Positions 1 through 64,000 of a stretch of DNA of 64,000 nucleotides are shown here, one piece after another (positions within the stretch are counted from its first letter, which is position 1; every line of letters begins with the position of its first letter). A program made the translations under genes and the position numbers. The notes under the pieces were generated by a model. That model saw only the letters and a program-made list of their open reading frames with translations, searched no databases and was not told the origin of the DNA. Origin of the DNA: Vitrella brassicaformis CCMP3155 (lineage: Eukaryota > Protista > Chromerida); contig CDMY01000401.1 in the NCBI GenBank assembly GCA_001179505.1, positions 1-64,000 of the forward strand. Direction: 5' to 3'.

Positions 1-197
1 CCACCCACCCACCCACAGACAGACAGCTCGACAGACAGACAGCTCGACAGATTGATAGATAGACAGATTGACTGACTGACAGACTGACTGACCCTTCTGG
101 CTTATGGGCTGTTTGGGGCCGGCTGTGTGGCTGCCTGCCTGCCCTGTCTGATGAGCTTAATGGAGGGGGTGGATGAACTCATCTATCGACAAGAAAG
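1..197. repeat. Left terminal inverted repeat (partial; continues upstream of base 1)
   Basis: Reverse complement of 5155-5351 (i+j=5352); 5 substitutions counted in 197 nt, no indels seen. Confidence 0.93.
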
Positions 198-2875
198 AAT
201 GTGTCTCTCTGGTCGAGGGGGACGAACATGTAGGGCACGGCAGACAGCATCACCACCGACTCAAACGACAGAAAGCCACTCGCGCGACAACACGACAGGA
301 CCCCTGCATATCCACCACACCCGACATGCCAGCAGAGAGGGATCTTCCTCGCAGTCACCCCCACCTTCCTGCCCTCATGCCAGTGCACCTTATCGATCAG
401 CAGCACGTGCCCCTCGTCCTCACGCAAACGCAGCATCCTTCCTGCCACCACATCCACACCCACACACTCTCTCTCACGCAGAAGTGGGGGGCACACCACA
501 GAGGCCGGCAAGCCCTGGAAATCCTCGCTGCAGGAAGACAGGGAGTAGGAGAAGCTGTGCAGAAATGAACGCAGCGTGTTGGCCCCCAGCTCTTTCCAGT
601 TGCCTGTCTTCACCCATCCCTTGACTGTCTGATGCATCATCTCACTTGGAAAGCACCATTGCTCACGCAGTGGACCGAACCTATACATGTCGAGGGGCAT
701 GTGCGTGTAGGCATGCAGTTTCGGTGGGGCGTAGTTGTACAGGTTGATGAATGAGTCAACGAACTGATCGATCTTCACGGCAAACCGCCGAAGGTCGCCG
801 ACAATGTCCACCTCCCTCTGCAGCACCATCCCGATGATCTCGCAATGCAGCTTGTAGCAGGCCAAGTGCTGTCGCCCGACCACGACGTCCTCCCCGTCTC
901 CCTCCGGCATGGTGGAGAAGAGGATGACGCGCACCACGGGGGCCAGGTACTGCAGCTTCTTGGCCGTGGCCTTGACCTGGTTGTCAGAGCTCCAGATAGC
1001 CGAGGCAGCCTGGGAGATGCGGTTCTTGCCCGACGCGTGAGTGTGACACAGACTCTTGACCGCCGCCATGAAGGTGGGCTTGGACAGCCACCCCGCCTCA
1101 CGCCACTCACGGATGACCCGATGCATGTGGTAGCGAAGCATGCCCTCCATGATGTTGTGCATCGGGTCGCCCATGACGAGATCGAGGATGCCTGATGCTC
1201 CGGGATCGGGCGGCGGGCTGTTGGGGGAAGGAGCGGGCGGCTGCCGGCAGTCGGGACAGATGAAGCGGAGACGGGAGTGGGCATTCTCCTCTGCGGAAGG
1301 AGTGATGCCCACACATACCTCGTGGAACCAATGTTCACTGAACGCAACACACACACACACACACACACACAGACAGACAGACAGACATACAGAGAGAGAG
1401 GAACAGGTATGAAAGATCGCTTCCCTGCCTTCTCTCCCTCCTGCTCACCACTTGCGGCATGACAGCATGTCCTTGCTGCCCTCTGGACATGAGCCATGGG
1501 CCACACCACCTCCGCAGACACCACACTGCTGCGAGTCCGATCGAGGCGCCGAGTAGGGCAGGAAACGCCATGGGGTCTCCCTCTTGACCCCCCTCTCCTT
1601 GACGAACTCATCCCTCTGTCCGGCCGGCATGCTCACGAGCGTGTCCACTCGTCTGTCGAATGCACCGCCTCCGATCAGCTCGTCATGTCGGACGATGTGC
1701 TGCCTGCCCACCACTCCCAGGTCGCGGCGGTGGAAGTCGCAGCCATAACAGCAGTGGTTGGCCGAGCCGAAGTGGTTGAGGCCCAGCAGCTCGGCGATGG
1801 CCACCATGTCCGCACAGTAGGTGAGCAGCGCCCCCTGAACCAGCATCGTCCTCATCCGTCCCTCCTCGGCGTCGTACACGTCCATCTCGATGCCCGCCCA
1901 GAGCATCCGCAGGAATTCGATGAGGCGGCTGCTGACGGCGTCCAGGCCGGCAGGCTTTCCGTGACCGGGGGAGGCGAGGTCGGCGCTCGCAAAGAGGATC
2001 ATCAGCTCATAGCGCATGGGGCTGGGGATGTTGTGCACGACGATGTAGACATTCTCTATCTTGATGGCACCGGCTCTGGTGGGGTTGGATGGAGTGAATC
2101 CGTCGTGCGTGAGGCCTAGGAAGATGGGCAGGCGAGGGAGGGAGGAGTCGGTGGCTGCGGCATGGTGATGGAAGTGGTGTTGTCGGTACACGGAGCCGCT
2201 GAACACATTCACCAAGCGCCGGCTGGGCCGGCCGCCCCCCTCTGGTGCGAACCGCCACGCCTCCATGACGTGTCGGTTGGCCACCAGCATCCGCAGCAGC
2301 ATCCCGAGATCGACGGTGTAGATGCGTATCCCTCTGCGCAGCTCGGCCGGCCTGGGCCTGATGATGTAGTTGTCGACCTTGTTGGGCGAGTGCCTCTCGA
2401 CGAATCGGCGCAGCGCACCATCCTTAGTCAGCCGGTCAGGCAGGAGGGGCTGCCCGAGGAAGGACACGCAGAGTGCGTTGGCGATGGCGAAGAATATTGC
2501 GATGAGGGTGAAGGGCAGGAAGTATCGCCATCGGAGAGCGATGATTGTATCGACGAGCTGCCGTTGAGCCGGACTGCCCTCGATTAAGACAGGGTGGGTG
2601 CCAGCAGAGGGAGTGGAGGGCTGAGGAGCCTCCTCAGCGTCAGAGCTCAGCTCGTTTCGGTCGTCTGGCGCCTCAGAGTCTGAGTCGGATGATGAGCTGT
2701 CGTCGCTAGCCTGGTCATGTCCCGGTCCGTGTTGAGCTCGGAAGACATGCTTCGCAGTGGTTTGATGCCGCTCCAGGTCCCAAAGCGACCGAAAGGGCTT
2801 ATTGCACACGTTGCACCAGAAGGCTGCTTCGTCCTCAGAGGTAGATTCGTCACTCAACGAGGGCGAGTGGCTCAT
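179..2875 (-). CDS. CACTA/CMC-type DDE transposase (TnpD-like), 2 exons (2875-1449, 1337-179), ~861 aa, with N-terminal C2H2 finger and internal PHD finger
   Basis: CMC signature in order: FLGLTHDGF (D1), LTYCADMVA (D2), CYGC (C2C), GDPMH (MH), HAYTH (H3H), FGPLREQWCFPSE (E). A GT-AG intron at 1448-1338 (gtgag...ttcag) joins TG|T in frame. C2H2 finger CNVCNKPFRSLWDLERHQTTAKH at ~2747-2815. Confidence 0.9.
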
Positions 2876-3149
2876 TACGCGCCTGAACAATGGAGAGAGA
2901 GAACCGTCAAATGAATGACAAATGTGATGTGTCAGTGCTTGAATTCTCTCATACCGTTGCTTGTGAACGACTGGTTGATCATCCTTTGAGTTGCTGCTGA
3001 TGTGAATTCATGGTTGCTTCTCGGCTGCGCGCTTGGATCGCTCACTCAAAAGTGAAGCAACGACTTTTTCTCTGCAGTGAAGCAACGACTCACCCTTCGC
3101 AGCATTTTGCTCGTTGTTTGTGACGTTTGAGTGACCTCTGACTGCCTCC

Positions 3150-5113
3150 ATGGATACGGAGGAGCGCGAGGGCGCCGCGGCACCCCCTGAGTCAATCGCC
3201 CGCACGGTGAAGGGGAGGCGTCAGGCAGCCAAGAAGAGCAGCGCGGCGATGGCGCGACTTCGCGTCGAGGAGCACCAGAAGAAGAAGAGCAAGGGCAGCA
3301 AACAGCAAGGCAAACAGCCCGCCGCAACCGGCGCGGCCTCCCAGGCCGCCACAGCAGACGCCGAGGGTGAGGGTGAGGGTGAGAGTGAGGGTGTGTGCGT
3401 GTGTGTGCGTGTGTGTGGTGCAGGAAGATGGATGAACTCAATACCTTTATGGCGTCGACGCTGGGCATGCCACGCGACGAGATCAAGCTGCTGATCGAGC
3501 AGAACGTGGCCCGTGCCATGCAGGGTGTCGCTGCTGCAGCACCAGGCGGCCACAACCCACCTGCGCCGGCAGCAGACAGCCCCCCGCGCCCCGCATTCGA
3601 CTACGCCGCCATTCGCGAGAGGCTCGAGAACTCCATCCAAGACCTCAGGAACACACTAAACGACACGACCAAGGGTGAGTGGATACAATCGGGAGACGGT
3701 GAGGTCACCGGTTGGGTGTCATATTCCTTTGATAGTGCGGACGATCGAGGCGTTGCAGAGGAGCCCCGGGGCGATAGCTGACCGTCTTCCCAAGCGCTGG
3801 CACGCAGCCAGGACCACACAGGAGTGCACGGGTACGTTTGTACGAGCCAAAAGATGACCACCCATGAATCAGTCATGTGTGGTGCGACATCTCTCATGGC
3901 CTGCAGGACCACTGATCCGCCATTACCTCTGCGTGCCGCGTTTCCTCGGTCCGTCGGTGGCCCTCGAGAAGGCGTGCGAGGCGCTGGAGAAAGAGCACGA
4001 CACTCGCGAGTGGGCCACGGCGATCAAACGGCTGAGGGAGCTCGACATTGAAACGGTGGGTGGAGTGGGGTTGGAACGGGAAGGGGGGATAATGCCTGCA
4101 CATCGCATTGCGTGTATGCGTGCGTGTATGTACTTGCAGGAGCTTGGGTTGATGGTGGAGGCGATGGAAGCCGGCGGCATGGTGCCGGCATCCCCTTCAG
4201 CAGCCGATTACATATCTACAATCAACAAGATGACTGCGACCAGCGGGGAGGAGACTGACAGCGAACACGCTCGGGAGCAGTACCCACCACTCTCCGAGTA
4301 CGAACTCTCCGCCCCCGAGTCGTTCCCCCGCCCCCTCAGGCGCGTGCCCGACGCCGCGCCCGCAACGACCAAGTACCAATCGATGCGGTTCGCACCCCCT
4401 GGTGAGGAGGACGGACCCGAATGGCTCTTCATCGCTGAAGGTTCGCGAGGCGGAAGAAAATTGGGCATCAGCAGATGACTTCCTGGCCTCTTGTGTGTCT
4501 CGTGGTGTCCGTCAGGACGGTATCGCAAGACTGGAGAGGGTGATGGCAGGGCTCTCGAGCCCAACGAGGGAGGAGAAGACAGCTACGTCGTCGTGTATGG
4601 AACTACACACGGCCCCCAGCTCTCGTTCAAAGAGTAAGACACTCACACACACGCATCCATAAACACACATGAATTAATGCTGTCCCTGTATGGTCAGGGC
4701 TGTTCTGCACCTGTTTGTGCTCTTCGTGCTCGCCCACTATGACGACACCTTCGAGGCTGACGCTATCTTTCTGGGTAAGGAACGGCAGCGAGGCAATGAC
4801 GAGCATACATTCGACACTTTGTCATGTTTTGCTCGATCCAGAGCGTCGTTTGTATCAGGTTGTTCGACTTCTTCAGCTTCGAGTGTTCGACGGCGTCATG
4901 GATGCGGGCATCCCGATGCTGCTGGGGCTCAAGCCGCCCGCCGGGGGCGGAGGGTCGCCGCTCGAGACCAGGGCCGGCCTGCTCGGATTCCGTACGGTGG
5001 CAGCGAAGCTCAAGTTCGAGGTCGACGTGCCCATCGCCGGTCTTGAGGACCTGCAGCGAGAGGCGGCGCGAATGGTCATGGGCGGCGAGGAGGATGGGGA
5101 CGAATTCGTTTGA
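3150..5113 (+). CDS. Transposon accessory gene (ORF2, TnpA-analogous position), 8 exons, no recognisable domain
   Basis: The ORF pieces MDTEERE..., KMDELNTF..., VRTIEALQR..., PLIRHYLCVP..., ELGLMVEAM..., GRYRKTGEG..., AVLHLFVLF... and ERRLYQVVR...DEFV* join through GT-AG introns with consistent phases. The gene lies between the TIRs. Confidence 0.75.
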
Positions 5114-5154
5114 GTGTGGATCGCTTTCCATCGCATGTGTGTGAGTGTCCGTGG

Positions 5155-5409
5155 CTTTCTTGTCGATAGATGACTTCATCCACCCCATCCATTCAGCTCA
5201 TCAAACAGGGCAGGCAGGCAGCCACACAGCCGGCCCCAAACAGCCCATGAGCCAGAAGGGTCAGTCAGTCTGTCAGTCAGTCAATCTGTCTATCTATCAA
5301 TCTGTCGAGCTGTCTGTCTGTCGAGCTGTCTGTCTGTGGGTGGGTGGGTGGGTGTGGAGGGATGGATGGATGGATGTGGGTGTGTGGCTTGCATTTGGGT
5401 AGAGTAGTG
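5155..5409. repeat. Right terminal inverted repeat (~255 bp) ending in TAGTG
   Basis: Matches the left repeat up to 5351. On the minus strand the terminus reads CACTACTCTACCCAAATGC. Confidence 0.85.
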
Positions 5410-5550
5410 GCGGGCGAAGGGCATTTTGATATCGCATATCCTTCTGGTCTGCCGCGGCCTCGTGTGTGTGTTGTGAATAGACGTCTGGTGTACATATGAC
5501 CTCTGAATTGACTCAAAAGTCGTCGGATCTCTTCATGTACATGTCTCAAA

Positions 5551-5633
5551 CAGAGAGAACTGGTGATGGACAGCAGAGAACTGGTGCTGGACAGCAGAGA
5601 ACTGGTGATTTACAGCAGAGAACTGGTTCTGGC
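5551..5633 (+). repeat. Tandem repeat, ~21-bp unit x4 (CAGCAGAGAACTGGTGxTxxA)
   Basis: Units start at 5551, 5571, 5592 and 5613. The core GAACTGGTTCTC recurs at ~5659-5670. Confidence 0.85.
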
Positions 5634-5775
5634 TGGAAAGGTCGGTTCTCGCGGTGTGGAACTGGTTCTCCCACCACGGAACGTCTGCCTTGCGCGACCA
5701 TCCCATCGAAACAATCCCCTTTCAACCGTCGTCCGTCGCCGTATATTGATATGTCTGTCTGGTCGATGCCTGCAG

Positions 5776-6450
5776 GCCGGATGACCACGAGTGCAGCGCT
5801 GCCTCGACAGCCATCGCGGAGGAGACCGTCATCTGCCGCAGATGCCGGCGGTGCATTCGTGTCCCGGCCAACATGACACCTGAGAGGCACTGGAGCAACA
5901 CCAGGCAAGAGACTGCCCGGGCGAGAGACTCGCCAGCGGTGTGCGGTCAGCGGCTGCTCGGCCCCTCTGAAGGTCTTTACGGCCTGCCCCAGCTGCAACA
6001 AAGTGGTGTGCATCAAGCACAGGTTTCCTGATGACCACGACTGCCCGGCTGCCACCGTCAAGCCGACTGGTGCTGCACCACAGAGGAAACAGGGTGGTCC
6101 AAAAGGTTTAGCGGCATCGGCATCGTCTGCCAGCAGCGGCCAGCCCAAGAAAGTGAGCGACAAGCACCGGGCTCTGGCGAACAAGGTGGAGCGGATGAAG
6201 GTCAAGCAAAAGGCGACCGGCGACACGGCGATACCTACCCATCATCGGATCGCTGTCAGGGTCCTCACCTCCCCCTCTGTGTCTGTGCCGGCCGCCACCG
6301 GCAAGCCTCCCTTCTTCGTGTTGCTGGACGGCAGCAAGACGATCGGCTATAACCTCGATTATATCTGCTTGCGGCTGATGGGGGCGGCCACCAGCGGCTG
6401 GTGGTGCTGCATGGGGACGCGGAGGATGAGTCGGCTGTGTGTGTGCTGTC
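5776..6450 (+). pseudogene. ZFAND1: AN1-type zinc finger protein (ZFAND1/Cuz1-like), frameshifted, 5' exons not found
   Basis: AN1 finger RCAVSGCSAPLKVFTAC-P/SCNKVVCIKHRFPDDHDC is split by a 1-bp shift at ~5988. ANKVERMKVKQKATGDTAIP resembles the ZFAND1 C-terminal motif. Further frame changes at ~5883, ~5925 and ~6380. Confidence 0.7.
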
Positions 6451-8152
6451 GGGTTTGTGCAGTGAGGGGGTTGAGAGCTTGGCCCTTCCGAGGCGAAAAA
6501 TAATGCTCTAAGTTGATGGTCTACAATGTTCAACAACTTCAGGGTAGCTGAACTTGCGCTACCTTGAGCTCAAAAAAGAGAAGGAACAGGTGCATGGGAG
6601 ACCAGCACGGAGACATCCATCCACTGTCCATGATATGTGTGCTGTATCTATGGGTGGCGAATGCAGCTGCGTCACGAGCTGTTCAGTGACTACGACCCAT
6701 TCAAGCTGCAGCTGTCCAAGATGCAGATGCGCAATGAGGGGAACGCCAAGATGTGTGGGAGGGGTGTGGCGTGGCGCGGGAGTCAGCTGTTTCTTGAGGT
6801 CTAAACGCTCTAACGCTCTCTCGGGTGTGTGTGGGTATGTGCGGTCGTTGCTTCATGCCGTGAATGCATGTGCTACAGGTGTGACTCACCTCCATCTTTT
6901 AGTATTCCGTGTGTATCTATCGTTCTCTCGCCGATCTCAGACACGCAGACAGACAGACAGACAGACAGGCTGGCCGAAGATGGAGTAGGTAGCAACGTCT
7001 CTACATCGACTACATTGCCACCCACCCAGACACTCATTCATTCATTCATCTGTTCTTGTCGACCATCTACAGCGAGTCAGCCGTTGGACAAAAGACAGAC
7101 CACCCCAAGCAACAGCAAGCAGCAAGTAGCCAACCTAGTGACCCACTTATCCGTCTGCCGAGCAGGGAGCGGATCGTGTGGCAGGGGCCCGCACTCCTCA
7201 AGCCATCCATCCATCCATCGACTCACTTATTCCATGGGTGAGGTGTCCAGCGACCACAAGACAGTCAGCACACCGACACACGATGCACATCTCTCTCCCT
7301 CTCACACACTCTCTTTCTTCCCACCGCCACCCAATAGAGAGAGAGGCGCACAGAACCCGTTAGGACCAGGCAGTGGGCACATCCATCCATCCACCCACCC
7401 ACCCATGTCTGTGTGTGTCGGCAGTCGTGTCTCTGTCCATTCATTCAATCGGCCACCCGAAAGCACCGACACCCTTCGTGGGCTGATACTCTGAAGTTGC
7501 GATGGCGGGTCAGATGCCCACAAAGGGAGAGGGGAAGAGAACCAACACACACACCCTCACACAGCCACACACACGCAGCCAGGCAGTCGCAATAGGGCAG
7601 TCGTGACGGCGGCACACTGGCTGTCAGAAAGCAGCGTGACAGACAGACAGACACACAGACAGGGGAAGTGAGAGCATACGACAGACAGGATGGAGCTCAT
7701 TGATGTGTCAGTTTCTGTGTGTCCATCCCCCCCCCCCCCCTCTCTCTTGTGGTGTGCATCTCGGCAGCCGCCCGGCAATTGAAGAGCGACAGACACAGTC
7801 ACATGCTGCCCCTCTACCATTGCCCGGCGCCTCCAAAGATGCCCACAAAGGGATAGAGAGGTCTGCCACACACATGAGAGGCATGACAGAAAACTCTCTC
7901 TGGTCTCACACACATTGACAGACAGTCAGCGTGGTGTTGGTCGAACCTTGTGTGTGTCGGCGTGCCTGCCTGTCTGTCTGTGAGCCGCCCGTGAGTGACG
8001 GATGCAACGACGAGAGATCGACACACTCTCGCGAACAGACGTCACCCGAGCTTTTCTGAAGACAGACGGCAGCCCAAACACCGCCCCACACAGCGCTTCT
8101 CTGTGCAGCCAATCAGCCAATCGTCCCTCTGTCTGTCTGGCTGTCAGATTCC

Positions 8153-8452
8153 NNNNNNNNNNNNNNNNNNNNNNNNNNNNNNNNNNNNNNNNNNNNNNNN
8201 NNNNNNNNNNNNNNNNNNNNNNNNNNNNNNNNNNNNNNNNNNNNNNNNNNNNNNNNNNNNNNNNNNNNNNNNNNNNNNNNNNNNNNNNNNNNNNNNNNNN
8301 NNNNNNNNNNNNNNNNNNNNNNNNNNNNNNNNNNNNNNNNNNNNNNNNNNNNNNNNNNNNNNNNNNNNNNNNNNNNNNNNNNNNNNNNNNNNNNNNNNNN
8401 NNNNNNNNNNNNNNNNNNNNNNNNNNNNNNNNNNNNNNNNNNNNNNNNNNNN
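8153..8452. other. Assembly gap (300 N)
   Basis: Run of N. Confidence 1.
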
Positions 8453-8589
8453 AGGCCGACCAACACACGACAGCCGTCCCCTCACACACACACAGAGCGA
8501 CAGACAGAGAGAGGGAGTCCGTCGACTCATCGGCCGATCATCCTGCCTCCCACACACAAATGGATCCACACACACACACACACAGACGA

Positions 8590-8870
8590 GCAGCACTCAG
8601 CAGCGGTGGGGGAGAGGGCCATCGCGCCACTCGACGGCCATCGCGCGGCGAAGCCATCAGCGGAAAGCGAGCCTGACCTGCTCGTCGAAGTGAGCCGAGG
8701 CCGAGCACCGAGAGGCCCCGTTGTACTCGCGGAAGTTGAGGACGCTGTCGTGAGAGCTCCTTCTTGCCATCCATACCGGTGGAGCAGCAGAACTCGCCCA
8801 GGTCGATGACGCCATCGTCCTCGCCGATGGCGACAGCTGCCACAAGTGGTGAAAAGCCCTCACCTGCAAA
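8590..8870 (-). pseudogene. Degenerate coding-like exon fragment, unassigned
   Basis: Coding-like text (GEGFSPLVAAVAIGEDDGVIDLGEFCC...; DSVLNFREYN...DEQVRLAF) follows a tgcag acceptor and switches frame. No family recognised. Confidence 0.25.
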
Positions 8871-9212
8871 TAGCGTCTCGTCGGCAAACAGCTTCAGCTC
8901 ACGGGACGTCAACCCAGCTCCTGACGGTTGCTGATCGGCCGCAGGCCAGCGCGCTCTCATCTGCCACCTGGATCTGCCACTGCGGATGCCCCGTCAGCTG
9001 TTGAGTGCACTCAGTGCAGTCAGCAAAGGCGGTAGCGGAAGACCTCCTGATGCGCCATGGTAATGTCTGATATCCGTCCACACTTGTGTGTTTGATGGAC
9101 TCGCCATCTTGGTATATGAGAAAGAGAAAGGAAGGGAAAAAAAAGAGAAAGGAAGGCGCACGGGTTTTGCGACATCGCAGGGTTTGACAACCCGCTTCGA
9201 CTCGAAGACGAG

Positions 9213-11559
9213 ATGCAGCACCATTCGCGTCCTCCCTACGGCTTTGTGCCTTACCAGGCTGCTGTGTACCACCCCATGCCCCCCTTGCATGCTGTGTACC
9301 ACCCCATGCCCCCCTTGCATGCTTTATCTGGAGTGCCGGTGGCCGCACTGCCCACTAGAGGCTTCTACAACCACCTGCCGCCGCCTCCATCCCCCCCTGC
9401 TGGCTGGAGCAGCTCCATCTCGTGCAGCGCCCACCCGAAGACACCCCCTTTGGTCCCTCCCAACAACAGCAGTGCTGCCAGGCGCCCTCCCATCGCCGCA
9501 TTCATGCGGTCACACCAGCGGCAGCCAGCACAGCCACGGGAGGCCATCGGGCATGTCGGCCGGGGCCAGCAGGGGTCATCTGATAAGGGAGAGGGGACGG
9601 GATTCATGTTTTCATGTTGGGGCGGCCAGTGGCACCGCCGGGAGAGGGAGAGGGAGAGGGCGGCGGAGATTATCGTTGAGGAGGAGGGTGACGAGGAGGG
9701 CACCATCGCGGTGGAGAATCTTTTTTGGCGAGCCGGCCAACACCATTGCAGAGGAGGAGCTATTCACCGAGCCGGCCGCCGCCACATTTGCCGCCAGGGG
9801 CAAGACGACCAGCACCCCAGTCCAGCAGCCCCGAGGAGACTCGCCGCCACCATCGCCAGCCCCAACCAGCCGCACTCCACCATCACCATCGGCCATCGGC
9901 GAGGCCTCACTCGGCGCCCTCAGCCCACAGCGCGACACCATTGGCGAGGCTCCACTCGGCACTTTCCGTGCCCAGCACGGACACCCTCAGCCGAGTGACG
10001 AGAAGCCACACCAGCCAGAAGCAGCAGTAGCCGAGGCACACTGCCCGGAGACGCCCCCACCACCACCAGGCGGCGACTCGCCGTCGTCGACCGACGACGC
10101 CCAAGGCAGTCCCGCTACCGACAGCGACGCGTCGCCCCCTGAGGCGCCGCTCCCTCCCGTCCCGCCAGCTCTCACCGAAGGCGACTCTCTGCAGTGCGAC
10201 GGCGAGTCGTCCTTCGAGTGCGGACGGCAGCTGGCGGGGGGCAGGGGGGAGTGCACAGTCTTAGAGGGGCGCTTCACCAGAGGGGAGGTGACGCTGCCGG
10301 CGGTGCTGAAGCACATCAGCGCCGACCAGCGCAAGGAGGGCAGCGAGAGGGCGGTGCATCTGCAGGGGTGTCTGAGGGAGGAGGCCGAGAGGATGACGGA
10401 TGCACTCGCCACCGTCAGGGCCGTCGCCCAGTACCGCATCGACGAGCTGTTCGACCAGATCCAGCAGCCGACGGGCAGGGCGGTCATCGCGCCTGACCTG
10501 CTGGTCTTCGCGGAGGACCTCGAGCAGCTGCGGCCGGTAGTGTCGGGCAGCGGCGAGCGGCTGTGTGGGGGAGGCGCGTGCCTAATTATGAGTAAAGTTG
10601 GCAATGGTGAGTTCAACACACGCACACACGCCCACCCAGCCCCCCATTTTGCATGGGTCTTCTTCCTTGTGTGTGTGTGTGCAGGCCAGTCACTGTCTAG
10701 GTTTCTTTTGAAGACGCCCCGACCGCTGCTGAAGCCCGTGATCGCCGTGAACCTCATCAAAGTCCTCCACGCCCTCCATGAGGCCGGCATCGTCCACAAT
10801 GACCTCCACCGAGCTAATGTGATGCTGCTGGACGAATCGACTGGCGAGCTGGCCCTGATCGATTTCGAGACGAGCCGGAACATGGCCCACCAGCACCATA
10901 CCAAGCTCGCCAGTCGCCCCTGCCAGCCCTGCATCACCCTGCACAACCTGCGGGCCATCATGGATGGGCGAGCGACGATGTCAACCTGCCCGGACGAGAG
11001 CATCTCGTACGAATCCGACATCGTCTGCGTCGCCAACACCGTCCTCTGGCTGGCCCTCGACAACGTGTACGCCGCAGGCATGGCCTATATGTCGGCCTTC
11101 AAGGCCATCGAGGGCCTCATGCAGGCGGTGGCGGACGGCCGGCTCACCGACATGGAGGCGGTGGCGGACGCCTATGTGGAGGCGGTGGAGAAGGTTCACC
11201 AGGAGGTCAGCGGCAGGCTGCTGCGCGGCGACAGCTCCCTGACGGACGCCACCAGGCCACTGGCTCGCAGGGCTATCGACGTGTACCGAGCGGTGTGCGT
11301 CGGCCACGCCAGGGGCCTGTCGGCGGCGGAGCTGAGGGGTTTGCTGGGCGCCTACGCTGACGAGACCATCACCGGTCAGGCATTAGCTATTGTCTACATG
11401 AGCACAGGAGACATGGGCGAAGTGTTGTCTGTGTCCCTGTCTGTTTGTTGTGTGCGTCCATGGAATGCAGAGGTTCTCAGGATTGTCGCCACTGCCCCAC
11501 CCCCGAAGGAGGCCCCGCCTGACGACGATGACGATAGCGATGAGGAGGATGACGAGTAG
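9213..11559 (+). CDS. Atypical protein kinase-like protein with long Pro-rich N-terminus; one frameshift at ~9720-9726
   Basis: Catalytic loop HNDLHRANV, DFE motif (LIDFETSR), degenerate Gly loop LAGGRGECTV and AVLK. Intron 10607-10684. The N-terminal frame (MQHHSRPPYG...) and the main frame join only if one T is removed from the T-run (ENLF/GEPA). Confidence 0.7.
9261..9323 (+). repeat. Perfect 30-bp tandem duplication (AVYHPMPPLH x2)
   Basis: gctgtgtaccaccccatgccccccttgcat at 9261 and 9291. Confidence 0.95.
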
Positions 11560-11605
11560 TGAGTCCCGCATGTCGATGCCTAGTGTGTAGAAGGGTGGCC
11601 CACAG

Positions 11606-13850
11606 ATGGGGCAGGAGCAGCGGATGGCGGTGGTTGATGAGGGTGCGAGGGAGAGGGAGGGAGAGCTCCAGCGGCAGCTCAAAGCGGCACTGGCCGAGAG
11701 GAAGACCATGAGGCGGCAGATCGAGATGATGGACAGCCAGATCCAGCGGATGCAGCACCAGCAGCAGTACACCCACACCCATACCCGCCTGTCACCGGCT
11801 GACAGCGAGGCCAACACCACCGCCACACGTGCCATCCCCTCCCCAGTGTCAGCATCCGTCGACGGCAGGGCGAGTCGATGGCTCTCGATGAGGACGGAGC
11901 GAAGGCCACGGGCACCCAGAAGCTCTGCAGATACCTCAGGAAGGTGCAGAAGGACCGAGAGCAAAGGCTGGTCATCAAGCCGGCACTCGCCAGCGTCAAG
12001 GGCAGCCGCGATGCCGTAATCGAGGACGTCTTCTGGGGCGTTAATTCCAACGAAGACGGCTTCACCGAGCGGGGCGACTTCGAGAGGTACTTTGTGCTGC
12101 GCAATTCGGGTGGACGGTGGGCGAGATGGCCGCCATGTGGCAGTTCCTTGTCCGCTTCACACAGCCGCCAGCCGTCCGGCAAGCAGACTTCGAGGCCTTC
12201 AAAGTGGTAGGTTGCTGGTGAGCAACTGACCACCCATTCCGCCAGACAGGCAGAGTGTCATCAGTGTGTGTCTGTGTGTGTTCAGAATGTCGACCCGTCA
12301 GAGGCGCTTCAGCGGAGCTGTGAGAGGAGAACGAGGCCCACAAGAGTGGAGTCGACCGCAGCACCAAGGAACTCACCGTCTCAAAGGAAGCCGCCATCGC
12401 GCGAAAGCCCAACGACAGTGACCCCACTAGCGACGCTGCCCCAAAAGGTGAGCCAGGTTTCTGTCCCTCTGTCAGTGCCGTTTCATTGCTTGTGTGTCAC
12501 ATGTGTCCACAGGCGGCTCTCTGACCAGCCGTGGCCGCGAGGCTGATGGCGACGTCCTCAGGGCGCTTGAGCTGCAGGTGGGTTGGTGGGGGGCAACCAA
12601 CTGAGCCATCCATCCATCGCATTCATGTCTGTCTGATTATCCGCCTGTCCCCATACGCACATTCAGGTTGACCATTAGAAGAGCGTTGTGGGTCGCTGCA
12701 GCGGCTGCGAGAGGTCGACAAGGCGCGAGTAGAGCTGGAAGACAGACTGACGTCAGAGAGAGCTGCACAGCGACGCATGACAGGTGAGAGGCGCCAATGC
12801 CCAACGGCAGCCATCGGTGTTGCTCATATGTCTGTGTGTGTGTCGTGTCGGCGTGTGTCAGGCGATCCGTCGGCTTCAGTACAAGTTGGACCACGAGGCC
12901 GAGGAGGCCCTGCAAGCCGAGGGGCGCGATAGAAGATGCCTCATATAAAGACCAACTCGAACTCGTCAAGGACGACCTGCAGGCAGGCAGGCAAGTACAC
13001 ACTCACAGACACGTTGTCGCGACACGAGTCCATCCATCCATTATCCCTCCGTGTTGTCCCTGCAGCTGACATGTGAGCGTTTGGAGGCGGCGCACCAGCA
13101 GCTGCAGTTGAAGCGGCAGCAGCTGGAGCAGCAGCACCGGACCACCAGTCATACTGCGACGTACTCTCACAACAAGTCGCCGCCTTCAGCCACACGTCGC
13201 CCAGTCACTCACACAGGGCAACGAGGACCGCCTCCTCAGGTCTCACCCCCCAGGCACACCAGGCCGCCCTCGCCCTCCAGAACGCACCCGCCAACACGAT
13301 GCCGATGCAGCAGCAGCAGCAGGAGGACAACACATGTGGCGGCCCCGCCGTCATTCCTGGGGAGTCCTGGCATGGGCTGGATGCACACCCATGGCATCGG
13401 CTGGGTCACGTCAAGCTGGGCGAGATCAACAAACAGACGGACAGCTGCCGCGCCCTACCCACATTGACGGGGCGTCCGCATCTACGCGCATCAGTGCTAC
13501 TCAGCCGACGGCGACGGGCGGGTGGGCGGACCAAAGCACCCCATGTCAAAGGCAAGCTGCGCAGCTCTCGACGGGCCTACCTGCAGATCGATGCCGGCGG
13601 CTCTCCACGGAGAGGGAGAGGTTTCGTTGTTTGTTTTTCCTACCGCAGCTGGCCGCCAGGCGACCGACAGTCAATCGTCTCGGACACCATACGCGCACCC
13701 ATGGCCAAGGACTCGACGGCAGCAGGCCCCTCACGTGTGTTGGGGCACGCCTCACGGCAGACGACCACGGGCTGGAGGAAGGCGGCCATGACGGACGGCA
13801 TCAGCAGCGGCGTCGCTGCAGCGTCCCGTATCGGCGTATGTTGACCGAAT
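11606..13850 (+). pseudogene. Multi-exon coiled-coil protein gene with several frameshifts
   Basis: Heptad-rich segments (RQLKAALAERKTMRRQIEMMD; LEERCGSLQRLREVDKARVELEDRL; YKDQLELVKDDLQ; LEAAHQQLQLKRQQLEQQ). Frame changes at ~11870 (agggcgag) and at least two within 12860-12930. Confidence 0.5.
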
Positions 13851-14061
13851 GCCTTCGCGTGACCTCATACAAATCATTTGTTGTCACTTCTGCATGTGTG
13901 CTGTGGTCAGCCAGAACATACCATTGCACGTACACCATGTCAGGCATGTGTAGACGTAACCTCAAGCGAAATGCGTGTTCATTAATGTGTCTCGATTGTC
14001 GGCTGACGCATTTATTGTCCATGTTGCACGTAACTCATGCCAGAGTCGATGTCAGGCGCCG

Positions 14062-14670
14062 TCACTTGGCGCCGCCGGCAGCGATCTGCAAAGCCACAGC
14101 AACAATCAAAGCCACACAAGCAGAGATGAGTGAGCCATCGACCTGAGTGAGGGCGGCACAGGTGGGCTGCTGTGCTTGTTTGTTGCCGCCGTCGTTATCG
14201 CCGTCGCCGTCATCGTCGAAGTACTTTGAGCACACAGGCACAGATGGGCGGACGGATGGATGGATGGATCGCAGTCTGGCTGTCTTACTTTTGAATTTCT
14301 TGTGTTCCTTGCATGCCTTCGAAATGCCCATCAGCTCCAGGGCGATTTTCTTCTGTTTCTTCGTCATCGACTGGTCTCCGCATTCGCCAGCGAAGATCAT
14401 ATTCGCGAACTGCAGCATTTGGCCGACCCATTGGACCTCGCCATGAGGGTCATTCGGGAAAAGGTCTTGAGAGGAGGGAAGCTGTCCGCCAGGGAGCATA
14501 GACGCAGTCCCGTGCAGGACTTGGTGCGAATCCTTGAGAATGGCTGTCAGACACACACACACACACACAGGGGAGAGAGGTGTCCGTCGTTTATGTGTTA
14601 CCTCGGATGTCTTCTTCCGTGATTGAGGCGGGGTCCTTGGGTTCAGCGGGACACTGATCCTGCTTCATTG
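14062..14670 (-). CDS. Hypothetical protein, spliced fragment (MKQDQCPAEPKDP...AILKDSHQVLHG...LELMGISKACKEHKKFK)
   Basis: Exons join in phase (cga g|gtaac...gacag|cc att). 5' end uncertain; no family recognised. Confidence 0.4.
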
Positions 14671-14949
14671 CTGAAACCCTGACAGACACAGACACCGACA
14701 CAGATGAGAGTGAAAGAGACTGTGTCGGTGTGGACAGTTGCTCATCTAGACACCTTTTGACGAGTAGCGTTGAGGCGATGATGATATTTATCGGTGACGG
14801 CATCGTGACAGCACCGATGAATGACGCCAAATGAGCTGACACACACACACACACACACACTTATGTACATACACACATTCGCTGACGCCTCTCGTCTCTC
14901 TCTCCCTCTCTGTGTGATGTGTGTGTGGATGACCTGCTTGCTTGCTCAC

Positions 14950-16822
14950 CCGCGTACAAGTACGACTTGGCGAACCACAGCGATCGGCAGTCGTCGCTGA
15001 CTGGCGTGTGAGCGGTGGGGCAGGGGACGTTCGTGTGAGTGGCAGCGTAGCCCAGACATCGCTCCTCGTGCAGGCCCACCTCTGACGCGTGCTGCTCGAC
15101 ACACACACACACACACAACACCAATGAGCGAGTGGATGCGACTGAGCAAAGGGGACTGACTGACCTTGCCGACGAGGAATGGGTATCCCCCGTCGCAGCC
15201 TTGGTTGTATGGCGAACAGCTCAGCACCGCCTGGGCAGAGAGTACAGGAGTCACGTCACGCACACCACGGCGGCTCAGCTCGATACGGAAGCGGCTCTGT
15301 AGGGCGTATGCGGATGCGATGGCGTAACAGCTGCCGCAGTCTTGTTGGTTGATGACATCGTCCCCTGAAACTCCCAGCTCGCCCTCGCAGCTGAAACTCG
15401 CCGGCAGCTCGTGCTGGCCGCCTCGCGTCTCTGTCGTGGGTGGTGTCGAGGTGGCGGCCGACGGGCAGGGGAAGTTGCTGGCAAAGAGCGCACGCGACTG
15501 CAGGAACGACACCCCACCGCTTCGCCGCAGCACGGAGCCAATGGTGGGTCGGCGGCCGGGTTCGAGAATGAATGAATTAGGGGGAGGGATGACGTCGTCA
15601 CTGGGCGGGTGGTGGTGGTACCTCACAAACATGGGCCGGCGGGAGGCACACACGCCGGTGCCGAGTGCTGTCGTTGTTGTTGTGGGCGTGTTGGCGTCGC
15701 CCTCACTGTCTGGTTGTGTGCTGTCGGCTGAGGGGGCGATGTGGCGCACATAGTTTGTGGTGCGAGGCGGGCGGAGAGTGCGGTTGCTGAGCTTGGACCC
15801 AACGAAGCAGCCATACTCAGACGCGTCACTGTGCCAGCCGATCTGTGCGACAACACAAGAACACAACACACACACACACACACCACAAGTCGTGTTTGTG
15901 TATGTGTGTGGGTGGGTGTTTGTGTGTGTGTGTGTTTGTGTGTGGGTGTCTTAGTGTTGCATGTGTGACCTGTGTCTTGTGACAGTGCGAGACGTAGCAC
16001 TGAGTTCTGCCGTGATTGTCCTCACCTGTGAGATGGAAACACACACATGGGAGATGCAGTGTGTGTCAACGGCCGGCTGGTTGGCTGGTTGAGTACCTAG
16101 TCCGTTGTGCGGCGGAGGGCAGTTGGCTTCAGACGTGGGTGCATAGTGGCTGAACGCGAACAGCACTCGGCCATTGTCGAGACACACCTCAAAGCCCTGA
16201 TAAACAACATCCACGGAGACATGAGATGGATGACCATCCATCCATCCATCCGTCCATTCATTCATTCATTCATTGGGCTGACCTCGTCGTCGACCATTGT
16301 CCATCTGCCGATGTCACCGCTCGTCCTGTCGCCGTCCCTCACCACCAGCCGCTTCCAGTCCTCACGGCCGCTCGTTCCGTCAGCCGCCTCGTCTGTTGTC
16401 AGCTGTACAGTGATGCACTCACCCACGCCGCCACGGTTAGCCTCGAGCCACGACGAGTAATTCTGCACACACACACACACACACACAGAGGAGAGAATAG
16501 GCAAGCAAGTGCATGTCTCTGGTCCTCTCATTCATATGTTGACTCACCGACAGCCGCAGATTGCCCAGATTGGTGTTGGGAGTCTGCACACACAACGCAT
16601 GCGGCACTGTGTCTCTCTCATTGGCGCATCCTCTCAGACTGACAGTCATTCACTCACGTCGCTCCCACAGCGAGGCAGGTGGACGTCTCTGTCTCTGTCA
16701 AGGCAGAACCGCCAGAGACCAGCAACGTCGCTGGTCAGGCAGTGGACAGGCAAGTCAGATCTGACGTTGCGAATCAGAGCCAAGAGGACGATGAGAGCCA
16801 ACAGGAGGCCCTTCATGGTCAT
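14950..16822 (-). pseudogene. DPAP: Cathepsin C / dipeptidyl aminopeptidase (DPAP), 3'-truncated
   Basis: Signal peptide MTMKGLLLALIVLLALI, exclusion domain (SDLPVHCL, WTMVDDEGFEV, CYVSHCHKTQIGW), catalytic QQDCGSCYAIAS and SCSPYNQGCDGGYPFLVGK, ending at YLYAG. No His (NHAV) or Asn (NSWG) exons were found downstream. Confidence 0.85.
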
Positions 16823-17158
16823 CTCTGAGGCGTCCTGCTTCTTGCAATTGCAACCCAGACAAACAGCAATGACCCGCAAAGAAGCTCAAGGGTCTTAAGC
16901 AATCTGCAATACGAACGAACAAAGACATGTGTGTACACACACGATCGATGTGTGTACACACAAACACAAACATTTCGTTCATTCGTTGGTTCATTTAGCT
17001 TCTCTGCAGTGTCTTCATTATTCACCTGCCAGTGCACTGTTCGTCGTCCGCGCAGCCATCATGATCATCATCTGTGCGTCACCATCTGTGCGTCACATTG
17101 ACTGTCAGCCCTCAGTCTCACTCGTTCACTCACGCCAAACCACAACAGAGACACCAAC

Positions 17159-17194
17159 ACTCTATCTCTATCTCTATCTCTATCTCTATCTCTC
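17159..17194. repeat. (TATCTC)n hexanucleotide microsatellite
   Basis: tctatctctatctctatctctatctctatctctc. Confidence 0.8.
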
Positions 17195-17910
17195 TACATC
17201 GATGAAAAGGACCATCACTGTGCACGTCTTGCCGGCGACAAAGACCGGCCTGTACACACCACAGAAACAAGATATGCACTGGTTCTTCCGTGTCGGTTCG
17301 TCATCCAGTATGCGATCTTTTCACCGCTGTGAGATCCCTGCCATGCGCCGGTATCGAAACCACTCCGGTGAGCCGCACATGGTGTTTTCCTTGCCGTCCT
17401 TGGTCAGCTGCGGAGGGCAAGGAAAGCGGACTGACTTTCACTCATCGTCCTGCTCTCTTTTCCCTCATAATATCGTACCTCTTCTTGCTTGGCTGCCAAG
17501 GCTCTCCTCCTGACCCATCGGCACACACACACACACACACACATACACACACAAGCACACAATATGTGACACGTTGCGCTCACGCACCTCTGTCCGAGAA
17601 GCAGTTCCCAGACGACGTTGATTCATCCATGACCCACCTCTCCTTCTCCCCTCCGTGCCGGCAGCCTCCGTTGTGCCCTTGCCAGCAGGTGACAGGCACT
17701 GACAGCCAGCGATGAACTTGTACGATTGTCAATTGCCTTTCGCATTGGTATTCTCCGGTCTGATCTTGAGCAAAGAGATCTGATAATGGCATCTTTCTTC
17801 CCCTTAAGATCAGAAGATTTCAAGCTCGCAAGCTCATTGTCCCTTTTCCGTGCAAACAGCCACCAAAGCAGAGGGATACCACTGGGCTGTTGACTTTCAT
17901 ATCATTGCGC

Positions 17911-20198
17911 ATGAAGCGCATCCCGCGCAAGGGCCCAATGAAGGACGGCGCCACCACAGAGAGAGGGCCGATGTCGGCCGCCAGCACGGGAGCGCCAGAG
18001 GCCCTCGACATCAACGCGGTCGTCAACAACCTCGGCGTGGGCATGGCACAAGTCATCTACACCCTCATCGGTGCGCACAACCAATGAATGCATTGCAAGT
18101 TGATGAATTACCATGAAGGTGTTCTTGTGGCGTTCAGGCGGCATGGTGCTCTTTGCGGACGGGGCCGAGGTGCTTGTGCTGTCGGTGATGAACATCATGC
18201 TGGCAAAGGAGCTAAAGATATCCAAGGTGGCCCAGGGGGCCCTCATTTCTATCACGTTCTGCGGCGTCGGGCTCGGCGGATAGTAAGCAACGCATCACAA
18301 TGCGGACACCGCACATGTGTGGTGCCTATTGTGTGGTGTGACACGCAGCCCCTCTGGCTTTATCAGCGACATGTTTGGACGGCGAGTGCCCATCCTGCTG
18401 TCGTTCTTCGGCGTCGTTGCCGTCAACATGCTCACGGTGAGGACGCATGCCCTCTCAGAGGCTCCTCCTGTCTCCAATGGGCATATTCGTGACCTGCAGG
18501 TCTTTACAATGACGTATGGTGTCATTGCGATCTGTTGTTTTATTTCCGGCTGCTTCATGAGGATGGGGGTCCCCGCATGGCAGTGTTTGGCGGTCGAGGT
18601 GTCGCCCACCAGCTGGCGGGTCTTCATCTCGGCAGCGGGCGGCTCGCTCTTCTCTGTGGGGCAGATATACGTCATCGGTATCATATTCCTCACCGACCCC
18701 CGGATGAAGCACCTCGACTGGCGACGGCTGCTCATGTATGTCAGCATTCCTCCCGCCGTGTGCTTTGTCCTGGCTTACTTCCTTCTCTATGAATCGCCGC
18801 ACTTCCTCTACGACCAAAAACAGTATGAGCGGCTGAGAGACGTGATCAGCATGATGGCCTTCTGAAACAGGAGCGAAGTTAAAGGCAAATTGCCGTCGGA
18901 TTCGGACGTGGAGAAGGCTTCCAGTGGCGGAGAGAGAGAAACGACGCGGCCGATGACCTCGCGGCCGACCTTCAGGCGGAATCTCTCTGACATCGTCACT
19001 GAGACCACCAAGAGCCACTGGCAGACCATATTCAGCAAGAAATACTGCTACACCACTATGGTGCTGGCAGTGTGCGCCTTCTGTGTCAATCTCACGAGCT
19101 ACGGACTGCTCTACGCACTGCCTCAGACCTTTCCTGACCTTGAAGGAGGCTTTGGTCAGTAGGAGAGGCACGAGAACAGCAACCACAGACATCTTGTTGA
19201 CGGTCGATTGATTGTCCATCCCCCTTTGCCGACAGGCAACACACCGGCGTACGATCTACTGCAGGCGGCGCTGTTTGAGGTTTTGGGCTGCTTCGCGCTG
19301 GCGCTGCTAGGGGAGCTGCTACCACGCGTGCGAAGCCTCACGTACTCCGCTGTGGGCTCAGGTAGGTAGGGAGGGAAAAGGAGAGACGTGGAGCTGCCAT
19401 CCCCGATTTCTCCGCGTATGTCTGTCCCGTCAGGGATATTCCTGTTCATGTTGCTGTCTGCACTGGTGTTCTGGAGTGCACCCTTGGCTGTATGGAGCGC
19501 CTCACTCGCCAAACTGACGGTGATCTTCCGTACAGACGCAGACCTAAATCACTCAGTCTCACGCTGACTGAGATTGCCGTCATCTCCTCTCTGTGTCTGC
19601 TTCTTGACTGGACAGAGTTCCAGCTGGCTTATCTGTCCATGTCTGAGGTTTACCCCACTGCATGCCGCACCACAGGGGCCTCCCTGATTATCGCTTGCGG
19701 CCGTGTGGGGGCCATCGTGTCTCCCTTGCTCTTCGAGTCGTCCCACATCGTGGCTGACCATCTCGCAGGGATGAACCTCACGGCACATCCGGGATCGCAG
19801 CACTGGTTCTTCTACACGGCACTCTCGCTGGTCAACTTTGTGGTGGCCGTCATATGCCTCTCTTTGCCGTTCGAGACGCGTGGCGCCGCACTCATGGTAA
19901 AAACCGATAGAGGCATTCAGCACAGATAGAACGGGAGCTTTGTCTGGTGTGTCTTCTTTCACAGGACATGGAGATGGAGAAAATGGCGGATACCCGTGTG
20001 GTGAAGCCGGTACTGTGGCGGTCGATGTCGGCCCACCTGCACGGCCACGTCAGTACTCTGACGGTGCACGAGGCCTATGTTGCCCGCAGCAGCACCCAGC
20101 CCATCATGGGCAGGCTGGACGAACACCCAAGGGGGGAGCGTACACCGCTGCTCGGGGGCGCGACGGGCTTGCGGCAGCAGCCCCCAAGACCGGCATGA
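17911..20198 (+). CDS. Major facilitator superfamily transporter (SVOP/SV2-like) with in-frame TGA at 18863-18865
   Basis: LGVGMAQV, FADGAEVLVLS, SDMFGRRVP (motif A), EVSPTSWR, LLYESPHF, SEVYPTACRTTG, GRVGAIVSPLL, LPFETRG. Reading frame is identical on both sides of the TGA. Confidence 0.85.
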
Positions 20199-20495
20199 TA
20201 AGTGTGTGTCGTTGTGTGTGTCGTGTGTGTCGCTGCGGGTGGTGAGGGCGCACACACGATCCGGCGCGTGTGTGACGGGATTTTCTCACTTGTCCGCCTG
20301 TGTTTCCAGCCCACGAACGGTGACAGGGGAACAGACAAACAGAGAAACAGACAAACAGACAAACAGACAAACAGACAGGCCCAACGCTCTCCCGTCCATC
20401 CATCTATTATGAATGCCACACAACTACACTACCGCCAACGGACCGGATGTGTCAGGAACAACAAATACAGAGCATTCAGCTCACACATGACACGC

Positions 20496-22277
20496 TCAAC
20501 CCACGCGCCACAGAGCCAGCTTCCTATCATAGAAGCTGCACGACGCATAATAGTGGGCGCCTGGGGCAGCCGACGGCACGCTGGCAATCCCGTAGGCCAT
20601 CGACCCGTGGCCAGTGTACTCGTGCAGCAGCTCATACTCACCTGCACACACACAACGACGGCCGCATGTGACTTGTCGCCATTTTCTCTCGGCCTACCGG
20701 TGGCGGTGGGTTGTGTTTGCCATATCTGGCATCCTCCGTGGCAGGCGGCCACCATCAACCGGTCGACGGAGGGCCCCTGGCCTGGAGAGCTCCTGCACAG
20801 CACACACAACGATGGATGGATGGACAGCGCTGAGCCATTGGTTTTGCCTGCCACCGGTCACCTCGCTCACCGTCTTAGTGTGCTGTCCCATTTGATGCGC
20901 CACACTCCGCCACTCGACTGCAGAACAGACGGATGAACCGACACGTGGGCTCGCCAATCTGTCCTGGTCTCTCTTGTCTCACCTTGAAGGAGCTGGTAGG
21001 GCTTCCAATGCTCCGAAGATCCCACACACGAACATGCTCGTCGTAACTGAACACACACACACACACACAGATGGTTATGTTGGTCCAGGTGGGTATCAAG
21101 CTGACCATCCAGAGAGCAGCGTGTGCTCATCGGTGTCGTGGAATGCGATTGCCGTGACGCCCATCGGATGCTCCCGCCTGTTGTGCGCCACGGGGGCGTC
21201 GAAGCCGACACGAGCGTCCCATATCTTCATAACACAGTCGTCTGCCCCAGTGGCGATGAGGCGGCACGCGCCATGCAGCTGGTCCGGTGCTGCAGGTGTG
21301 GGCTGCAGTGCGATGGTCCATGTTTCCAGGTCATGGGCGCACCTGCCCTGACGTTAACAACACCCACAATGACAGACACGCAGATGGGACAGACGGGATG
21401 ATGGTTGGAGTGGGGATGTGTACCATGTGGCGACCCTCCTCGGCTGCGTGAGGTCCTCCGACTGCACCAGACACGCCGTCCCATCAGACACACAATACCC
21501 AAACACACTGCAGCCATCCACACACACACAGCAACGTGCAGCCAGGCCCTCATCTGCCGTGCCTCTCTCGCTGACCAACCAAGGCGAGTCGTCCAGCAGC
21601 GCCACGGAGGTGCATATGGGCCCATCGCCACCGGGCGCACCACATGTGCTCTCGGCCGTCAGCTCGGGGCGTGCTGTGGGTGAGGCTAAGGTGAAGGGGC
21701 GGGGCGGTGGGAGAGGGCCGCCGGGAGGGATGGACGACAGGGTGACCGCAGAGCTGACACTCAGACCTTCCTCATCGCCCCATTCCTGTCAACCGAGGGA
21801 TCATCGATGAGCAATGTGTTGGCTGTCTTGGTTTTCTGCTTCTCCCTCTCTGCCTCTCTGTCTGTCTGTCTGTGGCTACCAGTGTGGCTCGAATGATGTG
21901 GACTGCGGCATCGGCTCCTGCGGCGACGAGCGTGACTGAGCCCTCAGAGGATAACACACAGAGGACATCCAGCACACCACAGGACAGGTCGACGAACGGC
22001 AGCGCACACAGACGACATCCATCCGACCTGCACACACAGACACAAGTCAGCAGCCAGTAGTGACTCAACTGTGGCTGTTCGTCCACCTGTGGTGGGCATT
22101 GACATACAGCAGGTGGATGCCGCCCATCCGGCGGCCGGGCGATGAGTCCTCAGGCTGCTTGACCAGCTCATAGCCGCCGCACGCCAGCAGCGTCAGATCT
22201 CCGTGGTGGTCTCGGCGGCCACGATGGACACTGCAGCTGTCCAGACAGTCAGCGTTGAAGAGCGTCTGAAACTCCAT
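20496..22277 (-). CDS. DPH7: Diphthine methyl ester hydrolase, WD40 (DPH7/RRT2/WDR85)
   Basis: NADCLDSC...LACGGYEL...RRMGGIHL; AHDLETW; ATGADDCVMKIWDAR; SYDEHVRVWDLR; GGVWRIKW; HGSMAYG...ASCSFYDRKLALW*. Confidence 0.88.
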
Positions 22278-22620
22278 CTTTCTATCACTCTCTTCCAGAG
22301 AGGATGCAGTCCGCTGAGTGCGAGCTTTCGAGCTCGCCGTTTCTCCGCTTGAGAAGCGAAGGCCTTGGCTGATCTGCCCGTCTACACGTGACGTGGATTG
22401 GTGGATCTGGTGCAGGGCGGACAATACTTCACCGAGTGCATGTGATGACGAACAACGACGACCGCGCTGAGCGCGTGCGGTTGAGGAGCGGAGCAGCAGA
22501 GTGCACTGGACACAGTGGCCAAGGTAGCCCTGTCAACCCATCAGCAGATCTGTTAGTGCTCAACCAACTTGTGTGTATCTTCCATCCATCCCGGCAGGCA
22601 CCTCCCTCCCTCCCTCTCTG

Positions 22621-24525
22621 ATGTCCGGCATGCAGTGCTACAAAACCAAAATCTGTCGATTCTTTGTGTAAGCAACACACACAGCACAGACACACGGGCC
22701 AGGGAGGAAACACACCCTGATTTGATTGATATGATCCGGGATCTCCTGCTTCATGACGATGTGTGGCTGTGCGGCTGTATGCAGCGAGAGCCGATGTCAG
22801 CGGGGGTCTGACTGCACATTTGCCCACTCCTTGGAGGAGCTCAGGGCCAAACCTGACCTCAGAAAGGTGCGACGTAGAGAGAGAAGGAACCCACGCACAC
22901 CGCACGCGAGAGATGGAAGTGGAGGATCGACGCGTGGGCACGTTGTGTGTGTGCGTGTGTGTGTGTGCGTGTGTGTGTGTGCGTGTGTGTGCGTGTGTGT
23001 GTGTGTGTGTGTGCGTGTGTGTGCAGACGAGGATTTGCAAGCGGTGGCTCAAGGGATGCTGCAGCGACACATACTGCGACTTCGCCCACGGTAGGTCGGT
23101 AGGTCAGACGGTCGGTGCACACCAGCATGACGGCTCGATACGATAGACACACACACCTTCTTGCGTCGTGTGGGTCGGTCAGGGACTGTGGAGTTGCGTC
23201 CGCCCGTATCGGTTTACAAGACGAGCTTGTGCTTCATGTGGCAGAAGGGCCGGTGCAGCTATGAGGCGGACGAGTGCCGGTACGCACACGGCATTCACGA
23301 GCTGCGGACACTTCCCCTTAAGTACGCCAACCTCACTTAAACCAGACAGGCATAGCACTCTCAGCACACACACACAATGCAACTTGTGAACGTCTCTCTG
23401 TGTAGGTTGAATGGCCAAGGCGGCGCAACTGGCGCTGCGGCAGAGTGCATCGACACCCCGGAGTGCCAGCCCTACACCCTTGTGGACCAGCCCGAGTGAC
23501 CATACCCAGCCACACACTTTGTCCCTCCCGCAAACAGACAGACACGAAATCCTCCCTCTGTGTGCGTGTCGGTGGATGTGTGTGTCAGGTGGTTGGCATC
23601 GGGCGACGACACCACTCCCATCTCGTCAACAGCGGAGAGCACACCAGCAGCCGCTCTAGCCAACGGGCAGAGCCACACGCCATCTGTGTCGAGCGTCGTC
23701 GACGACGGCCGCTGGGTGCCGCCCCCGCCGACCCTGCTGCCACCACCACCAACAATTCCACCCCCACCCCCGCCCGCGCCCAGCTGTCCACCGGCACAGG
23801 GGGACTATGGCGACTACTGGCAGGGGGCATATGAGACCAATCAGCAGCAGACCATGGACACGTAAGCAAGCCGCCAGGATACTCACCGACAGACAGACAT
23901 ACAGATGGTTCCATGTCGGTCGGCTGGTCGACTGTTCGTTCGTTAGGTGGTATCGGTACGCATCGGGTGTTGGCCAGTATGGAGGCTCCGTGCCGTCCTA
24001 CCCGACGCAACTCGATACCCAATACTCGTGAGTCGTCCGTCGACAGCCAGCCATCTGGCCAGACAGGCATGGGAGGGAGCATTAGGCTGTCACGTGGGTG
24101 TGTGTGTGCCGCCTGGCTGGCTGCAGTTCGTTTCCCTGTTACCCAATCTCGGGCGGCTTTGGCACTCATTGCGCCTGGCATGGCAACGGGTGGGTATGCT
24201 GGCGGGGCGGGCAGGCACACACACAGGAGACGCACTCATCAACACACCTGGTTATTTGGTTCGTTGACACATGCTGCCAACAGGTGCGAAATGGGCAGCT
24301 GCCCCTCATACTCATACGACGAGACCATGCAGGCCCAAAACCATCACCACCACAACCAGCACCAGGCAGGGTACGCAACGCCCTCCCAGCCCTCCACACA
24401 GACAGACAGACAGACAGACAGACAGATGGACCCATGTGTGTGCCTGCCTGCCTGCCTGCCTGTGTGTGCGTGTTGTGTTCGTTAGGTACACCGGCTACGT
24501 GGAAGACGGCCAGTGGAGCGAGTGA
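22621..24525 (+). CDS. Tandem CCCH zinc-finger RNA-binding protein (3 fingers) with Pro/Gln-rich tail
   Basis: After splicing: YKTKICRFFVESRCQRGSDCTFAH; KTRICKRWLKGCCSDTYCDFAH; YKTSLCFMWQKGRCSYEADECRYAH. Start codon uncertain. Confidence 0.88.
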
Positions 24526-25561
24526 GGATTTTGTGACGGGCCAGTGATTTAGTCAGCGAGAGATGGATGGACGAGAGGGACGTGTAGGCTGCAAACAGGG
24601 AGGGGCGAATGGCCGGGATAGTAGGTGACAGGGAGAGAGGGGAAGAGGGGAGGGATGTGTGTGTGTGTATACGCCATGCTGCGATGCCATAAATACAATA
24701 GGCTGTGTATGTGTGCCTTCTGGGTGTCTACTGACCTGACTGATTGACTCGGCGGCTTTTTTGGCGGCGAGCCGAAGGGACCATGCAATCGGATAGACAG
24801 CAGCTGGCTGTATGTAGCCGATGTGTCAATACATATCTATACTCTTCACGTCTGTCTGTACCTCTCTGTGTCTGTCTGGGTGTGCGGTATTATCTGTATC
24901 CATCCTGGCGCTTGTATAGGAGAGGGAGAGGGGGAGGGGGCAGGGCTGGCTGCTTTTCCTAGCTGTCGTTTGTGTGATGTGCGCTGCCTGCCGTTTTTGT
25001 GCGATGCGATGTGGCGTGGCTGTGTGTGGGTCGCTTTAAGCCAGAAAGAACCAACAGGTGTGTATGTGTGTATGTGTTGCGTGACTAGGTGGGTGGGTGG
25101 GTGGCAAGCTGGTTGTGGGGCCGATGGCCAATGATGCAACAACAACGCTGGTTTTAAGCGGTGTCGTGTGCGTGTGCGTGTGTGTCGACCGACACGCCCC
25201 CTCCCCTCCCTACCCCTCTCGCTTGACATACTTACACATTCTTGTGTGACCCTTTCCTTGATCAGTCCGTGTGTCCGCTTGAGGTCCTTCGTTCAACCGT
25301 GCGTCAGTCTTTTCTCATTATGGTGATCGATTTGCGCAGGCAAAAGAAAACAGCTCGGGGGAACAAATGGGATGGCAATGGGGACACTCACTCACTCACT
25401 CTCTCTCTCTCCCCCTCTCACTCAGCCCGTATAGATGCGGTGCTGCTCGGTGTTGTCATTGTCATCGCAGCCCGCCGTCGTGCACATCTGCCAGAACTCC
25501 CGTACACCTGCACACACACACACACGCACACATACACACACACACACGCGTGTTCACTCAT

Positions 25562-28500
25562 TCACTCACCCATGCCCTCATAAATCAGAGACGTACCTTC
25601 CACAATCCAGTTCCGATTCGTGTGTGCGCCGTTCCTCTCCATCTGTCTCGGCACGCTGCTGCTCTCTCCCGCCGTGCCTGCCGGCTGCATGCCCCAATAG
25701 CGCGGCATCGTCTCACCACCCGCCCTCGTCCGCGGCGTCAACACGGGTCGCACCTCACGGTGCACATTGGCATTGTTGGAAGCGGGTGTATGCCAGGGGT
25801 CGGTGGGCCACATCGGGGCATCAGACTGATACGCATAGCGCACCACACGGGGCGGGCGGGACGACGGCGCAGCGTAGTAGCGGACGTAGGAAGTGGTCTG
25901 AAAGGCCTGAGGGGGCGGATGGTACACTGTAGCGGCAAGAGGGGCGGGCGGAGGAGTGGGGGGCGGGTAGGGCGCCTGGAAGGTGGGCGGGAGAGACACG
26001 GGAGGCGACACAGCACCACCAACAGCACCAGCCACAGGGTGTGCGAATCGGGGAGTCGACGCATAGTGTGCTGCAGGGGCAGGGAGGGGAGTCATCGCCC
26101 GCGGCGGGGGGGACGGGGGCGGCAGGTTGTTGTTATTGTTGTTGTAGTTGTTGTTGTTGGAGGCACTGGCAGCTGGGCCGGCCGTGACCATCCTGACAAG
26201 AAGCGTCGATCGGGAAGGCGCCACGCTCGAGCCCTCGGGACGGTCACGAGCAGACCAACCACGCCTGACACAAGAGAGCCCGGCCGGCATTGGTCATTTT
26301 GCCACCTCCCTTCTGCCCTCATGTCTCTCTCCCCGTACCTACCTGGATTGCTGGTCCTCCTCGTGCAGCCTTGGTTGCTGGTCGGGAGGGCTACCAAACC
26401 CACGGCCCACCGGCCCGCCATTCCCATTCTGGCGCGGTGAGTCCTTGCCCCCTCTCGTGACCACGCGGATCTTGACGCCCAGCGATCCGTTCTCTCTGCG
26501 ATACACAGTGCCGTTGCCGATCGACCCTCGGGGAGAGTAGTCGCCTGCACCACGTCGGCCGGCGAGACACATGTATAAGAATATGAAGCCGTCCCTTTTC
26601 TTCGGTGAGTGAGTGAAGTTTGTGAGTTCCGTACTTCCTTCTTGGTTGAGGCTCCCGTGGTTGAAGCTGCCGTGGTTGACGCTCCTGCTGGCGGGGCTGA
26701 TGGATGTCTCTTCTCGGTTGACCTGCGGCGGGCTGTTCCGCTGGTACTGGTCTTGCACGAGCCGGAGGGCCATCGTCATGTCGCCCTCGGCGGCCCGGAC
26801 GGCACGCTGCACTATGATCGGGTCAAGGGTGGGGAAGGCTTGCAAGACCACACGGAAACACGCATTCTCAATCTCTGACAAATGAATGAACACCAGACAG
26901 TTCAGGTGAGTGTGCGTCTTGTGTCTCCTGTGTCTGTCTTATGCTGACCATCTTGCTCAAACTGCTCCCTCAGAGCTTCTGCGATGGGCATGGAGGTCTG
27001 TTCGGGGGCGGGTGGGCCAGCAATGGCCGGCAAGGGGCTGCGACGGCCGGTGTTCAGCAGCTGCTCGGGACGCCGTGCGCGACGACCAAGCCTGACCACC
27101 CACAGACAGACCAAGCGACATGTCTTTCTTTCTTTCTACGGCAGCGTACGTGCGTACCTCTCCTGCATCTGTCTGACGATCCCATGGGCCCCATCGCTGG
27201 TCTCGCGGATGCGCCTCATATAGACTTCAAAGTGCTCACCCGTCCACTCCCCGGCGAAGCTCTCCGCCTGGACCAACTTGCCAGCCTCGAGCAACTCCCA
27301 GCCCCCGGACACCCCCTCACGCCGCGGCTCCGTCAGCCCATCACCCCACTGCTCCTCGTCTGCCACTGCCGCCATCTCGCGTCTCCTCTCGGTGAAATCG
27401 TCTTCTTCGTATTCGTGGTCGTCTTCCTGACCCTCTGTGTCGGCCTCCCGGTCTCTGTCTCTGTCTTGAATAATCAAGGGGTCTCTCAACGGCGGGGGGG
27501 CTGATGGGGCAGAAGGGCCGTCCTCGCTGCTGTCGGTCATGAAGGCAGGATAGGCGTGAATGTCGGGCTGCCGCGGGATGTACTTGGGGATGCGCGGCAT
27601 CTCCCACGCCTCCTCCTTCGGCCGTGACACCTCTGGAGCGTTGTCATGGTATCCTGCAGCCGAGTCACCTGCCTCAGCGGCCGCTGCTGCTGCTGCTGCT
27701 GGGGACGGCAGGGGCAGGGCAGGGATGCGGGGCGAAGAGAGGCAGCTGAACGGGGGCGAGGGACATGGCCGCGGCTGGCGGGAAGGGCGGTAGATCTGCA
27801 CATCCAGGTCGGTGACGCGGGAGGACCCGTTGGGAATGCTCCTGGGCGGCGACCGCAGGTGGACCTCAACAGTTGGCATGGACGGCCCACGCTTGACTGT
27901 GTTGATCCCCTGTTCCTTGCACGCCACCTCCGTCTGGGTCTCCATTGCACAGAGAGGTGCGGCCTGATCGCCGACGGCAGCATCCGCAATGACAGGGCTG
28001 GCCTGGGTGTCCTTGTGGAAGGCTGGCGGCGGGGGGAGTGGGTCAGTGGTGCTGTGGCGGAGAGAGAAGACGCTCGCGCCGGTTTGCTGCGAGAAGGGTT
28101 CGGTCGACGGAACAGCAGCAACCTGAAAGCGATCAAAGTCATACAAGCGTCAATTTACCCGTGAATGTCCCTCCCTCTCTCTCTCTCAGTCCTGCTGGCT
28201 CACCTGTTTGGTGGCTGTCGCCACCAGGCCGCGTGTGTCGACGCCGCCCTCCCGCGTCTGCGCGTTGACGGTGGCCACGCCCGTCGCCCTCACGGCAGCC
28301 TTGTCGGTGTTGACTCCCCCCTCCATCACATGTGGCTGGACCTGCACACCGCTTGCCTTGCCGTGCGGGTTCGCCTGGGTTGCCACGCAGTGCCGATCGG
28401 GCCGTGCCTCTACCGACTTCTGACACATGTGCGGTTTCTGCTCCTTCTCCGTAACCACTGCCGTCTCTTTGGTATCGACGAGACTTTGCACTCCCTGGTG

Positions 28501-30692
28501 CACCAGCAGGGGCGCGGGGGCGGGGGGAGGGGGGGCCATTTCCACCGCAATCGACTTGGTCACTGGTCGCATCTCTGTTGCGATGGAGGTCATCTCGGGT
28601 GCGGCCATGGTTGTCCCATCTCTCATCGCAGTTGAGGCCTGGACGCCCCCCTCTTGCACGGTGCTGACGGCCATCACTCCCGCCTCGTGTGTGGGTGGAG
28701 GGGGCGGGGGCACTGCCTGGACGCTCTTCTCCTCCCCCCATGGCAGAGCGGTCGTGTCGGTCGATGTGGTCTTGAAACGGGGGGCTGCGATGGGGTCGGT
28801 TGCCGTGTCTTTCGTCTTGAGCAGGTGGGCCGTGTCGGTGGACTTGGCGCGTACAGACGGGCTGGCTTGGGTGGTGCTGCTGTGGAGGGACGCTTTGGCC
28901 GTGTTGGTGCCAATGGTGGACTGGAAGAGCCCTGTGTAAGTGTCGGTGGTCTTCTCGGCCAGGGAGACCAGGCCCGTTGTCATCGTGTCAACCGTCTGCT
29001 GCACCAGCCGCTCCGTCCCGACAGACTTCTCCCCCCTGCTGGTGGCCTCAGTGCTGACTGCGATCGAAGAGGTGTATCTGCTGTCCTGTGTGCCCATATC
29101 GGCCATCTGCTTGGTTGCCGAGACGCCCTGCTCCATAGTAGTGGGGGGCACCGGCAGGAGGTCGGCCATGATGGCCGTGCTGGTGATGTCCTTGCTGTCC
29201 GTCATGGTGCTCATCGACGCCAGCTGCTGGGGAAGCGTGTTGATGCCCGCCTCGCAGATTGGCACGTTGGTGCCGTCAGACGCGTCGCTGAGGGATGGCT
29301 TGTCCGTCGATGTGCCGTAAGACCGCACCTCCACGTCGGTCGAGACAAACACGGAGGCCTTGGCCACTTCCAGTGTCTCGGTGGTGGCGTGCTTGAGCGA
29401 CGGGCCGTCAGTCATTGTGCCCATCGGCATCGACAAGGGCAGCACGGGAGACACCCCTGCGTCGACTGTGTGGAGGATAGCGCGGTCACCCACGGCCGTG
29501 TCCTTCATCTCGGGGTGGTAAGTTCTCAGCATGAGGTCGTGATGCAGCTCCGTCACGGTGATGTCCGTGTTGCAATCCGCCTCAGAGCAATCCTTCGTGG
29601 CCGTGTTGACAGCAACTGTCGACGCGCCCACTTGGGTAAATGCGGCGGCATCAACCATAGCCACATACGCCCCAACGCCCCTCTCCTGGCTGGCCAGCGG
29701 CAGGGGCACCTCTCCACCACAGGAAATGTCGGTCAGCTGGGGGGCAGACTGCACGCACTGGTCGCTCATGGCAGCGGTTGATCGGGTCATGTCTTGCACG
29801 GGCAGGGCGGTGCTGCTGAAGGTCCTCAGGAAGCTGCTTGTGTAGCTCGTCTGCGAGGCCGCATTGGCCAGAGGAGCGCCCGCCTGCACGCCCGCCTCCT
29901 CGCGAACACCCACAGGGGCACCTTTGCTGCTGGGCGGTGGGGCGGCCGAGGGCTTGTCCTTCTTCCCCTCAGTGACCCCCCCGTCCCTCTGGCGCTTGTC
30001 TTGGGGCAGTGGGGGAGGCGGGGCTGCAGTGGGCTGGATGTCACGGATGACAATGGTGGGCTGGTTGGCGAGCACTGGGCGGGCTGGCGAGGAGCCATTG
30101 GCAGCAGAGAGGCCCGTGTCTTGGTAAGCCAGAGAGGGGCTCGGTCTGCCGGCAGAGGGCCCCGGCCCCTCGCCGCCTGCATCGACAGCCCTGCTTCCAC
30201 CAAAGGAGGACAGACACAAAGAGAGACGTGACATCAGATACGAATCTTCTTGAGACACCTGTACCTGTGTTCCGCCTCTTCGCATTCGGGATCCTGACCC
30301 TCCCTCGTGGCAAGCTCCCCCCTCACCGACATGGCCCGCGATGCGTACGAGACAAAGGCAGCGGCGTCCGATCGTGCCGGCGTGTGCCAGCCATGCGAGC
30401 CTCCCGTTCCGTCGTCACCCAAGCGAAAAAACGCCCTCCCCAAGTCCGACGACGTGGTCGCATCGCCTCGGGCTTCGGCCCTTCTGGGCGGTTCTGCCTG
30501 CGGTCCGCTGGCGACGGGCTCTTCCTCTTGCCGGATGCTCGTGGGACCTTGGTCGGCAGCTGCAGCAGCAGCAGCGGCAGCGGCATTGCCTGCCGTCTCG
30601 CGCTCGCCGTTGCCGTTGTTGCCATTGGCAGCATCTGCTGCGGCCTCTTCGCGGCTTCTGGAGCGGGAAGGGAGGAACGCAGCAGCCCACAT
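25562..30692 (-). CDS. Large low-complexity protein: Thr/Ser-rich short-motif array, CUE domain, Pro-rich C-terminus
   Basis: ORFs 30234-30692, 28186-30285, 27136-28146, 26339-26893 and 25562-26290. The KQ|VAAVP junction is in phase. CUE-like segment VLQAFPTLDPIIVQRAVRAAEGDMTMALRLV at ~26750-26870. 5' end uncertain. Confidence 0.7.
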
Positions 30693-31007
30693 GACGGTTC
30701 AAGGGACTTTGAATGTCTCTACTAGCTTTGCCGTCTTAGTGGAAGTTCAACGCGCATCGCCCTGACAACAGAAAGAAGGGAGACGGCAGATGCCACTTTC
30801 TAGTGTTCGTGGAGTCACAGCGGCTTACGTCGCGTGGATGTTTCGACGAAATTGTACCAGATACGGCCGACGAAGGTGAGATGAGGACCAGAATGGGCCT
30901 CGGAAGAGAAGGCCGCCGCGTCACGGTTCCCTCTCGTGACCCCCATCTCCGCCCCCAGGCTCGCAGTCTCGGCTGGCAGCTGCTCGCTGGGGGAAGAGGA
31001 ACAAACA

Positions 31008-33309
31008 ATGGACGGCATCAGCATGTGGGTGGGGACATGGTGAGCCAACAACCGCTGGAAACTCATGACCAGTGACATTCAAACTTTCACAATTGACTGT
31101 GTTGTGTTGGTGCATCATGATGTGTTGCTTGGTTGCTGCAGGAATGTGGGTGCCCGTGACGGCGAGTGGGAGGCGCCGCCAGTCGAGGGGCAGTACGAAC
31201 TCGCTGACTTCATCGGTCCGTAGCCTCCCATCTCTCATATGAGGAGCCCTGCTTATGTCTGCCTTGTGTGTTTGTATGTTCGTGTGTCGTCCCTCCTCCC
31301 TCTCATCTCTCACCCCTCACCTCTTACTGCCTCCCTGTCCGCTTCCTTCCCCTTCCTGTCTGTCTGTGTGGTCTGTGTGCAGATGCGTCATGCGACATCC
31401 TGCTGCTCACTCTCCAGGAGCACATGAGTGAGCATGTAAGGTCAGCCAGCAGACAGACATACAGACAGTTCAATTATTGTTTTCTGCTCGTTCGTGTGCA
31501 GCGAATTTCATCTACGCGTTGGTGTCGGGGTTGCTGGAGCTCATCACGCCCAGCAAGTTCAGCCGCCTCGAGCTGCCACAGAGCCAAGTGGGCGGACTCG
31601 GTGAGGACGGAGAAAGAGAGAGAAAGACACGCGCAATCCAATCCATCGGCCTGTATGTATGTATGTTTGTTGGGTGTCGTCCATCCATTGGTGTGGTGCA
31701 GGGGATGGCGCCTTCCTGCAGCCCAAGTACACGAGCATCGCTTGCTGGGTTAGGAGGGATCTGCTCGCACGGGGCGTCATTCAGCTCCTCAGAACAGCCA
31801 TAGTGCCACTAGGTAGACAACCCTTGGCCACCATGCACAAGACGAACCAGTCAGTCCCCCGTGACGTCTGTGTGTCTCTCCCCGTGTTGGACAGGAATGG
31901 CATTCGGTTCTAAGGGTGCGGCAGGTGTTGCGTTGAGGGTAGGACGTGCCCGTGTGGCCTTCATCGGCTGCCACCTGCCGGCCTCGTCCAACCAGGCCCG
32001 CAAGGAGGCCCTCGATTTCATCCTGCGGCGGTCTGGGTGGCTGCTGGAGGGACACAGCGAGCCCATCGGCACCGGCGCCGCACATGTTGGTCAGACACAT
32101 GACTGGATGGATGGAGGATGGGTGAACACCAACGCATGGTGGTGTGACGGTTGTTGTGTTCAGTGCTCGCTGGCGACCTCAATTTCCGGCTGCGGCCGGA
32201 TTTGCAGCCACCACAGGCTGGCAAGTGACGTCACAATACCTGACAAGCGACTGACGTGGTGACTTGGGTGGGTGTGCGCTATGCTATGTCCGCAGTTGCT
32301 TTGTTGAAGGACGGCCATGCGTCTTCTCTGCTTGCGTGGGATGAGGGGAAGGATGAGATGAGGCGGGGAGGACTTCTCGTGGTGAGCAGGCTTTGCCGTC
32401 TTGAGATTAGTGGTGATTGGATTGTTCTCGCGTGTACGCTCATACTAGGGCTATGAGGAGGCTTCGATGGGGCCTGACTTCTTCCCGACGTACAAGAAGA
32501 AAGAGAGTGAGACGCACAGACGCATAGACACACACAGGCAGCCAGGCAAACAGATGGGCAGAGAGGGATGACCTCCGACGTGTGTGCCACTCATTCATTT
32601 GGCTCAGATCGCCGCCCCTTCGACATGAGGCGGCCAGACTGGATGGCAGCGGTAGGCTGAACCCACTTACGACACGACCAGACAGCCACATGAATTCCAC
32701 CAGAGGGCTGCATGCCTGCCTGCCTGCCTGCCTGTATGTCTGGTCTGCAGGAGTATACGGTGGTTCACACGCTGCAGTGGTACAAGGGTGGGGGCAAGGA
32801 GTGGCGCCTACCCGCCTTCTGCGACAGGGTCCTCTTCAAACAGGCCCCCAGGGTCCGTATGTCCATCAGCCACTTGCCGAAGCCGTACCTGCATTCGTTC
32901 CTGGCTGGGTGTGGCCTGTGTGTCTGTCCTTCTCTCTCTGCAGTCTGGTTCGCAGTTGGGTGCCGTCGCGTCCTCCTACCGGGCCATCTACACCACACCC
33001 CCCAAACCCACACACAGTCGGTCGCCACACACACGCCACCACAGGGGCACACACACGGGGGGGGTGGCTGGCTGCTGATCAGGGCTGCTCAACATGAGCG
33101 ACCACTCGGCGGTGTGCTGCTCGCTGGCGCTGCGCAACCAGAACGCCCCACACAGGTCAACGTCCATTCAGTGCCTGTCGTCCCCCGCCCTGCCGGCGCC
33201 TTCGCCGCCCGCCAGCGAGACATTCTGGCCGTCACTCGCCGCGTTGGGGCTCCGAATGCCGTTCGAACAGACAGGTCCGTTGACAAACGACCTACACAGG
33301 TGGATCTGA
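31008..33309 (+). CDS. Inositol polyphosphate 5-phosphatase (IPPc domain)
   Basis: GTWNV, LLLTLQE, GSKGAAG, FIGCHLPA, AGDLNFR, FFPTYKK, PAFCDRVLFK, SDHSAV in canonical order. 3' end uncertain (33309 or ~33464). Confidence 0.9.
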
Positions 33310-33791
33310 GTGGACGCATGTGGTCCATGCGTGTGTGTGTGCCATGCGCAGTGCCTTCGGCCCCTGCGCTGCCTCCCCTGCCCTCATCAATGTCCCCTGC
33401 AGGTGGTGGTGGTGGTGTGTGGGTCGGCAGTTCCAGCCCTCCGGGGTCGCACGAGGACAGCTAGGGGGGCTGGATGGATGGATGGATGGGAGGACATTGT
33501 GTGAGGGCTGCACTGGACTGCACTGCACTCCACGTGTGCGTGGCGTGGCTGACTTCCTTATGTGTGCGTCTTATGTGCACACCCTGGAGCCCAAGGGATA
33601 GTTGGGCCATACGACCGATTGTGTCTCCATCGCCATCTACACGTACTTCACATTCTGACGTCTCTGTTATGTCCCTTCCTGGATGACACTTGCGCATCAT
33701 GATGTATGAGCAACGAAAAAGGAACGGCCTGACGGATTGAGTGGTCCTTACATCTCGTTCCTCCCCCACTCTCAACCATACAAGCATCGAA

Positions 33792-35572
33792 TCACGTGCC
33801 AGCGGTCACACATCGGTGCTCCACCGACACACCTCTGCAGCGACTTCGCATCAGCTCAGCCAAGAGACCAACCACAGAGCACGACGGCTCTGCAGCCGTG
33901 AAGTCACTCACCACCACCCGTTTCACATTTGGATACACACTCTTGACCAACACCGGCGGTACAAACCGAAATGGCTCGTAAGGGATGTCGATCTCGACGG
34001 TCCTCGCCGCATCGAAACACAGCGATGTGTCTCCCACCGACTGCAGTGCGTGGAGCGCGAAGGCGTCTTGATGGTGCTGTGTGGACGGCCGCACACACTT
34101 GATGCACAGACAAGATGCAGTTCGGGCGAGCTGACGAATGGCCTGATGAGACACACACGGGTGGTTAGTGGGGACGCATACCGACCAATAACTCTTACTG
34201 TGTGGACGAAGGGGCGCCAAGGAATGGGGACGTTGAGGTCGTCCAGGAACTGCAGGTGAATGCGGTTGACGGACAGATGGATGGGGACAGCCCGCAGGAG
34301 GCATCCCAGCTCGAACAGCACCTCAGGGGTGGGCGAAAAGTCACCAATATCGAAGGCCAGGTCAGCCAGATTCGCCTCTTTCGCCCGCAGCGCGTCCAGG
34401 AGGAGAGCCGGCGGCATTCTATCATACCGCCTCCCTCGCTCATCCACACCAAATGGGGTGACGAAGGTGTACACGAACAGTCGGCGTAGGTGTCTCAGGG
34501 AGGGGACGTTGCTCAGCACGATCGCCAGTGCCCGCATGTCGCACCAGAAGATATGAATGGACTCCACTGCCTCAGTACCGGCGAGCCATCCACTGATCCA
34601 CTCCACGTCCTTGGCCTCGCACTCATGGATCTTGAGGGACTTGAGATGTGGAAGCTGCCATCCGCCGGGGACCTCCATGCCTCCTTTGACAATCTCCACA
34701 CCCTCCAGGCGGCTGAACACCAGCTGCTGGTGCGTCTCTCCTCCACGTTTCTGCCCAGTCGACCTGTTTTGTATCTTCAACTCGCGCAGCGTCTTGGCTG
34801 AAGCTTCGACAAGGCGCAAGGCTGATGGTGTGCCGCTCCCTGGTCCGTCTATGGTGATGCTCGCCGAGGTCAGGCATGTCATGCGGCCCTCCCAATGCGC
34901 CAGCTGCGTCCCTGTCATGGCCAGTGACCTCGAGAGGTTGAGAGCCGAGAAGGCCGCTGGCTGCTGCAGCATCGAGGCGACAGGGCAGCAAAGGATGGCC
35001 AGTTGGATGGTCTCCTCGGTGGGCAGGAAGGCGAATATCGCTGCAAGCAAGTCAAGCGGGCAGGCAAGGAAACTCCCGTCGCCACCATTGCCGTGGTGCC
35101 GAGTCGCCGTCAAGTCAACCGTTGATGGAAGGGGCTTCGAAGGGGAGTCGTTGGTTTGGGCCGGTGCTGGGACGCTTCCTGGTTGCCCCTCGGTTCCAAG
35201 CAACAGGGGGGGCTCGGGCGGAGGCCTTCCCCCCGGGGGACTCCACAGGGTCGAAGGGAAGACCAAGCCCTCCAATTCAAACGTCGACAGACTTGAACGC
35301 CCTGTCCTCTGCAGGAAAAGGGCAGACATAGCAAGAAAAGGACAGCAGATGGCGGAGAGCTCTCACTCGTCGTCTTTGCCATTCTCTTGCTCGCCGCTTA
35401 CAATCAGCTCTCTCAGCCGTCGGTTCTCTTTGCGCAGCTCCTCATTCTCGCGAAGGAGGATACCTGCGGAAAGGCTCCCCATCGCGGGAGCGAGCAAACC
35501 AACGCGCTTTTTCAGATCGGAACGGCTAACCGTCCGCGCTGCGAGCTCTTGGCCACCCAATTCGTGACTCAT
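33792..35572 (-). CDS. F-box protein with LRR-like repeats (lineage-expanded type)
   Basis: F-box-like LACPLDLLAAIFAFLPTEETIQLA, followed by LRELKI, LEGVEI, LPHLKSLKI and LRHLRRLFV repeats in the 468-aa ORF. Short coiled-coil first exon (donor att|gtaagc). Both ends approximate. Confidence 0.6.
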
Positions 35573-35594
35573 GGAGCAGGAGTAGGGCAGCGGG

Positions 35595-38500
35595 ATGAGT
35601 GCGGGCGAGGTGCCACATCGCGATAGCTGCTTGTCAGCATGCCGCGTCATCGAAGACTGCCACCGCCAGGACGAGGCTGGTGTGTTCATCGACGCCGACT
35701 TGGGTAGATCTGTGTGGCAGGAGTACCAGGAGCAGGCCAGCATATTCGACGTGAGGAAGACCGGCGTGGCCGTGCCGCAGGAGTTCATCGTCAACCGGGA
35801 TGACGACGACCGGCGAGGCGCCGGCAGGAAGGGCTGCTACGGCATCTTCCCACGTAAGAACGGCACATGCACGACGCAGGGAGGCTAATCTCTTCACATG
35901 CATGCCATGGTGTGTTCGATTTCAGAGATCCAGAACTGTTTCCGCGGCGTGGACAATGGCATGCGCTTCTGGAACTACACGGGCCTCACCAACCAAAGAG
36001 AAGGTACGGCACACACCACACGTGAAGGAAAATCTATAGATGAAGACCTCCCTCCTTCATGTCTGTTCTCCTCCTGTCAATCATGCAGTGGTTCAGTGCT
36101 ACGGCCTGTCCGAGTCCATTGCCGACGGTCCGGTGTTGGCCGCCGACCTCGTGCGCCCGAAGGCCTCCTTCCAGCGGCAGTGGCAGGGCGAGGACTGGAT
36201 TCTCGTCGCCGCCACGGCGCATTGGCTGACTTTCCACCATCTACGGGTCATCATGGTCTACCCCGGGGAAAGTGTCACGCGGTCATCGGTCGGCTACGTG
36301 CCGCCCAAGGTGGTGGGGCGGCTGGATATCAGAGAGCTGGAACAGTATCGGACTCACACTGGTGAATCTGGGAGGGAGGGAGGGAGGGAGGGAGTGCTTG
36401 CTGTGTGGGCGTGTAGGTGTTTGTTTGTCTGTGCGCGAGTGCCTGTCTGCAGACAAGGAGGAAACATACACGGTGGTCAAGGCACACCAGGCGAGCGGGC
36501 GCATCTTTGTCGGAGGTGAGATAACGGCCAGCAAACGACACATAGACGTACACACACACGCAATCCGATGTGCACTTGTTTCCGTGTCTGTCTGTGCCTC
36601 GCTAGGCTCTCGGGGTCACGTCTACGAGTGCGACTATGAGCGGCAGAAGCTCATACCCCTGGAGCTGTCGGTGCTCGACTACACCCCCGGTGCGGCGGCA
36701 CGGAAGACCTTCGTGCAGCTGGGCAAGCTCGCCAACGTCTTCTACCAGGAGGTCAGGCAGATGGCCGTGGACGAGGCCCGAGGGCTGCTCTATGTGCTCA
36801 CCGCCGACTCGTGGATACGGGTGTTCCACATCCCGCCCCACGCCCCCTCCACCATCGCATACGAGCGCGACATCGGCATCCCCTATGTCGAGCCGCCGCG
36901 TGCGCAGGGGACCGTTGGGAAACCGCCGGCGACTGTGTTGTCAGGTGGGTGGGGACAGACAGATGGGCGTGCGTACGTGGTGGATGAGATTCTTTGCCTT
37001 TGTGTGTCTGTGTGTGTATGTGTGTGTGTGTGGATATCAGTGACGGTGTCGCCTCACTCCGTTGACGATCGTGTGCGGACACTGCGGACCCACCGTGACC
37101 TGGCTGCGCTCAACCGACAGGACGGGCAGACCACTCACAGCAGGAGGTCCGTCCTACCGGTAAGCAGAGACTCGTCAAGTGCATCTGCCTGCCTGCCTGC
37201 CTGCCTGCCTATGTGTGCGCGTGTGCGTGTGTGTGCTGCAGATAGTGCACGTGGAGCCGTTGAGCCCCACCGAGGGACAGAAGCTCCTGTTCTTTGCCGT
37301 CACACACGATGGTCAGTCAGCACGCCAGCCATTTTGGCAAGCGCGTCTCACCTTTGGTCTCTGTTCCTGCCTTCCCTCCCTCAGGCCACCGTCTGTTCTT
37401 CATGGGGCGGTTTGGCTCTTCACCCTTCACACCCATCCAGATCGGCAAACCCAACCCGCCCACACCGGCCATGTCAGGACAATGCACACACACACACACA
37501 CACATATATGTCGTGTGTGTAATGATTCAGTCGTTATGAAGGCCCCGTGAGTGTGGAGCTGTCCAAGATCCACCTACCCCCAAGGGACTCATCCATCAAA
37601 GTCAAAGACGTCTTCTACGCAAAGGTCACACGCAAACAGACACACGGAGACGAGGAATCCCATGCAGCAGACCCCCGACTGCCCCTCCCTCCCTCCCTCC
37701 CTCTCCGTGTTTCAGGGAGCTTCTCTCATAGTGTCCGAGTGCCCGCCATCCGCCTCAATCGCAGCAGCCGCTGCGGCCGCCCAGCTGTCACCCCAGCAGC
37801 CCCTCGCTCCACCCCCCAGCCTCTTCGGGCAGCAGGGCCCCTCTCCATTCGCCCAACAGCCGCCCCACCGCACCGCCATGCCGCAGTTCCAGGGCCGAGC
37901 GGGCGACCAGCAGAGGCAGCCACAACAACAACAGCAGCAGCGGCCGCCGCCATCGCCTCCGCTATCCCCGTCTGGCGGCAGTGACCGCGATCGGCAGGCC
38001 ACCCGCACTGCACCCCAGAGTGGCCGGTTTGGGTCGCTTCTGGGGAGGTTTGGTGTGGGCGAGAGGCGCGGTGATGCAGCCGACAGGCATCTCATGTTTG
38101 GCCGGAAGAACAACGGGCTGGTGGGGATTGCTGTCGACATGAGGCACGTGGCGCAGAAACGAAGCGCGTAAGGATGGATGAAAGAGATGGAGAGAGGGAG
38201 GGGACATCCTGAGGCTATGTGGTGGTCGTTAGTTGTGCGATCCATTTCATCTGTCAGTGGCTTGGTGACTGGCCGGGTGTCGGACAGCGACCATCTGCAG
38301 GAGACCTCAGACCTCATGGACGCCACGCAGAAGAGCATTGCACCACTCGACGCAGGATGGTCAGACACCCACAACCACACCCGCAACCACACCCCCTCTC
38401 TCCCTCCCTCACCCTTGTGTCTGTCCATTCATTTTGCCTTTCTGCTTCTTTCTTTCAGGGAGGTGTTGGCCGGCTCGGTGGTCGTCCCGGCGACCGAGTG

Positions 38501-39838
38501 CATCAGCTATGAGCTTCCTCACATAGCCAGCCTCTACTCATGGGCGCCCATGTACCTCGACCCATACAACACCACTCGGCGGCTGGAGTTCCACCCCCGC
38601 CCCCCCGGCAGCGTCCAGCAGCAGCCCCGCTCAGGCACGCCATTTGCCGCCAGCATGACGCGAGTACCAGGCCCACCGATGGCCCTCCCTGACCTGACGA
38701 CCCAGCAGTTCCTGCCAGGGATGTCGTTCGTCATTGTGTCGAACAGCGAGGTGCTGCACGTGACTAAGACGAGGCCGATCGACCAGCTGGCGCACCTGAT
38801 GGTCAACGTGAGTCTGCAGCCGCCCGCCGCGGCCATGGTGCCGGGCTACGTGTACGGGCCGCCGATGCAGCAGGACTTCCAGCAGTTCTACAACACCTAC
38901 TCGCCCGAACAGACGTGCGCCATGCTCTGGCAGCTGCTGTGCGAGTGGCACCGGTCGGCCGCAGACATGGGCCTCCTGCGGACGCCGCCGCGCTCGCCAC
39001 ACGCGGCCTCGGTGGGTCAGGGGCTCCATTATGTCTCGCCCCTGACATGTGTGAGCGTCCCTGGCGTGAGGGGGCTGGGTGGCGGTGCGGACCAGAGGGT
39101 GCTGGAGGTGCTGAGGCGGAACCTGATGACGGTGCTCCTGTCTCCCGTCTATCGCATGTTCCACCAGTTCACCGTCCACCACTCCTTCTCGACAGGTAGG
39201 TCAGAGAGTGAGTGACCGGACCGACCTGGTGTGTGTTGGTGTATCAATCCCTCCCTCCCTCGCTCCCTCTGTCCCCCCCTCTCTCTCCTGGTGTCTGCCT
39301 GCAGACCGCGGTCGCGACGACAAGTCCCCCTCCGGCGTGCTCAACATGGGCCAGGGCACCTACTCGGCGCGGCTCAAGGGCCTCTACATCTACGCTTCCC
39401 GGCTGCTGCGAGCGATATGGGACGCCCCCCTCTTCCAGGTGGCCAAGGAGGGCGCCATGGGCATCGCGGTGCAGCCGACGGACAGGCCGGAGCCGGGCGA
39501 TGACTCCCCAACACAAAAGAAAGGTGACCAAGCGACAGGGAGAGGGGAGGTGGCAAGGAACCGATGCGCCTGGGTGATCGTTGTGGCTTGCAGATACGGA
39601 GTGGGAGCGCTTCTGGGGCGCGACATTCAAGAGGCGGCGTCGGACGGTCGGGTGGCTCGGTGGGGTGGGGTACTATGGCGAGCATGACGACTTAGTGGAG
39701 GGCCGGTTCCTCCCCTCCCTCACCCCCACTTTCACACCACGCCAGAGGCAGCACCTCCAGGCACAGCTCACCAACCTCGCAAATGTGAGTGACCGCGTGA
39801 ATGAATGGGCACGCAGACACCGCCCTCACCGAATGGTG

Positions 39839-39869
<31 letters not shown>

Positions 39870-41897
39870 TCGTCGGCCGTTCAGGTGATCCGTGAGAATC
39901 GTCAGGGCCTGGAGGCCACCCCGCCCCCCAACGGCTCCGTGCTGCCCTATGGCATGCCCCCGCCGCAGCACCAGGCCAACCCCTTCGTGACGTCCTTCTA
40001 CACCAGCACGGCGACAGGCGGCACCCACCAGAGCGGCAGGACACACCGCCACCACCACCTGCCGAGGGACAGGGAGAGAGAGAGGGTCAGCGGCGGCACC
40101 ACCACCGCCCCCGTGCAGCCCCCACACGAGTTTGAGCTTCTGGTGAGAGAAAGAGACGACACGACGGCAAGGCGAGAGGGGTTCAGGCAAATGTGTGTGT
40201 GTGTCTGTGTGTGTGTGTGTGTGTGTATGCAGGAGGGTCTGTTGGCCACGTTGGACTCGGCGATTGGTGTGTTGAACTTCTGCGACATCTTCGATGCGCC
40301 GCAGCAGGATCGGGCCCTCACCCCAGCCACGTTCAACCGGCTCGCAGACACCACATTCAAAGACATGTGAGAGCGCACACCAACCACGCACACACCCCCA
40401 CTCTCACACGCCCAAACACTCCCCTGTCTGTGTGTGTGTGTGTTTAGGATCATGCCATCAGTGCGCCCGCCGCCCCCCGCTCCCCAGGCGGCCCCCACGC
40501 AAGCACCGTATCCCTACCCGGCTGGGGGCCAGACAGGCGGCGGCCCAGACAGGAAGCGGCAGGCGACTACAGATACCGAAGGCAGGAGGGCGGATGGCCG
40601 TCGGGGTGGTGTGGACGGCAGCAGGGCGCGTGAAGGAGGTGCGGGTCCTTTGGGTGGTGTGGTGGGTGAGGGCGTAGCGGACCTGCTGCAGCAGCTGGTG
40701 CTGGAGCGGGTCGTCGACCAGAACGAGCTCAGGAACAGATGCCCGACGCTCTACACGTACCCAGGGAGCCGTGCACTCATGTCCACTCAAACATCGTTCG
40801 TTGCACATCTCTGTCTGTCGTCTGTCCTCTATGTATGTCTGTGTTGCTGCCTGCAGTCAGCTTGACGCCGACGAGCAGGAGATCTACCTCTGTCTGGCAG
40901 CGGCCAAGGAGCACTTCGCTCGGTGGGAGAGGGAGGGCCGGCCGTCGGGCGACACCAGCAAGATGGGCAGCCTGCAGCAGTGGGCCGGCGAGGTCAATCA
41001 AGCAGAGAGGGTCATCAAGAAACACCTCCCCAACCCCGAATTCGACATCAAGACACTCCTGCGCAAAGCGGAGGCCGCTAAGGCTGTCAGGTGAGCAGAG
41101 AGAGAGAGAGAGAGAGTGACACCGATGAGCACATAGAGAGGCTGTGTGCAAGGATGTGTGTGTGTGTGTGTGTGTCCTCCCTCCTAAAGGCTGTTCATCA
41201 CGATGGCCTGCGAGCGGGCCAAGGCACTGGACCAGCACGGCGTCACGGCGAGGCCTTCGCCGCCATCCGCACCCACCGAACCACGAGTCGAACAGATCTA
41301 CAGGGCAAAGTGAGCCACCATTACCACCACACACACCGCCACCGCCACCCGTGCCTGTCTCCACCCACGCAGAGAGGACTGCTACAGCGCCATTCTCTCC
41401 CTCTTGGAGGAGCGCGTCCTCGTCCCGGGCGACCGCTGCATCTACTACCCCGACGAACTCATGATCGACTTCGGCGCCAAAGCCAAACGCAAACCTGTCC
41501 GTATGACGGCACCGGTCGCCGACCAGCCTGCTGCTGCTGCGGCGGCGGCGGCGGCGGATACTGGGGGATGGGGGGCGTGGTTCCGCGGCACGGCTGCTGG
41601 TGGGGGGAAACGGAAGCATGAGGCCACAGGTAAGGAAAACTCGAAGGGAGCCCAATCAAGGGCGGTCGATGTGTGTGTGTGTGTGTGTGGTGTGTGTTGT
41701 GGATGCAGGTGTGTCAGTGTCTGAGGAGCGTGTTGCGTGTGTGGATCGGTGCCGCCACATGGTGCAGTACTGCCTGCGCGAGTCGGCCGACTCTCAGCTG
41801 CACGTCATGCTCTTCAAGTGGATCATCAGACAGCAGCAACATGGTGCGGTGGGTGCGCACGTGTGCCTCACCGACCGCCATCAAACCCTCTCGCTTC

Positions 41898-41938
<41 letters not shown>

Positions 41939-44535
41939 TGTGTGCGTGTGTGTGCAGGTCTGCATCTGCATGAGCTGGACTCCCCCTACCTGGCTCAGTG
42001 GCTGCTGGGACTAATGGAGCAGAGGACACAGACCCACAGGGAACGACAGCAGGGGAGACCACCCGCTGCTGCCCCTAGTGGTGGCGACACGGCCGGCGCT
42101 GCGGAGGGCGAGGCGGTGCTCAAGAGCATCCCGCCCGACGAACTCGCCAAGTACTACAGCCGCACCGGGCTCTTCGCAGAGGCAAGTGGACTGGACAGCC
42201 TCATGGCGTGTCTGCCCGGATTCACATCACACTGATCCACTTGATGGTGTGCTCACACAGGCGTGCGCGTGCTACATGAACCTGGCCATCTCCCCCTGGC
42301 CCACACGTGACATCGAGCCCTCCTTTCTCGCCGCCGAGACGGGCGACTCATGGCCGCCACAGCATGTCAATCCCAGCGATTGGAACGTCCCCGCCCCCCA
42401 TATCGACAGCACCACCACCGTCGACCAGCTTCTCGCCAATATCGATGCAGCCCACTTCCCCTCACTTGCCGACCGCGGCAAATTTGCGGTGGAGGCCAGC
42501 AGCTACTGGGAGAGGGCCAGAGAGCAGGGGCAGGCCGGCCGGGGAGGCGTGAGCGTTGTGGCGGGTGGTGGTGGTGGTGTGGGAGGCGGCGGCCTCACTG
42601 GGCAGGTGCCGCGAGTGGGGTCGTCGAAGCTGCTGAACCGGTGGGAGCGCGACAACTGCCAGATGGCCTACAAGACGGTAAGCCAGTGGCAGGGGGCCAT
42701 CCATACGGCTTGGACTCTCGTGTAATGTAACATGCTGTGTGATCGTTGGCTTTGGGTGGGGTGGATGGTTGTGTGCAGGTGATGCTGCAGAGCACCATGC
42801 TGGCGGAGATGAAGGAAAACCTCCGGGAGCTCCTCGACGACGCCAAGACGCATCTCAACTCTGACGGCACAAGGGTGAGCCGCACCCCCCTCCCCCCCGT
42901 CCCCTCCCCCTTGTGCACTCTCTCTCTCTCTCTCTCCCTGTGTGTGTGTGTGGTATTCCTTCCAGCAGGCGTCCAGCAGCCATCGCACGGACATCCACCG
43001 CACCCTGCTCGGTGCCCACGGCGTGCAGCAGTCGCTGCGGAACGCCGCGCACCTGCAGCTGCTGGCGTGGAACCTTGGGCTCTACTGGAGCTTGCTGCAG
43101 ATGCTGCGCATAGAGCAGTGGCCAGACGACGGCCAGGAGCGGGTCGTATTCCTTGTCCGGGTGAGCTCAGCTGAGCTGAGAGGCAGGCAGGCAGGCAGCC
43201 ATACAGGGAGAGAGGGAGGGGTGATTGTATGCCTGTGTTGGGGTGACCGGCTGACCTTCCTCTCTCTCTCTGTGTGTGTGTGGATGGTATGGCCAGCATC
43301 TGATGGATCAGGCCATTCGCCGGGCGCTCAAGTCGGGCAACGAAAATGTCGTCACCGAGCTCGTAAGCCCAGAGAGACAGGCGACGACTAATGCCATCCA
43401 TCCCTCCATCCATCCATCCATCTGTTGTCCATGAACCACCACTTAGGTAGAGCGTCTGTGTTCCAGCTTCTCGCCCACAGCCGACTCCGCCACAGCCAGC
43501 CAGCGCGTGTGGCAGGCGGCGCTGCCAATCGTCGTGCTCAAGCTGACGGACTACGCCTATTCGGCGCGCACGAGCGTCGGGGGGCCGTATTGGTGGTGGT
43601 GGCCGGTGCGCGTGCTGTGGGGGCCACAGGCCAACCAGTCGGTCAACGAGCTGTGCGCTGAGGGGCTGCCGACTTTCAGATTTCCTCACCTGACCGTCTG
43701 CCATGCACTCAGAAATGTGAGCCAGTGCATGGGCAGGAGACGAACACGAGACCGATGCATGTGTCTGTGTATGTTTGTGTGTGGATGGTTGCAGGACATG
43801 GTGAGGGGCGAGATCAGGAAGCTGACCAACCCTGACGGCAGGACGGCCTACGACTACCCCGCCCTCCTGCGATTCCACGTGCTCAAGCACCTCCTGGACA
43901 TCATCACCAAGGCACTCGAGCGGAGCCGCGTGCTGGCCGTCCACCACCGTCCGGGCGACACCCAGCGGTTCGTCAACGACATCAACGCGGCGCATACGGA
44001 GATCAAGGACCTGTGCGACAGCCGCCCCAACCTGCAAAACATCGCCCATTCCATCATCGACCACCAGGCCCTCCCGACGCTGCTGCGGCAGGTGGGCGAG
44101 CTGGCGCGTGAGGCCAACCGCGGCCGCATCAACCAGCCCAGCAGCCACTACTACCAGCCACACATCCCTCCTCGCGTGAGCGTGCCGCCTCCGTCCTCCG
44201 GGGTCTCGTCTTCCCCTCGGTCCCATCTACCCGTCGGTGCCGGGCTGGGAATGGCGGCCCCCAGCTATGCTCAGCAGCGAGATACCAGTGTGTCGCGTGC
44301 GCCCTTTGGCCGTCAACCCCAGGCCCCTGGACCATCACCGCCAGGAGCAGCAGCTGCTGCGGCTGCTGCTGCGGCTGGAGGGGGCGGTTTGGGGATGGGG
44401 CGTGATAGCTACGACCGCTCAGAGCCGCCGACTCTGCGGCCACCGGTTCCGGCGAGTGGTTATGGCGGGCCTGGTCGGGCGAGTATGCGCCCGGAGGAGT
44501 CGGTTTCTTGGAGGGTGGGGCACGCCTATCGGTAG
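35595..44535 (+). CDS. NUP155: Nucleoporin Nup155/Nup170
   Basis: GIFP|EIQNCFRGVDNGMRFWNY; LVRPK; GRIFVGG...VYECDY; MAVDEARGLLYVL; AVTHDG; YSARLKGLYIYASRLLRAIWD; LHVMLFKWII; LDSPYLAQWL; LAKYY...FAEA. About 9 kb, many introns. Confidence 0.92.
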
Positions 44536-45842
44536 GCAGACCAGATCAGGTGTGTGAATGAATCTGAACGTTCGTGTGCCGACCGACCGACCTTACACAC
44601 CCTCCCTCTCTTCATGACTTCGTGTCTGTCGTTGGCTGGCAATATACGATTAGTTTACAGCTCGGTGTTATGCATGTCAGTCGTCCATGGCACGCCACAC
44701 GGCACACGCAGCAACAAATGCACCACCCGTTCGTTCTCATGCACTCAGTAGCCATGCCATCAGGCAGGCAGTGGTGTCCTGCCATGTGTGGGGCACACAC
44801 ACGCGCACACAAACAGAGAGAGAGAGAGAGAGGCACGGCACGCACTACACACAGGTCGTCCACCCTCTCTGTCTCTCTGACGAGAAGGCCATCACACATA
44901 CAAGTACACTCGTCCACTCACTGCACACGGTCGATCGGTCAGCTCGTGAGCCACCTGGGTCTCTGCTCACTCGCACCCAGCCAGCCATCGACGCTCACAC
45001 ACACAGACACACACAGAGAGGAAGACAAGACAAGACAGACATCCGCACTCACACGCACACCAGGCTAACCACAAATCCACACACAAACACACACACACTC
45101 AGACACGTTTGAACGTGCAGCATACTCTCTCTCTCTCTCTCTGTTGCGTCCTCTGCGTCCTTTCTGTCCGCCCACCATCCACCCTACACATGCCATCCAT
45201 CAGCCATTCGACGACGCCACACAGACAGACACAAACACAGCCATGGGTGGAGGGTGGAGGAAGGGATGCCAAAACGGTACGGACATCACACACAATGACA
45301 AACGTACGCAACAACAAAACGGGAGAGAGGGAGAGAGGGACACGGAGGGAGGCAAGGCATAGCTAGCACGGCACGGCACGGCACGGCAGCCAACCGATAA
45401 ACTATGTGCCAGCCTGGGCAAGGAGCATTCGTTACACAAGACTGACAGACAGACAGAGAGGTCATGACCACCCCACCTGGCAAACAAAAAACACCACTCA
45501 CGATCGAAGACCGCCTCTTCTTCAGCCATGCGACTAACCACTCCCCCTCTCGTCTCGTCCCCTCTGCCCCTCCCTCTCCCGGCTCCCCACCCACCCACCC
45601 ACCCACCCATCCGAGTGGGTCGCCTCGCCCAGCGTATGAATGCTCGCACGTAGTGAGTGGTACATACAATACAGACAGACAGGGCACTAATACACACTCA
45701 CACTTAAATTAAGCCTCCCTCCCTCGCTCCATTCATCGCTCTCCCTTGATTGATGCACAAACAAACATACACACATACAAACCAGCAACCCTCCACCTCT
45801 TCCCGCCTCGAGGCCCACGATGAATGGGGTCGTCATGTCTTC

Positions 45843-47354
45843 TCACCCGCGGCGTCTCTCCCTCTCCCTCTCCGTGCGAATCTTGTCCCGCACGACATTG
45901 GCCAAATCGCTAATCGACGAACTCCTTAACGCCAAGTCGCTAAGCGCCGCACCCCGGCTGCCGTCGCCCCACAGCTCCATCAGACGCTTATAATCCTCCT
46001 CGCTGAGATGCGACTCCAGGCGCTTCAGCTTGTCAAACACGGACGAGGACATCATGGCCATCGGGAGCACCGCCAGCTCATCTGCAGCGATGGTCGCGGC
46101 GGCATCCTTGGCTCGCTGTGGCGATGCTGACAGGGGTGGTGGTGGTGTGGACCGATTGGACGCGGCGTCGGCTGATGATGTGTTCAGAGGGGTGCTCGTG
46201 GTGGGATGGACCACGCCAGTGACGCATGGCGATCGCTTCTCCTCAGGGATGGTCGGGAGGCCCTTGCTGCCGCCCTGCTGATGACCTTCCCCCCTCCCTT
46301 TGTCAGCGCTGTCCCCACTGCCGCCGTCATTAGCCGACTGCGGCGAGAAGGGCACAGATGGCTTCGGCGAGGGTTGCTTGGGGCGACTCGCTGGAGGGTC
46401 GCGTGCTGGCAGCTGACGGAGGGCCTTCTGCAGCTGGAGCACGAAGTCCTCCTTGGCTGGCTTCACAGGGAGGTGCTGCGAGGCGACGGCAGCACGGTCG
46501 CGCCAGACGTGGATGTACCCAGGCTCTGTGACACACACACACACACACACACAAACCAAAGTGCAATAAAGGTGTTGTCTTCTGCGTGCGGTGTGCGGTT
46601 CGGTGCGTGGTACCTCCAGGTTTGGGCGTGTTGGTCTCCTGCTGCTGCTTGAGAGCCTGAAGCGCCTGCTGATAGCCTGACACACACACATGACACACCC
46701 GACAGTTCTATCGAACGGTGAGGCACCTTTCCCATGTGTGTGGCTTGGTCGCTTACGGCTGCAGAGGTACTGCCTGCCCTTCTTGACGCTAAAGGACCCC
46801 TCCCTCTCCCTCCGGCCCCTCCCATGCTGCTGCACGCCACCCTCGCCACCGCCACCCACACCCACACCCTCACTCGTCGTCGCAGCAGCAGCTGCACCGG
46901 CACCAACACCCGCAGTCGCGTTATACGTCGTCACACCGCCACTCGATGCCGACTGCCCCCCGCCGCCTCCCTCTCTCCCCTCTCTTCTCGGCGGGCCGGA
47001 GTTGGGCGTCTTGAAGTACTGAATGGGCGCGAAGTCGCCTCGCTGCTGCGGCAACCCGTTGTGCATCATCCCGTAGGCCCTGAGGCTGAGGCTTCGGGTG
47101 AGGGCCACGTCAGACCCGCCCATCCGCCGTGGGCTCTCGCTGAGCAGCATGTTGACGTCAAAGGGGGTTGAGGCCGCCTGGACGAAGGGAGGTGTTGTCT
47201 GCCGGTTGGCCGCGAGCATCGGGCTGTGGCTGTGGCTGTGGCTATGGGTGTAGGTGTGTGTAGCGTGTGAGGGTGAGCCTGAGGCAGCAGTGTGGTCCCG
47301 GCGGGAGGAGTGGGTGTAGCTGGTGGCCGGGTGCGCTGGCAGGTAGGTCGCCAT
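45843..47354 (-). CDS. Hypothetical low-complexity protein with short helical C-terminal segment
   Basis: Exons join in phase (LCSR|YQQALQALKQQQ...PG|EPGYIHVW). C-terminus FDKLKRLESHLSEEDYKRLMELW. Start uncertain. Confidence 0.55.
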   Translation of the reverse strand: MATYLPAHPATSYTHSSRRDHTAASGSPSHATHTYTHSHSHSHSPMLAANRQTTPPFVQAASTPFDVNMLLSESPRRMGGSDVALTRSLSLRAYGMMHNGLPQQRGDFAPIQYFKTPNSGPPRREGREGGGGGQSASSGGVTTYNATAGVGAGAAAAATTSEGVGVGGGGEGGVQQHGRGRREREGSFSVKKGRQYLCSRKRPSHTHGKGASPFDRTVGCVMCVCQAISRRFRLSSSSRRPTRPNLEVPRTEPHTARRRQHLYCTLVCVCVCVCVTEPGYIHVWRDRAAVASQHLPVKPAKEDFVLQLQKALRQLPARDPPASRPKQPSPKPSVPFSPQSANDGGSGDSADKGRGEGHQQGGSKGLPTIPEEKRSPCVTGVVHPTTSTPLNTSSADAASNRSTPPPPLSASPQRAKDAAATIAADELAVLPMAMMSSSVFDKLKRLESHLSEEDYKRLMELWGDGSRGAALSDLALRSSSISDLANVVRDKIRTERERERRRG

Positions 47355-47826
47355 CAACCACTGGCAGTCACTCAATCAGTGTGAGTCAACGGAACCAGAG
47401 AGAGATGAGAGAGCCGTCGCTCACTCAGTCACTCACTGGGCCACGCCGCGACCAGCAGACGCGCGAATGCGCTCCTCATATGACCTGACTGACAGGAACA
47501 GCACAGGCAGGAACTGTGGGAGCCAAATGTCACGATGAGTGCTTCTGTGCTGTGCTTCACACAGGAAGTGTTTGTCACAATCATTTCCGAAACAGAACCC
47601 ACCCACCTGTGCGAGTCAGTCGAGTGACGTCCCTGTGCACCTCCGCGCCTCTTTGCCTCCCCATTCTGGTGCGAGCTTTTTCTCGCCGTGGAACTGATTA
47701 GACTACAGAAGCGACGAGGAAAGAGAAGAAGGATGAAGGAATAGCTTTGTTGTCGATAGTGCGTCTGTTTGGAGCCTCCCCCTCATTGTGAAAGGGTCCA
47801 GACTGTGACAGAGGCGCCCGTCGGTG

Positions 47827-49852
47827 ATGATGCCAGCTCACACGTACGCCTTCACCGTCCGCCACCACGCCGACCCCAATCTCAAGATGGAGGTCAGGGA
47901 GGAGTGCGTCAGGCGATACGAGTACTTCCAGCCGCTCCTTCGCGGCGACTTCAACGAGGCCCGCTCTCGAGAGGTAGGTGCGTCAGTCAGCACGCAAAGG
48001 AGAGGGAGGAGCTAGCCGCACACAGACAGACGCGCAGGCAGGCGATGTGTTGGCGTATGTCAGATTGGGTTTGAGGAGGAGCAGATCCCGTTGTCGATAA
48101 TGGACATTGTGTTCCAGGACCCCATGGACCTCATATCGCAGCTCACACAAGACAACTTCATCAAAACACTCAAGGCACTCGGTCAGACAGACAGACAGAC
48201 AGACAGACAGACGGCCATCAGACGCCGGCCGCAAAGGCACTAGAGAAGGTCCTTGTGACGCTCTGCTCTGTGTGTGTGTGCGCGTGTGTGGGTGTGGGTG
48301 TGTTGATGGTGCAGATTTCTTGTGCCTCCGGTGTGACCGGTCGTGGAGTCAGATAGCCGAGCGATGCGCCAACTTCGTCTCAGAGGTGCGGCCCCTCACC
48401 CACCACAGAACACAGCACTACAGAACACAACACAACACGGCACCCTGCACACAATGGCATTGATTGCCTCTGTTGTGTGGTGCAGGAGTCGAACTGTCGC
48501 GAGTACCTGTACCTGTGTCTGGAGGCGCCTGCGGTGCTGGCGTGCGTCAACTACTCCAAGTTCCGCACGTCGGTGGCCAAGGCCTGCGTCGAATGCCCCG
48601 AGGCGCTGGGGCTGCTCATGCGCAAGGACAGGGAGAGACCGTACGTACTCAAGATCGTCCACAAGATGTGCGAGCTCATCGAGAGAGGGTGGAAGGGATT
48701 CGACACGGTCACTGGTACCAACGCGCAGCCGACACACACACGGAGAGAGGGGGAGAGAGGGAGGGAGGGAGGGAGGGCTGGTGTGTATGGTGTGGTGTGG
48801 TGTGTTGGATGTTTGTGTGCAGGTGAGAGGTTCTTCTGCGCGTTGTTCAGCAACCCGTCGTCTCAGTCGGGTGCGGCGGCCCAGAGTCTCGTCGGCGCAC
48901 TCACGGCCATCTGGCGGCAATCACAATACCACCTACCCAACGTGAGACAGATGCACACACACACACACACACACACATGGAGACGCACATCAACCACACG
49001 TATGTGTGTGAATGTGTTTGTGTGTGTGGTGTGGGTGTAGACCCATATCTTCAACCCCAACCCGTTCGAGACGAAAGGCGCTGAGATCCCCAACTCGTTC
49101 GTCCCCGGCCTCAAGCTCAAGTTCTTCGCATCAGCCGAATCAGGTATGCTCACACGCCCACCACACCACACCACACCACGCCACACCACACGTGTGTGTC
49201 GGCTGTTCACCCACCCTTGTGTGTCTGTGTGTGTGTGGTGGGATGCGTGTGTGATTTGTTTGTTGTGGTGTGCAGGCAAGGCGGCCGAGACGGGTTTCAA
49301 GTTCAAGGAGTACGAGGCCGAGTACAAGGGCTTCGACCGCTGCAACCTGCCCGCACTCAAGGACGTCAAGGTCTTCGGCTTCCACATGACGCAGGCGCCC
49401 AACGACACCACACTCAGGTGTATCTGTGCCAACGCATCGCTCAGATACGACACTGCCGAGGTATGTCTGTCTGTATGTCTGTCACACCACACAAGGGGGC
49501 AGAGGGTCGGGGGAAGGGGGAGAGGATGATGCGAGCCTTTGTGTGTGTGTGTGTGTGTGGTTGGTGTCGGTGTTGTGCAGGCCAAGGACGTTCAGCTGGT
49601 GGATTGCCGGACCAAGTACGAGGACATCTCGCTGGGCTTCAGCCCGCGGACCTCTCAGTTCTACTTCTACGCGTCGGTGGGCAGCCGGATGCAGGGGCCC
49701 GAGTGCGAGAAGATCAAGCTGGCCGACATGAAGATCAAGCTCGAGATCAACCTCTTCCCACTAAGAACACTCTCACTCTACCTCATTCGACGAGTGAGCG
49801 TGTGGGCCCCACCGACACACACACAGGGAGGCGGCCTGTGAGCGCTTGTGCG

Positions 49853-49884
<32 letters not shown>

Positions 49885-50497
49885 GCAGGTAGTGGGCGGT
49901 TCGGCGCACGACTCGCACATCCTACAGGCGTTTTCTGCGGCGCTGTCACCGACCCAGCTGGCGGTCCACGCCCACGGCATTTTCGACTACTTGGTGAGCC
50001 AGGGGGAGCGCTGCCGCTCCCCACTGATTCTCATGAACAGCTGGTTCTCACAGTGCCACGAGCAGGTACGCATCGCATCGCACCAGATCAGCCATCAGCC
50101 AACACGCGCACACACACACATGGACGGCGTGTGGCGGTGTGTGTGCAGGTGAGTGCGTGGCACGCGAGCCGTTTGATTGAGAGTATGTACGACACCAACA
50201 ACGGCAAGGATGTCGTGTGGCGCAATGCCGACGACACCATACGCTTCCTGCGAGACTCCAAACGATGGTAAATGCGCCACCCACCCCACACCCCACCCTC
50301 CGCCGTGACCATCGCACTCAACTCGATGCATCAGGTTGCCATCCGAGCAGTTCAAGGAGATCACCACCAAGTTCTACCGTGACGTCGACGGCAACAGCGA
50401 GAGGGTGCGCAGCTCGCTCATTGCGGGAATCAAGCGGTTCGTGGCCGAGGAGGAGCCGGCGGTGCGCAACGTCAGGCCGCGGTATAGCTGGAGCTAG
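47827..50497 (+). CDS. BTB/POZ-domain protein (BTB plus BACK-like helices plus beta-rich domain)
   Basis: YEYFQPLLRGDFNEARSREIGF matches the BTB 'YF..ll.g.f.E....I.l' pattern, followed by FIKTLKALDFLCL and CANFVSEESNCREYL. Multi-exon ORF ends RYSWS* at 50497. Confidence 0.75.
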
Positions 50498-51403
50498 CTG
50501 CAGCCGATGCGATGCGTGCGGCCGTTCGTTCGTTCGTTCGTTCGTGGGTGGGTGTGTACAATCATCCTACGCTTGATGGGATGGTGGACGTGTGTGTGTG
50601 GCGTGGGTGCGGTGCAACGAGATTCGTCCCATGCTCATCCATCCATCCATTCATTCTGTTTTGTCGGCGTGCGGCCGACAGACAGACAGACCGACCGGTA
50701 GATGGTTAACCTTGCCCTGCCTGAGCGTGCCTTACCTTTCTCCCAACTCTCTTTGTTGAGTGTGAGTGGCTGCGTGTGAGGGGTGGGTGGGGGATGGTGG
50801 AGGTGTGTTGCGCCTTGGCCACAGGCAGGGGTGCTGACCTACCTGCCTTTCCAATCCTCCCTCTCAGACCAGACACACCTGTGTGTGGGGATCCAATCGT
50901 CGATCTTGTGTGGTGGGGTGCGTGTGTTTATGAACTCCGCCTGACACGTGCCCCGTCGCCTGTGAGAGTGCGGGCGGCGGCCGACGTGCCTGGCGGAGGG
51001 GCTGAACACCGCACCGCACCACACCAGACAGGCGGTTGGTTATTATGTATACCAGTTTTGCCGCCTGCCTGACTTGATGGCCGGCCGGTCAGTCTGGGTG
51101 TGTACCGGACTCTGCGTGCCGGACAACCTTCCCTCGATTGTATGAATGCGTGTGTTGTGAGAAATTGACAAATAGAAGACGCCTTACAGGTGTGGCCAGT
51201 GTTCGCGACGCCGGCCCCAATTCTTTGTCCCCATTGCAACCGCGATCGCCAAAAAAGTGTCCCTTCTCTCCCTTTCTCCGCATGCCAGACATCCGCATTG
51301 CCATTGGATGGGAATTTCCCTCCTCCCCTTCAGCCCCGTCACCCCCCCACTCTCGATGCTGCGGCCCCCACCACTCCACACCACGGGGCAGCGCGTATTC
51401 AAC

Positions 51404-53619
51404 ATGATGGACGGCTCCGACGAGGCCGAGCAACGTCGCCTCCGACGAGCTGTTTCCCCCCCACCAGCTACCTTTTGCCGCGTGTGGGGCCTGGAAGCGA
51501 CGGAGAAGCAGCCACTCGGGAAAAGAGTATTCCCTCAGGGTCCGGGCAAGACCCTCTCCGGCCTTCTCCTGGACCCCCACCCGACAAGAGCGCCTCCGCT
51601 GCCCGACCGCTCGCCGCGAGAGGTCGGGAAGACCAGCCGAGTAAGGCCGACAGATTGACGGGCGAGAGAGAAAGGGATGCACAAGTCGGTCGGTCAAATG
51701 ATGAGCACTCTCGTTGCATGCCATGGCTGTGTTTGGGTGAGCTGCAGGTGAAAGACAGGCCGTACGCCAGCTCTCGGACGGACATCACCCTGAGCCGCGA
51801 CGCCCCGACGACGAGCACCGGCCACGGCAAAAACGCCTCCGGCAAACGTCTGTGGTCGAGAAAAGCCGATTTCGGCACTCGCTACATGATGGACAACTCC
51901 AAGAACCGTCCCAAGCCCAAATATACCAAGGTCCGCGAGACAGATCGGCTCACGAGATGCCAGTAATGATTGCAGGGAGGGCGTGGCGTCTGTGTGTGTG
52001 GGTGTCTGCTGGTTACTTGACTGCAGCATAAGGCCAACAAGAACAAGACAACCAACCTCAAGATGGGGACGCTCATACCGGTGCGTCTGACAGTGAGATG
52101 TGGAGACAGACAATCCATCCATGTATGTTTCTCTGTAAGCAAGCTGTGCATGCATTGCGATGCGTGGTTGGTGCAGGAGAAGAAACAGGACAACTGGGAG
52201 GAAACCATACGCCAAGAGAAGTTTGACAAGGTAGGTGGGCCGAAGAGAAACGTTCATCGGTGGGCCGTCTACGAGTCTGTCATGTCCTGCCTGCAGAAAC
52301 GGGATCTGCCTGCAAGCCGCCAGCATGTGCCCTACATCTTGCAAGGGGCAGCAGACTCCTCGGCATCGGCCAAGAAACCCGATCAGCAACCGAGGTCCGC
52401 CGGCACACACACACATAATGAGAGTAGCCTCCCACTGCCTCACCGGCACTCTCATCTGTGCGTGCAGCAGCAGCGGTCGCCAGCAGCAGCGACGCGGCGC
52501 CATCATGCTGGCCAAGGAGCCCGACATCCCAAAGGCCAGCCGTTTGTCGTGGAATGCCGTTGGCGGCCCGGCTGCCGCAGCTATGGAGACACAGACAATG
52601 CCCGAAATCAAGATTCCGGTGGAGGTTGAGGCCACCACGAGGCCCATTCGCCGGCCGGTGGATGAGAAGTGGGCTGGAGAGGGCAGGGCCACGACCAAAG
52701 CCGGCAGGGTCTGGCCACCACCTATGGTATGCGACAGATAAAGAGACACAGGGAGGGAGGGAGGGAGGGAGAGGGGAAGAGACATGTGTCTGTCTGTCTG
52801 GTGTCTTTCTGTCAGGTGAGTCCTCCTTCGCATGGCCCGGGGTTCCCCTGGGATGGGCCGAATGCAAAGCCTTACGTAGGGCGACACAGACAGACCAACA
52901 GCCTCGACTCAACTCATCCATTGGGCCTGGCTGGCTCTCTGGCTTGTTGATGTGTGTGTGTGTGTGTGTGCGTGTCAGGGTTGGCCTGATTCGAAGCGTG
53001 CTTTTCAGATGAACGCCGTGTACCCCGCCTCCCTTGCTCGTAAGGAGACAGCAGACAGACAGACAGAGGAACTGACACCTCACTCTGACTGCTGTTCCTT
53101 TGGTGTGTTGGTGTTTGTGTGTGCTTCCGTCTCTAGCAACGGTCCAAGTGGCCAAACATGTGAGAAGGAAAGCCTCACCAGATCGACACACCCTTCCAGG
53201 AAGGCCTCTTCCCGTGCCTCTCCTCGTCTGTCTGTCTGTCTCACTGGCTGCAGGTGCCTGTTGGTTCGCTCACCCTTTTCGGCTCAAAGCCCCCTCACCC
53301 TGCTAAAGTGGTAACCATGACACAAATGGACATACCCACACCATGTCTCACCCCAACACACACACACACACACTTACATGGCGTGCAGCCGTTCATGAGC
53401 GATGAGGCCAACTACGCCAGCTACCTCACCACCAGCTCCCTGGCGGCCTCGGCCTCACGTGACGTCCGCAAAACGGCCGGCCTCCCCTCGTGTGCAGTGG
53501 TGAAACCCGTGGCGGGCCCGTCTCTCGGCCGCACACACGTCATTCGCCGCTCGCACGGCGTCGACATGGCCGGGGGCACGCTGCAGCATGACATCTTCTC
53601 GCACATGGTCGCTCGCTGA
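51404..53619 (+). CDS. Hypothetical basic, disordered protein, multi-exon
   Basis: Coding-like exons flanked by GT-AG sites (MMDGSDEAEQ...; VKDRPYASS...; EKKQDNWEET...; PFMSDEANY...HMVAR*). No domain recognised. Confidence 0.5.
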
Positions 53620-53973
53620 CCCATCGATTCGCCAGGGGCAGAGGGCAAAAGGGAAAGGTTTGCTGGGCGGGGTAACTACCTACTGTGCTGGGCGTGACTG
53701 GCTGGTTTGTGGCTTGATGCATGTGTGTGTGTGTGAGCAATGGGGTGTGGGGAGTTGCTGTTGAGACGGTCGGCAGGTGGTCGCGAGGCTGGCTAAAGTC
53801 GCCACTCGTGTGTGTAACTAACTGGACTTTGGGACATACTGACTGACATGACATTTGTGTACGAGCACGAACTATCGTCAAGAATGAACTAAGTCCTCTC
53901 CTCGCACCGACAATCACATAACACGCAATAAAGGCCGGCTCATCGCCCACCCAACGACACACACACCGCGCCC

Positions 53974-56900
53974 CTAGATAAATCGGAACGTGTTCATTGT
54001 CTGCCTGAGCTCCGACTGCCGCCTCATGGCCAGCTGCCGCGTGTCGGCCAACACATGCGCCACCAGAGCGATGCGCGAGGCCTTGGCCGCCTGCACATCC
54101 GCTTGTGCATCCCCACCCCTCCCCCTCCCCCTCCCCTTGCCGAGGTACCTCTGAGCCTGCAGCGCCTCCAGCGCACCTTCCAACCCACCTGCACACACAC
54201 ACACACAACACGTGTATATGTATAAGCTTTCTTGCCTGTGCTGCTGACGACACGCACCTTTCTGAGAGGGTGGGAGGTTTCTCTCCAGGTCGACCTGGCT
54301 GGAGAGTGTGTCCAGGAGTGGGAGCACGTTGAATGAGGGCGTGGGGAAGTGGTGGTGGGGGTTGGTGTGTGGCACCGCCGCCAGGAGGGCGCGCTGGTGG
54401 TACTCGGAGTGGGGGTGGTCGGACTTGAGAATCAGGTTGAGGAAGCTCAGTGTGTCCAAGATGCTGTCCATTCCGTCCAGCACTGTCGCTGCACGAGAAG
54501 AGGATGCGCGTGTGTGTGTGTGTGCGTGTGTGTGGTTTCTGCATCATTGCTTACTGTCGCCCGCGAGGTTGGTCTTCATGACTTTGAGCATTCTGCCGCA
54601 ATTCAGGCTCTGCTGCTCAGCATCTGCACAAACGCATTGACAGAGCGACATCCACACACACACACACACGACATGGCCTCTCGATGGAGCACAACTATCA
54701 CCTGGCGGCTCCATGAGTGTGACCTCGTTCCACCAGTCCTCCCTAATGACTTTGGTGACGCCCGCAGCCACTTTGTCGAGCTTGGTCTTGGCCAGCAGCT
54801 CCAAATACAGCGACACACGGAACTCCCTGCCCACACACACAACCAACACAGAGAGAGATGGGAGCTGCGTCACATGATGTGTCTCAATCGAGTGTTCAAC
54901 AGACCACTTGAACAGCCTGGCGATGTCGGCAAACGTCTTGAAGATCGACGCCCGCTCACGCGCCCCCAGGTCGCCGCTCATCGGGAGGGATTCCAGCAGC
55001 TGACGGACGGACGGACAGACGGACAGATCAGGCGAGCACGTACACAATCGTGCTTGGTGTGTGTGCATCTACCTACCATTGCGAAGTAGCCCCGTGGGTC
55101 AAATGTCCACCGATGAAAGGTCACGAAGCTGCCGGGGTACTGCCGACTCGCCAGCCGGAAATAAGGCCACGCAGCGTGCAGCAGCACATGACCTGCACAC
55201 ACACACACACACCCAAAAACACTGTGGATGCTGTATTTCCCCCTCTGCATTCGCCACTCACCTTTCTCGGCGAGCATTTGCTGCAAGGCGGCTGCTGCTG
55301 CTGATGCGGGGTCGTCTTCGGCGTCTGTCGGGGGGATGCGCCACTGGCGTGTGAAGATGGCCGGCGGCCGGGGGCCTTTTTCTGCCTTTTTGAGCAGCAC
55401 GTAGGACGCCTTGAGGTGCAGGTTGACGAGCAGCTCGGTGGAATAACACAGAGGGAGCTGGTGCTGATATCCACACACACAGCAGGAGACAGACATCCAC
55501 TCGGCCTGTATGTCTGTCTGTATGTCAGTCTGTCTGGACGTGCAGCTACCTCCTGTATCTTGTGCACCAACATGACATAGGTGATGCAGGCGAACCCCAG
55601 TGGCGTCAACTCCATGTCGCCGCCCCCATCGCTACACGCGTCATGGATTGGCAGACCGCGCAGCTTCGACATGAAGTCAGGGTGCAGCCGAAAGATCCAC
55701 CGGACACACGCACGCAGCATCTCCACCACAGCTGGCGGCTCGTCCAGCTGACACGACTCACGGAGGAACCAGCCCTGCAGGACAGCAGGACAGAGAAGCG
55801 GCCTGTGTGGCGAGGCAAAGCATTGGCCATTGGCCTTTTCGCGTACCGTCGACCCGACTTGTGCAAGGGGGTTGGCCACCTCGCCCGTCGCAATGCGCAC
55901 AAAGTCGCTGTCCAGCTGCAGAAAATACCTCACACAGAGGAGCGAACATGCCTATGTGTGTGTTTGTGTGTGTGTGTCTCCCCTCAGCCAGACACCTACT
56001 CACTCACCAGCTGTATCCGGGCGTGTATGTTGCTGTCCTCATCCATACTCGACCCTCCCAACTCCCGGACCTCACCTGCAGACAGACAGGCAAACGGCAG
56101 AAGGAAGGAATGACACAGAAGAAGAGCGCTTTAGCTTCAGACCGACACCAATGATATGACTGACCATGTGTGACCTCCTCTCACCGTGCTGCATGTCCAC
56201 CAGAAACGTCACTGGGGCAGACCGCTGCCCGCGGTGGATATCAAAGCGGTACCGATACCCCGACACAGAGCCCGCACTCGCACCACTGGCGGCACCATTC
56301 ATCCCTCCTCGCTGCCGCAGGCGGCGGGCAAGCTGACACAGGAGGGGCCACGCCTTCAGCTGCTGGGCTCCTGCAGAGCCTTCGAGGTGGCCGTTGACGG
56401 GGTGCTGGTCGCCAGCATCGTCAGGTGTGAACATGGCTCGGTTGAAGAGGGCGGCCGCCGCAAGATGCCCCTCGACGCGGAAGTGGAGCTGTGGGAAAGG
56501 CAGACAACACGAGAGACGTGAGACCGCTGTTTGTGTATGTGTGTGTGTTGGCCGTGCGCACCGCACCGCAGGCGACTCTTTCGACGTTGCTTCGGCCGAC
56601 CGCCTGACGCGCAATGACGGCACCACTCTCTCCATCAACTGAACAAGTCAGTGACGGCAGACGGACAGTCAAGTCAACACACACATGGACGGAAGGACGA
56701 CACTCAAACACTCGCACACACACTTGCCTTGCAAATGAAGGTGGCAATGGATATCGGCCCCACTCGGTGGGCGTCTTCCTCCTGCGGCTCGCCAGCCACC
56801 TCACCCAGCCGCTCCACCACACCTGTCAGCACCTCACACAGCCTTTCTTTCGTCGGTGCCGTCACATCCACAAGACCCGCAGACCACGGCATCTCCACCA

Positions 56901-57435
56901 GGGCCCACAGCACCCCCGGCAGCCCGCCAGCCACAAAGTGAGCGCGTTTCCGACTGATGCGCCCGAGCACCTCCACCAGATGCCTCGCGCACACCAGCTT
57001 CGCCTCGCTGCACACATCGCGCGCTCGCATGGCGTCCATGAGCGCCATGTACATCTCTTTCGGCTTGCAGAGGTCGCAGCATCGGCTGGTGAAGGCTCCC
57101 AGCGGCTGCAGCTGGTCGTCCAGCGCCTGTTTGGTCAGCTGCTGTGGGGAGAGGGGTGCAGTGGCGTGACAGATGGCCGCGTACACGTCGCTCACAAGGC
57201 CTTGCAATGGCTTGCTGTCGGCAAGCCGCTCGGAGAGGTAGGCCATGAGTCGAAGGGCCCGTGCCGCCTTGTGCTGTTCATCTGGTGCTTCGTCGAGCCA
57301 CACCTTGATGAGCTGGTAGGCCAGTTCGGTGTCCTTGTCGTCGCTCAGGGTCAGCAGGGCGGCCGGCAGGTGGTCTGTCGAGGACGGATCTGCCGAGGCA
57401 TCTTCCTGATCTGACGCAGCTAAGGCGGCTGACAT
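53974..57435 (-). CDS. Glomulin / ALF4 / Ybp1-family helical-repeat protein
   Basis: CKPKEMYMALMDAM resembles the family (C/G)xP(K/R)(E/D)hh motif. VLGRISRKRAHFV follows. C-terminal DSILDTLSFLNLILK resembles the DxhhxxLNhhRhhh motif of glomulin/ALF4. Confidence 0.6.
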
Positions 57436-57624
57436 GGCCTCAATGCTATGAGATGGAAAGATCTAGGCACCGCCCCTTCATCCTCTCTCTTGTAGAAGCT
57501 CGCGAAGAAGCTCGCGATCGGAAAAATCTGCTCTGAATCTCCTCTGCAGCATCCTCAATCTGCATTCTTCCATCGTGCGTATGCTCCAGCGAGGCCGCCT
57601 CGGCTTTAACTTGCGAGAATCAAC

Positions 57625-59786
57625 ATGTCCGAACTCTGGATGGCTTTCCTGTCTCTGGGCGTGTCGGCCTTGTTCGGTAAGCGCAGAAACGCACACATGA
57701 AGCTTGGCTGAGTGACCACAGCAGCGCAGCGCACCAAAAGATTGGCGAAATTTGATGGCTGCGCTGTGTGTGTGTGTGTGTGTGTGTGTGTGACGCAGCC
57801 GGGTTCTCGAAAGGACTTGTTGGCATCGGCGAGGGCGTCATGTTCCATGCCATGTAGGAGCTGCTGAATATGGACAATCTCACGCGCACACTCGCTGGCT
57901 GCTTTCATTCATGATGCCTGTTATGGATTGACTTCCCATTCTCTTCCTTCTCCTTACACACAGCTTCGCCACGATCACCCTGTTCTGGCCTCAAATGGGG
58001 ACCTCAAGCACCATACAGGTGAACCGTCGGACGACAGAAAGAGCCTCCTCACTCTCTCTTCCTCCCACTGTGTGAGTCGTGTGTGTGGTGCTCTGCGGTC
58101 GATTCATTCATTCAGTTGCGTGTGGGTGCCCTGGGTTTCAGCACCTGGTTCAGCAACACGATGGTGGTAGGCTTCGAGTGGCAGGCCTGCCGGCGGTACT
58201 GGAAGGCGGGCCTCGTCTTCGGCATCGGCTGCATAACCAACATCCTCGGCGCCTGGCTCCTCACCTCACTCCCCACAGACCTCATCTCTACCGCACTCGG
58301 ATGGCTCTTTGTCATGTTCGCTCTGTGGTGCGCCACCCAGGACGTCAAACGACACCTTAGGCGCGACACCGGGTTGGGCGAGAATGAGGCCACCAACAGG
58401 GAGGGCAAGGGATCGGGAGAGGGCGAGGGAGAGGGAGAGGGAGACGAAGCGGCCAGCACTGTTCCGCCCGCTGTGTATGGCAACAAGGAAGACAGCAGTG
58501 GAGAGCCGTCCGGGTCAGCCGGGAGGGACGGGCAGCATCAGCAGGAGCAGCGGCAGTCGAGCAATGGTGGCGGTGAGGCGCCAATCACCCTGTCGCGATG
58601 CTTACTCCTGGAGGTCTTCGGAGCAGGTCAGTGAGCCCTGGCCACCCAGCCAGCCACCCACCCAATCATGCACTCCTGTCCACACGGGTCCATCTGATAT
58701 GCATGTGCTGTGTGCTGCATCCCTCACATAGGTGCTGTGACGGGCATCTGTCTGGGCAGCGTCGGTGTGGGTGCCCCCGCCCTGGTCTACTTCACCCTTC
58801 GCCGCTGGCCCAAGTCCTTCATGCGTGCCGTCTTCTGCATGGCGTGCAGCATGGAACTGCTCGTCAGAAACGCTACATACGCCGTCATCGGCATGCACCA
58901 GCTCGACTACTGGCCGCAGTATCTGGTGGTCCTCGGGGCACTCCTATCGGCCGTCTTCATTGGGGGCGCACTCACACACGTCGTCAACACAGAAATGTGT
59001 GTAGCCAAGGAAGGGGCGCGGAAAGACTTCGTGAGTGACGGTTGCGTGTGTCTGTGTGTCAGGTGCAATCGGTTTCTGAATGCGATCCTGTGGCTGTCGT
59101 CTCTCCAGCTGCTCGGCCTTTACGAAGGCGACACGCACAGGTATGCAATCACACATCCAACAATGAGCAGTGAGAGGAGTCCATACAGCCCTCTGCGCCC
59201 GTGTGTGTGTGTGTGTGTGTGTATGTCAACCACCAGCCTGGCAGCTCTAGTCGGCACGGCCGTGTGGTGCATGGGTGTGGGCCTGTGGGTGCTGTCGATG
59301 AAGACCTCACTCTGCCACTTCATCGTCCGCAGCAGCAAGCCGTCGTCGTCGAGCATTCACGACACCCTCGACGAGTCAGACGGCATCTCCACCGGCCCAG
59401 AGCCGGCGCTCTTCTCCCCTCTGCACACGCCCCGCCACACCGCTGTGCCGCCGCCATCGGCGTCACAGCAGCACCCGGCAGATGTGCGGCTGGACATCGG
59501 CACCAACAGCAACCCCGAAAAGACCAACGACATGACATTGCTGCTGAGGCGCGCTCGCAGAGTGCAGCCGGCACCGCTGACCCCGTCTCTGCGGCCGTAT
59601 TTGCCGAGTACTGGTGGTGTGAACAGCAGTAACAAAACTGTTCAGGGGTCCTTGGTTCGTCTGCGCAGCCCTTCTGATGAAGGTGAGGACGACGCGCAGC
59701 ACCGGGGGGAGTGGGTTGGGGAGGGGTCGGGGCTCGGCATTGCAGACAAGACGGAGATGCTCGAGCGCATCGACAGCCCAAGGTGA
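57625..59786 (+). CDS. Sulfite exporter TauE/SafE (DUF81) family membrane protein
   Basis: MSELWMAFLSLGVSALF|AGFSKGLVGIGEG; GAWLLTSLP...LGWLFVMFALW; GAVTGICLGSVGVGAPALVYF...FMRA. Hydrophilic central insert and C-terminal tail. Confidence 0.8.
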
Positions 59787-60462
59787 CGCGCGTGAAGGGA
59801 GGGAAGCCTCAAGTATGTGTTGTGTATGTGCCATCCTCTGTGTGTGGATGCAGCCGCGAGTCGACGTCACATGACAGCCATGCGAGCGAAGAGGGGGCGC
59901 CGGGGGAGGCCGCCACGGCCTGATCGACCGGAGAGAGAACCTGGGGCTTTTTTCTGTCACTTTTTGTGTGTGCTTTGTTGTGCTGTCCGCAAACTTGTTG
60001 GTCTTTTGTAAAAAGGGAAGGGGGGCCGGGCCTGGTGTCCTGTCCTGTCGACGATTGGTTGATTTGATGATCGAGCTCACGCCACGCACTCGTTGGTGTC
60101 TTGTAAAATGGGGATGGGGGCGAAAGGAAAGGCAGGGACGGAGCGGGGGGTGGGAAGACACAGTGTGGGCACACACTGTATCTATGCCCTGTACGTTTGT
60201 ATGTGTATACGTGACGGTCTTTTGATAAACATCGGCTGTGTTAACGCTGACGCCCACCTTCGTGTTGAGTTGGTCGCATGTGAGCACTCCGAGACAGTCT
60301 AAACGGTTCCGCTCGACTGTTGTAGGCAGCCAGCTTGTGTGTTGTGTGGACCCTTCGTGGACGGACATGCAGTGGGTGGCGTGCCTCAGTCATCGGAGGC
60401 GTTTTTGGTCAAGCAATCTGTCTACTGCGCGCAGCTTGGGTGGGCGTCTTAGCTGTAGGGCC

Positions 60463-60494
<32 letters not shown>

Positions 60495-61063
60495 GGTGCA
60501 CACGTGGTCGCTTGCCTACTGGCAGCGGAGAGAGGGGGAGAGAGAGAGAGAGAGAGAGGGAGAGCTTACCATTTTGTGTGAGAGAGTCAGTGGAGTCAGT
60601 GACCGGTAGCTAGCTGCGCAGCTAGTCGGCGCACTACCGACCTACCTGCCGGCCAGCCCCTGTTCTGTAATTCCTGCAGTCGTGCATGCGTGACTCGTTT
60701 TCCCTGACCTGACCGTGATCGATGCGACGGTCACCAATTAATCAGCCAGCCAGCACCATTTTATGTATGTGTGTAATGCGTACCTGCAGTGTAGTGTACT
60801 GTAGTAGCCACAAACAAGCTTGGCAGGTAGGGTGTGTGTTGCGACATTGAATTTTTCACTACTTGAATGGATCAGATCGATTCAACAGGTGACTGTGCGT
60901 CCCGCGCATGGCCTGTCCGCTGCTCTCATAACGATGTATGATGCGATGGATGAGATTGGCACAGAATCTCTAACACCTAAGGACAGCTGGACCGAACCAA
61001 CGGACGAACACGGCCCGGAAGGGCAACACACACATGAAATGCACGTTGACCTGACGAGAGTGC

Positions 61064-64000
61064 TCACGTCTCGCCCGCACCACCCAAGAACCTGCAACAA
61101 AGGCGCCCATCGGACACACAGCACAGCACGGCCAGAGACACGACGGTCGTCCCCCTTGTCGTGCCAGTTTGTGTGTGTTTCTGGCTTCTTACCCCAGTGC
61201 GCTCTAGAGCGCTTTGATCTCCGCCTGCCTCTTGGCTGACCGCTCCTCCCATGTCATGATGCAGCAGCAACACACATCACACCAACACGCAGAGAGAGAG
61301 ACACATCGCTGCTGTCCATCTCTGCGTTCGTCAACTGAATGGCTGACCTCTGTCCTCGCACTGCAGCCGCAGGGCCTCCAGTGCCGCCGATGTGCTGTCG
61401 AATATTCCCCTCTCCTTGTCAAGCTCGTTGTCGGCCTTGATGATGGCCGAGGTGCACTCCTTGATCTCGTTGCGCCAATTGTCGATGTCCGTCTGGCGGC
61501 CGGCCATGTCTGCCAGCGTCTCCTTCCTGTACTCGACGAAATCTCTCTGCTCAGCTTCCTCCGCCTGCATATGGCGCACAGAGTCCTATCGTATGCAGTT
61601 TTTGTGGGTTCGTGCTGGCTGACGCGTTTGGTGTCTTTGTTTGTTTTGATGAAGTTGTCTCGGATTGTCTCGAGCACTTCGATGACGCTCGAGCCAGCAC
61701 CTTGGCTGCCTGAAGCACGAAGCACACAAAGGAGACATACATGTGTACGCAGCTGATGGTGACCCACCAACCAACCTGTGTATGGTTCGCTGAACAGGGA
61801 CTTGCAGTGTGAGGCGTCGACGCTCATGCCAAGTTGAGCCAGCACACCGGCCTGCAGGCACACATCACATGCACAGGTACAGTCTTTCTTTGCTCGCAGA
61901 CGTCTCTCTGTCAGTCACCTTTGCAGCTGTCTTGTAGAATTGGCTGAGCACGTCCATGGCCTCGTGCACAGCGTCGGCAGCCTTCCTGGCGTCTGAACAA
62001 GGGAAACAAGAGAGAGAGTTGACGGACGTTCTCTTTTGGTGTGTGCATGCGACGATCGCATGTGACCAGCGATCGTGTTTGCGTTTGTGACTCGGCTCTG
62101 GTTGCGCAGGTCAGCCGCCACAACCAGCGAAGTCTGAAAGCATTCCGGCGGATTGCATCGAGACATGAATGTTGGGGGNNNNNNNNNNNNNNNNNNNNNN
62201 NNNNNNNNNNNNNNNNNNNNNNNNNNNNNNNNNNNNNNNNNNNNNNNNNNNNNNNNNNNNNNNNNNNNNNNNNNNNNNNNNNNNNNNNNNNNNNNNNNNN
62301 NNNNNNNNNNNNNNNNNNNNNNNNNNNNNNNNNNNNNNNNNNNNNNNNNNNNNNNNNNNNNNNNNNNNNNNNNNNNNNNNNNNNNNNNNNNNNNNNNNNN
62401 NNNNNNNNNNNNNNNNNNNNNNNNNNNNNNNNNNNNNNNNNNNNNNNNNNNNNNNNNNNNNNNNNNNNNNNNNNNNNNTGGCTGCCCTGACGTTGAGGTG
62501 GGCGACTTGGTTGACGTTGTCGCTGATCATCTGCTGCAGCTGACCTCTGCGAGCGGTCTTCTCGTCGATGCTACACACACGAACAAACGGTCAGACACGC
62601 TGCACGAGGTCGTGGTGCGGTGCTGGCTGTGGTGATGGGAGCCGTGGCTCGGCCTGCATACAGTGCCTGCAGCTTGTCCATGTTTTCCTTGGCGAGCTCC
62701 ATGGCCTTGGTGTTGTCGGCGATGTTACTCTCGCAGTAGCCATTCTTCTCTGCCGCCTCGTTCGCTTGCTGCACACACAGAGAAGGCACAGCTTCCTCGT
62801 CTGTCTACGCAGGAGTCGGTACAGCACCTGCAGCATCTTCTGGATTAGGTCCTGGATGAGCTTCTTGACCTTGGCGAAGGGATCGCCGTCAATCCTAAAC
62901 ACGCAAACAGGGCAATGCATCCTTTAGTGTGTATCGTGTTCTCCCATCCATCCCTCCCTGCCTCCCTCCCTCCCTCCCTCCCTCAATTCTCCTTTACTTG
63001 ATGGCCAAGGAGTAGAGTGCGGTGCTGTTGAGCCGCTGCCCGGCGTGCATCAGCATCGACACAGCCTGCAGCAAAGCGACAGACATGCAGCATATATCCA
63101 CACAGGCGTGCAGTGCACCCCTTTCTCACCCTCTGTCTGTCATTTCCCGTCGACGGGCCTCTAGTTCTCAGCAGCCGCTGGATGAAGGAGACCATCCTGC
63201 CGCCTGCAGCACAGCATACAGACAGAGGGAGGGAAGCGACACAAGGCTTTCGCATCTCGAGTTGCCCACCCTACCCTTGGTGTGGTTGTGTCTCTGTATG
63301 AGTGTCTCGGTGTCAGTGATGGCCTCAACGCCGGTCGGCTGCTGCAAAGATGCAGGCAAGTTGACGCGCTCCAGGTCCTATACACCGCACACATAACATA
63401 AAAGACATGAGGGTGAGGGGGACGAGGTGGCTCCGTTGTCGCCATTCAGCTCAGTCCCCTCACCTGCACGGTTCCCTGCAGGATCGCCAGAGCCTTGGCG
63501 ATGGCCACCAACTCGTCAGCCCGTTACGTTGAAGGACAAGAACCAATACGTCGAGACAGACAGGCAAAAGCCGAGTCGCCGCACTCACCTCATCTGTGTG
63601 CGCTGCTCCCAGTCCTTGCCTTTGTCCTCACACTCGACCGTCAGGCTCCGCAGAGACTCGGTGTCTGAGCAACCCACGGGGAAGACCGACCCCCTATATG
63701 ACATATGATGCATGCGCGGCCGGCTGCATTCCCACCTTCATCGTGTGCCCGTTGCTCAGTGGCCAGGTTGCCTTTGGCGGTCTGCAGGTCACTCTCGGCA
63801 GTCGACTTTTCCTAGAGAGCATTCCATCGACGAGGAAGGTGACTAGGGGGCGTCGTGCCTTATCTGCCTCTCCCGTCATTCGCTTACTTGTGTTTTGGTC
63901 TGTGTGAGGCCCTGTTTCTCTGTGATCGAGCTCGTTAGCTCCGACTCGGCGCTGGTGAAGGTCTGCAGTACACACACATGGAAAGTGGCAGCAGGCAGGA
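61064..64000 (-). CDS. Alveolate-type long coiled-coil protein (5'-partial), with TAG at 61204-61206 just before the normal C-terminus
   Basis: CEDKGKDWEQRTQMR; SFIQ; LNSTALYSLA; DPFAKVKKLIQDLIQKM; EAAEKNGYCESNI; AMDVLSQFY; VIEVLETIRDNF; ALRLQCE...MTWEERSAKRQAEIKAL. Confidence 0.75.
62179..62478. other. Assembly gap (300 N) inside the coiled-coil gene
   Basis: Run of N. Confidence 1.

What the first reader, a model, noticed from the sequence alone, without database searches (positions are those of the whole stretch)
1247..1525. PHD finger embedded inside the catalytic core of a CACTA/CMC transposase
Seen in sequence: splicing 1448-1338 creates CGVCGGGVAHGSCPEGSKDMLSCRKCEHWFHEVCVGITPSAEENAHSRLRFICPDC. 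This is a complete C4HC3 PHD finger, invisible in the ORF track because the intron splits the fourth Cys codon (TG|T). It lies between the CYGC and DPMH motifs, i.e. in the insertion region between the second D and the E of the DDE triad. Established: PHD fingers read histone H3 tails, and the Met of 'MxxC' and the Trp of 'WFH' are aromatic-cage positions in ING-type H3K4me3 readers. Both are present here, though the N-terminal cage Tyr is not. RAG2 uses a PHD finger to target the RAG1 transposase-derived nuclease. Inference: this transposase may carry its own chromatin reader for target-site choice, a single-polypeptide parallel to RAG1/RAG2 in a protist.
Basis: partly seen in the sequence, partly recalled or inferred. 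Interest (0 to 1): 0.82.

Follow-up and report, generated by a model that had tools for sequence, protein, structure and literature searches.

The report
PHD finger inside a RAG1-like transposase
A low-copy CACTA/EnSpm-type "jumping gene" enzyme of the alga Vitrella brassicaformis really does carry a histone-reader-type PHD zinc finger inserted in the middle of its RAG1-like catalytic region. This placement has not been described for this transposon superfamily, and whether the finger reads chromatin is untested.

Summary
On the minus strand a canonical GT-AG intron (1448..1338, 111 nt) joins TG|T into a Cys codon. This gives a complete C4HC3 PHD finger (residues 451-506 of an 861-aa protein). 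It scores 31-40 bits on Pfam PF00628, against a cut-off of 24. The public Vitrella brassicaformis gene model uses the same junction. A paralogous mRNA reads without interruption through a PHD at the same position.

The host protein gives no direct Pfam transposase hit, but three results place it in the family:
- Profile-profile comparison with Transposase_21 (tnp2/CACTA) proteins gives 99.4% probability.
- D258, D356, E708 and the C(2)C, D(2)H and H(3)H motifs are all intact.
- An AlphaFold model matches RAG1 as the top 38 PDB hits.

The PHD is a lineage-specific insertion between C(2)C and D(2)H. Among 24 relatives scanned, only the two Vitrella sequences have it.

By sequence it is closest to H3K4me3 readers (DIDO1, KDM5B, BPTF), and the Trp and Met cage positions are present. 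The paralog has Ser in place of that Trp, and the N-terminal aromatic is missing.

Chromatin-guided transposition is therefore plausible but unproven. PHD fingers are already known in other transposase superfamilies, so this is a new variant of a known kind.

The parts
1449..2875 (-). Transposase CDS, exon 1 (Met1 to the first two bases of the Cys476 codon). Contains the C2H2 finger, D258, D356, C(2)C and the first half of the PHD.
   Evidence: Open frame from ATG 2875. Identical to the N-terminus of public model P0001.
1338..1448 (-). 111-nt GT-AG intron (GTGAGC...TTGCGTTCAG), rich in (GT)n/(GTCT)n microsatellite. It is in frame, with a single stop at 1447-1445.
   Evidence: The same junction is used in P0001. 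The 3' end of the intron is similar in the environmental fragment L006.
179..1337 (-). Transposase CDS, exon 2 (third base of the Cys476 codon to the stop at 181-179). Contains the second half of the PHD, D(2)H, H(3)H, E708 and the C-terminal domain.
   Evidence: The whole exon is colinear with paralog mRNA L007/P0010 and with P0003.
1247..1525 (-). PHD finger, residues 451-506. Ligands are C451, C454, C473, C476, H481, C484, C503 and C506. Met470 and Trp479 sit at reader-cage positions. The intron interrupts the finger.
   Evidence: PF00628 at 31.3 and 39.7 bits against a cut-off of 24. Closest PDB sequences are DIDO1, KDM5B PHD3, BPTF, Pps and KDM5A PHD3. Coordinates.
2747..2821 (-). N-terminal C2H2-type zinc finger (residues 19-43, FWCNVCNKPFRSLWDLERHQTTAKH). 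It is a candidate DNA-binding domain.
   Evidence: Weak Pfam zf-C2H2 hit, E 0.0077, below the cut-off. Beta-beta-alpha in the model at pLDDT about 75. Similar N-terminal fingers in distant relatives P0011 and P0031.
2102..2104 (-). Catalytic D258 (LGLTHDGF), first D of the DDE triad.
   Evidence: Aligns with DWF/DDF/DGF of Transposase_21-positive relatives. Residue position; codon coordinates derived from the mapping.
1808..1810 (-). Catalytic D356 (TYCADMVA), second D.
   Evidence: Aligns with CDIPA/SDLPA/ADTPA.
1739..1750 (-). C(2)C motif, C376-Y-G-C379.
   Evidence: Aligns with GCSKC/CRFC of relatives. Defining CMC/Transib/RAG1 motif according to PMC12730594.
1157..1168 (-). D(2)H motif, D533-P-M-H536.
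   Evidence: Aligns with DPMHN/DVMHD of all relatives. Codon coordinates derived from the mapping.
701..715 (-). H(3)H motif, H684-A-Y-T-H688.
   Evidence: Aligns with PKxHxxxH of relatives. Motif definition in PMC12730594. Codon coordinates derived from the mapping.
641..643 (-). Catalytic E708 (WCFPSEMMHQTVKGW).
   Evidence: Aligns with WCxxFE(A/R) of relatives, including plant CACTA WMYPFER. Retained in paralog mRNA L007/P0010 and in P0003. Codon coordinates derived from the mapping.
1..197 (.). Left arm of a long inverted repeat. It contains the last 6 codons and the stop of the transposase plus its 3' flank. It is cut by the end of the contig.
   Evidence: 192 of 197 positions are complementary to 5155-5351. 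Window position 1 is the end of contig CDMY01000401.1.
5155..5351 (.). Right arm of the inverted repeat. It starts 42 nt after the stop of the second gene. It is a candidate terminal or subterminal repeat.
3150..5113 (+). Second, divergently transcribed gene inside the repeat-bounded unit (public model 434 aa, several introns). No recognisable domain.
   Evidence: Gene call and the absence of any Pfam hit. Sequence. No similarity next to paralog L002.
5550..5670 (+). 21-nt tandem repeat (ACAGCAGAGAACTGGTGATGG, 3.8 copies) plus one further GAACTGGT copy. It may be a subterminal binding-site array.
   Evidence: GAACTGGT occurs 5 times in 64 kb, all within this stretch. The 3' UTR of paralog L007 carries TGGAAAACTGG six times at about 20-nt spacing.

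Best explanation
Shown: window 179-2875 (minus strand) encodes an intact 861-aa DDE transposase of the CMC (CACTA/EnSpm-Mirage-Chapaev) superfamily with a RAG1-like fold. From N to C it has:
- a C2H2 finger;
- an RNase-H-like core with D258 and D356;
- the zinc module C(2)C...H(3)H;
- E708;
- a C-terminal domain.

A canonical PHD finger of about 80 residues has been inserted, in the Vitrella lineage only, into the loop between the conserved 'GV+...LPY' block and the D(2)H motif. This lies inside the insertion domain that separates the second D from the E. The gene sits with a second gene of unknown function between inverted repeats of at least 197 nt, which looks like a low-copy transposon.

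[quoted passage not shown] In this copy it probably prefers methylated K4, because Trp479 and Met470 occupy the cage positions of the DIDO1/BPTF/ING type. It would tether or activate the transposase on nucleosomes of a particular chromatin state and so bias where the element is cut or inserted. Functionally this would be a cis version of what the RAG2 PHD does for RAG1.
For: PHD:
- Pfam score above the cut-off.
- All eight ligands present, with spacing matched by the paralog.
- The same junction in the public model.
- A PHD conserved at the same place in an expressed paralog (L007/P0004) and in an environmental fragment (L006).

Family:
- phmmer hits to proteins that pass PF02992.
- hhalign 99.4%, E 3.4e-21, over 403 columns, with the PHD as an unaligned insertion.
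- DDE, C(2)C, D(2)H and H(3)H all aligned.
- The model (pLDDT 71, pTM 0.69) has RAG1 as its top 38 PDB matches over about 680 columns.

Reader type:
- The best PDB sequence matches are all H3K4me3-binding PHDs, and M-x-x-C and W-F-H align with theirs.

Insertion tolerated:
- The paralog sequence carrying the PHD (L007) keeps D(2)H, H(3)H and E; a separate paralog fragment, P0003, also keeps H(3)H and E but starts downstream of the PHD position.

Element-like context:
- An inverted repeat with 192 of 197 positions paired, including the end of the ORF.
- The contig breaks inside it.
- Tandem 21-mers beyond it, resembling those in the paralog's 3' UTR.
Against: - There is no binding or transposition data of any kind.
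- The cage Trp is Ser in the paralog, and the aromatic that precedes Cys1 in ING2 and BPTF is Gln here.
- Loop 1 is 8 residues longer than in the paralog.
- The model does not fold residues 442-523 (pLDDT below 50).
- There is no direct RNA evidence for this junction.
- The element ends, TSD and copy number are unknown.
- The gene was not flagged as a TE in the genome paper's annotation, and class II TEs total only 0.17 Mb in Vitrella. It may therefore be immobile or domesticated.
- A PHD-like finger in piggyBac binds DNA rather than histones (PMC8086355).
Confidence: 0.5

Rival explanations
1. The gene is a domesticated, immobile transposase-derived host gene. The PHD would then serve a host chromatin function (for example recruiting a RAG1-like nuclease or DNA-binding protein to marked chromatin), not transposon targeting.
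For: - Only one intact copy was found. The other family members are 33-45% identical paralogs rather than near-identical copies.
- Several paralogs are transcribed (MMETSP and Logan contigs).
- The gene was kept in the protein-coding set, and DNA transposons are nearly absent from Vitrella (0.17 Mb).
- The Chromera relative P0007 also exists as a single annotated gene.
Against: - A long inverted repeat (192 of 197 positions paired) brackets the gene and overlaps the end of its ORF.
- The contig breaks in that repeat, as expected of repeated DNA.
- Decayed copies exist (L002 frameshifted and truncated; L006, L008 and L009 with stops).
- The catalytic residues are intact, which both readings allow.
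Confidence: 0.25
2. The PHD-type cross-brace finger binds DNA, recognising the element's own terminal or subterminal repeats as the PHD-like C-terminal domain of piggyBac transposase does. It would not be a histone reader.
For: - The piggyBac CRD adopts a PHD-like fold and binds a repeated motif at the transposon ends (PMC8086355).
- Repeated 21-mers lie next to the inverted repeat here, and similar ones lie in the paralog's 3' UTR.
- The cage Trp is not conserved in the paralog.
Against: - By sequence the finger groups with bona fide histone readers, not with the piggyBac CRD, and it passes the Pfam PHD threshold.
- The protein already has an N-terminal C2H2 finger as a DNA-binding candidate.
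Confidence: 0.12
3. The PHD is a passenger. It would be an exon captured from a host gene that is tolerated in a surface loop and acts only as a structural zinc module or a protein-protein adaptor, with no role in chromatin targeting.
For: - The insertion is restricted to the Vitrella lineage (2 of 24 relatives); the Chromera homologue lacks it.
- An intron lies inside the domain.
- The model gives low confidence there.
Against: - All eight zinc ligands and the spacing are kept between paralogs that are only about 40% identical overall. This argues for selection on the domain.
- The M-x-x-C position is conserved in the window copy and the paralog, and a Met lies in the corresponding loop of the frame-disrupted fragment L006.
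Confidence: 0.1
4. The PHD is an artefact of gene modelling. The true mRNA would use another splice, or none, and would not encode the PHD.
For: - No RNA read across this junction was retrieved.
- The public model of the same gene contains at least one doubtful intron (442-645, which removes E708).
Against: - Retaining the intron stops translation at once, at 1447-1445.
- The chosen sites are the strongest consensus pair listed and restore the exact paralog spacing.
- A paralog cDNA encodes the PHD contiguously.
- The score of 39.7 bits cannot arise by chance from a wrong splice.
Confidence: 0.03

Closest known systems
CACTA/EnSpm (CMC superfamily) transposases, Pfam Transposase_21 (tnp2)
   Same: - DDE triad, C(2)C, D(2)H and H(3)H motifs in the same order.
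- The 'GV+..LPY' block and W-x-x-x-F/S-E around the catalytic Glu.
- hhalign 99.4%.
   Different: - No direct Pfam hit; it is a very divergent alveolate branch.
- It carries a PHD between C(2)C and D(2)H that none of the other relatives scanned has.
- The two genes are divergently transcribed, whereas (from memory) En/Spm uses one alternatively spliced transcript.
- CACTA termini and a 3-bp TSD could not be checked.
RAG1-RAG2 V(D)J recombinase (and its ancestor, Transib/ProtoRAG)
   Same: - The model's best structural matches are RAG1 chains.
[quoted passage not shown]
- Spacing is similar. D2 to C(2)C is 20 residues here against 19 in RAG1, and the last His to E is 20 against 20. The RAG1 residue numbers are recalled from memory.
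- A PHD of the H3K4me3-reader type is associated with the nuclease.
   Different: - In RAG the PHD belongs to a separate protein, RAG2 (from memory: a kelch propeller with a C-terminal PHD); here it is in cis, inside the catalytic polypeptide.
- Binding to H3K4me3 and stimulation of catalysis are demonstrated for RAG2 and untested here.
- No homology between the two PHDs beyond the family level was shown.
- Direct similarity to Transib is weak (E 0.14).
Rehavkus elements and some Mutator transposases, and Ginger1 transposases with PHD fingers
   Same: Cut-and-paste DDE transposases that carry a PHD finger as an accessory domain (PMC6446971; PMC2836005).
   Different: - They belong to different superfamilies (Mutator-like and integrase-like).
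- In Ginger1 the PHD is an extra C-terminal domain next to Ulp1, and the position within the Rehavkus transposase is not stated in what I read. None is described as inserted between the catalytic D and E.
- No function is reported in the passages I read.
piggyBac transposase C-terminal cysteine-rich domain, and the PiggyMac CRD
   Same: A cross-brace zinc finger within a DDE transposase. The PiggyMac CRD contacts the histone H3 N-terminus (PMC8086355).
   Different: - The piggyBac CRD binds transposon-end DNA.
- The PiggyMac CRD is not a canonical PHD and binds H3 weakly, regardless of methylation.
- Both are C-terminal.
- The Vitrella finger is a canonical Pfam PHD and is internal.
PHD and chromodomain accessory domains of retrotransposons (Chlamydomonas Gypsy-7a_cRei and other Chlamydomonas TEs)
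   Same: A TE-encoded chromatin-reader-type domain proposed to steer insertion away from harmful sites (bioRxiv 10.1101/2022.06.16.496473).
   Different: - In the example cited it is a retrotransposon Gag-Pol polyprotein.
- The enzyme, the lineage (green algae) and the domain position are all different.

Membership tests
CMC (CACTA/EnSpm-Mirage-Chapaev) DDE transposases | Alignable catalytic D, D, E triad on an RNase-H-like core | tested here: met
   D258, D356 and E708 align with the triad columns of 11 distant relatives, including a plant CACTA protein, and in hhalign.
CMC (CACTA/EnSpm-Mirage-Chapaev) DDE transposases | [quoted passage not shown] | tested here: met
   C376-x2-C379 and H684-x3-H688 are present and aligned.
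CMC (CACTA/EnSpm-Mirage-Chapaev) DDE transposases | Direct match to Pfam Transposase_21 (PF02992) above the gathering score | tested here: not met
   No transposase family was reported, even at E <= 1.
CMC (CACTA/EnSpm-Mirage-Chapaev) DDE transposases | Significant homology to proteins that do pass PF02992 | tested here: met
   - phmmer E 2.7e-7 to 2e-5 against P0008, P0012 and P0014, which score 47-79 bits on PF02992.
- Profile-profile probability 99.4%, E 3.4e-21.
CMC (CACTA/EnSpm-Mirage-Chapaev) DDE transposases | Terminal inverted repeats ending 5'-CAC(TA)...GTG-3' with 2-3 bp target-site duplications | not testable with these tools
   An inverted repeat of at least 197 nt exists, but its left arm runs off the contig. 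No second full copy or empty site was available, so the termini and TSD are unknown.
CMC (CACTA/EnSpm-Mirage-Chapaev) DDE transposases | RAG1/Transib-like three-dimensional fold | tested here: met
   A model with pTM 0.69 has RAG1 chains as its 38 best PDB matches, E down to 2e-7 over about 680 columns. HzTransib follows weakly.
PHD finger (Pfam PF00628) | Cys4-His-Cys3 ligand pattern with canonical spacing | tested here: met
   C451, C454, C473, C476, H481, C484, C503, C506. The same pattern occurs in paralog P0004.
PHD finger (Pfam PF00628) | Score above the curated Pfam threshold | tested here: met
   31.3-31.6 bits in the protein and 39.7 bits for the domain alone, against a cut-off of 24.
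PHD finger (Pfam PF00628) | Cross-brace two-zinc fold | tested here: inconclusive
   AlphaFold gave pLDDT below 50 for residues 442-523, with only two aligned sequences there and no zinc in the model.
H3K4me3-reading PHD subgroup (ING2, BPTF, DIDO1, TAF3, KDM5 type) | Cage residues: an invariant Trp two residues before the ligand His, plus an aromatic or Met three residues before Cys3 and an aromatic before Cys1 | tested here: inconclusive
   - Trp479 and Met470 are present and align with DIDO1 and BPTF.
- The residue before Cys1 is Gln.
- The paralog has Ser at the Trp position.
- The cage assignment in ING2 and BPTF is recalled from the literature, not tested here.
H3K4me3-reading PHD subgroup (ING2, BPTF, DIDO1, TAF3, KDM5 type) | Measured binding to H3K4me3 peptides | not testable with these tools
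   This needs peptide arrays, ITC or NMR.
RAG-type recombinase (RAG1 nuclease guided by the RAG2 PHD) | The PHD is supplied by a separate RAG2-like kelch-repeat partner | tested here: not met
   The PHD is in the same polypeptide as the catalytic core. The neighbouring gene has no kelch or PHD hit. The Vitrella protein may work like RAG, but it is not a member of this system.
Kyakuja-Dileera-Zisupton (KDZ) transposases (considered as an alternative) | Match to KDZ models or relatives | tested here: not met
   No KDZ family was hit by the protein or by any of the 24 relatives; the hits are Transposase_21, DUF4218 and, weakly, Plavaka.

The most novel reading that the evidence does not exclude
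A RAG1-fold cut-and-paste transposase has independently acquired, in cis and inside its zinc-binding insertion domain, an H3K4me3-reading PHD finger that gates catalysis or target capture on active-promoter nucleosomes. This would be a one-polypeptide, convergent counterpart of the RAG1/RAG2 arrangement in an alveolate alga. It would show that coupling RAG1-like nucleases to a histone mark is a recurrent evolutionary solution, not a vertebrate peculiarity.
Probability: 0.2. Interest if true: 0.8.

Novelty: new variant of a known kind. Interest (0 to 1): 0.55.

Why it matters
How DNA transposons choose targets in chromatin is known mechanistically for only a few systems. The clearest case of a histone mark controlling a transposase-derived nuclease is RAG2-PHD/H3K4me3 acting on RAG1.

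Here an enzyme of the same structural class carries a reader-type PHD in the same polypeptide, at a defined loop of the catalytic region. If the finger binds H3 tails, three things follow:
- It gives a compact natural model for testing how a histone mark can be wired into a DDE active site.
- It is a possible example of convergent evolution with V(D)J recombination.
- It is a candidate scaffold for chromatin-state-directed integration tools.

If the gene proves to be domesticated, it would instead be a new chromatin-associated, nuclease-like gene family in the closest photosynthetic relatives of apicomplexans.

On either reading it adds the CMC superfamily to the list of transposases that have recruited PHD fingers, and it corrects a public gene model that splices out the catalytic glutamate.

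Tried and rejected
- Direct Pfam search for a transposase domain gave nothing, even at E <= 1. Membership had to be shown through relatives and profiles.
- All three word-indexed protein searches returned essentially only the query or its two Vitrella/environmental relatives. Low-complexity words probably swamped the first two.
- Single-sequence AlphaFold was useless (pLDDT 34). The alignment-based model is good for the core but not for the PHD.
- RNA evidence for the junction:
  - an exact 27-nt exon-exon search of the JGI metagenome and transcriptome contigs found nothing;
  - look-ups of the unspliced ORFs found no other contigs;
  - the spliced protein was not accepted by the look-up or HMMER tools.
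- The search for related loci with the broad alignment had no stretch conserved enough. With the narrower one it gave only two decayed environmental fragments covering the H(3)H-E region, which say nothing about the PHD.
- The paralog locus L002 turned out to be truncated and frameshifted just before the PHD position. It has no similarity to the second gene or to the inverted repeat, so it could not define the element ends.
- The sources of the nearest stand-alone PHD proteins are anonymous metagenome contigs, so the donor of the PHD could not be traced.
- Rfam found nothing in the window.
- KDZ and Plavaka were considered and set aside.
- Literature searches for a PHD in CACTA/EnSpm transposases found none. 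This is absence from the open-access library only.
Full report
**Origin and gene structure**

The window starts at the end of contig CDMY01000401.1 (85,949 bp) of Vitrella brassicaformis CCMP3155, a free-living chromerid alga. One reading frame on the minus strand runs from ATG 2875 to the stop at 181-179. It is interrupted by a single in-frame stop, TGA at 1447-1445.

That stop overlaps a consensus donor (AAG TG|GTGAGC). An acceptor (TTGCGTTCAG|T GAA CAT TGG) lies 111 nt downstream, after a (GT)n/(GTCT)n tract. Removing 1448..1338 joins TG and T into Cys476 and gives an 861-aa protein containing CGVCGGGVAHGSCPEGSKDMLSCRKCEHWFHEVCVGITPSAEENAHSRLRFICPDC.

**Is the PHD real?**

- Pfam PF00628 scores 31.3 bits in the full protein and 39.7 bits (E 4.8e-10) for the 68-residue segment, against a cut-off of 24.
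- All eight ligands are present: C451, C454, C473, C476, H481, C484, C503, C506.
- The public model P0001 ('unnamed protein product, partial') uses the same junction and has PF00628 precomputed.
- A transcript contig, L007, encodes a 42%-identical paralog (proteins P0004 and P0010). It reads without interruption through ...TPWREMPFTLPVADSEHCGVC-x10-CSKCFHSFHRAC-x18-CPPC...GDVMHNVLEG, with no indel at our junction. P0004 itself passes the Pfam PHD threshold.
- A 589-nt environmental scaffold, L006, shows the same order: C(2)C, the GI+RTPW block, CHIC..., a short intron whose 3' end resembles ours, then FHEVC...CPQC. Its frame is disrupted.
- I could not get RNA reads for this exact junction.

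**What is the host protein?**

Pfam gives no transposase hit, and the word-indexed searches found only the protein itself. A full HMMER scan of 1.84 billion representatives found 46 hits, of three kinds:
- Close Vitrella or environmental paralog fragments: P0002, P0003, P0004, P0005, P0010.
- A Chromera homologue, P0007.
- Proteins of about 800 aa from fungi, animals and plants at 27-30% identity.

Of the ten hits scanned first, three (P0008, P0012, P0014) pass PF02992 'Transposase family tnp2'. The later scan of 24 relatives finds Transposase_21 in eight and DUF4218 in two. P0030 has the sequence hallmarks of a plant CACTA protein (LGLCIDGFNPF, WMYPFER).

In the multiple alignment the Vitrella protein has every landmark:

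| Landmark | Residues |
|---|---|
| First D | D258 (LGLTHDGF) |
| Second D | D356 (CADM) |
| C(2)C | C376/C379 |
| Conserved 'GV+' block | ERGVKRETPWRFLPY |
| D(2)H | D533..H536 |
| H(3)H | H684..H688 |
| Catalytic E | E708 (WCFPSEMM) |

Profile-profile comparison of the Vitrella family with the PF02992-positive set gives 99.4% probability, E 3.4e-21, over 403 columns. [quoted passage not shown]

An AlphaFold model built on a 24-sequence alignment (pLDDT 71, pTM 0.69, core blocks 84-98) has mouse RAG1 chains as its 38 best PDB matches. E goes down to 2e-7 over about 680 aligned columns. HzTransib follows weakly.

The label 'CMC transposase' therefore holds at superfamily level. The name 'CACTA' in the strict sense (termini, TSD) is untested.

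**Where the PHD sits**

In both the multiple alignment and hhalign, residues of about 446-523 have no counterpart in any distant relative. The block 'GV+...LPY' is normally followed within about 10 residues by D(2)H. Among the 24 relatives scanned, only the two Vitrella sequences carry a PHD. The Chromera homologue goes from ...TGVQRPSPWSQL straight to FDLMH.

The model leaves residues 442-523 unfolded (pLDDT below 50) between confident helices. This fits a separate module on a loop, but it gives no structural proof of the fold.

**What kind of PHD?**

The nearest solved structures by sequence are DIDO1/DATF1, KDM5B PHD3, BPTF, Drosophila Pps, KDM5A PHD3, PHF8, CFP1, Alfin-like, PHF2, TAF3 and ING2. 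From general knowledge these are nearly all H3K4me3 readers. HMMER aligns our DMLSCRKCEHWFHEVCVGI with DIDO1 FMICCDRCEEWFHGDCVGI and BPTF FYIGCDRCQNWYHGRCVGI. Met470 and Trp479 therefore sit where those proteins have cage residues.

Four points argue against a simple reading:
- The residue before Cys1 is Gln, not aromatic.
- Loop 1 is 8 residues longer than in the paralog.
- The paralog has Ser where we have Trp (CFHSFH).
- No fold or binding data exist.

I put H3-tail binding at about even odds, and K4me3 specificity lower.

**Transposon or domesticated gene?**

For an element:
- An inverted repeat with 192 of 197 positions paired lies at 1-197 and 5155-5351. Its left arm contains the last six codons and the stop of the transposase, and it is cut by the contig end.
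- Inside the repeat lie the transposase and a divergently transcribed second gene with no recognisable domain (3150-5113).
- Just outside the visible right arm lies a 21-nt tandem array with core GAACTGGT. All five copies of that core in the 64-kb window are within this stretch. The paralog's 3' UTR carries TGGAAAACTGG six times at about 20-nt spacing.
- Decayed copies exist.

For domestication or immobility:
- No near-identical copies were found.
- The paralogs are only 33-45% identical, yet transcribed.
- The gene was kept in the protein-coding set.
- Class II elements total only 0.17 Mb in Vitrella (PMC4501334 and its supplement).

The ends, TSD and copy number cannot be settled with the data in reach.

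**Mechanism proposed**

Shown: an intact RAG1-fold DDE enzyme carries an in-cis canonical PHD, and a paralog sequence (L007) that is only about 40% identical keeps the zinc ligands, D(2)H, H(3)H and the catalytic Glu.

Inferred: the PHD docks on an H3 tail and tethers or activates the enzyme on nucleosomes of a given state, biasing excision or integration.

Rivals are DNA-end binding as in the piggyBac CRD (PMC8086355), a host function after domestication, a passenger or adaptor role, or (very unlikely) a modelling artefact.

**Comparison and novelty**

PHD fingers in transposases are not new. They are described in:
- Rehavkus elements and some Mutator transposases (PMC6446971, PMC2836005);
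- Ginger1 (PMC2836005);
- several Chlamydomonas TEs, with the idea of chromatin-guided insertion already voiced (bioRxiv 10.1101/2022.06.16.496473);
- piggyBac, whose CRD is PHD-like.

I found no description of a PHD in CACTA/EnSpm/CMC transposases, nor of one placed between the catalytic D and E. This is a new variant of a known kind. Its interest lies in the RAG1-like fold of the host enzyme combined with a reader-type PHD, which makes the RAG1/RAG2 analogy concrete and testable.

**Correction to the public model**

P0001 removes 645..442 (204 nt, in frame). That deletes E708 and the conserved HQTVKGWVKTGN block. The paralog mRNA and P0003 keep this segment, so this intron is probably a mis-call or an alternative isoform lacking the catalytic Glu.

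Noticed in passing
window 442-645 (minus strand): The public gene model P0001 splices out a 204-nt in-frame segment (donor GTGAGA at 645, acceptor at 442). That segment encodes the catalytic E708 and the conserved HQTVKGWVKTGN block. Paralog mRNA L007/P0010 and P0003 keep the homologous segment as coding sequence. This is either a mis-annotated intron or an isoform without the catalytic Glu.
   Followed up: partly
window 1-197 and 5155-5351: A long inverted repeat (5 mismatches in 197 nt) brackets the transposase and a second gene. Its inner edge is sharp, and the left arm contains the transposase stop codon and is cut by the end of the contig. It could be the terminal inverted repeat of a transposon of more than 5.3 kb; the true termini are not visible.
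   Followed up: partly
window 5550-5670; L007 about 1750-1900: A 21-nt tandem repeat with core GAACTGGT lies about 200 nt outside the visible right repeat arm; all five copies of the core in the 64-kb window are here. The 3' UTR of the paralogous transcript has TGGAAAACTGG six times at about 20-nt spacing, plus an inverted copy. These may be subterminal transposase-binding sites.
   Followed up: partly
window 3150-5113 (plus strand): A second gene, transcribed divergently from the transposase (public model 434 aa, several short GT-rich introns), has no Pfam domain. No homologous sequence lies next to the paralog locus L002. Whether it is a transposon accessory gene is unknown.
   Followed up: partly
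window 3051-3102: A 25-nt direct repeat (AGTGAAGCAACGACT...), 2.1 copies, lies in the 275-nt region between the two divergent start codons. It may be a promoter or regulatory element.
   Followed up: no
window 1338-1448: The PHD-splitting intron is a multiple of three in length, and its only in-frame stop is the TGA overlapping the donor site. Retaining the intron would give a protein ending in ...CRKW that lacks D(2)H, H(3)H and E.
   Followed up: yes
L002 10001-12321 (contig CDMY01000701.1): Paralog P0002 (43% identical) is truncated and frameshifted just at the 'GV+..TPW' block, before the PHD position, and it also lies near a contig end. It nevertheless appears on 1.4-1.6-kb Logan contigs from three sequencing runs (ERR558151, ERR558152, ERR558200), which may be transcripts.
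   Followed up: partly
L006 1-589 (ENA metagenome scaffold CHAS20-1): An environmental fragment carries the same C(2)C, GI+RTPW, CHIC...FHEVC...CPQC order, with a short intron at the homologous place, but its reading frame is disrupted. Relatives of this PHD-bearing family therefore exist outside the sequenced strain.
   Followed up: partly
protein residues 356-379 and 688-708: The spacing of the second D to C(2)C (20 residues) and of the last His of H(3)H to the catalytic E (20 residues) is almost the same as in mouse RAG1. There D708 to C727 is 19 and H942 to E962 is 20; the RAG1 numbers are recalled from memory.
   Followed up: no
window 8153-8452 and 62179-62478: Two scaffold gaps of 300 N each. 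About 2.8 kb between the right repeat arm and the first gap carries no annotated gene.
   Followed up: no
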